48,204 nt of DNA from a virus (Duplodnaviria > Caudoviricetes), in the IMG/VR virus record IMGVR_UViG_3300021185_001469, positions 1 to 48,204 of that record. One strand, written 5' to 3'. The notes under the pieces were generated by a model. The model saw only the letters and a list, made by a program, of their open reading frames with translations, was not told the DNA's origin and ran no database searches. The position numbers and the translations under genes are program-made. Positions 1 to 48,204 of this stretch are shown here, one piece after another. Each line of letters starts with the position of its first letter. Position 1 is the first letter of the stretch.

Positions 1-610
1 AAGCGATGACACTTTTAAATGGTCAAACGATAACTTCACAACAACGGTTGCGGCAAACGTTGCGATAACGGGAAACGATCAGGCTCTTTCAGATGGCATA
101 AGCATCAAGTTTAACGCTACAAGCGGCCACACTGTAGGCGATAAATGGACGGGAACGGCGAACCCTTCAAACGTTGATACGGGCGTATTTTCAAACCGCA
201 ACACGGGAACGAGCGGAGTTGGCTTTACCCATGTCGGTTGGTTCTTTGATGTATCAGACGGGCAGTTTAAGTTCCTTAGTGCGTATGCTCCCAATCCAAC
301 GGGAACGATTGACCTCACAGATAGTTCTGTTGTCTACGCTACGATAAAAGCGGGAACTTTTGTCGGCGCTCTGACGGGGGCTGTAACTGGAAATGTGACG
401 GGGAACCTTACGGGTGATGTTGCTGGATCGGTTACTGGAAACGTCACGGGAAATTTGACGGGTAACGTTACTGGCGATGTTACGGGTGATTTGACTGGCG
501 CGGTCACAGGAAACGTCACAGGAAATTTATCTGGAAATGTCACATCAACAGGAAGCAATAGTTTTGGAACGGTTGCGCTTGGTGATTGGACAATAACAGA
601 AGATGGCAAT
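1..610 (+). repeat. Terminal direct repeat, copy A (diverged allele of 47595-48204)
   Basis: First 96 bp and last 99 bp identical to copy B; central ~415 bp about 83% identical by hand count. Confidence 0.95.
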
Positions 611-712
611 GGCAAGCTTTCGTTTGCACATAGCGGCACGGTCAAGATGACGGTGGATGATACGGGAACAATCGCAGTAGCGAATGACGTTCTTACGGAC
701 GAAACATTCTAA
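2..712 (+). CDS. Tail fibre-like structural protein, C-terminal part (continues the ORF starting at 46477 across the junction)
   Basis: Open frame from position 2 ([10 protein letters not shown]...) through G(N/D)(V/L)T repeats to the stop at 712; same frame and protein as the end of the window. Confidence 0.85.
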   Translation, partial: SDDTFKWSNDNFTTTVAANVAITGNDQALSDGISIKFNATSGHTVGDKWTGTANPSNVDTGVFSNRNTGTSGVGFTHVGWFFDVSDGQFKFLSAYAPNPTGTIDLTDSSVVYATIKAGTFVGALTGAVTGNVTGNLTGDVAGSVTGNVTGNLTGNVTGDVTGDLTGAVTGNVTGNLSGNVTSTGSNSFGTVALGDWTITEDGNGKLSFAHSGTVKMTVDDTGTIAVANDVLTDETF

Positions 713-732
713 GCTAGTAGCGGAGCGCGAAG

Positions 733-2277
733 ATGGCTGTAAAAATTCAAGGAACGGTTGTTATTGATGACAGCCGCAACGTGGTCAACGTAGTCAATGT
801 AGACGGGCGTGATGTTTCCGCAGATGGAACAAAGCTCGACACGGTTGAAACCAACGCAGATGTTACAGATGGCGCTAATGTCGGCGCAGCGCTCACAGGA
901 TACACCACAGAGACATCAATCGCTTCTGGCGACATAATCCCCGTGTATGATACCTCCGCGACTGCATGGCGCAAGGCAACGATTTCGGACGCTATTGCAG
1001 CGGGTCCAAAGGGCCAGAAGGGTCAAACTGGTGTCACAGGGGCCAAGGGGCAGAAAGGCGAGATCGGAGCCACAGGAAGCACTGGTGCCACAGGGCCAAC
1101 TGGACCAAAAGGGCAGAAGGGCCAACAGGGCATCCAAGGCATCCAAGGCATTACGGGAGACACAGGCGCAACAGGACCATCGGGATCAAATGGGTCTAAC
1201 GGGGCCAAAGGTCAAAAGGGTGAGATCGGAGCCACAGGCCCAACAGGATCGGCTGGCTCGAATGGTGCAAAAGGCCAGAAGGGGGAAGTAGGTTCTCAAG
1301 GTATTGAAGGACCAACGGGGCCAACAGGGCCGACTGGTCCAAAAGGTCAAAAGGGTGAGGTTGGAAACACTGGCCCCACTGGGAACACAGGCGGCACTGG
1401 ACCTACTGGACCGAAAGGACAAAAAGGGCAGACAGGGACCACGGGTGCAACAGGTTCGCAAGGTGGAACTGGCCCAATAGGACCGACAGGATTGACAGGA
1501 CCGACTGGCCCTACTGGTTCCACTGGTGGCACAGGTCCGCAGGGTCAAAAAGGACAAAAGGGCCAGACTGGTAACACGGGCGGCACTGGCCCCACTGGTT
1601 CCAAGGGGCAAAAGGGTGAGATTGGGGCTACTGGCTCAACAGGGGCGCGTGGACCGACAGGGCCAACGGGTCCAACGGGAGCGAAGGGCCAGAAAGGTCA
1701 AACTGGTTCGACAGGTGGCGCAGGGCCGACTGGCCCCACAGGAGCGCGAGGACCAACCGGACCTACTGGACCCACGGGTCAAAAAGGCCAGAAGGGGCAA
1801 ACTGGGAACACTGGTCCCACCGGATCTGGCGGCCCGACTGGGTCTAAGGGCCAAAAAGGACAGACGGGTTCCACGGGTCCGACTGGTGCGCGAGGCCCAA
1901 CTGGCCCGACGGGTGCGCGTGGACCGACAGGGCCAACGGGTGCGCGAGGCCCGACAGGGCCAACAGGTCCAGCGGGAACACCATCTACTTCATTTGGTTC
2001 TGTAGGTTCTTATCAATGGTTGATTTATAACCCCGTTGGATACAGCCCAAAAGTTGTTGCAAATAGTACATATGCGTCATCAAATTTTGCATCTTGTGGT
2101 GGATTGCGAATGTCGGCTGGCAGTGGATATGGGTCGGGTAACCATACTTACGGAGGGAACGGAAATACTACTGGACCTTCAATATCTGGAACGTGGCGCT
2201 CTATGTCATATGCTTATACTGGCCGTGTTGTAAACACATGGATGCAAGCGGCGGGTCTTTTTGTGAGGATTTCTTAA
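733..2277 (+). CDS. Collagen-like tail/head fibre protein
   Basis: 109 uninterrupted Gly-X-Y triplets (1003-1983) between a short N-terminal domain and a C-terminal domain ending SGTWRSM...GLFVRIS, typical of phage fibre tips. Confidence 0.92.
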
Positions 2278-2697
2278 ATGGTTGAAATTACTGAATATCG
2301 TGAGGCTGTAAAATATAATGACGGCATCATGACCGTGCAAATAAGGCATCCTGATTTTGGCTGGATTAAATACACGATAAATCAATATGATCTCGACAGC
2401 ACGATTGACAACGAAGCTTTGCTTGCTCTTATTGGAGATAATTATTCTTTAGCCTCTGGGCAACTTTTGCATGAGTGGAATATGGGTATTGCTATAACCA
2501 GATGTAGGGAATTTGTTATGGCTATGGAGGGCATCCGAATTAATTTAACTGATGATAAAATAGAGATATTGGACGCATATATAATGAAAACAAATGATGC
2601 TATTCATTCTTTAGATTATCAAATATCTGACCCATTCCCCCCAAGTGGGGAGCCTGATTTCTTAATTGATCATGGGATTAATGTGAAAGATTTTTAA
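2278..2697 (+). CDS. Putative tail fibre assembly chaperone
   Basis: Abuts the fibre gene; IRHPDFGWIKYT motif resembles fibre-assembly proteins. Confidence 0.55.
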   Translation: MVEITEYREAVKYNDGIMTVQIRHPDFGWIKYTINQYDLDSTIDNEALLALIGDNYSLASGQLLHEWNMGIAITRCREFVMAMEGIRINLTDDKIEILDAYIMKTNDAIHSLDYQISDPFPPSGEPDFLIDHGINVKDF

Positions 2698-2718
2698 AAA
2701 CATCTAGGAGGATGTTGA

Positions 2719-3504
2719 ATGAGGTTCAGAGAACCAAAGATTACTTTTTACGGCGAAAAAGAATTTATCGACTGCTTTCCAACTCCCGATAAATCGGCAA
2801 AGTTTATGCCCTCTTGGTATAAAAAAATGCCCGTGAATTTGAATAGTGGATCAAAGCAAGATCATGGAACAGTAAAAACCTGTGTTCCGTTTAGGGATGC
2901 GATGACAAATGGATTTATAGTTCCCCTTTGGCATAGTGTTGACATTGCGGTTCGAGATGATGGAGCTTTGGCGGCTAATTTCCCATCTGACCTTTCAAGA
3001 GATTTGTTGGCGAGGTCATCAGATAAAGGAGAAGTTCCAAATTTTGATGCGGAATTAGGTTCAGTATCTGGGCATCCACCAAATCAATTCTCAGATTTCG
3101 CCTCTATTGATCGAAGCGTTTACAAAAATTCGACCAGTATAATTAAGTTTCACAGCCCTTGGATTTGTAAGACAAGAAAGGGTTGGAGTATTTTGGTCAA
3201 GCCGATTGCAAATAATTTTATGAACCCAGTCGTTCCGTTCGAAGCTGTGATCGACACCGATCGTTATAATGTAAAGCTTAATTTTCCCTGTTTTGTGCGA
3301 ACCGATAAAGATATATTTAGCCTAAAAATGGGTATGCCATTAGCGCAGATTATACCTTTTAAGCGGGAAAAATTTTCATCGGGCATTAAGGAATTGAGCA
3401 AAAAGATTGATAGAGAAAACAGCCTATCAAGAAAAATGTTAAATTTGTACGGTCGCAATGCTTACAGAGATTTATTCTGGCATAGGAGGAGAAATGCAAA
3501 ATAA
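2719..3504 (+). CDS. DUF6065-like conserved phage protein (paralogue of 45170-46018)
   Basis: P.WYK, TVK.C.PF.DA...G.I.P, KF.SPW, IDTD.Y...NFP and G.P..QIIPFKRE motifs; GGAGG RBS. Confidence 0.7.
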   Translation: MRFREPKITFYGEKEFIDCFPTPDKSAKFMPSWYKKMPVNLNSGSKQDHGTVKTCVPFRDAMTNGFIVPLWHSVDIAVRDDGALAANFPSDLSRDLLARSSDKGEVPNFDAELGSVSGHPPNQFSDFASIDRSVYKNSTSIIKFHSPWICKTRKGWSILVKPIANNFMNPVVPFEAVIDTDRYNVKLNFPCFVRTDKDIFSLKMGMPLAQIIPFKREKFSSGIKELSKKIDRENSLSRKMLNLYGRNAYRDLFWHRRRNAK

Positions 3505-4027
3505 ATGGCTTTTCTGGCGCAGTGAAGTTCCCGATGATATTATCGGTCATATTTTGAAGAAAGCGCAACAAGCGGAGATTGATAGGGGCGAGGTTTTTAG
3601 CGGTGATGGTAATGATGTAAGATCAAGCCGTGTTGGCTGGCTTACTGGAGATTTAGAGCTTCAGTTGTTACTTTATCGGTATGTAGACTTAGCTAATCGG
3701 GAGTGGGGTTTTAACGTATGGAACCAAGCCGATATTCAGTATACCGAATATCATGCATCTGAGGATGGTCATTACACATGGCATCACGATGTGAATTTTT
3801 TATCTGATAGACATCGGAAGATTTCAGTCACGTTACAGCTTTCAAGCCCTTTAGATTATGAAGGCGGGGATTTCGAATTTGCTGAACAAGAAAGCCCAGA
3901 CTTCTCTGCAAAAGAAAAGGGAACGGTTTTGGTATTTCCAAGCTTCTATCACCATAGGGTTACTCAAGTGACAAAAGGAACTAGGAAATCTTTGGTGGCA
4001 TGGTTTGAGGGGCCAGTATGGCGGTGA
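3494..4027 (+). CDS. 2OG-Fe(II) oxygenase, prolyl-4-hydroxylase-like (2OG-FeII_Oxy_3)
   Basis: HHD...RKIS...YEGG...FPS...HRVT.V..G.RKSLV.W signature; AGGAGGA RBS before ATG 3494. Confidence 0.92.
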   Translation: MQNKWLFWRSEVPDDIIGHILKKAQQAEIDRGEVFSGDGNDVRSSRVGWLTGDLELQLLLYRYVDLANREWGFNVWNQADIQYTEYHASEDGHYTWHHDVNFLSDRHRKISVTLQLSSPLDYEGGDFEFAEQESPDFSAKEKGTVLVFPSFYHHRVTQVTKGTRKSLVAWFEGPVWR

Positions 4028-4587
4028 TTGAAGAACTTTTCCCTCATAAGGTTTACATGCAAGAAAACCTTTTGGACGAACAAAGTCATGCTAAATGTTT
4101 AGCATCGGCAGAGAAATTATATGAAAGTTATGACGGAGATAATGATTTCGGATGTTTTGTCTGGTCATCTATCAATGAAAAAACACTGCATAACGATCCA
4201 GAATGGGATTTTCTTACTGAAAATGTTTCTCGTCACATTGAATGGTTTGCAAAATATTTCGACGCATCAAAGCCATTTGAGTGTAAAGGTGCGTGGCTGA
4301 ATGTTTACGAGAGAAACTTTTATCAAGAAAAGCATACACACCCAAGGACGCATTTCAGCGCAGTTTATTTTTTAGAGGCGAATGAAGATGCCGCTCCACT
4401 TGCTATATGCAATCCTTTTGAAAACCAGCTTCCAATAGAAACACATGAGGGCTTTGATACAATCCAGATAATTCCACCAAAACAAAACTCTTTGATCATA
4501 TTCCCCTCATATCTTCCCCATTACGTTCCCTCAAATGTAAGCGGACGAAGAATGACTGTTGCTTTTAATTATTTGCAAACTCTTTGA
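4018..4587 (+). CDS. 2OG-Fe(II) oxygenase, TIGR02466/2OG-FeII_Oxy_5 type
   Basis: W.N...HTHP..SAVYF...IFPSYLPH.V..N...R.TVAFN. Confidence 0.88.
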   Translation: MAVIEELFPHKVYMQENLLDEQSHAKCLASAEKLYESYDGDNDFGCFVWSSINEKTLHNDPEWDFLTENVSRHIEWFAKYFDASKPFECKGAWLNVYERNFYQEKHTHPRTHFSAVYFLEANEDAAPLAICNPFENQLPIETHEGFDTIQIIPPKQNSLIIFPSYLPHYVPSNVSGRRMTVAFNYLQTL

Positions 4588-4604
4588 TCGGAAAGGTGGG
4601 AACG

Positions 4605-5255
4605 ATGGATGTAAAAGAATTTAACTTATTAGGAACCCGCGCTTTTCAAATAGATAATTTTTATGACAATGTGGGGTTTATCATGGACGTTCTTTTATCT
4701 GGGCCTACAAATCAGGTCATTACAGAGCATCCCCTGCACGGGAAAGAGTTTTATGACCTACGCCACCACAGGAAAGAACCCACCCTTAAAAAATATACCG
4801 ATCAAGTTGTCGCCCTTTTAAACGATACAAGTTTTGACGTTTATAGAGAAGATGGCGTCGATGTTTTAGATACCAACTTTATGCGGTGGAAGAAATCCGA
4901 CTGGAATAATTACGAAGATAATTTTTGGTTTCCGCATTTAGATAATGGGTGGGTTTGTTTGGTATATCTGAATGAAGCTGAAACAAATGGAACCAATATT
5001 TACGAAGATAAATATGGCAGTATTTACAAATACGGCGGGCGTGTAACGCAGGAAGATCGTGATCCTTGGAAGCGCAAGTCTGATTTTGAACTGGTAGATT
5101 ATCTTGAACCCAAATTTAACAGGGGCTTTCTGTTTGATGCTTCTAAGGTTCCACATGGCGCTGCGGTTAATGACGAAACATATTTCTTCACAGAAGCGCA
5201 AAGGGATTATGGAAGGCATAGATTAAATCAGGCTTTGTTCTTTTTCCCTTCTTGA
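4605..5255 (+). CDS. DUF6445-like putative 2OG-Fe(II) oxygenase
   Basis: IDNFY, PHLD, LVYLN..GT, KFNR..LF...HG, RLNQ..F motifs. Confidence 0.72.
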   Translation: MDVKEFNLLGTRAFQIDNFYDNVGFIMDVLLSGPTNQVITEHPLHGKEFYDLRHHRKEPTLKKYTDQVVALLNDTSFDVYREDGVDVLDTNFMRWKKSDWNNYEDNFWFPHLDNGWVCLVYLNEAETNGTNIYEDKYGSIYKYGGRVTQEDRDPWKRKSDFELVDYLEPKFNRGFLFDASKVPHGAAVNDETYFFTEAQRDYGRHRLNQALFFFPS

Positions 5256-5264
5256 GGCCCAGCG

Positions 5265-7031
5265 GTGGCTATAGTTTATCAAATCTCCCTGCACGGCGAT
5301 GCTTTTGATGCGAGAGGCAAAGATTGGGATCAAATAATAGCGGAGAGCGGATGTAAGCCCGATATGGGGTGGAAAGACCCGCTCCACGGCAGAACCCTGC
5401 TAGAAACAGAGTTTGGTTGTTCAGTGAGCCATTTTAGGGTTTGGCAGAAGATTGTTCGCTCTGGCGTGGCGGGTATTATTCTTGAGGAAGATGCGGTTTT
5501 TTCATCTTTTGATGTTTCAGAGATAGATGGACTTTTAAAATCTTATGATAGCGTTTGGCTAGGTCATAGGGAAAACACCCTCGGATATTGGTATAACGCC
5601 CATGCTTATGCGATAAGTCCAAGGACTGCTTCTATATTGTGCGAAGGGTTCGCGGAAAACGTTATCCCCGCCGATGAATGGTTGCCCCTTAAGCTAAAGA
5701 ATTATTCTAACTATTTTTATCGCCCCGAACTTGTTAAACAGATACCACGGTCAATAAGGCCAAGCACCATAGAAAAGGAAGCAAGAATGCAAACTCACGT
5801 TTTAACGGTAGGAACCGATCAAAGTAGAATGTTTATGCTCGAACAGTCAAGCGAAAGGCATGGGATTAGTTTCTTAAATTTAGGTGATGGGGTGGAATGG
5901 CGCGGCGGCTCTATGTCGGAAACGGGAGGTGGTCAAAAAATAAATCTTGTTCGCAGCCATTTGCAATTTTTACCTGATGATGACCTTGTTTTGTTTTGTG
6001 ATGCTTATGATGTTATAATTAGCGATAACCTCGAAACAATCGTAGAGAGATTTTTGGGCTTTGATTGCGATATTTTGTTCGCGGCAGAAAGGGATTGTTG
6101 GCCTGATAAGGGGCTTGAAAAGAAATTCAAGGAAACTGGAACGGCATATAGATACCTTAATTCTGGTCTTTATATGGGAAAAGTTGAAGCTCTAAAGAAA
6201 TTTTTTCACCGAGACTTAGATGACGCAGAAGATGACCAACTTTGGTCGCAGCTTGCTTTCTTGTCCGGTCCTCATGAACAGAATGTTTTGCTTGATACTG
6301 AGGCATATGTGTTTCAATGCAGCGATCTTTTTTGTCGCGTCCTTGAGGGGCGATTGATAAACGAGATTTGTTCTCCGTGTATTTATCACGGTAATGGAGG
6401 AGAAACAGCTAAACGAAAATTGAATGAAATATTTGATACATTTTCTTATAATCGTGTAGAGGCACCTGATGCGCCGCAATCTTCTGCCTACATAAACACA
6501 CTTGAATATCAAGAAGTCGCAAATGAAATTTTGATAACGCCCCTTTTTACTCAAGAGCAATGTGATGAAATAATTTGGAAAGCCAACAGCACAGGTAAGT
6601 GGCGCTCAATGGAGGGCGATAAGTTCCCAGCGCAAGAAATTAGGGTAAGAGAAATTGGGCTTTGGGAAGAAATCGAAGCGATTTGGAAAGATAAGCTTGG
6701 AAAGATTGCTGAAAAGCATTGGGAGCCTATGGCCCATATTGGGCTTCGTGACGCATTCGTTATGAAATACACTTTAGATACGCAAACAAGCCTCGGATAC
6801 CATACTGATGCCTCTCTTGTAACTGGAAGTGTTAAATTGAACAGTAGTTACGAAGGGGGCCAGTTGGTTTTCCCTAGGCAGAAATTTGATAATAGTTCTG
6901 TTAGTAACGGGGCTTGTATATTATTTCCAAGCGAGGTCACGCATGGTCATAAGGTTGATCCCCTTATATCTGGTGAAAAATATAGTTTAACTATGTGGAC
7001 AAGCCGATTTGAAGGCGATGTGAATGGATAA
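5265..7031 (+). CDS. Three-domain collagen-modifying enzyme: GT25 (COLGALT-like) + PLOD/LH3-type glycosyltransferase + PLOD-type lysyl hydroxylase (2OG-Fe(II))
   Basis: DPLHGRTL...EFGC..SH..W...ILEED...AYAIS...PADEWLP; WRGG...GGGQK...FCDAYD...FAAE..CWP...YLNSG...DDQLW...HGNG; FV.KY...HTDAS...YEGG...THGH. Confidence 0.9.
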   Translation: MAIVYQISLHGDAFDARGKDWDQIIAESGCKPDMGWKDPLHGRTLLETEFGCSVSHFRVWQKIVRSGVAGIILEEDAVFSSFDVSEIDGLLKSYDSVWLGHRENTLGYWYNAHAYAISPRTASILCEGFAENVIPADEWLPLKLKNYSNYFYRPELVKQIPRSIRPSTIEKEARMQTHVLTVGTDQSRMFMLEQSSERHGISFLNLGDGVEWRGGSMSETGGGQKINLVRSHLQFLPDDDLVLFCDAYDVIISDNLETIVERFLGFDCDILFAAERDCWPDKGLEKKFKETGTAYRYLNSGLYMGKVEALKKFFHRDLDDAEDDQLWSQLAFLSGPHEQNVLLDTEAYVFQCSDLFCRVLEGRLINEICSPCIYHGNGGETAKRKLNEIFDTFSYNRVEAPDAPQSSAYINTLEYQEVANEILITPLFTQEQCDEIIWKANSTGKWRSMEGDKFPAQEIRVREIGLWEEIEAIWKDKLGKIAEKHWEPMAHIGLRDAFVMKYTLDTQTSLGYHTDASLVTGSVKLNSSYEGGQLVFPRQKFDNSSVSNGACILFPSEVTHGHKVDPLISGEKYSLTMWTSRFEGDVNG

Positions 7032-7572
7032 GTTCTTTGTCGAGATAGGGGCTGCAAATTTCGATACATTGTTGCCCCTTGCTGACGCTGGTTGGGGTGG
7101 CATTGTAGTGGAGCCAATTCCAAAAATGGCGATGGAGCTTAGAAAGATTTACGCGGATACAAGCGTCAGGGTTATCCAAGGCGCTGTTTCCGACTTTGAT
7201 GGCGAGGTCGAAATTGCCGTGGCGCGTGATGATGGCTCTTGGTTATCTGGGTGTTCGCATATAATTTCAGATACCCATTTAGGATATAAATTGAGCAAAA
7301 GCCCAGACAGGCAAGGTGATTTTGAGCAAACCATAAAATCAAAATGCTTTACACTTGAAACGTTACTCGAACAGGTTCCTAGCGTTGATTTACTAAAGGT
7401 TGATGCAGAAGGTCACGAATTAAATATTTTTTTAAATTACTCCTTCAATGTTAAGCCAAGGATGATCAAGGTTGAACACAAGCACGTTGATGATAAAATT
7501 CTTGCTCGCAAGCTTGCGTTAAATGGCTATTTGGTTTGGACCGAAAAAGATGATATATATGCGATAAGCTAA
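7024..7572 (+). CDS. FkbM family SAM-dependent methyltransferase
   Basis: FFVEIGA, GIVVEP, VDLLKVDAEGHE, IKVEH motifs. Confidence 0.88.
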   Translation: MDKFFVEIGAANFDTLLPLADAGWGGIVVEPIPKMAMELRKIYADTSVRVIQGAVSDFDGEVEIAVARDDGSWLSGCSHIISDTHLGYKLSKSPDRQGDFEQTIKSKCFTLETLLEQVPSVDLLKVDAEGHELNIFLNYSFNVKPRMIKVEHKHVDDKILARKLALNGYLVWTEKDDIYAIS

Positions 7573-7584
7573 AAGGGGTTCAAA

Positions 7585-9180
7585 ATGGCGTTTGGTATCG
7601 GTGCGTTTTCAGATCATGCCTTTGGGGATGATGGCGCAACAAAATTTCAGATTTCAAACGTCAACATCACAACGGGAAGCCCGACTGTTCCTGATGCTGA
7701 TTTCACAGAAAATAATGTTTTCTCGACAGCAAATATAGATCTTGGGCAACCATCCGTTGCTTCTACTTCTTTCAATCAGGGCCAGACACTTACAACGAGC
7801 GCGTTAGAGGCACAGAACCCAGTTCTTGGGTCTGCTACCATGTCAGAGGAAGAAACCTTTACCACTGGCGAGCTTACAGGCGCGGCCCCGATCCTTGATA
7901 CTGCTTCTATTGTTCAAGATCACGATCTTCAACCTCAAACCCTTACGAGCGCGGCTCCTGTTCTTGACAATGGGCCAATGTCTGAGGATGAAACATTTGC
8001 CACCTCTGATTTAAGCTCGGGTGTTCCGACACTGGGAAATCCGATTATGGTTCGAGCCATCGGGATGCCCACGCAAGATTTAGATACGGGCGCTCCTGTT
8101 TTAGGCGAACCAACATTTGGACAAACTCACAATATCGTTCAAGGTGAACTTCTGTCTGGGGTTCCCAATGTTTCTGATGCTTCAATGTTTGAAGATGAAA
8201 ACTTTACAACGATTGAGCTAATAACAGACAGACCTCAAATCCCGCTTATTTTACTTGTTGAAAATCATGGCTTCACAACGCCAGATTTAGAAGCTGGATC
8301 TCCAAGCGTTCCCGCATTGCAGCTTGTAGAGGAAGAAACCTTTACGGCTGGAAATCTTGAAACTGGCGCGGCCTCTGTTCCTTCGACTGCGATAGATCAA
8401 GAGCATATCTTTACAACGTCAAATCTTGACACTGGTGCGCCAGATGTTCCCGCGCATGGAATATCCGAAGATGAAACCTTTACGACTTCAAACCTTATCA
8501 CCCCAGCCGTAGAGATATTTGGAAGCACAATTGTTCAAGGCCATAATTTTGCGCCTTTGAATATCGAAGCAACGCCAGAAGTTCCCGATATTTCAATGTC
8601 CGAAGATGAAACCTTCTCGGCAAACTCAATAAGTTCTGGAAGCCCAGATTTAGAAACAGCTTCAATCAATCAAGAGCATCAGTTGGTTCCAGATGGTTTA
8701 GATGGCGCTTCTCCAGTATTAGATAGCGCGACAATCTTACAAATTCACTCTATTGTTCCAAATAGTTTGAGTGGAAATGCACCAGTATTAGGAACTGCAA
8801 CCGCAGATATAACAAACACATTTGCTCCACCAGATTTCTCTGGATCAGCGCCAATAATTGACGCCGCAAATATGTCAGAAGAAGAAACCTTTACAACAGG
8901 AGAGTTGATTTCTGGACAGCCAGATTTAGGTTCTGCGCCAGTTGTTCAAGATCAAGCATTGATCGCGGATGGGGTTTTGTCTGGATCTCCTGATATTGCT
9001 CAATGTCCATTTACGGAAAATAATGTTCTGGTGGCAAACCTGATCACCACTGGAAGCCCAACCATACCGACTTTGATCTATGATGCGGCTCTTGGAAGGA
9101 TTATAGACATTGATCAAGACAGCGCCAGCCGCGCTGAGTTATCTGTCACAGGCCCGAACAAAGTTGAAATCGCGGCATAA
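7585..9180 (+). CDS. Acidic structural protein with about 21 tandem 23-aa repeats
   Basis: Repeat unit like SEEETFTTGELxxGxPxLxxAxx; N-terminus MAFG..AFS..AF typical of marine phage virion proteins. Confidence 0.75.
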   Translation: MAFGIGAFSDHAFGDDGATKFQISNVNITTGSPTVPDADFTENNVFSTANIDLGQPSVASTSFNQGQTLTTSALEAQNPVLGSATMSEEETFTTGELTGAAPILDTASIVQDHDLQPQTLTSAAPVLDNGPMSEDETFATSDLSSGVPTLGNPIMVRAIGMPTQDLDTGAPVLGEPTFGQTHNIVQGELLSGVPNVSDASMFEDENFTTIELITDRPQIPLILLVENHGFTTPDLEAGSPSVPALQLVEEETFTAGNLETGAASVPSTAIDQEHIFTTSNLDTGAPDVPAHGISEDETFTTSNLITPAVEIFGSTIVQGHNFAPLNIEATPEVPDISMSEDETFSANSISSGSPDLETASINQEHQLVPDGLDGASPVLDSATILQIHSIVPNSLSGNAPVLGTATADITNTFAPPDFSGSAPIIDAANMSEEETFTTGELISGQPDLGSAPVVQDQALIADGVLSGSPDIAQCPFTENNVLVANLITTGSPTIPTLIYDAALGRIIDIDQDSASRAELSVTGPNKVEIAA

Positions 9181-9198
9181 TTTAGGTAGGGTGCAAAC

Positions 9199-9522
9199 AT
9201 GGCCTTTTACATTAAACAGAACGATACATCCCCAGCATTGCAAGCAACGCTCAAGGATAGCAACGATACCGCGATTGATCTTAGCAATTCGTCGGTTCAA
9301 TTTCATATGCGAAAAATTGGTTCCACGACTGCAAAAATTGATCGAGCCGCTACCATATCAAATGCAGATAATGGCATCGTTTATTATAGTTGGCAGTCGG
9401 GCGATACTGATACGATAGGATCTTTTGAGGCTGAGTTTCAAGTAACCTTTGCGGGAGGCGAAATAGAAACCTTCCCGAATAATAGATACATTCAAATAGA
9501 GATTACTAATGAAATCTCTTGA
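9199..9522 (+). CDS. BppU N-terminal-like (Ig-fold) structural protein
   Basis: FYIKQNDTSP.L...G.V.Y.W..GDTD..G.FEAEF.VTF..G..ETFP. Confidence 0.7.
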   Translation: MAFYIKQNDTSPALQATLKDSNDTAIDLSNSSVQFHMRKIGSTTAKIDRAATISNADNGIVYYSWQSGDTDTIGSFEAEFQVTFAGGEIETFPNNRYIQIEITNEIS

Positions 9523-9529
9523 TGGTAAA

Positions 9530-9796
9530 ATGAGTGCGAGTGTTGATGGTTTGACTAAAGCAGAGCTTTTGCTTCTGATAAATGAAGCTGCGGAACATGG
9601 TGCGAAAAAGGCTTTGCGAGAGGTTGGATTGCAAGATGAAAACGCAATACATGATATTAAAGAACTTCGGAACTTACTTGATAGTTGGCGGGATACAAGG
9701 CGTTCAATAGCGTCTACGGTGATAAAAATAATTACCGTAGCAGTTTTAGGGTTCATTGCAGTAGCAGTTTGGACTGAATTTAAAGGCAAGCTGTAA
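9530..9796 (+). CDS. DUF6127-like membrane protein
   Basis: AAE.GAK.AL..VGL.DE.A..DI.ELR.LLDSWR plus a C-terminal TM helix. Confidence 0.7.
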   Translation: MSASVDGLTKAELLLLINEAAEHGAKKALREVGLQDENAIHDIKELRNLLDSWRDTRRSIASTVIKIITVAVLGFIAVAVWTEFKGKL

Positions 9797-9830
9797 CGCT
9801 TAGAAGGGCTTTCGGCTTCGGTGCAAGCTG

Positions 9831-10004
9831 ATGCTTTGTGGTTTAACTTATGTTTTCTTTGGTATGTATCCCTTTGGGGTTATGTATAAGGCGTGTGAAT
9901 ATAGATGCCCGCCCCCAAGCTTTTACTATCACTATCCCAAAAAAATAAAAACAATCCCAGAAGCGCGTTGCCCGAAATTTATTATTGTGGGGCGTGATAC
10001 ATGA
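9831..10004 (+). CDS. Small Cys-containing hypothetical protein (57 aa, not in ORF track)
   Basis: MLCGLTYV...KACEYRCPP...RCPKFIIVGRDT; fills the gap; ATGA overlap with the next gene. Confidence 0.6.
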   Translation: MLCGLTYVFFGMYPFGVMYKACEYRCPPPSFYYHYPKKIKTIPEARCPKFIIVGRDT

Positions 10005-10444
10005 TTGATCCATTTACGGCGCTTGCGGCTGTAAAATCTGCCGTGGCAGCGGGCAAAGAATTGGTCAATGTGACCAAGCAAATCGGAGAGTTCTTTGACG
10101 GTGTGGATGATCTACGCGCCGCCCATGAGAAAAAGAAAAACAGTTTGTTTTCTGGCTCGGATGAGAATGCGATGGAAACCTTTGTAAATTTACAGAGGGC
10201 CAAAGACGCCGAGGAGGAGCTAAGACAGATCGTGATTGCGACCAGAGGTTTTAGCGCATGGGGCGAGTTGCAAGCTATACGGGTGCAAGCGAGGAAGGAT
10301 CGTAAGGCAAAAGCGGAAGCGGAGAGAAAACGAAAGGCAAAGATGGTTGAGCGCATTGTTATCTATGGTGGCGCTGTAATTATTGTTTCAATCATGCTTG
10401 GAATAACCATCGTCATAATCTTAGCCAAGCAGGGGCGGCTGTAA
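10001..10444 (+). CDS. Hypothetical protein with C-terminal TM helix
   Basis: Coupled ORF in the lysis region; hydrophobic C-terminus. Confidence 0.8.
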   Translation: MIDPFTALAAVKSAVAAGKELVNVTKQIGEFFDGVDDLRAAHEKKKNSLFSGSDENAMETFVNLQRAKDAEEELRQIVIATRGFSAWGELQAIRVQARKDRKAKAEAERKRKAKMVERIVIYGGAVIIVSIMLGITIVIILAKQGRL

Positions 10445-10698
10445 TGGCAGATGGTTTGAGCGGAATAGGCTCCATGCCATTCAATATTGGATCACATATC
10501 CATGAGCAAACAAGGGCGCGTCAGGCTATCGAAACACATTTTGCAGAGCAGAGGGTGGAAAAAGAACATAGGGCCAACCACAGCCACTTAGAGGCGCTTG
10601 CAAAGCAAACATTGGACTTGCAGCAAAGTTATGATAGATTTGGGCGAAAGACTACAGCGGATAGACCGCAGGGAACTAAGCTAAACATAGAGGTTTGA
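10444..10698 (+). CDS. Hypothetical protein
   Basis: TAATG coupling to the previous gene. Confidence 0.7.
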   Translation: MADGLSGIGSMPFNIGSHIHEQTRARQAIETHFAEQRVEKEHRANHSHLEALAKQTLDLQQSYDRFGRKTTADRPQGTKLNIEV

Positions 10699-10699
10699 C

Positions 10700-10900
10700 A
10701 TGGCAAACACGTTTGAAAAGATCCTTCAATATCGCCTGATGCCCCGCATTATGATGTTCGTCATGATGGTAATGTATATCAAGGTAATAAATTGGGGCAT
10801 GAGCGTTGACGAATTATCAACGCAGCAATCCGCAATGATCTCAGTTGTCAGTGGGGCCATGACGGGAACGATAGCCGTTTGGTTGAGTTCTGAAAAGTGA
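10700..10900 (+). CDS. Small 2-TM membrane protein (holin-like)
   Basis: Two hydrophobic segments; GAGG RBS; lysis context. Confidence 0.6.
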   Translation: MANTFEKILQYRLMPRIMMFVMMVMYIKVINWGMSVDELSTQQSAMISVVSGAMTGTIAVWLSSEK

Positions 10901-10985
10901 GCCAGATATTCTTACAGTCTTTTTTGGGAACAATTACATGCGCGTTGATCTTTGTTCTCGTAATTGAATGGATGAAGGGTGATCA

Positions 10986-11369
10986 ATGATACAAGCATTT
11001 ATAGGCCCAATCGCTAACCTCGCGGGTAGCTGGTTGCAGGGCAAAGCGGATAAAACCGCAGCGGAAGCAAAGTTAAAGCTTACCGAGGCAGAAACAAAAT
11101 CTAAAATTCTTCTCAGCGAAAAGACGAGCGTTGCGGATTGGGAGCGCATAATGGCGCAGGGAACCCAAAATTCATGGAAAGACGAATATCTCGTTTTACT
11201 GTTTTCTTTGCCTCTGATTTTATGTTTCACTGGAGAGTGGGGGCGCAGCGCTGTGGCTGATGGTTTCGCTGCATTGGAGAAAATGCCCGAGTGGTATCAA
11301 TACACTTTGGGCGTGATCGTAGCTAGTAGCTTCGCCGTGCGCTCCGCAACGAAGTTTTTTAGGAAATAA
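10986..11369 (+). CDS. Putative holin
   Basis: SWKDE..TM..PEWYQY..TM with basic C-terminus; upstream of the endolysin. Confidence 0.65.
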   Translation: MIQAFIGPIANLAGSWLQGKADKTAAEAKLKLTEAETKSKILLSEKTSVADWERIMAQGTQNSWKDEYLVLLFSLPLILCFTGEWGRSAVADGFAALEKMPEWYQYTLGVIVASSFAVRSATKFFRK

Positions 11370-11371
11370 AA

Positions 11372-11641
11372 ATGGCAGATGTAAAGGTTCCCTTGGCGCT
11401 TGTCGCTGCAATGGTCGCTCAAGTTATCGCTGGAACTTGGTATTTCGCAGAGCAATCCCACAAGATTGACGTTCTGGTTGAGAAATTAGCTATTCTGGAT
11501 GAGGTCGTTCTTACACTTGAGGCTGACAATCAGGCGCTCATAACCTTTGCAACGTTCACAGAGAACAAGTGGGCAGAGGCTTACAGCGAAGATTTGACTT
11601 ATGTTAGAACATTTGGAACGAAGCCCGCACAGGAGAACTAA
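11372..11641 (+). CDS. Membrane-anchored coiled-coil protein (possible spanin-like lysis accessory)
   Basis: N-terminal TM followed by heptad-like region, between holin and endolysin. Confidence 0.5.
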   Translation: MADVKVPLALVAAMVAQVIAGTWYFAEQSHKIDVLVEKLAILDEVVLTLEADNQALITFATFTENKWAEAYSEDLTYVRTFGTKPAQEN

Positions 11642-11642
11642 A

Positions 11643-12257
11643 ATGACCTTAGCCATGCAAAAGCTGCAAGAGCGCATAGGCGCGTCCACAGATGGATCTT
11701 TTGGCCCCAACACAGCAAGAGCCATCACAAAGCACTTTAGCCTATCAGCGGAGCGCTCAGCGCATCTACTGGGTCAAGCCTCTCATGAGAGTGGTGGATT
11801 TACTCGCGTTTGCGAAAGCCTTTACTATAGCTCGCCCGATAGGATCAAAAAGGTTTGGCCTACTCGCTTCAAGACTGTTTCTGATGCAGAGCCATACGCG
11901 AGAAACCCAAAGGCGCTGGCCGATAAGGTTTACAGTAACAGAATGGGAAATGGTGAAAACGAGGGTAGTGTTTTCATTGGTCGCGGATTTTTGCAGCTTA
12001 CGGGCAAAGATAACTATCGTTCATTCGCTTCTGACATGAGGCTTCCAGAGGTCATGACAGATCCGTCTTTGATTGAAACCGACTATGCGTTCGAAACCGC
12101 TTATTGGTTCTTTGAGAAAAATAATCTTTTTAAAATTGCGGATGGTGGGGTTGATATTGATACGATAGAAAAAATTACAAAGCGCGTGAATGGCGGCTAT
12201 CATGGCCTCCAAGACAGAATTGATCAAACTCAAAAGGTTTATAACTGGCTCACATGA
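11643..12257 (+). CDS. Endolysin, glycoside hydrolase family 19 with N-terminal peptidoglycan-binding motif
   Basis: DGSFGPNT; HESGGF; YSNRMGNG; GRGFLQLTGKDNY; ITKRVNGG..GL.DR. Confidence 0.93.
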   Translation: MTLAMQKLQERIGASTDGSFGPNTARAITKHFSLSAERSAHLLGQASHESGGFTRVCESLYYSSPDRIKKVWPTRFKTVSDAEPYARNPKALADKVYSNRMGNGENEGSVFIGRGFLQLTGKDNYRSFASDMRLPEVMTDPSLIETDYAFETAYWFFEKNNLFKIADGGVDIDTIEKITKRVNGGYHGLQDRIDQTQKVYNWLT

Positions 12258-12490
12258 AAACATCACTTGGTAACGAGGGGAAGCTGTCCCAAGGCCAGAT
12301 AACAAGGCTTGGCGGTTTGATTGCTTTGGTTTGTGGTCGCACACCTTACGATCATATCTTGCAAGATTTGATTGAAAACGAATTGATTGATGTAGTGATA
12401 AGCGAGAAGGGCCAAAGGGAACTAACTAGACTGACATCTATGGCGGGGCTGCGCCAAGAGCAATATGCCGAAGCCCTTTCTCAGACTTGA
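12254..12490 (+). CDS. Hypothetical protein
   Basis: ATGA overlap with the endolysin. Confidence 0.6.
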   Translation: MKTSLGNEGKLSQGQITRLGGLIALVCGRTPYDHILQDLIENELIDVVISEKGQRELTRLTSMAGLRQEQYAEALSQT

Positions 12491-12578
12491 ACCTTTGAAA
12501 TTTGTATGTAATTTTATATGTCGGGGCTGGCACATAGGAAACCCTGTGACGGAGTGTGATGTTCTTGCTGGCCCCACG

Positions 12579-12613
12579 AAAAAACCCCCCCAGATCTCTC
12601 TGAGGGGGCTTTT
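12579..12613. terminator. Probable bidirectional intrinsic terminator
   Basis: A-run, CCCCC-CAG / CTG-GGGGG stem, T-run between convergent units. Confidence 0.65.
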
Positions 12614-12739
12614 GATAACTAGCTGAACAAGGTGACCAAACCCTAATTTTAAAAGGAAATTACAATATATAGCAGCCTTGGAGTGACCAAACCCCTCGGT
12701 TGAAATAATCATGGATTATTTTGCTTTAAATGGCAATAC

Positions 12740-12778
12740 AAAAAAACCCCGCCACTAGATTGGGTCAAGTGACGGGGG
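12740..12778 (-). terminator. Intrinsic terminator of the leftward early operon
   Basis: Minus strand CCCCGTCACT..AGTGGCGGGG followed by a T-run. Confidence 0.7.
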
Positions 12779-12803
12779 AGAGGGGAACCATCAAACCCCT
12801 CAT

Positions 12804-13112
12804 CTACGCCGCATGGGAGGACGCGGCGTTCTGTTCTAGTTTCCGCTTCCTTCGATATTGATTAACAATATTACGGCTACAATCTAATATTGCCACAATT
12901 TCATCTGTGGTCATATCTTTATCTAAAAGCTTGTTGATTTTTGTTTTATATCCATCTGGCCTCCCTCGCCGCCCTCCGTGCTTTTGCTTTGCAATAAAAT
13001 CTTGGCTCTTGCCCCAAGATGGATTGTCTCCCAAAGACCCTTTGGCCTTGACGTATTTCATATCTGACTTTGCCATCTCTTTCATTTTGGCGGCGATCAG
13101 GTTTTCATCCAT
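12804..13112 (-). CDS. Hypothetical protein with C-terminal HTH
   Basis: MTTDEIVAILDCSRNIVNQY HTH-like segment. Confidence 0.65.
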   Translation of the reverse strand: MDENLIAAKMKEMAKSDMKYVKAKGSLGDNPSWGKSQDFIAKQKHGGRRGRPDGYKTKINKLLDKDMTTDEIVAILDCSRNIVNQYRRKRKLEQNAASSHAA

Positions 13113-13293
13113 AAATATTTTTCCCTTCTTTCTGTAGCGATAAAGTAAAAGATTTTAGCTCGCGCCTTGCCCGATCCAAGTCTTGCTTGACGTTTGGATG
13201 AGGATCTAATCGAAAGCTTTCATCTTGTAGACGATCTACTTGACGATTTAGAAAATCCAAATGTGCGCGATCCGCTGGTGTAAGATCCTTCAT
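13105..13293 (-). CDS. Hypothetical protein
   Basis: GGGGG RBS before MKDL; overlaps the next gene. Confidence 0.6.
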   Translation of the reverse strand: MKDLTPADRAHLDFLNRQVDRLQDESFRLDPHPNVKQDLDRARRELKSFTLSLQKEGKNIYG

Positions 13294-13489
13294 AATATCC
13301 CCCCTTCTGACTAAGATCAAAATTTATTTTGTGTTCATGGCAAAATCTTACAAGCGCCTTCGCCTCCCAATCAAGTATCTTTGCCGCTTGTGCGTAAGTG
13401 TAATTTTCTGAAAGAGATTGCACCAGTTGGATTTTCTCCCGCTTGTGCCTTGCCTTGATTTCGGGCCAAGTTTCCAACGCACTCATCAC
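13220..13489 (-). CDS. Hypothetical HTH-like protein
   Basis: TYAQAAKILDW HTH-like; coupled to the hydrolase gene. Confidence 0.55.
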   Translation of the reverse strand: MMSALETWPEIKARHKREKIQLVQSLSENYTYAQAAKILDWEAKALVRFCHEHKINFDLSQKGGYYEGSYTSGSRTFGFSKSSSRSSTR

Positions 13490-13890
13490 GCTAACAATTC
13501 CTTATCAGTGTAAAAAATATGAGTTCCAACTTTTCCCAGCATATCGAGCTTGTGACGCCATACGGGCCGCGCATAATCAGCGTGATAGTATAGCGCCCCA
13601 TGACCAAGCAAATTCCCGTCAAGAGCCTGTGCGGCGCTCTCTTGCGCTCTCTGCCATGCCTCTTTGTGCTTTGGTCTCTCTGGCTTCCCGTCACAATAGA
13701 ATGAAAACTGGCAATCATGAGCCTTCGGCCCCTTATCTTGCTTCACAACAGCGCAAACATTATCGGGCCATCTTTTATCCTCAACGCGGTTAAGGATGAC
13801 TTCCGCGACAGCTAGGCCAGCATCAGGGTGGGTTTCATTGCGGGTTTCATAATAAATCGCCATTGCGAGGCAAGTTGCTGCGGTTATCAT
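13486..13890 (-). CDS. Cell wall hydrolase, SleB/Hydrolase_2 family
   Basis: CLA.AIYYE.R.E, AVA.VILNRV, CQFSFYCDG, YYHADY..P.W, G.HIFY. Confidence 0.92.
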   Translation of the reverse strand: MITAATCLAMAIYYETRNETHPDAGLAVAEVILNRVEDKRWPDNVCAVVKQDKGPKAHDCQFSFYCDGKPERPKHKEAWQRAQESAAQALDGNLLGHGALYYHADYARPVWRHKLDMLGKVGTHIFYTDKELLA

Positions 13891-14096
13891 TCGATCACCT
13901 CAACATCTTCCTTCGGGGGTGATTTTTCAAAAACAATAGCGTTCTCTTTTGCAAAAGAAAAAAGTTGCTGCCGCGTTATTCCAAGATCCCTTGCCGCTTC
14001 TGAAAGTGGAAGGCCAGAACTTGCAACGCCTTGTACAAGGGCTATTCGTTCTGCCTTTTGATCTTCAATTAATTTTTTCCAAGTTTTCCGTGCCAT
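13887..14096 (-). CDS. Small HTH DNA-binding protein
   Basis: LSEAARDLGITRQQL; likely start MARKTW at 14096. Confidence 0.7.
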   Translation of the reverse strand: MARKTWKKLIEDQKAERIALVQGVASSGLPLSEAARDLGITRQQLFSFAKENAIVFEKSPPKEDVEVIE

Positions 14097-14098
14097 GA

Positions 14099-14317
14099 TT
14101 ATATTCCTGATGAAGCTTGATCTAATTTTTCCCAGAAGAAATCTTCTCCGAAATCTTCCATTAATTCGCGGGTCAATCGCTCTGAAAGCTTTTGAGCGCG
14201 GGTTCCGTGCCATAGGCGAGGGGTTGGGTCGTTTTCTTCCTCGCAAACTAGAACGTCTATTTCCCAAGAGCGATAGCTGAGATTGACCCAAGTGTGGTTG
14301 ATTGCTGTAGCTGACAT
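14099..14317 (-). CDS. Hypothetical protein
   Basis: GGAGG RBS before MSAT. Confidence 0.65.
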   Translation of the reverse strand: MSATAINHTWVNLSYRSWEIDVLVCEEENDPTPRLWHGTRAQKLSERLTRELMEDFGEDFFWEKLDQASSGI

Positions 14318-14379
14318 TTTTACCTCCAGTTTATTAGGACAGGTAAACGCTGTTTTTGCCACTTACCTGTCCTTGATTT

Positions 14380-14637
14380 TTAAATTTCTGCTATGCGTCC
14401 TTCGAAATCAAAGAATGCAACTTTCATTGGAACATATCCAAGATCACCGATACGGGGATCATCTTTGCGGGCTGCGCCAGTGATCTCAATGGTATATCCA
14501 TCAAAAAGCGGGTGATGAAACTCAGGGTGCATGATGGTCCCCGCCTCAATAATCCGGCCCTCAATGTAACGGTCGGGGCGTCCAGCCATAGGCTCAAAGT
14601 CATAAGCACGAATTTTTGTTCCGATTTCATAAGCCAT
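14380..14637 (-). CDS. Hypothetical protein
   Basis: GGAGG RBS. Confidence 0.75.
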   Translation of the reverse strand: MAYEIGTKIRAYDFEPMAGRPDRYIEGRIIEAGTIMHPEFHHPLFDGYTIEITGAARKDDPRIGDLGYVPMKVAFFDFEGRIAEI

Positions 14638-14658
14638 TTATTTTTCCTCCATTTTAAA

Positions 14659-14907
14659 TTATGATTTGGCTAAGTCTGTTCCAAAGGCCAAGTTGATGCC
14701 GTAGGTCGCAGCATTGTGCGCGTAACGTGCGCGGTGGCCCGCAACGCTGGCTGGATGTTCTTTGGCAAGACTTTGATACCTCAGAGCTTCACCAGAGAAA
14801 AATTCAATGGCCTTTGATCCGTTGCCGCCAAAGTCTTTCATTTTAGCGTTGAACATTCTGCGGGCTTTTTCCCACTTGGTTTCATATCTTGGGTTTAGGC
14901 TTGGCAT
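14659..14907 (-). CDS. Hypothetical protein
   Basis: AGGAGG RBS; downstream of promoter motif. Confidence 0.75.
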   Translation of the reverse strand: MPSLNPRYETKWEKARRMFNAKMKDFGGNGSKAIEFFSGEALRYQSLAKEHPASVAGHRARYAHNAATYGINLAFGTDLAKS

Positions 14908-14939
14908 TTGGTTTCCTCCTTTTTTCTTTGTATAATTAT

Positions 14940-14981
14940 CTTTTACGCTAATAAGAACATGCCGTCAACAACTTATTTACA
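14940..14981 (-). promoter_or_regulatory. Early promoter with conserved operator-like motif (copy 1)
   Basis: Minus strand TGTAAA-N7-TTGACG-N17-TAAAAG. Confidence 0.65.
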
Positions 14982-14992
14982 ACTGTTTAACT

Positions 14993-15244
14993 TTAGTTGC
15001 AAAGGTCATATTCGTTTGTCTCGGTGATTTTGATTACCTTGTAATCTCCACCGTAAGATTTAGAGCGGCGAGCCATGCGGCTGTGTGCCTCTTTCATCGT
15101 AAAGCCAATTACAAAATCCGACACATTATCCAGACGATCAGGACGCCACATCTCAAACTTTACGAAGAACATTTTTTTAGCTTTGAGCTTCGCAACTGTA
15201 CGGGCTTCTTTTGCAATTTCGGCAGCTTCTATAATGGCAGTCAT
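14993..15244 (-). CDS. Hypothetical protein
   Basis: AGGAGG RBS after a UUCG hairpin. Confidence 0.7.
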   Translation of the reverse strand: MTAIIEAAEIAKEARTVAKLKAKKMFFVKFEMWRPDRLDNVSDFVIGFTMKEAHSRMARRSKSYGGDYKVIKITETNEYDLCN

Positions 15245-15283
15245 ATCTTCCTCCTGTTGGTGTGGGGCCGAAGCCCCTTTGAT

Positions 15284-15829
15284 TTATTTTATTGTTGGTC
15301 GAGTAATATAAGTTTGCTTTACGCCCTCATATTCCTTGTGCTCTTTGATGCGAGCAACACATGAAATCTTTTCGCCTTTGCCCCACTTCTTAGAGCCTTT
15401 GTAAATGATCACGTTGTCATCAGCATCCTTGCAGATGTTGATATAAGTATATCCCCACTGCCCCTCTAAGCTCACAACGTGGTTGACTGTCAGATCCCAA
15501 TCTAAGCGCTCTCCAGCCTTGCCTACATATTCGCTTCCAGCATCTCTAGCGGCCCACTCAGCGCGGCGCTTGGCATCATCAGCAATGATCTTACGAACCG
15601 CTAGAGTTTGACCCTCAGTAAGAGCGCCCCACTTTAGAATGGCTTCTTGCATGTCGTGCCAAAAGCCTCTTGTTCTAGCTTCGTAGCACTTGCCATCTAT
15701 GAAATCCCTGATCTCAAGCGCATCATCATTCGCAGCAAGCCAGTTTCTATAACGAGTTGTATTTGCGTTCGCCCGAATGCGGCGCTTGATTGCGGCTTCA
15801 TAACGGTCATGATCTTCGATGTATGGCAT
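15284..15829 (-). CDS. Hypothetical protein, possible C-terminal OB-like fold
   Basis: AGGAGG RBS before MPYIED; C-terminal IKEHKEYEGVKQT.ITR. Confidence 0.75.
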   Translation of the reverse strand: MPYIEDHDRYEAAIKRRIRANANTTRYRNWLAANDDALEIRDFIDGKCYEARTRGFWHDMQEAILKWGALTEGQTLAVRKIIADDAKRRAEWAARDAGSEYVGKAGERLDWDLTVNHVVSLEGQWGYTYINICKDADDNVIIYKGSKKWGKGEKISCVARIKEHKEYEGVKQTYITRPTIK

Positions 15830-15851
15830 TTTTCTTCCTCCTTCAAAATTA

Positions 15852-15893
15852 TATTTAGGGATTTGGATGCCATATGTCAACAATCTACTGACA
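15852..15893 (-). promoter_or_regulatory. Early promoter with conserved motif (copy 2)
   Basis: Minus strand TGTCAG-N7-TTGACA-N17-TAAATA. Confidence 0.65.
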
Positions 15894-15907
15894 AATAATT
15901 GCACAAG

Positions 15908-15935
15908 TTGACAGATAATTTTCTACCGCTATGTT
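15908..15935 (+). promoter_or_regulatory. Sigma70-type promoter for rusA
   Basis: TTGACA-N16-TATGTT. Confidence 0.6.
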
Positions 15936-15959
15936 TTTGAAAACAAAAATGGGATTTCT

Positions 15960-16394
15960 ATGACCATAAAAATATGTGAATTTGTTGTTTCTGGAAACCC
16001 AGTTGGCAAAGGTCGCCCAAGGTTTACGAAAACAGGGCGCGTTTATACCCCAGCAAAAACAAAAGAATACGAAACGAGGGTGCGAAATTCAGCTTGGGCT
16101 GAGATGGCAAAGCAAAGGCTAAAACCATCAGAGCGGCGCATGAGCGTCATCCTGACATCATGCTTTGAAATACCGAAGTCTTACAGCAAAAAACAGGTTC
16201 TTGAGTGTCAGGCGGGCGTTCAAATCCCCAAGCGGGTCGATGTCGATAATCTTATCAAGTCGATTTTAGATGGCTGCAATGGAATTGTCTGGCACGACGA
16301 TCATCAGGTTTGGCACGTTTCAGCGTTCAAGCGATATGTTGATGTCGATCAGGAACCGCACACCAGAGTTAAAATCCAGTGGGATCAGGGGTAG
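15960..16394 (+). CDS. rusA: RusA family Holliday junction resolvase
   Basis: GKGRPRF, YTP.KT..YE, DVDNL.K.ILD..NG..W.DD.QV. Confidence 0.92.
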   Translation: MTIKICEFVVSGNPVGKGRPRFTKTGRVYTPAKTKEYETRVRNSAWAEMAKQRLKPSERRMSVILTSCFEIPKSYSKKQVLECQAGVQIPKRVDVDNLIKSILDGCNGIVWHDDHQVWHVSAFKRYVDVDQEPHTRVKIQWDQG

Positions 16395-16704
16395 AGTAAG
16401 ACCAATCGGGGCCATAGGTTTCACGCCAAAGCTTTGGCTCCCTGTGCAGCGCTATTTTGCTTGTATCAAACATTCCTTGATGGTGGCCCTCGCAAAGTGG
16501 AATTGACCTTGTATCCGCAACTTTATGAGTTCCAAACCTGTCATGAATTGGGTGGTGAGCTTGGGTTGGGCTTTGCTGCACTTCCCCGAAACGCTCACAG
16601 ACGCAACATTTTTGCTCCCTGATCCACATCAAAAAACCAATGTCTTTTTTAATCTTTGGCTTCTTCAAACCCATCGGGGGCTTGTTCATTAGGTTTGGCA
16701 TCAT
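16369..16704 (-). CDS. DUF968/Ref-like HNH-type zinc nuclease
   Basis: WIR..KCCVC...AHH...IPLC..HH...LH. Confidence 0.7.
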   Translation of the reverse strand: MMPNLMNKPPMGLKKPKIKKDIGFLMWIREQKCCVCERFGEVQQSPTQAHHPIHDRFGTHKVADTRSIPLCEGHHQGMFDTSKIALHREPKLWRETYGPDWSYSTPDPTGF

Positions 16705-16794
16705 TGTCCTTTGAATTGCTGTGTTTGCAGTTTTCTTTTGGAGCCGCACCACACTTGCGGCATGGCTCATGCAAGCTTCTAAAAATCTGGCGGG

Positions 16795-17112
16795 TCATTT
16801 TTTATTTACCAAAAAATCGTAATCTCCAGCGATGATTTCAGAAATTCTACCTTGATTGACGTTGTATTTCTGGGCCAACGCTCTTGTGCTGATCGAAGGG
16901 TCTTGCATATGGGAACGCAAAACTTTGTCTCTTATTTCTGCGGTGATTGGGTTTGCGGTTGCATTTGCTTTTTGCGCTTTGTGTTTTTTTCTAACCATGT
17001 GGCGCAAAGCGGCTTGAACTGACGCTCTGACAAACATCCTATCAGATCTGCCAGTTGCCATTTCATCAAGAAGATGCTCCAATATTTGTCGCGCTCTGGG
17101 AATATCACTCAT
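16795..17112 (-). CDS. HTH-containing hypothetical protein
   Basis: STRALAQKYNVNQGRISEI. Confidence 0.7.
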   Translation of the reverse strand: MSDIPRARQILEHLLDEMATGRSDRMFVRASVQAALRHMVRKKHKAQKANATANPITAEIRDKVLRSHMQDPSISTRALAQKYNVNQGRISEIIAGDYDFLVNKK

Positions 17113-17518
17113 TTAGAAGCTCCATTGGATCTTGGCCTATTGCCTCGGCTAGTTTCATCATAGCGGTTTCAAAATAAACATTGAAATCTTGCTGGTTCAT
17201 TTTTGACATAGCGATGCTGTCAGGAACGTAAAAAATCGCTCCTGTGATTTCGCTGATAATCCGCTGGTGATAGCCGCAGATCATTTTCAGTTCTTTGTGT
17301 AAGTGATCAGAGGTTGCCCACCTGCCTGTTGATCGAACGACAGCCCCAAGGATTGACCAGTAGAGCTTATGATGCTCTGGTGATCTCTGAGACACCTCGG
17401 CCAGATCAAAAATTTGATTGTTAGGAAATTCAGATAACCGCTGCGCGTCATAGGATGTTACGGGCTGGAATTGCCCATCTTTCAAAACAACGGTTATCTT
17501 TGGCTTTTCGCTTGCCAT
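17105..17518 (-). CDS. DUF1367/NinB-like recombination accessory protein
   Basis: RS..HHKLYW, LH..LK..CG, PDSIA..KM.Q..F..YF. Confidence 0.65.
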   Translation of the reverse strand: MASEKPKITVVLKDGQFQPVTSYDAQRLSEFPNNQIFDLAEVSQRSPEHHKLYWSILGAVVRSTGRWATSDHLHKELKMICGYHQRIISEITGAIFYVPDSIAMSKMNQQDFNVYFETAMMKLAEAIGQDPMELLNE

Positions 17519-17523
17519 GATCT

Positions 17524-17808
17524 TCAAACAAGCTTCCAAATCGTTATTGATGTTCCCCACTTTCCCATAGCCTTTTTACCGCTATCGGCAACAAGGCCCG
17601 CATTCTTCAATTCGCTAATTCTGGGTTGAACTGAAATTTCTGCGCGGTTCATGATTTTGGAAACTTGCTCCACGGTCAATTCTTTGCGCTCATGGAAAAG
17701 CTCTAAGACTTGCGCGCGGATCGTGATTTTACCATTTTTGTTGAAGCTCGCGGCCTCTTTGCTTGCATCGTTTTTTTGATACCCAATTTTTTCATCAGTG
17801 TATGGCAC
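17524..17808 (-). CDS. Winged-helix DNA-binding protein
   Basis: LT.EQVS......SVQPRISELK.AGLV.DSG. Confidence 0.75.
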   Translation of the reverse strand: MPYTDEKIGYQKNDASKEAASFNKNGKITIRAQVLELFHERKELTVEQVSKIMNRAEISVQPRISELKNAGLVADSGKKAMGKWGTSITIWKLV

Positions 17809-17859
17809 TTTTATTCCTCCAATTTATTGGCGGCGAGACAGCCCCGCCGCCTTCTTAAT

Positions 17860-18357
17860 TTAGCCGCCAAAAAGGCCAGATGTTTGTTTCTTTTTTATTG
17901 GAAACCCAATAATGCCAGTTCCAACTTGAACCTCATCATCTTCGTAATTTCTACGATCAGCAAAATGGTCAATCATCCACTCTTTTACTTGAGTTGTTTT
18001 AACCAAACCCCGCCCATATGAACCCTTCATATCGCTAGAGTTTTTACTGCTTTTTGTGCTTAAAAGAGCGTAGCCTTCGGATGCGGCCCTTAAAACCAAA
18101 AACTCTTGACCATCTACGCGCTTTGCGAGTTGAAATATAAGCCTATCACCAACAGTTATCTTTGCTCGCTTCAAAAGGGGTGCGCTTATGTAGCAAGTCA
18201 ATGCTGGCGATTTCCCGCTTTGAAGCTTAACCGTTGACCCTGTTCTTCTTTCAGAGATTGGCAATATTTCGTCTATGATTTCAAAATCCATTTTTCCATC
18301 CACTTTCGGAGTTATTTTTTTTGCGGGTGATGATTTTCTAAAAAGGAATTTCATCAT
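17860..18357 (-). CDS. Hypothetical protein (start uncertain)
   Basis: Long ORF in the leftward operon. Confidence 0.65.
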   Translation of the reverse strand: MMKFLFRKSSPAKKITPKVDGKMDFEIIDEILPISERRTGSTVKLQSGKSPALTCYISAPLLKRAKITVGDRLIFQLAKRVDGQEFLVLRAASEGYALLSTKSSKNSSDMKGSYGRGLVKTTQVKEWMIDHFADRRNYEDDEVQVGTGIIGFPIKKKQTSGLFGG

Positions 18358-18715
18358 CTTGGTAATCAGAGTTTCCGCTTACCCCTGATCCTTGATTGTT
18401 ATTTTGCCCTCCTTCTTGTGATTTGGACTGCCCTTGAAGCGTCACTTCTGAAACTTCAATTTCCATATAGGTTTTCCCCTCATATTCGCGGGTATCAAAT
18501 GACCCACTAACACAAACAGAAGTTCCCTTTTTGATGTAGGATGAGAGGCGTTCCCCCCTCACCCCCCACATTGAACAGTTGAACCAGATGGTGTGTTCAT
18601 TTTCACCCCAGCCCGCTTTGACCGCGACTGAAAATCCAAGAACACTTTTACCCGTCTGGGTCTGTCGGATAGTGCTGTCTTGACCAACATTACCCGCAAT
18701 GGTGATATTTCTCAT
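18338..18715 (-). CDS. ssb: Single-stranded DNA-binding protein
   Basis: IAGNVG.D, FSVAV, W..C..WG...E.L..Y.KKG..V.V.G; C-terminal DDEIPF. Confidence 0.95.
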   Translation of the reverse strand: MRNITIAGNVGQDSTIRQTQTGKSVLGFSVAVKAGWGENEHTIWFNCSMWGVRGERLSSYIKKGTSVCVSGSFDTREYEGKTYMEIEVSEVTLQGQSKSQEGGQNNNQGSGVSGNSDYQDDEIPF

Positions 18716-18940
18716 TTATTGGGTTCTCCAAATTCTGACTTCACCGCCTTCAACTTCGCGCTTGGCAACCGACATATTTAGCCGCCGCGCAGTTTGATAA
18801 AGTGAATTAAACTTTACCTGATCCGTTGCAATGAAGCTGTCGCCAACTTCCATTTGCTCAAGAATTTTTACCATTGCCCCTGATCTTTTAGCTTCGGGCA
18901 TTGGAATACCTTTTTCGATTTGAACATTTACTTCTTTCAT
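18716..18940 (-). CDS. Small conserved phage protein
   Basis: IEKGIPMP...MEVGDSF...VRIWR. Confidence 0.75.
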   Translation of the reverse strand: MKEVNVQIEKGIPMPEAKRSGAMVKILEQMEVGDSFIATDQVKFNSLYQTARRLNMSVAKREVEGGEVRIWRTQ

Positions 18941-18943
18941 GGC

Positions 18944-19525
18944 TTATTCTCCTATCGCCAGTTTAAGTGCTTGACGCACCTCCAAGCCTTTTGGCTTGTC
19001 CATTTGCTCCAAAGCAAAAATCTTGCTTTCAAGCTCATTCTCCTTATCCCGCAGCAATTCGGGATTTTTTGATTTGATCCAAGAAATCATCCCATCACGA
19101 ATTTGAGATGCGTTGGGCTTTTCCTGTGGCTTCTTCGCGGGTGGGTTTGATGCCTTGTTGCCATCATCATCATTCGCATCCTCATCAGGCTCTATCCCAG
19201 CCAGACCCAGAAGCCCGTAACGCTTTGCGTAGGTCATGGCACTTCCAAAGCCCTGCATATTGTTTTTGTCGATTATCAAATAAACGCGGCTCTCAAAGCT
19301 CTGGCCTGTGACATGATGAAAAGACGTTTCAACAAAATGACCAAGATCATCTTTGCCAGCACGTTGCACCAGAGCGAAGCCATTGGCTTGCAGGGCGGGC
19401 ATTACAGCCTTGAAAACAGATTGAAGGCTCGCATACTTATTTTTGAAATGAGGGTTCACACTGTCCTTGTGTGGCGTTCCCATTTCATCTTGTGCCTTGA
19501 TTAAAGATTTGATTGCTTCGCTCAT
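18944..19525 (-). CDS. erf: ERF family single-strand annealing recombinase
   Basis: KD..NPHFK.KYA.L; Q..GSA.TYAKRY.L...GI...DDDGN. Confidence 0.92.
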   Translation of the reverse strand: MSEAIKSLIKAQDEMGTPHKDSVNPHFKNKYASLQSVFKAVMPALQANGFALVQRAGKDDLGHFVETSFHHVTGQSFESRVYLIIDKNNMQGFGSAMTYAKRYGLLGLAGIEPDEDANDDDGNKASNPPAKKPQEKPNASQIRDGMISWIKSKNPELLRDKENELESKIFALEQMDKPKGLEVRQALKLAIGE

Positions 19526-20007
19526 TATTTCATCCTTATGCTAATAGATTGCGACCCCATGTTCAGAATGGCCCCGTCGATAACTTCACCCGCTTGCAGT
19601 AATTTTTTAATTGCTGCTTTGTCAGGGGTTACAGTTGTTTTGCAGAGTTGAGTTGGGATCTTTGTTTGATCTGCAATCAAAACGCTTTCAACGCCATCCC
19701 GCAGCGATATTGTGGCAAGAGCGTGAGGAATTTTTTTTTGTTGGGTTGCAAGCAATATAATTTTTAAAGCTCGCTTAATTGCTTCTTTCCTCGATCTAAC
19801 AGCATCACGGCGCTGTGTGTATTTCAGTATCATGTGATCGAGTTTTGCCTCGTCACCTTCTGCGGTGACAAGATCCTCTAGAGCAGATCCAACCATATCC
19901 ATGACATTCGTTTCGCCATCTAGCGTATCCCAAAATGTCTCTAAATCGTCTTTGTATTCAGACAGTTGCTTGGACAAATATCCCAATTCTGATGCGTGAA
20001 TTTTCAT
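19525..20007 (-). CDS. Siphovirus Gp157 family protein
   Basis: DTL.GE coiled coil, TISLR, IP..L...PDK.AIKK.L..GE.I.GA.L. Confidence 0.85.
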   Translation of the reverse strand: MKIHASELGYLSKQLSEYKDDLETFWDTLDGETNVMDMVGSALEDLVTAEGDEAKLDHMILKYTQRRDAVRSRKEAIKRALKIILLATQQKKIPHALATISLRDGVESVLIADQTKIPTQLCKTTVTPDKAAIKKLLQAGEVIDGAILNMGSQSISIRMK

Positions 20008-20240
20008 GATTGCACCGTCATCATTGGCGTTATATCGGCGGCAACGTCAGCGTCATGCTGCTTGCAAGCCTTATCAATGGCTGCGTCTAAAATTCTTCCA
20101 GCAAAAACAGGAAAAGAATTTTCAAGATATTCGGTGTGGCTCATCTTTCCATCGTCAACCCTTTTCATAAGGTCGAGGGTGTTTTCTAGGATAGTAGCCG
20201 CGATGGCCGCTTTGATAGCGACAGGGGTAGGGTGTGACAT
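20004..20240 (-). CDS. Hypothetical protein, first gene of the leftward operon
   Basis: GGAG RBS before MSHPT; TTGTAT-N17-TAAATT upstream. Confidence 0.7.
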   Translation of the reverse strand: MSHPTPVAIKAAIAATILENTLDLMKRVDDGKMSHTEYLENSFPVFAGRILDAAIDKACKQHDADVAADITPMMTVQS

Positions 20241-20511
20241 TTTTTTCTCCATTTTTATTATCACCAATTTAATTGCTGTTTTTTTTAATACAAGCCCCTT
20301 TTTAATTTTATTTTTGTAATTCATTTTTGAATAAGGTTATGTGTCTACATAAGAACTCATGAGAAGCTATGGCATCTCTTGGATATAATGGAAGCTAAAT
20401 AGATCTCTCTATATACAGTATAGGCCAAATGGATCTATGTAGATCTATAACCAAACCTACTACATATAGAGTATTGGAAAATTGAAGATCATTTTTCCAC
20501 ATTTGCTCAAG

Positions 20512-20540
20512 TTGACATTGGTGCTTTTTTGAAATAAAAG
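20512..20540 (+). promoter_or_regulatory. Rightward promoter of the replication operon
   Basis: TTGACA-N17-TAAAAG. Confidence 0.65.
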
Positions 20541-20651
20541 AAAAAAGGCGCTGATTAAAAAACCAGCGCCAAGTAAAAATGGAGGAAGGATGTGTCGCAC
20601 CCTACCCGTGCAAGGTAGGGCATATTCCTTCTTAAATCAATGGAGGATAAA

Positions 20652-21338
20652 ATGTCCCATAAGATGACAGCGCTCGCAATGGAGCAAAAAGGCTTAAAGC
20701 CATCTGCCAAGATCGTTCTTTATTGGTTGGCAGACCATCACAACGGCGAAACTGGTGATTGCTTTCCCAGCCACAAGAGGCTCGCGGATCTATGCGAAAT
20801 GTCTCGGCAATCAATAATCAACAATATTAAATCTCTGGAAGATGCGGGTCTGATCAGAAAATCCTCAAGGGTTCGTGATAATAACTCAAAGACCGCGAAT
20901 GCCTATGAGTTGTTACTGACTGATCGTTCAGCGCCCCCTACCCATGTCAAAAATTTGGACAACCCATGTCAAAAATCTTTACATGGGGATGTCAAAAAAT
21001 TGGACAACCATAACCTTGTAATAAATAACCTTGGAATAGAACCAGTGTATTCTGTGGCTATTGCCTTCGAAGCTTTTTGGAAAGTTTACCCAAGGAAAGT
21101 CAAGAAATCTGTAGCAAAAGAACAGTTTTCAAAAGCTTGTCAAAAGCATAAGCTCCAAGAGATCATGGACGGGGCCAAGGAATACGCTCAAAGCGTAGAG
21201 GGCAAAGACAAGAAATATATTCCTCACCCAAATAAATGGCTGAAAGATGAGCGGTGGAGCGATGAGGTTGAACATCACTCTAAGCAAGTTGATGCAGAGT
21301 TTCGGGGAATGGTTAATGATATTGCGGGGAACTTCTAA
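20652..21338 (+). CDS. Replication initiator (lambda O-like; N-terminal wHTH)
   Basis: K.VL..LAD.....CFPS...LA..C.MSR..I...I..LE..GLI; C-terminal F..FW..YP.K..K and YIPHP..WL..ERW.DE; GGAGG RBS before ATG 20652. Confidence 0.88.
   Translation: MSHKMTALAMEQKGLKPSAKIVLYWLADHHNGETGDCFPSHKRLADLCEMSRQSIINNIKSLEDAGLIRKSSRVRDNNSKTANAYELLLTDRSAPPTHVKNLDNPCQKSLHGDVKKLDNHNLVINNLGIEPVYSVAIAFEAFWKVYPRKVKKSVAKEQFSKACQKHKLQEIMDGAKEYAQSVEGKDKKYIPHPNKWLKDERWSDEVEHHSKQVDAEFRGMVNDIAGNF
20941..21043 (+). repeat. Iterons / putative origin of replication within the initiator gene
   Basis: Three ATGTCAAAAA..T(G/T)(G/T)ACA repeats at 22-23 bp spacing (20945, 20967, 20990), then ATAACCTTG twice in an AT-rich tract. 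Confidence 0.8.
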
Positions 21339-21752
21339 ATGCTGCCAGCTTTAAAAACCACGGTTATGTCGAATGATGAGCGCAGAAAGCATAGGGCGCT
21401 TATCGTAATCAAATGCAAATCAATGTTGGCCCGTTTCTATGAAGCAAATCTTGACCCAGTTATTCGCAAGGAAATTTATACTGGTTGGGTCGAAGCTTTA
21501 GAAGATTATGAAATGGATGAGATCGACGCCGCTTGCAAAAGACATCTTTCAGAAACGCCCAACAGGAGGCCGCATGAGGGCCATATAAAGGCGATGATCA
21601 TAAAAGCCAGAGGAGAGCGCATAAAACGATTGCCCCCCATAAGAGAGCCTTACAGCGCCTCTGAGGATAGGCCAGAAATATCTGATGAGGATAGGGAGGC
21701 CAGAAGAAAAGCGGCTGATAGCATCATGAAGCAATTTGGGTTTGGAAAATAA
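21339..21752 (+). CDS. Putative helicase loader (lambda P / G39P-like)
   Basis: Directly follows the initiator; W...L.DY...EI..AC..H......RP..G.I. Confidence 0.6.
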   Translation: MLPALKTTVMSNDERRKHRALIVIKCKSMLARFYEANLDPVIRKEIYTGWVEALEDYEMDEIDAACKRHLSETPNRRPHEGHIKAMIIKARGERIKRLPPIREPYSASEDRPEISDEDREARRKAADSIMKQFGFGK

Positions 21753-21915
21753 AAATACTTTGTTAAGGTAGGGAGTGGGTGCTTATTCGCCTGAGCCTCA
21801 CAAACTAGCTTCCCTTGGCTAGGATACGAACTGCGATAGGGAAGCCTTTTTCTTCGCCTTCCATCATTCAGAATTTGTGCTATAAATAGATTAGTTACAA
21901 TTTTCGGTGATCAAA

Positions 21916-22335
21916 ATGTCAGAGCAAGAAAACCAAGATCAGGAAAAGAAAAAGCGTGGGCCTAAAGGGCCATCAAAAGATCTTTCAGATCAAGATTTTA
22001 AGAAGCTTGTCAGCATGATTAAAATACAATGCACACAGGACGAAATCTGCTCTGTTCTTGGCATGTCGGACACAACTCTCAACCGCAGACTGAAAGAGCG
22101 TGATATAGAAAATTTTGAAGCCCTCTATAAAAAGGAAAATGCGGATGGGTGCAAATCCCTTCGTAGAATGCAATGGGATGCCGCAGAGAACGGAAACGCC
22201 ACTATGCTGGTTTGGCTGGGAAAGCAATATCTTGGGCAGCGTGACAAGCTCAACACAGAGATCACAGGGCCAAATGGTGGTCCAGTAATAACAACAGTTG
22301 AAAGTTATTTCGTTGAGCCGCCATCAAGCGATTAA
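21916..22335 (+). CDS. terS: Terminase small subunit
   Basis: HTH (CT..EI..VLG.S..TL), SLRR.Q..AA..GN.TML.WLGKQYLGQ.D, EITG.NGGP. Confidence 0.9.
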   Translation: MSEQENQDQEKKKRGPKGPSKDLSDQDFKKLVSMIKIQCTQDEICSVLGMSDTTLNRRLKERDIENFEALYKKENADGCKSLRRMQWDAAENGNATMLVWLGKQYLGQRDKLNTEITGPNGGPVITTVESYFVEPPSSD

Positions 22336-23545
22336 GAAGGGAAAAATCTCTTTTGCGCTCCCAGCTTGGTCACGGCCATTGTTCGCTGGCACAAGGGGAA
22401 GCCCAAGATACAGAGCGGCAAAGGGTGGGCGGGCCTCTGGCAAATCTCATTTCTTTGCCGAAATTTTGTTAAAACGGATGATCGAAGATCCCAACACAAA
22501 GGCAATCTGCATTAGGGAAGTTCAGAGATCCCTTGAGTTTTCTTCAAAGCAACTTTTGGCCGATAAAATAATTGCGATGGGCCTTGGTCATTACTTCGAG
22601 GTTCAGCAAACAAGAATTAGATCATTGATGGGTGAGGGGATTATTATCTTTCAAGGAATGCAAGATCACACAGCGGACAGCGTGAAATCTATGGAAGGTT
22701 TCGATATTGCTTGGTGCGAGGAGGCGCAATCTCTGTCGAGCCGATCCATTGAGCTTTTAGATCCGACGATTAGAAAAGAAGGTTCCGAAATTTGGTTTAG
22801 CTGGAACCCGTACAAGAAAACTGACCCAGTTGAGGAATTTTTTGAAAATAACCATCAAGCGGTTCTGGTTCATGTAAATTATCTGGAAAATCCATTTTGC
22901 AGCGATAACGTGAAGGAGATGGCAGATCGGGCGAAAGCCCAAAATATTTCTAAATATAATCATGTTTGGCTTGGTGATTATATGAAAGATGTTGAGGGGG
23001 CTTTGTGGAAAGATCCAATGATAAAGTTGGCACAAAGCACAGATCAAGTTCCCCAGCTTGAAAGAATTGTTGTTGCGATTGATCCAGCCGTAACCGCTCA
23101 GAAAAACAGCGACGAAACTGGGATAATTGTTGCGGGCAAATTAGGAGATAGATTTTTTATTTTAGACGACTTGAGCTTGAGAGCATCACCAGACACTTGG
23201 GCGCGGGCTGTTGTGGAAGCATATCACCATTGGAACGCCGACAGAATTGTTGCAGAAGTAAACAACGGTGGCGATTTGGTTGAAAAAGTGATAAGAACTA
23301 TAGACAGAAGCGTTCCCTATACACCCGTCAGGGCGTCGAGGGGTAAGATATTGAGAGCGGAGCCAATAGCGGCTTTGTATGAGCAAGGGAAAGTTTCCCA
23401 TTGCGGAGAGTTTAGGGAACTTGAGGATCAAATGACCAGTTATACCCCATTATCAAAAAAGTCTCCTGATCGTTTGGATGCTTTGGTTTGGGCTTTAACT
23501 GAGTTGAGCATATCAACAGGGCAAGCTGTTTGGAGAATTAGCTGA
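22298..23545 (+). CDS. terL: Terminase large subunit (exact start uncertain)
   Basis: GGRASGKS Walker A, W.EEAQ Walker B, WNP, nuclease AIDPA...DETG...SPDRLDA. Confidence 0.95.
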   Translation: MKVISLSRHQAIKKGKISFALPAWSRPLFAGTRGSPRYRAAKGGRASGKSHFFAEILLKRMIEDPNTKAICIREVQRSLEFSSKQLLADKIIAMGLGHYFEVQQTRIRSLMGEGIIIFQGMQDHTADSVKSMEGFDIAWCEEAQSLSSRSIELLDPTIRKEGSEIWFSWNPYKKTDPVEEFFENNHQAVLVHVNYLENPFCSDNVKEMADRAKAQNISKYNHVWLGDYMKDVEGALWKDPMIKLAQSTDQVPQLERIVVAIDPAVTAQKNSDETGIIVAGKLGDRFFILDDLSLRASPDTWARAVVEAYHHWNADRIVAEVNNGGDLVEKVIRTIDRSVPYTPVRASRGKILRAEPIAALYEQGKVSHCGEFRELEDQMTSYTPLSKKSPDRLDALVWALTELSISTGQAVWRIS

Positions 23546-25782
23546 TGGGTATTTTGGACAATATAGCGGCCATTTTGGGGCGCGGGCAGTCTTTCGAGCG
23601 CAAAGAAGCGCCACAGGTTCATATCAGCGGTCCGTCATATAGCGGAACAAAAAAAGATAATTTCAAAACTTTTGCACAAGAAGGTTACAAGGAAAACGCT
23701 ATTGTTTATCGTTGCGTGAATGAAATCGCTAACGGCGCAGCTTCGATCCCTTTTTGCGTTTATCAGGGAGATATAAAGCTCGAAAGCCATCCGCTGATTT
23801 CTCTCTTGGAACGGCCAAACCCGCTTCAAGCTGGTATTGAATACTTCCAAAGCCTCTATTCCTACTTGCTTCTGTCTGGGAACTCTTATGCTTTACAATC
23901 AGACATAAATGGCGTTCCGCGTGAATTGCATATTTTGCGGCCAGATCGAATTGAAATTGAACCAAGCTCAACCGCAATTCCAAAGGCTTACAAATACAAG
24001 CTTGGCTCTGAGGTCGTAAGAACCTATCCCGCTGACCCAGTAACGGGAGGGGCAGAGGTTAAGCACTTCAAGCTTTGGAACCCTCTTGATGATTATCTTG
24101 GGCTTTCTCCATTAGCCGCAGCGGCTTTGTCTATTGATCAGAACAACATGGTTTCCAAGCATAACATTGCGCTTCTGGCTAATGGAGCGCGGCCATCTGG
24201 CGCTATTGTTTTTAAACCCGCAGATGTCGCTGGCAATCGCTTAATGTTATCAGATGGACAGCGTGAGCAGTTGCAAAGCGATCTCGCCAATAGGTTCAAG
24301 GGCGTCAACAATGCAGGGCGTCCGATGTTGCTTGAGGGTGATTTTGATTGGAAAGAAATGGGGATGTCTCCAAAGGACATGGATTTCTTGAGCCAAGCAA
24401 ATATGACTGCAAAAGATATTGCGCTTTGTTTTGGTGTTCCCTCTCAGTTGATCGGAATACCAGACGCGCAAACCTATGCGAATGTCCAAGAGGCAAGGCT
24501 GGCGCTATACGAGGAAACGATTATTCCTTTGGCGCGTAGGATCGAAAGCGATTTAAACGAATGGCTGGCCCCAGCGTTTGGCGATGATATTAAAATTTCA
24601 TATGACATTGACGCCATCCCAGCCATGACAGAGCGGAGGCGCAGGGTTTATGAAAATGTTACTGCGGCAGTTAGGGATGGGATTATCTCTCGCAATGAGG
24701 CGCGTGATAGATTGGGCCTTGAACCCATCAGCGGGGGAGATGAAGTCTTTATCGCTGCAAATCTATTCCCATTGGGTGGACCAGAAGTCGCAGAAGATGA
24801 AGGACAAGATCCAGAAGATGCTGGGAAAGAAGCCTACGGCGAAACCGAAATAAAAAAAAAGAGTGAAGTAGCCAAAGACACTTTCACAACCAGAGCGGAG
24901 GCATCAGCGCGGGCTTCTGAGATTGGATGCGTTGGCACTCACCAGCACACAGTTGACGGTGAAGCGGTCTTTATGCCTTGCGACACTCACGCAGAATATG
25001 ACCGATTAGCCAAGGATCTTGACCGATATGCCAGCCCCGAAGATATGCGTCACCGCAGAAAAGAAGATGATGATGAGGGAAAAGCTGAGAGCGATGTAAA
25101 CACAACCCCCACTGACGCTATGGCAAAGAACGCGGAGCGCGGTTTAAATCTTCGCAAAGAATACGGGCGCGGTGGAACTCAAGTTGGTGTTTCGCGGGCC
25201 AATCAGCTTAAATCAAAAGAGCGTTTAAGCCCCAGAACCGTCCGTAGAATGCACAGCTACTTTTCCAGACATGAGGTAGACAAGCGAGCGGAAGGCTTCC
25301 GTAGGGGCGAGGCTGGATGGCCTAGCGCGGGCTTAGTCGCATGGCTTCTCTGGGGCGGTGATGAGGGCCAGAGTTGGGCGGCTCGCAAGGTCAAGGAGTT
25401 AGATAAAGAACGTGATAAGGCTCAAGAGTTGGCTGCATATATGGAAGATTTGCAAATTGAGGAAAAAGCGCCGATTAAAATCTCAGAGGCAGTTAAAAAA
25501 GGTTTAGCCGAAAAGGTCAAAGACCATAACGAAGAACATGGCGATAAGAAGGGCAAGAGGGTCACGCAGAGGATGCTGGAGGCGGTTTTCCGTCGAGGCG
25601 TGGGGGCTTACAACACAAACCCCGCTTCTGTGCGTCCTAGCGTTAATTCTGCGGATCAATGGGCATACGCTCGCGTCAATGTATTCTTGCAAGCCGTAAG
25701 GACAGGGAAATATAAAAGCGGAAAGTTTGACACTGATCTTTTACCAGAAGGGCATCCGCTAAAATCCAAAGATAAGAAGTAG
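23545..25782 (+). CDS. HK97-family portal protein with ~305-aa multi-domain C-terminal extension
   Basis: VYRCV..IA, HPL..LL.RPNP, LRPDR, GLSPL.AA, NGARPSG, DF......IA..FGVP..L.G, N..EARL, NEAR..LGL. Confidence 0.95.
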   Translation: MGILDNIAAILGRGQSFERKEAPQVHISGPSYSGTKKDNFKTFAQEGYKENAIVYRCVNEIANGAASIPFCVYQGDIKLESHPLISLLERPNPLQAGIEYFQSLYSYLLLSGNSYALQSDINGVPRELHILRPDRIEIEPSSTAIPKAYKYKLGSEVVRTYPADPVTGGAEVKHFKLWNPLDDYLGLSPLAAAALSIDQNNMVSKHNIALLANGARPSGAIVFKPADVAGNRLMLSDGQREQLQSDLANRFKGVNNAGRPMLLEGDFDWKEMGMSPKDMDFLSQANMTAKDIALCFGVPSQLIGIPDAQTYANVQEARLALYEETIIPLARRIESDLNEWLAPAFGDDIKISYDIDAIPAMTERRRRVYENVTAAVRDGIISRNEARDRLGLEPISGGDEVFIAANLFPLGGPEVAEDEGQDPEDAGKEAYGETEIKKKSEVAKDTFTTRAEASARASEIGCVGTHQHTVDGEAVFMPCDTHAEYDRLAKDLDRYASPEDMRHRRKEDDDEGKAESDVNTTPTDAMAKNAERGLNLRKEYGRGGTQVGVSRANQLKSKERLSPRTVRRMHSYFSRHEVDKRAEGFRRGEAGWPSAGLVAWLLWGGDEGQSWAARKVKELDKERDKAQELAAYMEDLQIEEKAPIKISEAVKKGLAEKVKDHNEEHGDKKGKRVTQRMLEAVFRRGVGAYNTNPASVRPSVNSADQWAYARVNVFLQAVRTGKYKSGKFDTDLLPEGHPLKSKDKK

Positions 25783-25783
25783 A

Positions 25784-26173
25784 CTATTCATCTTCGGTGA
25801 ATATGCGCTTGTATTCTTCCTCTGTGATTATCCCGTATTCTTTGGCTTCACTCGCTATGATCAGTGACCACTTTTCGCCATCTGGTCCATTAAGAGCTTG
25901 GTCAAACCCTCGCTCTAAATCCTCTATCATGTAAGCTTCAATGCAGTTGTAAGCCTCATCAAGTTCTTGATCTTTGCCTTCAAGGTTCCAAAAATGGTAT
26001 GCAGACATTCCCTTCATGAGGCTGACGGTTTTTGGAAAATCTGATCCCAAAATTTCCAAAGACAAAATTCGCATTTTAAATTCTGGGTCATTTGATTTTC
26101 CCAATTCTATTATTTTCTTAACGTAATCTGAGAACCTTTCGGCCCTCAGAATAAATTGCTCCGATACTTTCAT
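25784..26173 (-). CDS. Hypothetical protein
   Basis: Last gene of the leftward island; TAATG coupling. Confidence 0.7.
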   Translation of the reverse strand: MKVSEQFILRAERFSDYVKKIIELGKSNDPEFKMRILSLEILGSDFPKTVSLMKGMSAYHFWNLEGKDQELDEAYNCIEAYMIEDLERGFDQALNGPDGEKWSLIIASEAKEYGIITEEEYKRIFTEDE

Positions 26174-26265
26174 TATGCCCATCCCATGCTAACAGCAAAG
26201 ATCCAGCCCACAGACGCGGCACCGATCACCGCGAAGATAATAGCATCTTGTTTCCAATTTGTCAT
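26173..26265 (-). CDS. 30-aa single-TM peptide (not in ORF track)
   Basis: MTNWKQDAIIFAVIGAASVGWIFAVSMGWA; ATGA and TAATG coupling on both sides. Confidence 0.6.
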   Translation of the reverse strand: MTNWKQDAIIFAVIGAASVGWIFAVSMGWA

Positions 26266-26453
26266 AGCGTCCACCTTCCATAATCAGCGGCTTTCTCATC
26301 CATAAAGCAATGGCCGCAAGCTACAAAGCTACTTTTGAACCACTCGCGGAAGGTTTCACCCTCATGCTTGATTTCATCAAAGTAGATTTTCAGAGCGGCA
26401 AGATCCTCACCGCTCAATTCAACTGTATGCTCAATTTTGATTTTCATATTCAT
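26262..26453 (-). CDS. Hypothetical protein
   Basis: Overlapping operon member. Confidence 0.65.
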   Translation of the reverse strand: MNMKIKIEHTVELSGEDLAALKIYFDEIKHEGETFREWFKSSFVACGHCFMDEKAADYGRWTL

Positions 26454-26652
26454 CTTCCTTCAAGTCTATTTTAACACATAAATCATTGAGGTTGGTGGAA
26501 ACGATTGGCGGCTGTTTATCTCTGTAAGCTTTCCAGATGGTTTGATTGTACATCAATCGAGATCCGCTATTGATCCTCCATCCTCGGTATTCCCAAGGAT
26601 GGTCAAGATCACCTTTGCGTCTGGTCTTTTTTAATTTGGGCGTCATTACCAA
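26431..26652 (-). CDS. Hypothetical protein
   Basis: Overlapping operon member. Confidence 0.65.
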   Translation of the reverse strand: MVMTPKLKKTRRKGDLDHPWEYRGWRINSGSRLMYNQTIWKAYRDKQPPIVSTNLNDLCVKIDLKEDEYENQN

Positions 26653-26978
26653 ACCTCTCCTTCCTCCATGAAATCAATGGCGTCATAAATTCCCAGCGGA
26701 GCGGAGAGAGATCCATCGTCCATGATGCGGCGAATAGCAAAAGTTTTTGCGCCGTGATGCGAGAGCCAGCGCTTCCCAAGCTTCATGGCGGTGGTTGGGC
26801 TGATAGCATCGAACTCTATCATGTTACGGTGGTCAAGCGGCCACCCAAGCGCGGTCTGCGGAACTTCCACATGGATGACGCACTTGTTACCCCTGCCTGA
26901 TCTTACCTTGCCATCAAGACGCGCTAAGCGCTTTTTGGCTTGTTCGTCAGAAAGAAGAAATTTAATTGAATGTGGCAT
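26646..26978 (-). CDS. Hypothetical protein
   Basis: GGAGG RBS. Confidence 0.75.
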   Translation of the reverse strand: MPHSIKFLLSDEQAKKRLARLDGKVRSGRGNKCVIHVEVPQTALGWPLDHRNMIEFDAISPTTAMKLGKRWLSHHGAKTFAIRRIMDDGSLSAPLGIYDAIDFMEEGEVW

Positions 26979-27021
26979 TTTTTACCCTCCAAGGTTGTGG
27001 GGGATTTCTCCCCCGTTTGAT

Positions 27022-27387
27022 TTATGCGGCCAGTTTATAAGGCTTTTCATATTTTCCGATGTTGATGTCGATATAATGGCTTCTATGGAAATAGTCGCTC
27101 ATGCTGTCATCATGGTTGAAGAACTCCGGTCCTTCCATTGCGGCTTTAAGCTCTTTCAAGAAATCGCGGGCAACTGGGTGATCTGCATAATGGTCATCAA
27201 TCCAGTGAGTGTTGACTTGATAGTCAAGCGGGTGCTTCATGGCGAAATCAATCGGCCCCTCCTTGAGCGTGACAATCAAAGTCATGTGATGGCGAACCGC
27301 AATGCTTGCCTTCATGTCGTACTTTTTCAGAACGGCTTTGATGGCTGGAGCCAGCGCTTTCTTTTTTTCTTGGTTTACATATGCCAT
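27022..27387 (-). CDS. Conserved phage protein, possibly LPD29-like
   Basis: DDSMSDYF..S.Y.DI.IG motif; AGGAGG RBS. Confidence 0.7.
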   Translation of the reverse strand: MAYVNQEKKKALAPAIKAVLKKYDMKASIAVRHHMTLIVTLKEGPIDFAMKHPLDYQVNTHWIDDHYADHPVARDFLKELKAAMEGPEFFNHDDSMSDYFHRSHYIDINIGKYEKPYKLAA

Positions 27388-27401
27388 TTATTTTTCCTCC
27401 T

Positions 27402-27632
27402 TTAGGCTATTTTTTTATAGTCATGGTAGCGTTTAGAATGAACCGCGCCCCGTGGGCCAAGCTCTACACAGAGCCAAAGCAAATCTTTATTTCTAACTTT
27501 AACGTGGCGATAACCCGCGCCCATTTCATCAACATGAATTACATCAATCGGTTGACCCCAGATCTGACGCATCTTAGAGCGCTGCGCCTTGTTTAACTTT
27601 TCGATTTCGATCTTTTTCACTTCGGGTCTCAT
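27402..27632 (-). CDS. Hypothetical protein
   Basis: AGGAGG RBS before MRPE. Confidence 0.7.
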   Translation of the reverse strand: MRPEVKKIEIEKLNKAQRSKMRQIWGQPIDVIHVDEMGAGYRHVKVRNKDLLWLCVELGPRGAVHSKRYHDYKKIA

Positions 27633-27656
27633 TTGTTTTTTCCTCCTTACAAAACT

Positions 27657-27698
27657 TATATGGGGGTTGATGCCCACAATGTCAATACTTTATTTACA
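27657..27698 (-). promoter_or_regulatory. Early promoter with conserved motif (copy 3)
   Basis: TGTAAA-N7-TTGACA-N17-CATATA. Confidence 0.65.
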
Positions 27699-27725
27699 AA
27701 TAAGTGACACTGCGGGCAACTTTTT

Positions 27726-28082
27726 TTATGAGCCTAGCGCGTCCTCATATCGGTTCATGAAAACAGCCATTGCGACAGAGAGATCTTTGAGGCTGGCATT
27801 CTCAGCGCATTCTCTGATCGTGACCCAAGCGTGTGGCTTGCCTTGCGGGTAAACGCGGGAGGCCAGATCACCAACAGGGGCATCGGCTGGATCTGTGCCG
27901 CTAGGGGCCACAGGAGCGCCCGTGAGTGCGTATTTGCTAAGGCGCTGCATGATAGGGGCCAACAGAGCGGCAACCTCATCAGGCGATGCCTTATTGCTGG
28001 ACGCTGATTTTTCGATCAGGTCGAGATAGTCGCACATTTTGGCAACGCGGCCATGATTTGAATTGTTAGAAAAGTTTGACAT
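27726..28082 (-). CDS. Hypothetical protein
   Basis: GGAGG RBS. Confidence 0.7.
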   Translation of the reverse strand: MSNFSNNSNHGRVAKMCDYLDLIEKSASSNKASPDEVAALLAPIMQRLSKYALTGAPVAPSGTDPADAPVGDLASRVYPQGKPHAWVTIRECAENASLKDLSVAMAVFMNRYEDALGS

Positions 28083-28206
28083 TTTTTTGCCTCCATAGGC
28101 TGTTGAAATTATAAGAGAGCGGGTGCGACTATTGCCGCGTTGATTATTAGAATGACGATGACTTTGTAGATCAGCGGCAAAGTCTCAAGCCAAACAAAGA
28201 TCCGGT

Positions 28207-28428
28207 CTAGCATTTTTCTTCCTCCTTTCTTCTTAGCAGTTCCAGCATATAGCCCCGATACATCTCAGAGCAGATTTCGCTGTTGACGATTTCGTAAGCC
28301 TTCGCAATCTCTGGATCTGCTTTGTCCAGTTCCAAATGTTTGACAGTTGCGAGACCAACCAGAATTTCAGAATGACCAAGTGCAGCACCAATCTTGCGAA
28401 TGATTTTATAGGCGGCTTTTTTGTGCAT
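28207..28428 (-). CDS. Hypothetical protein
   Basis: AGGAG RBS after a UUCG hairpin. Confidence 0.7.
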   Translation of the reverse strand: MHKKAAYKIIRKIGAALGHSEILVGLATVKHLELDKADPEIAKAYEIVNSEICSEMYRGYMLELLRRKEEEKC

Positions 28429-28474
28429 CTAATTTTCTCCTTGGGTTGGTGGGTGGGGCCGAAGCCCCTTCCTG

Positions 28475-28633
28475 TTAGCCTGTGAAGGCGTTTTTTGTAG
28501 CGATGGCAAATGACACGAAATCAAAAGCGGCTTGGAACCAGTTGCCTTCTGCGGCGCTCATGCAAAGGCATGAAAGTGCGTCCATTGCGGTTACTGCGGC
28601 TTCGGCGTCTTTGATGATTACTTTGTTGGTCAT
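28475..28633 (-). CDS. 52-aa hypothetical protein (not in ORF track)
   Basis: MTNKVIIKDAEAAV...KNAFTG; GAGG RBS; directly after promoter copy 4. Confidence 0.6.
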   Translation of the reverse strand: MTNKVIIKDAEAAVTAMDALSCLCMSAAEGNWFQAAFDFVSFAIATKNAFTG

Positions 28634-28658
28634 TTGTTTTTCCTCTCTCTATGTAACT

Positions 28659-28700
28659 GTTTTAACAATTACAGACAGGGGTGTCAACAAATTATTTACA
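28659..28700 (-). promoter_or_regulatory. Early promoter with conserved motif (copy 4)
   Basis: TGTAAA-N7-TTGACA-N17-TAAAAC. Confidence 0.7.
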
Positions 28701-28761
28701 AATAAATCAAAAAAAAGCAAAAAAAATGAAAAAAGTTTGGGGGGATGGTTTCCCCCCTCCC

Positions 28762-29358
28762 TTAAACGGCTTCTTCCTTTTCTCTTGCTAGAGCATCAGA
28801 TGCGGCCATGATCACAGCCAGCGGCGTCATCTTTCCATCCAAGTAATAGAAGCAGCGCGTGAAGGTCGTGCCATGCTCGTTTGTGACAAGATGGGGGGTC
28901 GCGCTAACTGGAAGCCCGCCGAACAATCTCCCGATTTCGATTGCCTCATGATATTGGGCCATCCGCTTTTCGATCATTTCATGAACCGTTTTAGTTACCT
29001 CCTTGTGCTTCTTTTCAATCCTGTCGCTCTTGGGGGCTGGCTTGATGACATCCATCTCTTTCAATTCAGCGCGAAGGGCCACAAGCTTATCTAGGTCGGC
29101 ATGAAGCGCGAGATCGAAAAGGCGCATGTGCTTTTCGCGGATTTGATGAAGATCAAAAGGAATGGCCCAACAATCTTCGCGTGAAAGGTGATCTAAAGAA
29201 AACTTGACGTTTGATCTTAGCAAAAGCCTGTAAGCCCCGCTGACATATGCCAGCGCATCTTTCTTGTGCGACTTAGCGGCAAAAGTTCCATCTTCTTGGA
29301 TCAGGCTGAAAGCTCTGTCCAGATAATCTTGAATTTTTTTTGCTCCCATAATGTGCAT
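28762..29358 (-). CDS. Hypothetical protein
   Basis: AGGAGG RBS; 198-aa ORF. Confidence 0.8.
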   Translation of the reverse strand: MHIMGAKKIQDYLDRAFSLIQEDGTFAAKSHKKDALAYVSGAYRLLLRSNVKFSLDHLSREDCWAIPFDLHQIREKHMRLFDLALHADLDKLVALRAELKEMDVIKPAPKSDRIEKKHKEVTKTVHEMIEKRMAQYHEAIEIGRLFGGLPVSATPHLVTNEHGTTFTRCFYYLDGKMTPLAVIMAASDALAREKEEAV

Positions 29359-29368
29359 TTTTTCCTCC

Positions 29369-29554
29369 TTACCAATTTATTGCGATTTCTATTCCATCTT
29401 CCAGATGCCAAACGCCATCTGCGCCAATGTCTCTGGGATGATCTTCTTTAAGCATGGCTAAAGCGGCTAGAAGATTTTCAGCTTCGTAATAGCCCATCAT
29501 GACGCCATATTCGCCTTCGATTACATAGTCATAAACGTGAAGAACTTTTTCCAT
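29369..29554 (-). CDS. Acidic hypothetical protein
   Basis: AGGAGG RBS; directly after promoter copy 5. Confidence 0.7.
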   Translation of the reverse strand: MEKVLHVYDYVIEGEYGVMMGYYEAENLLAALAMLKEDHPRDIGADGVWHLEDGIEIAINW

Positions 29555-29577
29555 CTCTTTCCTCCTTTTCTATTGTT

Positions 29578-29619
29578 AATATAGGAACTGCCTCCATATA
29601 TGTCAACAAATTATTTACA
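29578..29619 (-). promoter_or_regulatory. Early promoter with conserved motif (copy 5)
   Basis: TGTAAA-N7-TTGACA-N17-TATATT. Confidence 0.75.
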
Positions 29620-29707
29620 AATAAATTAATGATCCTGGGATTATGTAATAAAATCAATAACTTAGCTATTATCTTTTTTTGATAAACTAAGCGTGGTATA
29701 AGAGTTT

Positions 29708-31594
29708 ATGGCTTTTCCAGTGTATATCAAAGCGGGCAAAACCCGCCTCTCAATCGCTAAAGAGATCAGGGAAGTGAACCGTTTGAGAATGGGTTACGAG
29801 AAAAGCATGGCGCGAAAGCTCCAAAGCCTTTTCCTCAAGACAGCCAGACAAGCGGCCAAGGCTTACGAGGTCGGCAGCAATATCGAAGCGGCCACCAGCG
29901 ATCTTGAGGCAGAGCTTGGGGCGGTATTTAGGGCGACATATACAAGCGTGATTGATAAGTTTGCCAGCCGTGTCACGGAGAACAGAAAGGCAGAAAGCCA
30001 ATTTCAAAGCCTGATCTTTCAATATTACGCAAGAGAGGGCGCATCAAAGGTTGCGGGTGTTGCGGCAACAACCAGACGAGGCATTTTAAAAGCCATACAG
30101 CTAGGGGAAACTGAGGGGCTAGGGGTTGATAAGACAGCCAAGCTGATCGTTGACCGCACAGGCGGCACAATCGGGCGCTCAAGGGCGGCGACTATTGCAA
30201 GGACAGAAACCCATGCGGCTGCGTCTTTTGCCACTGACGAAGCAAACAGGGAACTCGGGTTGCCAGCACAAAAGAAGCGTTGGGTCTCTGTTGGCGACAG
30301 TAGGACAAGGCCAAGCCATGCAGCGGCTAACGGTCAAGAGGTCGGTATTGATGAGCCTTTTATCATCAGAGACAAGGGCGTTGAGATAGAAATGAAATAC
30401 CCTCACGATGGATCGGGCGGGGCTTCAAACAATATTAATTGCAGATGCTTGGCAGTTTATTTCACTGATGAGGACGATCTATTTGACGATGGCGGCGCGG
30501 AGATACCCGTTGAACCTGTTTCTCCCGCTGCGCTTGCTGTTCCAGATGCGCCCGTTGTCTCCATTCCAGATGATCCATTTGGGCCAAATGCTTTATTTGT
30601 ATTGCCAAGGAATACAGCGCTTAATGATGCCAATATTCCAATTCCCAAGAAAAGAAAAAGCTTAGATAAAATTCACGATTATGTAGACAGCAAGTTTGCA
30701 GATCCAATAGCTCAAAGAGAAATAAACGAAAATGTTGGCATTAATTGGACGCGCAGAAATCCATCCATGATAGGTAGCGTTAAGCTTTCTCAGGCCACCC
30801 CAAGGGCTTTAGCCTATGTAGCCCAGACCGTCGAAGAATTGGAATATATGGGAAAATATATGGGCGTAATTCCGCTGCGCGGCATCGTTCATGGAAGGGG
30901 AGACCGCAACGGGGATCAGGGCGGCGGCGTAATGGGCCTAAACAAAGCGGCAATCAATGCTTATGCGGATGCTGCGGAAGGCAAAATTCCCGATTACGAT
31001 GATCTAGTTAAAAAACAAGATAAAGTGAGAGCGGAATTTAGAGAGGCCAAGATGGCTTGGTGGGAGCATAGGCAAGATAATTATCCCTCCTATATGCGGC
31101 CAGAAGATTATGCAAGAATGGATAAAGATCCAATTCGCAAGAGATATGACGATTTATCTATTCAATACAAAGAGATCGCTAATCAATTCGCAATTACCGA
31201 CAATTATAGACGCAGGGGCGGGGAAAATATTCCTTACAAAATTGGGGATGATCTGTCTAAAAGGCCGTGGTCCACAAAGTCTCACTTCACTGACAATTTA
31301 GATAAAACAAGGGCTTTGATGTATCACGAATTTGGACATCATATCCATCAAACCTACAAGCTCAAAAGAAGGTACAATCGCGGAGAGAATTATCTTGAAA
31401 GCAAGCTAACCAAGTTTTGGAACAGTAAGGAAAAATCAGAATTGGATTATTACGCGCCCAGTAAATACGCCATGACAAATCAATATGAATATTTTGTTGA
31501 AAGTTTTGCCATGTATATGATGGACAGAACCGACTTGATCCATCCCGAAATGAAAACATTTATTGATGATTTGATAAAAGAGAGGGGAAAATAG
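29708..31594 (+). CDS. Mu gpF/SPP1 gp7-like minor head protein with C-terminal zincin metallopeptidase-like domain
   Basis: RA.TIARTE, K.W....D.RTR.SH...NGQ, INCRC; C-terminal HEFGH and SKYA.TN..EYF.ESF. Confidence 0.88.
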   Translation: MAFPVYIKAGKTRLSIAKEIREVNRLRMGYEKSMARKLQSLFLKTARQAAKAYEVGSNIEAATSDLEAELGAVFRATYTSVIDKFASRVTENRKAESQFQSLIFQYYAREGASKVAGVAATTRRGILKAIQLGETEGLGVDKTAKLIVDRTGGTIGRSRAATIARTETHAAASFATDEANRELGLPAQKKRWVSVGDSRTRPSHAAANGQEVGIDEPFIIRDKGVEIEMKYPHDGSGGASNNINCRCLAVYFTDEDDLFDDGGAEIPVEPVSPAALAVPDAPVVSIPDDPFGPNALFVLPRNTALNDANIPIPKKRKSLDKIHDYVDSKFADPIAQREINENVGINWTRRNPSMIGSVKLSQATPRALAYVAQTVEELEYMGKYMGVIPLRGIVHGRGDRNGDQGGGVMGLNKAAINAYADAAEGKIPDYDDLVKKQDKVRAEFREAKMAWWEHRQDNYPSYMRPEDYARMDKDPIRKRYDDLSIQYKEIANQFAITDNYRRRGGENIPYKIGDDLSKRPWSTKSHFTDNLDKTRALMYHEFGHHIHQTYKLKRRYNRGENYLESKLTKFWNSKEKSELDYYAPSKYAMTNQYEYFVESFAMYMMDRTDLIHPEMKTFIDDLIKERGK

Positions 31595-31595
31595 C

Positions 31596-31820
31596 ATGGT
31601 AACTGTTCAAGATGTTATAGACAGGGAGAAATTGCCTTATGCTCAGAAGTTGGAAAGAGCGAGGGAACTAACATCAACAGAAAAGAAGCTTTCTCTTGAC
31701 GAACAAGATGAGCTTACGGATTTAATAGTTGAGTTGGAACTGGGTGAAGCTGCGGCTATCATGGCGGCGATGGCTCAATTATACAATGAAGGGCTTCTTC
31801 CGGTTGATCCCGTTTATTGA
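31596..31820 (+). CDS. Small acidic protein, candidate immunity protein
   Basis: Starts 1 nt after the MuF-peptidase stop. Confidence 0.6.
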   Translation: MVTVQDVIDREKLPYAQKLERARELTSTEKKLSLDEQDELTDLIVELELGEAAAIMAAMAQLYNEGLLPVDPVY

Positions 31821-31894
31821 AAAAGCCAATGGTGGTTTAAATTACTTCTACAATATGGTAGATTGCGAATAATGAAAACGTGAGGACGCTCACC

Positions 31895-32728
31895 ATGCCG
31901 TTACCAAAGCCCAATAGTGGCGAAACAGAAGCAGATTTTATGGGTCGCTGCATGGGCGATGATAAAGTCGTTTCTGAATATCCAAGCAGAACCCAACGGG
32001 CAGCGGTTTGCTTGTCCAGTTATGGCAAGTCAGAACCAAAGGAAAATGAAATGAGTGATGATATTGAGTTTAAAGATGAAACGCTTGATGTAAAGTTCGA
32101 CATCAAAGCAATGGACAGGGATGAAGAAAAGGGCGAGTTTAGCGGTTACGGCTCTATCTTCGGGAACAAAGATCTTGGCAATGATGTTGTCGTTGAGGGA
32201 GCTTTCGCCAAATCTATCGGGCGCAAGGGCGCAAAGGCCGTTAAACTGCTTTACCAGCATCGGGCTGACGAACCAATCGGGGTCTTTGATGAAATCATTG
32301 AGGATGAACGTGGCCTTAAAGTAAAAGGTCGTTTGGCAATGGGAACTCAGCGTGGCCGCGAAGTTTATGAATTGATGAAAATGGGCGCTATTGATGGCTT
32401 GTCTATTGGCTATCGCGTCGATGCAAAGGGATACGACTACGATGACAAGCGCAAGCGCCGTTATCTCAAGTCAGTAGATCTTATGGAGATTTCTGCCGTA
32501 ACCTTTCCTATGAACCCCAAAGCTAGGGTTTCAGCGGTAAAGAGCGATAGAACAGTCCGTGAATGGGAAGAAGTCCTGCGGGATGCAGCGGAACTTTCCA
32601 GAAGCGAGGCGAAGGTTGCAGCTTCGGCTGTAGCAAAGGCACTGGAACAGCGGGATGCTGGCGCTCAGGAAATGCCTTCTGAACTGGTAAGCGAGTTAGA
32701 TCGCCTCACCAATATCCTTAAATCCTAA
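31895..32728 (+). CDS. HK97-family prohead protease with small N-terminal CxnC domain
   Basis: F.GY.S.F...D...D....GAF, LL.QH....PIG, GL.V.G.L, GLSIGY, L.EISAVTFP.N..A. Confidence 0.95.
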   Translation: MPLPKPNSGETEADFMGRCMGDDKVVSEYPSRTQRAAVCLSSYGKSEPKENEMSDDIEFKDETLDVKFDIKAMDRDEEKGEFSGYGSIFGNKDLGNDVVVEGAFAKSIGRKGAKAVKLLYQHRADEPIGVFDEIIEDERGLKVKGRLAMGTQRGREVYELMKMGAIDGLSIGYRVDAKGYDYDDKRKRRYLKSVDLMEISAVTFPMNPKARVSAVKSDRTVREWEEVLRDAAELSRSEAKVAASAVAKALEQRDAGAQEMPSELVSELDRLTNILKS

Positions 32729-32746
32729 ACAGAAAGGTTGATTGTC

Positions 32747-33970
32747 ATGGATGATAATCTCAAAACTTATCTGGAAGGGCTGAACGGTGCTTTTGAAGAA
32801 TTTAAAGCAACAAACGATCAGCGCCTTGCAGAAATTGAAAAGAAAGGCGAAGCCGATCCGTTGGTTGAAGCCAAATTGTCAAAGATCGAAGCCGATCTTG
32901 ACCGCTTTGAAACTGTAAACCAAAAGCTGGTTCAGCAAGAAAAAGCTTCCGAAGGTTTCGCTGAGAAGCTTGACGGTATTGAAACTCTCTTGAAGCGTCC
33001 AAACTCTGGCGTTGAAACCAAGAACGTGGATATTGCTGTTAAGGCTTGGGACACTTTCATGCGTAAGGGCAACGAAGGCTTAGACGCCGACGAAGTAAAA
33101 GCGCTGACTGTTGGAACAGCCGCCACAGCGGGTAACTTGGCTCCAGAGGAATATGTTGCTGAGTTAATCAAGATCGTAACTGAAATCTCACCAGTTCGTT
33201 CTGTTGCTCGCGTTCGTTCAACAACTTCCAAAGAAATTGAAATCCCAACAAAGGATGCAAATTTCGCGGCGGCTTGGACTGCGGAAACTGGCACACGCTC
33301 AGAAACCACTGGTTATTCAACAACCTTGAACACTATCGCCACTCATGAGCTTTACGCTCTGGTCGATATTTCTTCAATGTTGCTTGAAGATAGTGCTTTC
33401 GATATGGAAGCCGAAATGAACCAAGAGTTCGCAGAGCAGTTTGCCAAAGGCGAAGGCGCGGCTTTCATTTCTGGTAATGGCACAAACAAGCCAACAGGTA
33501 TCACAAACGGGAACACCGTTGCTCACACCGCCACAGGTGCAGCATCAGCGGCAATCTCTACCGATAACCTGATGGACTTGGTTCACGGCTTGAAATCAGA
33601 GTATGCGGCCAACGCTACAATGATGTTCAACCGCGCAACTTTGGGCATTATCCGTAAGCTGAAAGATACAGCGGGCCAGTACATTTTCCAAACTGGTTTC
33701 TCTGGTCAATCTGGCGCTCCAAACACAATCATCGGCATCCCATATGTGGAAGCCCCTGATGTAGCAGATGCGGCTTCTGGCGCAAAATCTGTTCTCATCG
33801 GTGACTTCCGTCGCGGATATATGATCGTTGATCGTGTTGCGCTTTCAGTATTGCGTGACCCATACAGCCAAGCGGCAACGGGCCTTGTCCGTTATATCGC
33901 TCGCCGCCGTGTCGGTGGTAAAGTGGTTCTTGCCGAAGCTATGCGCGTTCTAAAGCACGCAACTTCATAA
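32747..33970 (+). CDS. Major capsid protein, HK97 family
   Basis: Coiled-coil delta domain; GNLAPEE, LLEDS, E..AF..G.G..KP.GI, KLKD..GQYI, GDF..GY..VDR, RDPY. Confidence 0.96.
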   Translation: MDDNLKTYLEGLNGAFEEFKATNDQRLAEIEKKGEADPLVEAKLSKIEADLDRFETVNQKLVQQEKASEGFAEKLDGIETLLKRPNSGVETKNVDIAVKAWDTFMRKGNEGLDADEVKALTVGTAATAGNLAPEEYVAELIKIVTEISPVRSVARVRSTTSKEIEIPTKDANFAAAWTAETGTRSETTGYSTTLNTIATHELYALVDISSMLLEDSAFDMEAEMNQEFAEQFAKGEGAAFISGNGTNKPTGITNGNTVAHTATGAASAAISTDNLMDLVHGLKSEYAANATMMFNRATLGIIRKLKDTAGQYIFQTGFSGQSGAPNTIIGIPYVEAPDVADAASGAKSVLIGDFRRGYMIVDRVALSVLRDPYSQAATGLVRYIARRRVGGKVVLAEAMRVLKHATS

Positions 33971-33976
33971 ACTTAG

Positions 33977-34000
33977 CGGGGGGGCATCTTTGCCCCTCCC
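33977..34000 (+). terminator. Hairpin after the capsid gene
   Basis: GGGGGGGCA-TCTT-TGCCCCTCC stem; no clear U-tract. Confidence 0.4.
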
Positions 34001-34017
34001 ATCCAAAAGGGTTTGAT

Positions 34018-34239
34018 ATGAAAAAAGTTGTAATGACGCATAGCGTGGTGGGAGAAGCCAATGCGGATGGGACAAGCGCAAAGCGTTATTTGATAGGGGA
34101 AGAACTTCCCCTTGGAAAAACTTGGGAAAAAAAGGTTGCAGAGGATATGATCGCAAGAGGTGCGGCGATGGAAATCCAAGGCAATGTTGAAGTTTCAGAG
34201 ACAAAAAAGAAACCTCGCGCAAAAAAGAAAACAGATTAA
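34018..34239 (+). CDS. Small head-associated hypothetical protein
   Basis: Position between capsid and connector; Lys-rich tail. Confidence 0.7.
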   Translation: MKKVVMTHSVVGEANADGTSAKRYLIGEELPLGKTWEKKVAEDMIARGAAMEIQGNVEVSETKKKPRAKKKTD

Positions 34240-34254
34240 AAGGGAATATAGGCC

Positions 34255-34929
34255 ATGTCAGGTTTGGAAGAAGTCACAGGCCCAACCGTTGAGCCTATAA
34301 GCAGAATTGAAGCAAGAGAGCATCTTCGCCTCGATGATGACGTTGATGACGCTCAAGTGAGAGCTTACACGCTCGCGGCGAGAATGTGGGCTGAAAATTA
34401 CACAGGCCGCGCCTTCATAACAAGAACGGTTGCTCAATATCTTAATGGGTTTTACCAGCTTGACACGCCTCTTTGGGAGGGGTGGAAAACAGGCCCAGAT
34501 ATTGTCAAATATGAAAACAATATTGAGCTTGCATTGGCTCCAGTTGTTTCGGTTGCAAATATTAAATACTTCACAAAAGACGATACAGAGAACACTTGGG
34601 CAAGCTCAAACTATTATGTCGATAGCGTAAGGGAGCCAGCCAGAATAATTTTGAGAGATGGTGGAAATTATCCAACGAACTTAAGAGCCGCTAACGCTTT
34701 GAAAATAACGTTTGATGCGGGATATGGAACAACGCCGAATACTGTTCCAGAGCCGATAAGGGTGGCGATACTGCAATATATGGCTTTTATGTATGAACAT
34801 CGGGGCGATTTTGAGCAATCAACACCGCCAACGCCACCCGCTATCTTGACGCAACTTCTACAGCCATATCAAATCATGAGATTTTCGGGAACGCCCTATA
34901 AGGCTTTACCAGTCGCAGGGATTGGGTAA
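34255..34929 (+). CDS. Head-tail connector (gp6-like, phiE125 gp8 type)
   Basis: EPIS..EA..HLR.D, AE.YTGRA.I, AGYG....VP.PI..AIL......YE.R. Confidence 0.9.
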   Translation: MSGLEEVTGPTVEPISRIEAREHLRLDDDVDDAQVRAYTLAARMWAENYTGRAFITRTVAQYLNGFYQLDTPLWEGWKTGPDIVKYENNIELALAPVVSVANIKYFTKDDTENTWASSNYYVDSVREPARIILRDGGNYPTNLRAANALKITFDAGYGTTPNTVPEPIRVAILQYMAFMYEHRGDFEQSTPPTPPAILTQLLQPYQIMRFSGTPYKALPVAGIG

Positions 34930-35283
34930 ATGAAGATCGGGGCAATGCGATATAAGGTGCAGATACAAAGCGCCACCAGAGCAGCCGACAGCGGCGGCGG
35001 CGCAGCCCTTACATGGACTAAGGTTGCTGACGTTTATGCCGATATTCAGCCGCAGAACTCGAAAGAGGGTGTTTTCGGAACCGAAAATCAAATCAGAGAA
35101 GTAACTCAATCAAAGATTTACATTCGTTATAGAAAAGACGTTTCTTTTAAAAACAGAATTGTTCAAACATATAGCCAGAACGGCGTATCTGCCATTCGCA
35201 CATTTAACATTAATGGCGTTGTGAATGTGGGAAATCGTTTTCGCTTCTTAGAATTGACATGTGAGGAGGGTGTCCCGACATGA
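34930..35283 (+). CDS. Head closure / head-tail adaptor (SPP1 gp16-like)
   Basis: G.MR..V.IQ.....D.GGG....W, I.IRYR.DV, FLEL.C.E. Confidence 0.9.
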   Translation: MKIGAMRYKVQIQSATRAADSGGGAALTWTKVADVYADIQPQNSKEGVFGTENQIREVTQSKIYIRYRKDVSFKNRIVQTYSQNGVSAIRTFNINGVVNVGNRFRFLELTCEEGVPT

Positions 35284-35723
35284 CAATAAGAACCAAGATG
35301 ATCAGGAAAAACGCTACAAACTCAGTCGTTCGAAGTTACGAAAGCCAAGTTAAAAAAATTATTGCCTTTGCGGGGCAGGAAATAAGAAACATTGCTGTGC
35401 AAAGTATTCATCAGGCAAGCCCAGCGGGAAATACCTACGAAAAATATTCTCCGCGCAGAACCCACACTGCGGCGAGAAAAGGAAATCCTCCGAATACTGA
35501 TACGGGATATTTAGCAAATAACATAAATATGGTTTTTACTGCCAATAGATTGGGTGTAGAAGTCGAAAGCCGCGCTGAATATTCTGCATATTTAGAATTG
35601 GGCTGGACAACACCAACGGGTCAGTTTGTGCAATTTCCATTTCTAGTTCCAGCCACGGAGGAAGTGCGCCCTAAAGTTCGCAAGCTTATGAGTGGATTAA
35701 AAGCAAAGGGTGGGATTAAATAA
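35280..35723 (+). CDS. HK97 gp10-like tail component
   Basis: P..DTG.L...I, YS.YLE.G, PFL.PA. Confidence 0.85.
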   Translation: MTIRTKMIRKNATNSVVRSYESQVKKIIAFAGQEIRNIAVQSIHQASPAGNTYEKYSPRRTHTAARKGNPPNTDTGYLANNINMVFTANRLGVEVESRAEYSAYLELGWTTPTGQFVQFPFLVPATEEVRPKVRKLMSGLKAKGGIK

Positions 35724-36475
35724 TGGCACTTCACTCTTGGGAACTTCAAAAGGCTATTTATGCCCATATGAATGGAAGTGTGACAGGTATCGGCGGGAGC
35801 GGAACCGAAAGTCTTGAATATGCGGTCACAGTTCAGAATGGGAAATTTTATATTGACGGGGCGCTTACCCCGACATTGACGCTCAAGCGAGGGTCGACTT
35901 ATAAATTCAAGCAAGACGATGGCAGCAATGGATCGCACCCGTTTTACTTCTCTACCACAAGCGATGGAACGCATGGGGGCGGGTCTCAATATACAAACGG
36001 CGTCACGCATTATGGCACGGCGGGAAACTCTGGCTCTTACAGCTTGATCACTGTCGCAGCAAACGCGCCAGACACCCTATATTATTATTGCGCCAATCAT
36101 GGCGGCATGGGAGGGCAGCTTACCATCACAGCGGCCCCAACACCTGTGAATGTTCCAGTTTATGATGACGTTCCAGAAGAAACAGTTTATCCCTACATAA
36201 TTCTCGGTGAAGAAACAGCCGCGAATAATGGAAGCAAAACGCTAGATGGCGTGGAGCATACACTTACGGTTCATGCTTGGTCACAGTATCGTGGTCGGCG
36301 TGAGATAAAAGAGATTATGCAATCGGTCTATTCTTTGTTGCATAACTCTGCTATAACTGTGAGTGGAGCCTCTTTGGTGAACTTGCGGCAAGAGTTCGCA
36401 ACAACACTAACTGAGAATGATGGAATAACGCGGCATGGGGTCATAAGATTTCGCGCCGTTGTGTTTGATAGCTAA
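35723..36475 (+). CDS. DUF3168 tail completion protein with inserted cupredoxin-like domain
   Basis: ELQKAIY...[insert]...VYDDVP....PY...GE, H.WS...G..E.K.I, DG.TRHG...FRA. Confidence 0.85.
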   Translation: MALHSWELQKAIYAHMNGSVTGIGGSGTESLEYAVTVQNGKFYIDGALTPTLTLKRGSTYKFKQDDGSNGSHPFYFSTTSDGTHGGGSQYTNGVTHYGTAGNSGSYSLITVAANAPDTLYYYCANHGGMGGQLTITAAPTPVNVPVYDDVPEETVYPYIILGEETAANNGSKTLDGVEHTLTVHAWSQYRGRREIKEIMQSVYSLLHNSAITVSGASLVNLRQEFATTLTENDGITRHGVIRFRAVVFDS

Positions 36476-36488
36476 GGAGTAATAAAAC

Positions 36489-36908
36489 ATGGCGGCTCAA
36501 AAAGGTTCAGCCCTACTACTAAAAATCGGTGCAAGCGCTGCGGCTGCGGCGGCATCTGATACTTACACCACAATCGGAGGATTGCGTTCAACCTCTATTA
36601 GTCTTAATCAAGAGACAGTGGACGTCACTACAAAAGACAGCGCAAATGCTAGAGAATTACTAGCTGATGCTGGCGTGGAAACCGTTGCGGTTTCTGGGTC
36701 TGGTGTTTTCACCGATGCAACGTCAGAGCAAACTTTGCGTACATCATTCGGTGGTGCGAACATTCCAAACTTTGAAATCGTTATTCCCGATCTCGGAACG
36801 TATCAGGGCAAGTTCCAGATTACGACTTTGGAATATGCCGGTGAATACAACGGTGAGATGACTTACTCTATCACGCTAGAAAGTTCTGGCGCGGTTGTGT
36901 TCTCGTAA
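36489..36908 (+). CDS. Major tail tube protein (TP901-1/GTA-like)
   Basis: MAAQKG..LLLK, GLR...ISLN.ETVDVT.KDS, RELL..AG, PD.G...G.F....LEYAG..NGE. Confidence 0.93.
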   Translation: MAAQKGSALLLKIGASAAAAAASDTYTTIGGLRSTSISLNQETVDVTTKDSANARELLADAGVETVAVSGSGVFTDATSEQTLRTSFGGANIPNFEIVIPDLGTYQGKFQITTLEYAGEYNGEMTYSITLESSGAVVFS

Positions 36909-36918
36909 GGAGTTATGA

Positions 36919-37215
36919 ATGGGCTGGCAAAATACGTCCGTAGAGGTCGGTGACAAAACTTTCTCGGCCCATCGTAAGGAAAATATCTTTTCGGTTCCCT
37001 GCGCCTCTGGTTTAGAGGCGGGGGATACTTTCAAGGCAGAAGGTAAAATCTATAAATCCTCATCCCTTACCGATTGGTTAAATAGGGGTGAGGTTTTTCA
37101 TATTGAAGTAATGGAGGTCAAGAATGACAAACCCAAAGCGCGGAGAAATGCAACTAAATCTGGGCAGCCAGAAGTTTCAATGCAAAATCAACATGGACGT
37201 GATGATGCGGATTGA
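36919..37215 (+). CDS. Hypothetical protein
   Basis: AGGAG RBS; overlaps the chaperone gene. Confidence 0.6.
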   Translation: MGWQNTSVEVGDKTFSAHRKENIFSVPCASGLEAGDTFKAEGKIYKSSSLTDWLNRGEVFHIEVMEVKNDKPKARRNATKSGQPEVSMQNQHGRDDAD

Positions 37216-37474
37216 AACCAACATAGGTGGATCTCTTTTAAAATTAGCTAATAATATGCAATCAGCGGATATAAGCGCATCACAGATGGTCGCTGTGTTA
37301 ACGCCCGTTATCAGATCAAGCGGAGAAGATGTTAAAGACGCTGAAGTTAAAAAAATCATTTGGGACGCAGGGGTTGCGGAAGGCTTAAAGGCTGTTGCCG
37401 AAGTAATTGCGTTTATTGTCAGTGGCGGTGAGGAAATGGCGGGAAACGAACAGGAGGCGGGAGCACAAGCTTAG
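37124..37474 (+). CDS. Tail assembly chaperone (gpG-like, GTA gp10-like)
   Basis: NPKRGE..L; position between tube and tape measure; GGAGG RBS. Confidence 0.8.
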   Translation: MTNPKRGEMQLNLGSQKFQCKINMDVMMRIETNIGGSLLKLANNMQSADISASQMVAVLTPVIRSSGEDVKDAEVKKIIWDAGVAEGLKAVAEVIAFIVSGGEEMAGNEQEAGAQA

Positions 37475-37671
37475 ATGATGACTTGCCTTGGAACGATTGG
37501 ATGAAATTGGCCCTTGGCAAAATGCGGATGACACCAGATGAATTTTGGAATTGTTCTTTCGTTGAATTTATCGCGGCTTGTGACGGTTTTATTGAGTTTA
37601 ATTCTGATGGCAAACCGCCGCCATTATCGAAGAATGAACTAGAGGAATTGATGGAGTTGCACCCAGACTAA
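37441..37671 (+). CDS. Tail assembly chaperone gpGT C-terminal part, reached by -1 frameshift
   Basis: G GGA AAC slippery site at 37441-37447; -1 frame open into L.MTPDEFW..S..EF. Confidence 0.8.
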   Translation, partial: GKRTGGGSTSLDDDLPWNDWMKLALGKMRMTPDEFWNCSFVEFIAACDGFIEFNSDGKPPPLSKNELEELMELHPD

Positions 37672-39833
37672 TGGCTACTACAGTTGATGAAATCCTAGTT
37701 CGAATTGAAGCGGATATGTCCGATCTGCGCCGTGACATTAATAAGGCAACACGCCATGTTGATCAAAGCGCGAACAAGATGTCCTCAAGCTTCAAGAAGG
37801 TTGGCACTGCTATTGCTGCGATAGGCGGGGCGGCTGCTCTTATTGGCTTCACAAAGGGCGTGATTGCCACAGGCATCCAAGTTGATAACCTGCAAATCAA
37901 AATGCGGACCCTATTTGGTTCAGCCGAAGATGGTGCCAAAGCTTTTGACATGCTTGATAAGTTTGCGGGAAAGGTGCCATTTTCTTTGAGAGAAATCTCT
38001 GCTGGCGCTGGTCCATTAGCCGTTGTGGCTAACGATGTTGACGATATGAACCAGTTATTACAGATCACTGGTAACATTTCCGCATTGACGGGAAGATCTT
38101 TCAACGAAATTGCAGGTCAAATCCAGAAAGCAATGTCGGCGGGTATCAACAGCGCAGAAATACTGCGGGATGATGGTATAAAAGCCATGCTTGGCTTCAA
38201 GGACGGGGTAGCTCATTCTGTGGCGGATACCGTGAAGCGTCTGCAAGAAGGATTTGGCATCGGCGGTGAGTTCGATGGCCTGATGGATGATATGGCTAAA
38301 ACGGCGGGCGGCGCAATGTCGATGGTCGGGGATGCGTTTTTTCAAATGCAAAAAGCTATATTTAGCGCTGGATTAGGCGAGGCTGTTATTAAATTATCAG
38401 TCGCGTTTCGCAATCTTTTGATAGCTTCAACACCTATTCTTGCCGTGATGGGTCAAATCGCTAATGTATTCGCTACTGTTCTCGTTCCAGTTATTAATGC
38501 CTTGGCTTCAAGCTTAGAAATTCTGGCTCCGTTGCTTGCTTTGCTTGCTGTTAGGTTTGTCGCCCTTAAGGTTGCCGCGCTTGCTGGTGCTGCGGCTAAC
38601 AAGCTTTATGCTATTTCAATGGCAGAGATTGCACTCCAAACGGCTCTGGCGGGTAAACCCCTTGGAAGATTGATGAAGTTAAAGCTTGGCTTCAAAGGTT
38701 TGGTCACTGCTCTTGGCCCGATTTTAAAAACCTTTAGGGGAATAATTGGAAAATTGATCCCTGTCGCTGTTTTGGTGGGAATTATCAAGATCGTTGATGG
38801 CCTGATGAAAATCTGGAATGCGTCAAAAGACGTGAGCGACATGTTCAAAAACTTAAAAGAAGTTTTCAAATTATTTGTCCAATTTGGTGCAGATAAATTT
38901 GATGAAATGAAACACAAGGTTGTTTCTATTGGGCTTCGGATTTCTCAACTGGTCGCAAATATAACATTTAAGCTTAAAGAGCTTATTGTTGAGGGAATGA
39001 ACAAACTTATAACTCAATACAATTCTATTTTGAGAAGATTTGGCCTTGATAGTAGGCAAGTAGACCCAATGCAAGCGCCAGATCAAAGCGGGCTTCAAGA
39101 GGCTTCTGCAAAATTGACAGCTTCGATTGAGAAAGAAGAAGCGGCGGCAGAAAGAGCAAAAATTAGTCTCGATGCTTTGAAGAAAAAACTTGTTGAACTC
39201 GGTGTTCTCAAGCCAATGGAGGCTACCATTCAAAGCCTTGAGGGCGATATTGGTAAAATCCCCGCTCTTACGGATCTTGTAGATGTTGAAGCGCAAAAAA
39301 TGGCTACAAATATGCAAGTTCTTGTAGATGGAATTTCGCAGATTGGTGACGGGGTTGTAAGCACATTTAGGCAAATGCTTGATGGTGCGAAATTCTCAAT
39401 GGACGATATGGTTGATCTTGTTAAAGCGGCTGTCAGAGATATGATTGCACAGCTTTTCCGATTGGCGATTGTTAATAATATGATAAACGCAATGTTTGGT
39501 GGAGTTGCTGGTTTTGAGAAGCTTCCATCAATTCCCTTATTGGCTGGCGGGGGAACCTTACAAAGGGGGCAACCGACAATCGTTGGGGAGCGAGGCCCAG
39601 AACTCATTGTTCCAAATTCTTCTGGAACAGTTTTGAATAATCACGAAACATCAAGAGCGCTTGGAGGCGGTGGGGCTACTGTCGTAAATCAAACGATCAA
39701 TGTTGAAACTGGTGTTTCTCAAACTGTTCGCGCCGAAATGATCTCTCTATTGCCCAAATTCAAGAAAGATACGATGGCGGCTGTTCTCGATGCGAAGCGG
39801 CGCGGTGGCACATATGGAAAGGCTTTTGCATAA
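37671..39833 (+). CDS. Tape measure protein
   Basis: L.VRIEAD, Ala/Gly-rich helices, C-terminal A.GG......VGERGPEL.VP. Confidence 0.93.
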   Translation: MATTVDEILVRIEADMSDLRRDINKATRHVDQSANKMSSSFKKVGTAIAAIGGAAALIGFTKGVIATGIQVDNLQIKMRTLFGSAEDGAKAFDMLDKFAGKVPFSLREISAGAGPLAVVANDVDDMNQLLQITGNISALTGRSFNEIAGQIQKAMSAGINSAEILRDDGIKAMLGFKDGVAHSVADTVKRLQEGFGIGGEFDGLMDDMAKTAGGAMSMVGDAFFQMQKAIFSAGLGEAVIKLSVAFRNLLIASTPILAVMGQIANVFATVLVPVINALASSLEILAPLLALLAVRFVALKVAALAGAAANKLYAISMAEIALQTALAGKPLGRLMKLKLGFKGLVTALGPILKTFRGIIGKLIPVAVLVGIIKIVDGLMKIWNASKDVSDMFKNLKEVFKLFVQFGADKFDEMKHKVVSIGLRISQLVANITFKLKELIVEGMNKLITQYNSILRRFGLDSRQVDPMQAPDQSGLQEASAKLTASIEKEEAAAERAKISLDALKKKLVELGVLKPMEATIQSLEGDIGKIPALTDLVDVEAQKMATNMQVLVDGISQIGDGVVSTFRQMLDGAKFSMDDMVDLVKAAVRDMIAQLFRLAIVNNMINAMFGGVAGFEKLPSIPLLAGGGTLQRGQPTIVGERGPELIVPNSSGTVLNNHETSRALGGGGATVVNQTINVETGVSQTVRAEMISLLPKFKKDTMAAVLDAKRRGGTYGKAFA

Positions 39834-40423
39834 TGGCACTTATTACAATGCCCTCAAGCCCAGCGTTTACAAGTTCCGAGTGGGGCATGAGGCGCGGTGT
39901 TGCTGTCTCGCAAAGCCCTTTTACGGGGAAAGAGCAAACCTTCAAATACGCCAGAGCGCAATGGTATGCGGTCCTCTCACTGCCTCCCATGAAGCGAGAT
40001 CAGGCCGCAGAATGGCAAGCGTTCTTTTTATCTCTTGAGGGTCGAGCCAATACATTTCTTCTTGGAGATCCAGACGCGAAAACAATTCGTGGAACCGCAA
40101 CATCTGCCTCAGTGGGGGCCAGCGGCGCAATCGGGGATAGCGTTGTGAACCTTACCCTTGGCTCTGGAAAGACTTTAAACAAGGGAAGCTATATCCAGCT
40201 AAATACATCCACTAATGCGCGTTTGCACATGATTGTGGATGATAACACTGGGAACGGAACTTGCGCCATCCAGCCCCCTCTCAAGGCCGCCATAACGACA
40301 TCTACTCCCGTTGATATAACTTCGGCGCAAGGTGTCTTTAGAATGGACAGCAATGATCTTACTTGGAGCGCCAATGAGTTAAGCCTTTATGGCATCACCT
40401 TTAGCTGCACGGAGGTCGTATGA
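39833..40423 (+). CDS. Distal tail protein-like
   Basis: SPFTG..Q....W...L.LPP......W.AF...L.G; follows the tape measure. Confidence 0.75.
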   Translation: MALITMPSSPAFTSSEWGMRRGVAVSQSPFTGKEQTFKYARAQWYAVLSLPPMKRDQAAEWQAFFLSLEGRANTFLLGDPDAKTIRGTATSASVGASGAIGDSVVNLTLGSGKTLNKGSYIQLNTSTNARLHMIVDDNTGNGTCAIQPPLKAAITTSTPVDITSAQGVFRMDSNDLTWSANELSLYGITFSCTEVV

Positions 40424-40971
40424 GCAGGACGATTGATGCAAATCTTTTAGCGGCTCTTATCGCTGATGATGTTGAGGCTTTCATTGCTGTTGATTTAAGT
40501 TTTGATAGCGAAGATTTGAGATTGTGGACGGGCTTGGGTGATAAAACTATCAACAGCGAAACCTTCACGGGCGCGGGAAACCTGATTGGCATTCAAGGCT
40601 TAGAAGAAGCTTCTGATCTTTCTGCAAAATCTGTGACGCTTAGTTTGAGCGGCGTTAGTTCTGATTTGATCACACGCGCTACAACTGAGAATTATCAAAA
40701 TAGAGCCGCAAAAATTTATCTTGGCGTTGAAGGGCAATCTGCAACGGTAACTGTTTTTGATGGACTTATGAATACAATGTCCATTCAAGACGATGGATCT
40801 TCAAGCGTTATAAATCTTGTAGTGGAGAGCAAACTTGTTCGCTTAGAAAAAGCCAGCAATCGCCGCTACACAAATGAAAACCATCGGGCGCGGCATAGTG
40901 GTGACACGTTCTTTTCCTATGTCGCTGATATACAGGACAAGGAAATAGTATGGGGCCGCGAGAAAGCTTAA
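40420..40971 (+). CDS. Minor tail / hub protein
   Basis: LRLWTG.G......F.GAG, RRYT.E......GD..F..V.....EI.WG. Confidence 0.75.
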   Translation: MSRTIDANLLAALIADDVEAFIAVDLSFDSEDLRLWTGLGDKTINSETFTGAGNLIGIQGLEEASDLSAKSVTLSLSGVSSDLITRATTENYQNRAAKIYLGVEGQSATVTVFDGLMNTMSIQDDGSSSVINLVVESKLVRLEKASNRRYTNENHRARHSGDTFFSYVADIQDKEIVWGREKA

Positions 40972-41372
40972 ATCGTTACGTTGATAGCTGTAGACTTAGA
41001 GGGTTCGTTTGGGGCGCTCATGATTGTTTGACGTTTACCAACGGGGCTTTCAAAGCAATGTATGGCTCTGGGTGGGCAGATGATTGGCTTGGAGAATATG
41101 CCAAAGATGGAAAATTTATTGGGCGCACAAACCTCAAGAAAAAATTTAAACGAAACAGCATCATTCCCGCCATTGATGAACGACTGCAAAGAATTAAATT
41201 TGTTCCCCCTCTTGGTGCGCTTGTTGCTTCGGACTTAGAAAAAAAGTTTTCTATCGGCTTTGCTCTTGGAATGTCGCTTGGAAGTAAGGCTGTCTATCTT
41301 GACGAAAATGATATAATATTCCGATCACTCGATACCGTAAAATATTCATGGATTTTGCCAAATGAAGCGTGA
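40950..41372 (+). CDS. DUF6950/NlpC-P60-like tail protein
   Basis: F.WG.HDC..F motif; position before the tip protein. Confidence 0.7.
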   Translation: MGPRESLNRYVDSCRLRGFVWGAHDCLTFTNGAFKAMYGSGWADDWLGEYAKDGKFIGRTNLKKKFKRNSIIPAIDERLQRIKFVPPLGALVASDLEKKFSIGFALGMSLGSKAVYLDENDIIFRSLDTVKYSWILPNEA

Positions 41373-44300
41373 ACCTTTTAATGTCTTAATGCCAGCGGCA
41401 AATGCAAACGCTTGGGATCGAGTGCCAAGAGCCACACTTGTCGGAACAATCGTTTTAAATGCTGTGGGAGCAAGCGCATTCGCAACAACGGCTTTAATCA
41501 CCATCGGCGGTGTAACGGTGCTTACTGGCGCTTCTCTGGTCGGTTCTTTGATCATGTACGCTGTAACAAGCTGGGCTGCGAAAGCTTCAACGCCCAAGTT
41601 TGACCAAGGATCTATGAGTTCATCGGGGCTTTTGGTGAACGGTAGGGAAAGCGCCGCGCCTCAGCAATTTGTTTATGGCGAAATAAGAAAAGGCGGCACT
41701 GTTACATTCTACGAAAGCACGGGCGACGATAACAAATTTTTGCATCAAATTATTGTTTTGGCGGGGCATGAAGTTCACGACATAACAAATATTTTTATAA
41801 ACGATACGATCCAATCCCTCGATAGCAATGGCTTTGTCACCGATGCCGAATGGGATAGCAAAATTCGCGTTTATAAACATCTTGGAAATCAAACATCTGC
41901 AACTGATAGTTTTGCAAATGTGAGTGGGAAAAATCTTGCCAACACATTGATTGCGGATAGCGAGCTAACTGGTGATGATGCCTTAGATAGTAACTTTGTC
42001 GGCAAGGGGTTGGCTTATCTCTATGTCAGATATGAATATGACAGAGAAGTTTTTGCCAATGGATTGCCCATTGTCACGGCTACTGTCCAAGGGAAAAAGG
42101 TTTACGATCCTCGCGTTGGGTCACAGCAATTATCTAATCCTTCTACTTGGACATATTCAAACAATCCCGCTCTATGTATCGCAGATTTTCTTTATGCGGA
42201 ATATGGTCTTGATGACAGCCTCATCAATTATACAAGCCTTCAATCTGCGGCTAATGAATGTGATGAAGATGTTGCCCTTACTGGCGGCGGCACACAGAAA
42301 AGATATAGGCTTGACGGTGTTATAAGCGCAAATAGGCCAGTTGGCGGTGTTCTTGAGGATATGGTTACATCTTGCGCGGGAACATTGTTCTATGGCGCGG
42401 GGCAGTGGGTTCTAAAGGCGGGCGCTTATTCAACGCCAGTCAAAACATTTACAGATGATGATTTCCGAAGCGGCATCACCCTTGAAACCAAAATTTCAAT
42501 GCGTGACAATTTCAATGTTGTTCAAGGAACATTTATTGATGAGGCCGAGGGATATATTACGGGAGATTATCCACAGGTTTCAAACTCAACATTCCTTTCA
42601 GAAGATAATAACCAAGAAAGCATTTTAGACTTAAATCTTCCATTTACTGTAAATTCTACAACGGCGCAGCGGCTTGCGAAACTGACCTTATTGAGAGGTC
42701 GGGAGCAAATGAGTTTTAGCGCGGATTTTTCTACTGATGCTATGGAGGTGGAGGTTGGCGACATCGTTCAGCTAACCCATGCCAGATATGGATTTACGAA
42801 TAAGCTTTTTGAGGTTCTTTCTTGGCAGCCAAAAGTTCGCGACGAAGATGGCGCTCTTTTAATATCTATGAGCCTTCGAGAAACATCTCAAGCCGCATTT
42901 GATTGGAACTCGGCAGACGCAACGGCAACGACAAATCACAACACTGTTGTTCCAGATGGTTCTACAAATTCAACGATTGGAAGCATCACCGCAACCAATA
43001 CGGGATTTGAAGATACGGATGGCACATTTGTTCCCAGAATAACCTTGGATTGGCCTGATGCGGCAGGGGGGAACTTCTCCCATTATGAGGTCGCACATAA
43101 GCTTTCTACTGATAGCGATGCCCTTTATGAAATCATGACACTCACAAGTAGTGTGGTTTCTCTGACTGGATATAAAGCGGGCGTTAGCGTCAATTATAAG
43201 ATCAGGGCTGTTAATGCTTCGGGCATTGCTGGCGCATATACAAACGTGGGATCTATAACCGTTGGCGGCGATACCATAGCGCCATCAGCGCCAACTTCTT
43301 TAAACGCAAACGGAATATTCCGCGCCGTTTCTCTAAGCTGGACAAATCCAACGGCAAAAGATCTTTCTCACATAGAAGTATATCGCAACACCGTAAATAA
43401 TAGCGGGAGCGCCACAAAGGTCACAGAAACCAATGCAGAGTATTTTGTTGACAGCCCTTTAGCGGGAAACACTGCTTTTTATTATTGGCTCAAGGCTGTG
43501 GATTTCACTGGCAACTCATCTGGATTTTCTTCTGGGGCAAACGCTACCACAACGTTTATTTCCAGTTCAGATATTCCAGCCAATACAATCACCGAAACAG
43601 AAATTGCCGATAACAGTATTTCAACGGCTAAGATCCAAGCGAACGCAGTTGATACCAACGAACTTAATGCGGATGCGGTTACTGCTGGAAAGATTTTAGC
43701 TGGATCAATAAATTCAGCGGCTATCGCGGCGGGGGCTATTTCTACTGAAAAGCTTGAGGCGGGAGCGATAACCACGGCAAAGCTTGATATTGACGAAGCT
43801 CTTTCTTTGTCTGGCCCAACATCAGGGTTTCTTGCGGGTCGAACATCCCAATCAGACTTTGGAACTGATGGATTTTATATCGGCAGAACTTCTACGACAG
43901 GAAACGCGCCAACAGGGTTTCAGCTTTCCCATACAAGCCTCACAACCGCGAACCACCCTCAACTTAACAGCGGCACCGCACAAGCTGTGATCCATGATGA
44001 TATAACTGGTTTGCGGATCTATGAGCCTGTGTTTTATCAAAGGGGCAATGCAACAGGCAGTGATCAATTAATTACAACGGCGGGGAACGGAAACACCCTT
44101 TCTCTGGCGGCTGGTGAGGTTCATACAGTGACCTTGATCGGCGGCGGCGGCGGTGGCGGCTCTGGTTCAAACCAAGCAAACACAGGGAACACTGGGTCAC
44201 AGGGCGGCACTACAACAATTCAAATAAGTGGATATTCCTCTGGATCTTACAACGGGCCAAATTCTTACAGCGCAACAGGCGGGAATGGTGGATCTGGCGG

Positions 44301-45156
44301 GGCTTTACTTGGAACCACAACGGGGCAAACTGGTCATTCTTCAACATTTGGCGTTGGTGGCTCTGGCGGCGCTGGTGGAAGCAACCAAAGTAACCCAAAT
44401 TCTGGCTCGGCCCCTCCAAATACATCTTACGGCGCGGGCGGCGGCGGCGGTGGGTCTTTTGCAACAAACGACTATAGAGGTTTTGGAAATAGTGGCTTCG
44501 GGGATGGCGGTGATGGTGGATTTTCCGCATCCGCTGTGACGGTTACTTTTGATCTTACAAATTCAAATAACGCCGCAACCCTTAAGGCTAATAATATCGG
44601 CAGCGGGGGTTCAGGTGCTTCGGGCGTGAATGGAGGTGCGCCCTATGTTGGCGCGGGTGGCGGCGCTGGTGCTTCTGGTGTGGTGGCTGTAACAGGCGTC
44701 CTTGACGGATATATTCCAGTGACCCTTTCAACTCTATTAAACCAAACCCCGCCTTGGGATAGGGGCGTTGCGGCTGATAACAATTCTCCCATAACATTAT
44801 CCTCGGGTAGCAGCGGGGCTGTGATTGCTGGAAACGCAAATAACGGAACTTATTTCTCAGCACGTTTAACCAATGCTTCTGGGCAAGGCAGTTCAAATTT
44901 CACTGTGAACGGTTCTAATAGCTGGGTTAAGGTAAATGGGGCAAGCACTTTATCAAATCGGGCTTTTTCGGCTTTTGTTTCAAACAATTACGCGCAAGGT
45001 GGCTCAAGCACAACAAGTTTTAATTTGGCTGCAAGTTTCAACCAAGCAAATACCCTTGCATCTTTTGGCTGTACCGTTGAAGGTTATTTGGCGGCAGGTG
45101 GAAATATAAATGCTACTTACGGCGTGGGTTATGCAATTATATGGGATGACGCTTAA
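41362..45156 (+). CDS. Tail tip / central fibre (gpJ-like) with FN3 domains, 10-aa repeats and a Gly-rich C-terminal domain
   Basis: VYGE.R.GG, V.GKKVYDPR, YS.NPAL...D.L, GD.V.L; DT.APSAPT.L, YYW.KAVD..GN.S; TLIGGGGGGG. Confidence 0.9.
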   Translation: MKREPFNVLMPAANANAWDRVPRATLVGTIVLNAVGASAFATTALITIGGVTVLTGASLVGSLIMYAVTSWAAKASTPKFDQGSMSSSGLLVNGRESAAPQQFVYGEIRKGGTVTFYESTGDDNKFLHQIIVLAGHEVHDITNIFINDTIQSLDSNGFVTDAEWDSKIRVYKHLGNQTSATDSFANVSGKNLANTLIADSELTGDDALDSNFVGKGLAYLYVRYEYDREVFANGLPIVTATVQGKKVYDPRVGSQQLSNPSTWTYSNNPALCIADFLYAEYGLDDSLINYTSLQSAANECDEDVALTGGGTQKRYRLDGVISANRPVGGVLEDMVTSCAGTLFYGAGQWVLKAGAYSTPVKTFTDDDFRSGITLETKISMRDNFNVVQGTFIDEAEGYITGDYPQVSNSTFLSEDNNQESILDLNLPFTVNSTTAQRLAKLTLLRGREQMSFSADFSTDAMEVEVGDIVQLTHARYGFTNKLFEVLSWQPKVRDEDGALLISMSLRETSQAAFDWNSADATATTNHNTVVPDGSTNSTIGSITATNTGFEDTDGTFVPRITLDWPDAAGGNFSHYEVAHKLSTDSDALYEIMTLTSSVVSLTGYKAGVSVNYKIRAVNASGIAGAYTNVGSITVGGDTIAPSAPTSLNANGIFRAVSLSWTNPTAKDLSHIEVYRNTVNNSGSATKVTETNAEYFVDSPLAGNTAFYYWLKAVDFTGNSSGFSSGANATTTFISSSDIPANTITETEIADNSISTAKIQANAVDTNELNADAVTAGKILAGSINSAAIAAGAISTEKLEAGAITTAKLDIDEALSLSGPTSGFLAGRTSQSDFGTDGFYIGRTSTTGNAPTGFQLSHTSLTTANHPQLNSGTAQAVIHDDITGLRIYEPVFYQRGNATGSDQLITTAGNGNTLSLAAGEVHTVTLIGGGGGGGSGSNQANTGNTGSQGGTTTIQISGYSSGSYNGPNSYSATGGNGGSGGALLGTTTGQTGHSSTFGVGGSGGAGGSNQSNPNSGSAPPNTSYGAGGGGGGSFATNDYRGFGNSGFGDGGDGGFSASAVTVTFDLTNSNNAATLKANNIGSGGSGASGVNGGAPYVGAGGGAGASGVVAVTGVLDGYIPVTLSTLLNQTPPWDRGVAADNNSPITLSSGSSGAVIAGNANNGTYFSARLTNASGQGSSNFTVNGSNSWVKVNGASTLSNRAFSAFVSNNYAQGGSSTTSFNLAASFNQANTLASFGCTVEGYLAAGGNINATYGVGYAIIWDDA

Positions 45157-45169
45157 ATAAGGAAACAAG

Positions 45170-46018
45170 ATGTTTTTTAAAAAGTTGCAGAAGCAACCGA
45201 CTATCGTTTTTCGCTGCCGCCCCGATATGATGGACGCCATACCAAGGCCAGCAAAATCCCCAAAGTTTTTGCCAGACTGGTTCAAGGTTTTGCCAAAGGA
45301 TTTAGAAAATTCTGGCCCCGCTGATGTTGGAACCATTAAGCGTTGTATTCCAGTATTAGAGGCTTGCTCACAGGGTTTTATCATTCCCTTGTGGGGGGAT
45401 TTGCACGTTAAGATTACAGTAGTTTACAAGCTTTTAGATAAAGACGGAAAACTCATTGCGGCGGTAAATGATGATAAAAAGCCTGACCTTATAGGAAAGA
45501 CTGTTGAAGGGTTTGAGGTTGCTAGTATCGAAGAAGATGGAAAGCATATTTGGTGCAAGTTTCCAGAGGGCTTTGATGGAGGTGCTGGCGCGGATATAAC
45601 CAAGCACACATGGGAACAGGTTGGCGAGGCTTGTGATTTAAAAAACTTTTCCCTTGGAAAGGTTCTATTAAAATTCTCCAATCCTTGGGTGATCGAAACA
45701 GAAGATGGCTGGTCTTGTCAGTTTAAAAATCCTGCTAACAACTGGCAGCATAATATTGAAATCATCGAGGGCGTTGTTGATACGGACACTTATCACCAAC
45801 AAATAAATTTTCCTTATGTTTGGACGGGAAATAAGGTTGGAGAGTGGGTTATACCAAGGGGAACGCCATTGATCCAAGTCATTCCCTTTAAGCGTGAAAA
45901 GATAAAAATGGGGATTGGCGTATATGATGTTAAGAAAATTGCAAAAGTCCACGCACTATTAGGTTCAACCTTTAAGGAAAGATATAGGCGTTTTTTTTGG
46001 CATAAACGTTCTAAGTAG
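45170..46018 (+). CDS. DUF6065-like conserved phage protein (paralogue of 2719-3504)
   Basis: FLPDWFK, TIKRC.P...A...G.IIP, KF.NPW, VVDTD.Y...INFP, GTPL.QVIPFKRE. Confidence 0.72.
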   Translation: MFFKKLQKQPTIVFRCRPDMMDAIPRPAKSPKFLPDWFKVLPKDLENSGPADVGTIKRCIPVLEACSQGFIIPLWGDLHVKITVVYKLLDKDGKLIAAVNDDKKPDLIGKTVEGFEVASIEEDGKHIWCKFPEGFDGGAGADITKHTWEQVGEACDLKNFSLGKVLLKFSNPWVIETEDGWSCQFKNPANNWQHNIEIIEGVVDTDTYHQQINFPYVWTGNKVGEWVIPRGTPLIQVIPFKREKIKMGIGVYDVKKIAKVHALLGSTFKERYRRFFWHKRSK

Positions 46019-46081
46019 ACGGCAACCTGCTTTGATGTTATATTCGGGGCGCATATGCACTTTCATTAAAGGAGGCCAGTC

Positions 46082-46453
46082 ATGGCAACACTTGGAGATC
46101 GGGTCTTTGATAATGGCCTCACCGTCCTTGATACAGAAGCCAATAAAATTTTGGTAACATCTCAAGAAGCAACGACTTTCACAGAAGCAAACGCGACTTA
46201 TGCTTTGGGCAATTCAACAAGCCTTTCAATCAATGCCCCTGCGGATCGAACAGGCGGCGGTCGCAAGGTTACTGTTGCGGCTATTTCTGATGGCTCTATT
46301 ACGGCGACAGGCACGGCAACGCATTATGCGATTGTTGATACAACAAACAGCCGTTTGCTCGCCACTGCGGCACTCACTGCCTCTCAGAGTGTGACGAGCG
46401 GCAACACTTTCACCTTGGCTACATTTGACATAGGTATCCCAGACCCATCTTAA
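46082..46453 (+). CDS. Small structural protein
   Basis: AGGAGG RBS; Thr/Ala-rich beta protein with TGTATH.A..D and GN.FTL..FDI. Confidence 0.8.
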   Translation: MATLGDRVFDNGLTVLDTEANKILVTSQEATTFTEANATYALGNSTSLSINAPADRTGGGRKVTVAAISDGSITATGTATHYAIVDTTNSRLLATAALTASQSVTSGNTFTLATFDIGIPDPS

Positions 46454-46476
46454 TAATTTAGCTTGGAGGTCGGCTT

Positions 46477-48204
46477 ATGGCTCTTGTTGTAAAAGATCGT
46501 GTAAAAGAAAGTTCCACAACAACGGGAACGGGAACTTACACATTGGCAGGGGCCGAAACTGGCTTCCAAAGCTTCGCAGCGATTGGTAATGGGAACACAA
46601 CCTATTACGCCGCCGCTGCGGTTGATGGATCGGGATGGGAGGTTGGAATTGGTACATATACCGCTTCGGGAACAACTCTTGCCCGAACAACCATTCTTTC
46701 ATCTTCCAATTCAGATAATGAAGTAAGTTGGGGCGCGGGGGAAAAGCTTATTCTCTGCGTCCAACCCGCCGATAAGGCGAATATGCTAGACGCGAATGGA
46801 AAGGCCACAGGAACGGCTTTTTCTTCCCATGTAGATTTAAACCCAGTATCAGCCCCAACGCACTCAGAGGGCCGTGTATTCTACGACAGCACCCGCGACA
46901 GCCTAGCATATTATAATTCAAACAGCGCCATGACCATTCATGCGGGTCAAGATACTGTTTTGCGCGTTTATAATAACACTGGTTCGAGCATTGCTGCGGG
47001 TTCAGCGGTATATCTCACTGGGGAAACTGGCGCGGTTCCCACGATTGCAAAAGCAACGGCATCAGGAACGATTGACCAAGCTTATGCAATCGGGGTTTTG
47101 CCGACAGCTATCGCAGATAGCGCTTATGGGTTTGCGGTTACTGGTGGAATTGTTTTTTTCGATACGAGCCATCTTACAGCGGGCGAGCGTGTCAATGTGG
47201 GAACAACGGCTGGATCAACGCAAGTTGATGCTCCTAGCTATCCAAATTTTGCAACAGACCTTGGGCTTTGCTTGCTCGCTTCTTCCTCGAATGGATGCGT
47301 TTATATTGAGGTAGAACATCACGCTTTCGAGGTTTTGCGCGTAACGGGCAACAGCCATTTCGGCGCAGACGTTACGGTTGCAGGGGATTTGACGGTTCTT
47401 GGAACCCAAACCGTTGCTGACAGTAATAATATCGCTATCTCTGGCGCGTTTAATTATTTAAATCGTGGTGATAGCATCGGAGACACCAACACAGGTTTCT
47501 CAGGAACTGGATTAGATGATGGCGTATATACTGGTCATTATACGGGAACAGCTTCTAATAAGGTTTACTACGTTCAGATTGATAGTTCTCATGGAAGCGA
47601 TGACACTTTTAAATGGTCAAACGATAACTTCACAACAACGGTTGCGGCAAACGTTGCGATAACGGGAAACGATCAGGCTCTTTCAGATGGAATTAGCATC
47701 AAATTTAACGCCGCAAGCGGCCATACGGTTGGCGATAAGTGGACGGGAACGGCAAATCCTACCAACGTTGACACAGGTGTATTTTCAAACCGCAATACAG
47801 GAACGAGCGGCGTAGGCTTTACTCATGTGGGTTGGTTCTTCGATGTATCAGACGGGCAGTTTAAGTTTCTTAGCGCCTATGCACCAAATCCAAGCGGCAC
47901 TATTGATCTTACTGATAGCTCAGTCGTTTATGCCACCATTAAGGCTGGAACCTTTGTCGGCGCTTTAACGGGGGCGGTAACTGGAAATGTCACCGGAAAC
48001 TTAACTGGCGATGTTAGTGGATCTGTCACTGGAAACGTTACGGGAAATTTGACTGGCAACGTGACGGGCGATGTCACAGGTGATTTAACTGGCGCGGTCA
48101 CAGGGAACGTCACAGGAAATTTATCTGGAAATGTCACATCAACAGGAAGCAATAGTTTTGGAACGGTTGCGCTTGGTGATTGGACAATAACAGAAGATGG
48201 CAAT
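46477..48204 (+). CDS. Tail fibre-like structural protein, N-terminal part (about 609 aa with 1-712; absent from the ORF track because it runs off the end)
   Basis: GGAGG RBS; [20 protein letters not shown]...WEVG.GTY; open to the window end. Confidence 0.88.
47595..48204 (+). repeat. Terminal direct repeat, copy B
   Basis: Aligns without gaps to 1-610. Confidence 0.95.

Follow-up and report, generated by a model that had tools for sequence, protein, structure and literature searches.

The genome of a siphovirus-type marine phage, 48,204 nucleotides long (hereafter the window), encodes a single 588-residue chain with domains related to COLGALT1, to LH3 and mimivirus R699, and to the lysyl hydroxylase (LH) domains of LH3 and mimivirus L230, an enzyme that probably modifies the Gly-X-Lys-Gly sites of a collagen-like fibre encoded upstream by hydroxylation and the addition of two sugars. 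Collagen hydroxylysine (Hyl) glycosylation is usually regarded as a feature of animals with a counterpart in giant viruses, and a phage-directed literature search, with most subscription papers outside its scope, found it described only in animals and giant viruses and not in bacteriophages. Here, the enzyme likely sugar-coats the phage's own predicted fibre, because its gene lies almost always just downstream of a Lys-rich collagen-like gene. Among the component activities, lysyl hydroxylation is very likely, addition of a first sugar likely, and addition of a second reasonably probable, while the collagen-like protein is the putative substrate and a presumed fibre of the virion.

In the proposed pathway, the LH domain would generate 5-hydroxylysine at the fibre Gly-X-Lys-Gly sites, a GT25 glycosyltransferase (GT) would attach the first hexose, and a PLOD-type GT the second, acting on unfolded chains in the infected cell with host 2-oxoglutarate (2OG), O2, Fe(II), Mn(II) and UDP-sugars. 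The outcome could be the Glc-Gal-Hyl of animals or the Glc-Glc-Hyl proposed for mimivirus, and the sequence fits either; a Gal-then-Glc order is not assured because L230, whose GT25-like domain is reported to use Glc as donor (PMC9614988), adds Glc, and R699 may prefer Glc-Hyl. As for purpose, one may speculate that the sugars stiffen or shield a triple helix with almost no Pro at Y positions, or alter contact between fibre and host surface.

Three domains in one chain

The enzyme gene (5265..7031, + strand) starts with GTG and translates without internal stops. Three Pfam families match above cut-off, namely GT25 (aa 33-82, 7e-9), GT_PLOD (aa 176-387, 1e-41) and 2OG-FeII_Oxy_3 (aa 509-579, 1e-6), and sequence matches in the PDB are to LH3 (2e-35, in two stretches), R699 (4e-30), the L230 LH domain (3e-9) and COLGALT1 (4e-8); in sequence as in fold, the solved structures nearest to each domain are those of collagen enzymes. 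An AlphaFold2 model comprises three confident domains (mean pLDDT 86, pTM 0.45) separated by low-confidence linkers at aa 164-173 and aa 397-407, the junction between the second GT and the LH domain being the latter 11-residue linker alone. A profile built in this work for the accessory (AC) domain has no match in the chain, nor was a secretion signal seen by eye. An initial annotation, made by reading the sequence alone, had named the same three domains and noted the missing AC domain; the motifs it quoted are all present in the translation, and Pfam, PDB matches and predicted folds bear out its assignments.

The fusion is not an artefact of sequencing or assembly, nor a chance event, since both GT families are present at full length in 119 of the 120 best homologues listed, and contigs from X3, a sequencing run that carries no flag as a possible source, span the gene without differences or gaps and bridge both linkers. 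The metal-binding and catalytic residues D76, D137, D246, D249, D323, D324, H375, Y502, H513, D515 and H562 are invariant in all 69 aligned family members, and dN/dS ratios of 0.04-0.21 in each of the three domains, in 7/7 pairs, indicate purifying selection.

The two glycosyltransferase domains

The N-terminal domain (aa 1-163; 5265..5753, +) is a COLGALT-like GT25 and a predicted inverting GT, identified by alignment, profile and fold. The initial annotation had suggested superimposing an AlphaFold model on LH3 and COLGALT1, and this comparison supports it for both GTs: the predicted GT25 fold aligns with the COLGALT-type structure 9evj at Z 16.8 (rmsd 2.7, 171 residues) and, as described below, the second GT with LH3. 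COLGALT1 residues E435-D436-D437 correspond to E74-E75-D76, an EDD-type motif whose middle Asp is replaced by Glu in 65/69 aligned family members, and D522-E523 to D137-E138; further equivalents are L9/C52 (L348/C412), R102 (K470), Y110 (Y494) and S167 (S569). There are also differences. The two-lobe COLGALT architecture, in which a non-catalytic GT precedes GT25, is absent, GT25 beginning at residue 1; the clade of the window enzyme has lost about 19 residues after K470 and about 23 residues with the helix that bears R354, a UDP contact, though cyanophage-type rows of the alignment keep this helix; W495, an acceptor contact, is replaced by N111 (Asn in 69/69) and T571 by I169. Alanine mutants of GLT25D1 (COLGALT1) at R354, W495 and T571 are impaired.

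The middle domain (aa 174-396; 5784..6452, +) is a PLOD/LH3-type GT, its predicted fold matching LH3 (6wfv) at Z 31.0 (rmsd 1.7, 216 aligned) and R699, a collagen glucosyltransferase that acts on Gal-Hyl, at Z 30.0 (rmsd 1.9, 222 aligned). LH3 residues D112/Y114/D115 are conserved as D246/Y248/D249, the gating Trp W145 as W279, the poly-Asp residues D190/D191 as D323/D324, and H253 as H375 within HGNG; the FCDAYD motif, initially annotated as DxD, is thus a DxxD whose aspartates are D246 and D249. R699 itself is a stand-alone GT-AC dimer with neither LH nor GT25, and its activity depends on this AC-assisted dimer.

These features allow a partial pathway, in which the LH domain hydroxylates fibre lysines but one sugar or none is added, the trimmed GT25 or the accessory-less PLOD-type GT having lost or changed its activity. 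The missing R354 helix and the Asn at W495 would fit such a loss, as would the dependence of R699 on its AC domain, and a precedent exists in Moumouvirus australiensis P0211, the one named L230 orthologue examined, whose GT_PLOD domain is decayed (3e-5, below cut-off, without DxxD or HGNG); hence such loss does happen in this family. Set against this, in both GTs the catalytic Asp and the metal ligands belong to the residues invariant in 69/69, both share the low dN/dS values, and mean identity to the query is highest for GT25 (69%, vs 51% and 65% for the other two domains). A partial pathway is thus unlikely, and addition of both sugars remains the preferred reading.

A lysine-rich collagen-like fibre gene upstream

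About 3 kb upstream of the enzyme gene lies a gene for a 514-aa collagen-like fibre (733..2277, +; Pfam Collagen, 8e-48; PHROG tail fibre families), the likely substrate, which the initial annotation had missed. Its uninterrupted collagen domain of 109 Gly-X-Y triplets (aa 91-417; 1003..1983, +) has 24 Lys, all at Y (Gly-X-Lys) and arranged in 12 G-x-K-G-Q-K pairs, together with 58 Thr and 1 Pro at Y and 36 Pro at X. Directly 3' of the fibre is a small gene resembling tail fibre assembly genes (2278..2697, +; PHROG 4628, a weak match at 9e-5). Locus comparison shows the genes that follow to be variable neighbours: a DUF6065 gene (2719..3504, +; 23/87 loci), a PKHD/prolyl-hydroxylase-type 2OG-Fe(II) oxygenase (3458..4027, +; 44/87, absent in CRP-6), a 2OG-FeII_Oxy_5/TIGR02466-like oxygenase (4018..4587, +; 6/87) and a gene with an HxD...H pattern recognised by eye, without a Pfam match but assigned to PHROG 1644 (4584..5255, +; 9/87). 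Overlapping the end of the enzyme gene by 8 bases is an FkbM-family methyltransferase gene (7024..7572, +; 40/87), possibly a sugar methylase. A scan of 44 of the 114 listed ORFs showed no genes for nucleotide-sugar synthesis.

A same-strand collagen gene lies upstream of the enzyme in 58 of 79 IMG/VR loci, rising to 42/43 where at least 3 kb of upstream DNA is available and 24/24 where 5 kb is, in counts that ignore kinship among loci and habitat. Across 4589 triplets of these linked collagens, Lys makes up 28.6% of Y and 0% of X residues, Thr 48% of Y, and Pro 0.4% of Y. Collagen and enzyme are likewise linked in all four cultured phage regions fetched, siphovirus-type and T4-like, and the cultured phages with this linkage include CRP-6, S-CAM9 and S-PRM1; in CRP-6 a single small gene separates fibre from enzyme and the other oxygenases of the window are not found. 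Neither the collagen nor the enzyme occurs in three Roseobacter phages that rank among the closest matches by their central tail fibre. This gene context, not used in the initial annotation, lends support to the collagen-modifying role that it had proposed from sequence motifs.

A reverse test started from collagens whose loci, de-duplicated by shared 40-mers, had 3 kb or more of downstream DNA, with short-flank loci left out (65/146, 43/123 and 60/140 for the three patterns) and with some loci of the forward test recurring. An LH domain lay beside 22/37 GAKGQKG, 0/50 GPKGDTGP (salt-bridge-type) and 2/41 (GPT)3 collagens, the remaining 15/37 of the first set having no LH match within the available flanking DNA. 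Lys at Y does not by itself mark a substrate, because the salt-bridge-type collagens also have most of their Lys at Y and yet the enzyme accompanies none of the 50. The collagen sets further differ in the share of Lys followed by Gly-Asp/Glu, which is not independent evidence because the search patterns selected for this difference.

Given the abundance of Thr at Y, the GTs might instead act on fibre Thr, or on Thr and Hyl, with the oxygenase performing a separate job. Thr glycosylation is known in bacterial and worm collagens, and the replacement of W495, a Hyl-binding residue, points the same way. Yet among 33 (GPT)3 collagens of at least 20 triplets, LH was found only beside the two richest in Lys, and the 31 Thr-rich, Lys-poor ones had none of the three domains nearby; moreover, the Asp-Glu pair and an aromatic-x-Asp-Pro motif of the phage GT25 are shared with COLGALT and L230-type GT25s and not with other bacterial GT25s. 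Action on Thr is therefore quite improbable.

Distinctly improbable, too, is an enzyme directed at the host or at small molecules (lipopolysaccharide (LPS) or another surface glycan, or a kojibiose-like disaccharide), its collagen linkage reflecting a travelling tail-module cassette. The Pfam GT25 family is named for LPS synthesis, and bacterial LPS GT25s (Lex2B/LgtB type) share its PF01755 core (ExGC..SH, EDD and catalytic Asp); R699 can turn free glucose into kojibiose; the region is crowded with several unrelated oxygenases; and exceptions exist in one locus (L075) whose enzyme gene has no collagen in the 4.1 kb preceding it, and in a bacterial locus (L492) with an LH-like gene and GT25 but no collagen seen within 3.3 kb. 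However, the phage GT25 profile scores far higher against COLGALT1 (2e-31) than against bacterial GT25 structures (8e-9), and Glu follows the catalytic Asp in 13/14 phage, 13/14 L230-type and 12/12 COLGALT-type rows vs 1/11 bacterial ones. From siphovirus-type to T4-like genomes the linkage to collagen persists whereas the remaining neighbours vary, and presence of the enzyme tracks the Lys content of the collagen.

The lysyl hydroxylase-like domain

The C-terminal LH-like Fe(II)/2OG domain (aa 408-588; 6486..7028, +) was assigned by alignment and by a fold nearest to the L230 LH domain (6ax6; Z 21.7, rmsd 2.1, 172 aligned). The LH3 metal ligands H667/D669/H719 are present as H513/D515/H562 and Y656 as Y502, all in 69/69, and an invariant V558 aligns in sequence with the LH-dimer residue, L715 in LH3 and L873 in L230. 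Besides the missing AC domain and the extra N-terminal GT25, differences from LH3 (PLOD3) lie in the LH site: N676 is Ser, the loop that follows WSGG in LH3 is gone, and the Arg that binds the 2OG C5-carboxylate (R729; R887 in L230) is K572, as the initial annotation had read it. This position is Lys in 27/27 phage rows and Arg in 14/14 animal rows.

A Lys at the 2OG site is also found in collagen prolyl 4-hydroxylases, and in a quick tree the phage LH clade stands on a long branch, but that the oxygenase hydroxylates Pro or some residue other than Lys is barely credible, as its fold is farther from the best prolyl hydroxylase (Z 16.6), Y-position Pro is so scarce in the linked collagens, and the Lys, occurring in 5/28 L230-type LH domains, is not peculiar to phages.

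Relation to giant-virus and animal enzymes

Fusion of these domains has a precedent. Mimivirus L230 (895 aa), according to PMC9614988, couples a GLT25D1-like GT at the N-terminus with a PLOD-like LH at the C-terminus, and both activities have been demonstrated; it hydroxylates and glucosylates collagen lysines, with viral collagen-like proteins as substrates. Among 94 L230-type proteins retrieved, a set without L230's own sequence, 81 have a recognisable GT_PLOD, about 80 have all three domains plus AC, and the order GT25 - GT_PLOD - LH, established by Pfam and profiles, is that of the phage enzyme. This rules out a first-ever fusion and weakens the initial claim of a new Rosetta-stone protein; likewise, the LH3-COLGALT1 complex has already been solved (PMC11897130), and therefore the fusion predicts no unknown interaction. 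In both systems the virus encodes collagen-like proteins with Gly-X-Lys. The L230-type proteins, in contrast, have the AC domain, are 830-960 aa long (about 300 more) and range over Nucleocytoviricota, whereas the phage enzyme belongs to a tailed phage with a bacterial host and its gene is linked to the proposed substrate. What is new here is thus the occurrence in a tailed phage, a compact form lacking AC, the intact middle domain and the fibre linkage.

Per-domain phylogenies, which the initial annotation had also suggested, placed the phage proteins in a deep clade of their own, apart from the L230-type (SH-aLRT 100), while separation of their GT25 from ordinary bacterial GT25s had an SH-aLRT of 96 in one build and 64 in the next, and a third build did not recover it. 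Quick trees in which animal PLODs nest within giant-virus proteins, with phages as sister, were not upheld: with long-branch outgroups, constraining the giant-virus-type group to stay intact gave a tree that gained 8.9 log units over the unconstrained search (p-AU 0.74), and no order of events is therefore claimed, although the phage proteins do bear on how the animal collagen enzymes arose. A locus search with one protein (P0127) in viral contigs returned one phage-type locus and no giant-virus loci, and a sample of 401 bacterial genomes gave two with GT_PLOD, one of them being the contig with this gene.

Implications

An active enzyme would mean that tailed phages bring their own means of O-glycosylating a protein of the virion, with consequences for how stable the fibres of abundant marine phages are and how they meet the host, and some cyanophage 'auxiliary' 2OG oxygenases would be reassigned to virion building. 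The proposal lends itself to direct testing, since the cassette is present in phages cultured with their hosts (Roseobacter CRP-6; Synechococcus S-CAM9, S-PRM1 and S-8S55). According to PMC9546862, bacteria cannot so far be used to produce glycosylated collagen, a gap that a compact enzyme of the bacterial cytoplasm could fill.

By a small measure, we lean towards a broader picture, in which marine tailed phages of wide distribution have, in one gene, the whole animal-style pathway of Hyl glycosylation and use it to place Hyl-linked disaccharides on virion fibres; the enzyme would be the smallest chain with all three activities, evolved for the bacterial cytoplasm, and would represent a third, deeply branching lineage alongside animal PLOD/COLGALT and L230, one that can exchange its sugar-adding modules (GT_PLOD or GT4, an extra GT25, a methyltransferase). 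Related LH domains occur beside Lys-rich collagens with other GT sets (GT4-GT25-LH, GT4-LH and GT25-LH), a pattern that also favours the proposed modification of the fibre, and in one protein (P0273) a methyltransferase is fused to the same three domains.

Domain architecture and predicted fold

The enzyme is encoded by an ORF at 5265-7031 (+) that begins with GTG and specifies 588 aa, and its translation contains all the motifs quoted in the initial annotation, although FCDAYD, read there as a DxD motif, is actually DxxD. Pfam places GT25, GT_PLOD and 2OG-Fe(II) domains in that order, every one above cut-off, and sequence comparison with solved structures retrieved 12 distinct PDB sequences, all from human LH3 (2e-35, in two stretches), mimivirus R699 (4e-30), the lysyl hydroxylase (LH) domain of mimivirus L230 (3e-9) or COLGALT1 (4e-8). 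An AlphaFold2 model built from a 69-row alignment (pLDDT 86, pTM 0.45) comprises three confident domains and two low-confidence linkers. Its middle domain superimposes on the LH3 glycosyltransferase (GT) domain (Z 31.0, rmsd 1.7, 216 residues), its GT25 domain on COLGALT1 residues 339-574 (Z 16.8, rmsd 2.7, 171 residues), and its LH domain on that of L230 (Z 21.7, rmsd 2.1, 172 residues), the best prolyl hydroxylase scoring only 16.6. The three domains originally proposed are thus correctly assigned by Pfam, PDB sequence matches and structural alignment, and purifying selection acts on each, with dN/dS of 0.04-0.21 across all three in 7/7 pairs.

By sequence alignment, LH-domain residues H513, D515, H562 and Y502 correspond to H667, D669, H719 and Y656 of LH3, whose mutants are reported to lose function (PMC11897130). 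The Arg-to-Lys change noticed earlier at the 2OG site is real: K572 aligns with LH3 R729, a position occupied by Lys in 27/27 phage, 5/28 L230-type (longer, giant-virus-type relatives) and 0/14 animal rows. LH3 has N676 where the enzyme has S522, and a loop kept by animal and L230-type LH domains is missing from the enzyme. In the middle domain, D246/D249, W279, D323/D324 and H375 match LH3 D112/D115, W145, D190/D191 and H253. In GT25, D76, D137, E138 and L9 align with D437, D522, E523 and L348 of GLT25D1 (COLGALT1), and C52, R102, Y110 and S167 with C412, K470, Y494 and S569 (GLT25D1 residues as described in PMC12987934). The GT25 of the window's clade nevertheless lacks the GLT25D1 helix holding R354 and a second loop, and replaces W495 by Asn and T571 by Ile, which counts against a COLGALT-like match.

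Linkage to lysine-rich collagens

Terminase, portal, capsid, tail tube and tape measure genes mark the window as a siphovirus-type genome, which is rated 100% complete and was detected in seawater metagenomes; its host is likely a Roseobacter-group bacterium, since its central tail fibre most resembles, in sequence, those of Roseobacter phages. The collagen-like fibre gene (733-2277, +), proposed to encode the substrate, shares the enzyme's strand, starts 3 kb or so before it, and specifies 514 aa with 109 uninterrupted Gly-X-Y triplets. All 24 lysines of the collagen domain are at Y, as 12 G-x-K-G-Q-K pairs, and Pro occupies just one Y; collagen lysyl hydroxylases are described as acting at X-Lys-Gly sites (PMC9546862). 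One assembly-like, one DUF6065 and three oxygenase-like genes separate fibre from enzyme, whose gene end is overlapped by an FkbM methyltransferase gene.

A family search gave 6154 candidates, 962 at E 1e-10 or better, with both GT families in 119/120 of the best listed homologues. The three-domain, accessory-less layout was shared by 33 of the best 150 50%-identity representatives in a GT25 profile search, so the family is old and diverse. A collagen gene lies upstream of the homologue at 58/79 IMG/VR loci, rising to 42/43 with 3 kb of upstream DNA (the sole exception being locus L075) and 24/24 with 5 kb; none of the 79 has one downstream. Across 4589 triplets of these linked collagens, Lys fills 28.6% of the Y positions but 0% of the X positions. 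The full-length gene also occurs in 11 GenBank phage records, annotated as hypothetical or 2OG oxygenase, including cultured Roseobacter phage CRP-6 and Synechococcus phages S-CAM9, S-PRM1 and S-8S53/55/56, and all four GenBank regions fetched have an upstream Lys-at-Y collagen. In CRP-6, fibre, one small gene and enzyme stand side by side, while neither the remaining oxygenases of the window nor DUF6065 or FkbM were found in that region; Roseobacter phages CRP-823, -811 and -406, with related tails, showed neither collagen nor enzyme.

In the reverse direction, viral collagens were drawn by three patterns and the surrounding DNA, to a maximum of 10 kb, was searched for the domains; the counts are of distinct loci that have 3 kb or more of downstream DNA. 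An LH domain was found near 22/37 Lys-rich GAKGQKG collagens (all three domains at 15; no LH hit within that distance at the other 15/37), 0/50 salt-bridge-type GPKGDTGP collagens and 2/41 (GPT)3 collagens, these loci being interrelated, partly the same as the forward set and uncontrolled for habitat. Of the 33 (GPT)3 collagens with at least 20 triplets, Lys fills 18% and 23% of Y in the two that are positive and 0-14% in the 31 that are negative, most of the latter being rich in Thr (Fisher p 0.002, with non-independent rows). When pooled, 1/72 loci were positive where under 10% of triplets carry a Y-Lys without Gly-Asp/Glu next, and 21/30 above that. This pattern favours lysine over threonine as the target. 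Fibre linkage and reverse test together make the case for a collagen-modifying function stronger than when first advanced.

Phylogeny and comparison with known systems

Per-domain trees, as suggested earlier, and a joined tree gather the phage proteins into one group apart from animal and L230-type ones (SH-aLRT 94 for LH, 99 for GT_PLOD, 100 joined), with rooting dependent on long branches. Further tree testing did not sustain a placement of animal proteins within the L230 type. As to a grouping with LPS GT25s, the alternative named at the outset, scores and motifs favour a GT25 closer to COLGALT, but tree support varies with the build: the split between LH-linked plus COLGALT-type rows and 10 further bacterial GT25s had support 64, reached 96 when COLGALT rows were omitted, and was absent in a looser alignment.

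The novelty of the three-domain fusion had been overstated, as a GT25-LH fusion already exists in a studied virus: L230 is described as an N-terminal GLT25D1-like GT and C-terminal LH, both active (PMC9614988, PMC5802723). With our own profiles, 94 retrieved L230-type proteins contained GT25 in 93, GT_PLOD in 81 and LH in 94, all three domains being intact in unstudied members; an 881-aa cluster of this type is tied to Nucleocytoviricota (Atlas). The middle domain is decayed in the Moumouvirus orthologue of L230 (L230 itself being known here by description), which would explain R699 as a separate mimivirus gene. Whereas L230-type proteins belong to giant viruses and have the accessory domain, the enzyme belongs to a tailed phage, has lost that domain and is linked to a putative substrate gene; what is new is this setting, the loss, and that linkage. 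Searches of the largely open-access literature for phage lysyl hydroxylases, hydroxylysine and collagen glycosylation yielded no description of such a system, and UniProt gives one 493-aa uncultured phage protein the automatic name "procollagen-lysine dioxygenase".

Proposed pathway and alternative layouts

The enzyme is predicted to combine the roles of L230 and R699, or of LH3 and COLGALT1; lacking defining features of each of these families, it is not classed in any of them. Most likely it would act inside the infected cell on freshly made fibre chains, the LH domain converting lysine to 5-hydroxylysine, GT25, an inverting enzyme whose base would be D137, attaching a hexose, and the PLOD-type GT attaching a second one. 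L230 is reported to add Glc (PMC9614988, on Luther 2011) and R699 may prefer Glc-Hyl (PMC12279948).

At 7/22 LH-positive reverse-test loci the layout is different (GT4-GT25-LH, GT4-LH or GT25-LH). GT4, a retaining glycosyltransferase family, there occupies the place of the absent PLOD GT, which fits a design of hydroxylation, first sugar and second sugar. A second LH-fusion lineage with these layouts, Arg at the 2OG site and LH domains clustering separately from the window's family lies beside Lys-rich viral collagens (L088 11723-13984, L093 8460-10745, L100 5063-7522, L114 8986-11232 and, on the minus strand, L105 837-2516, L133 2973-4709 and L134 5083-6501).

Further observations on relatives and the window

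At L140 (3778-5658), GT25 and GT_PLOD-LH are neighbouring ORFs, an apparent split that may instead reflect a sequencing stop. Longer family members (P0122-P0125, P0273) bear one of three additions (a further N-terminal GT25, a methyltransferase, or a domain weakly resembling fucosyltransferases), which suggests extended or capped glycans. In S-8S55 (L085 28785-29483) and S-PRM1 (L086 25299-26090), genes annotated as nucleotide-sugar epimerases follow the enzyme at a distance of 3-7 kb and could supply the donor. The four matches from the bacterial genome collection (L080-L083), all MAG or single-cell contigs, are probably co-assembled phage DNA; L083 (45-578) is a Prochlorococcus single-cell record, and L080 and L082 likewise carry upstream collagen. 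In an apparently cellular context, a bacterial gene pair (L492 807-2715, genome G083) comprises a stand-alone PLOD-like hydroxylase and then a GT25 with a C-terminal extension, with no collagen seen within 3.3 kb, and another bacterial genome (G492, contig C11 338617-340462; L506/L507) has two tandem stand-alone GT_PLOD genes without equivalents of W145 and the first poly-Asp.

In the window, two DUF6065 genes at 2719-3504 and 45170-46018 (+), each right behind a fibre gene or its assembly gene, may be fibre-associated; a homologue occurs in 23/87 related loci. An acidic repeat-like 531-aa protein (7585-9180, +), without confident family assignment, has homologues in 44/87, CRP-6 included. A MuF-like head protein (29708-31594, +) bears a C-terminal zinc-metallopeptidase-like extension with weak Pfam ATLF and Peptidase_Mx1 matches near aa 530-608 (about 4e-6). 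Finally, the two ends of the record (1-~650 and ~47550-48204) overlap: an ORF from 46477 continues past the end, and its last residues reappear at the start, differing at one position or more. The record therefore seems to be circular, with strains slightly mixed in it.
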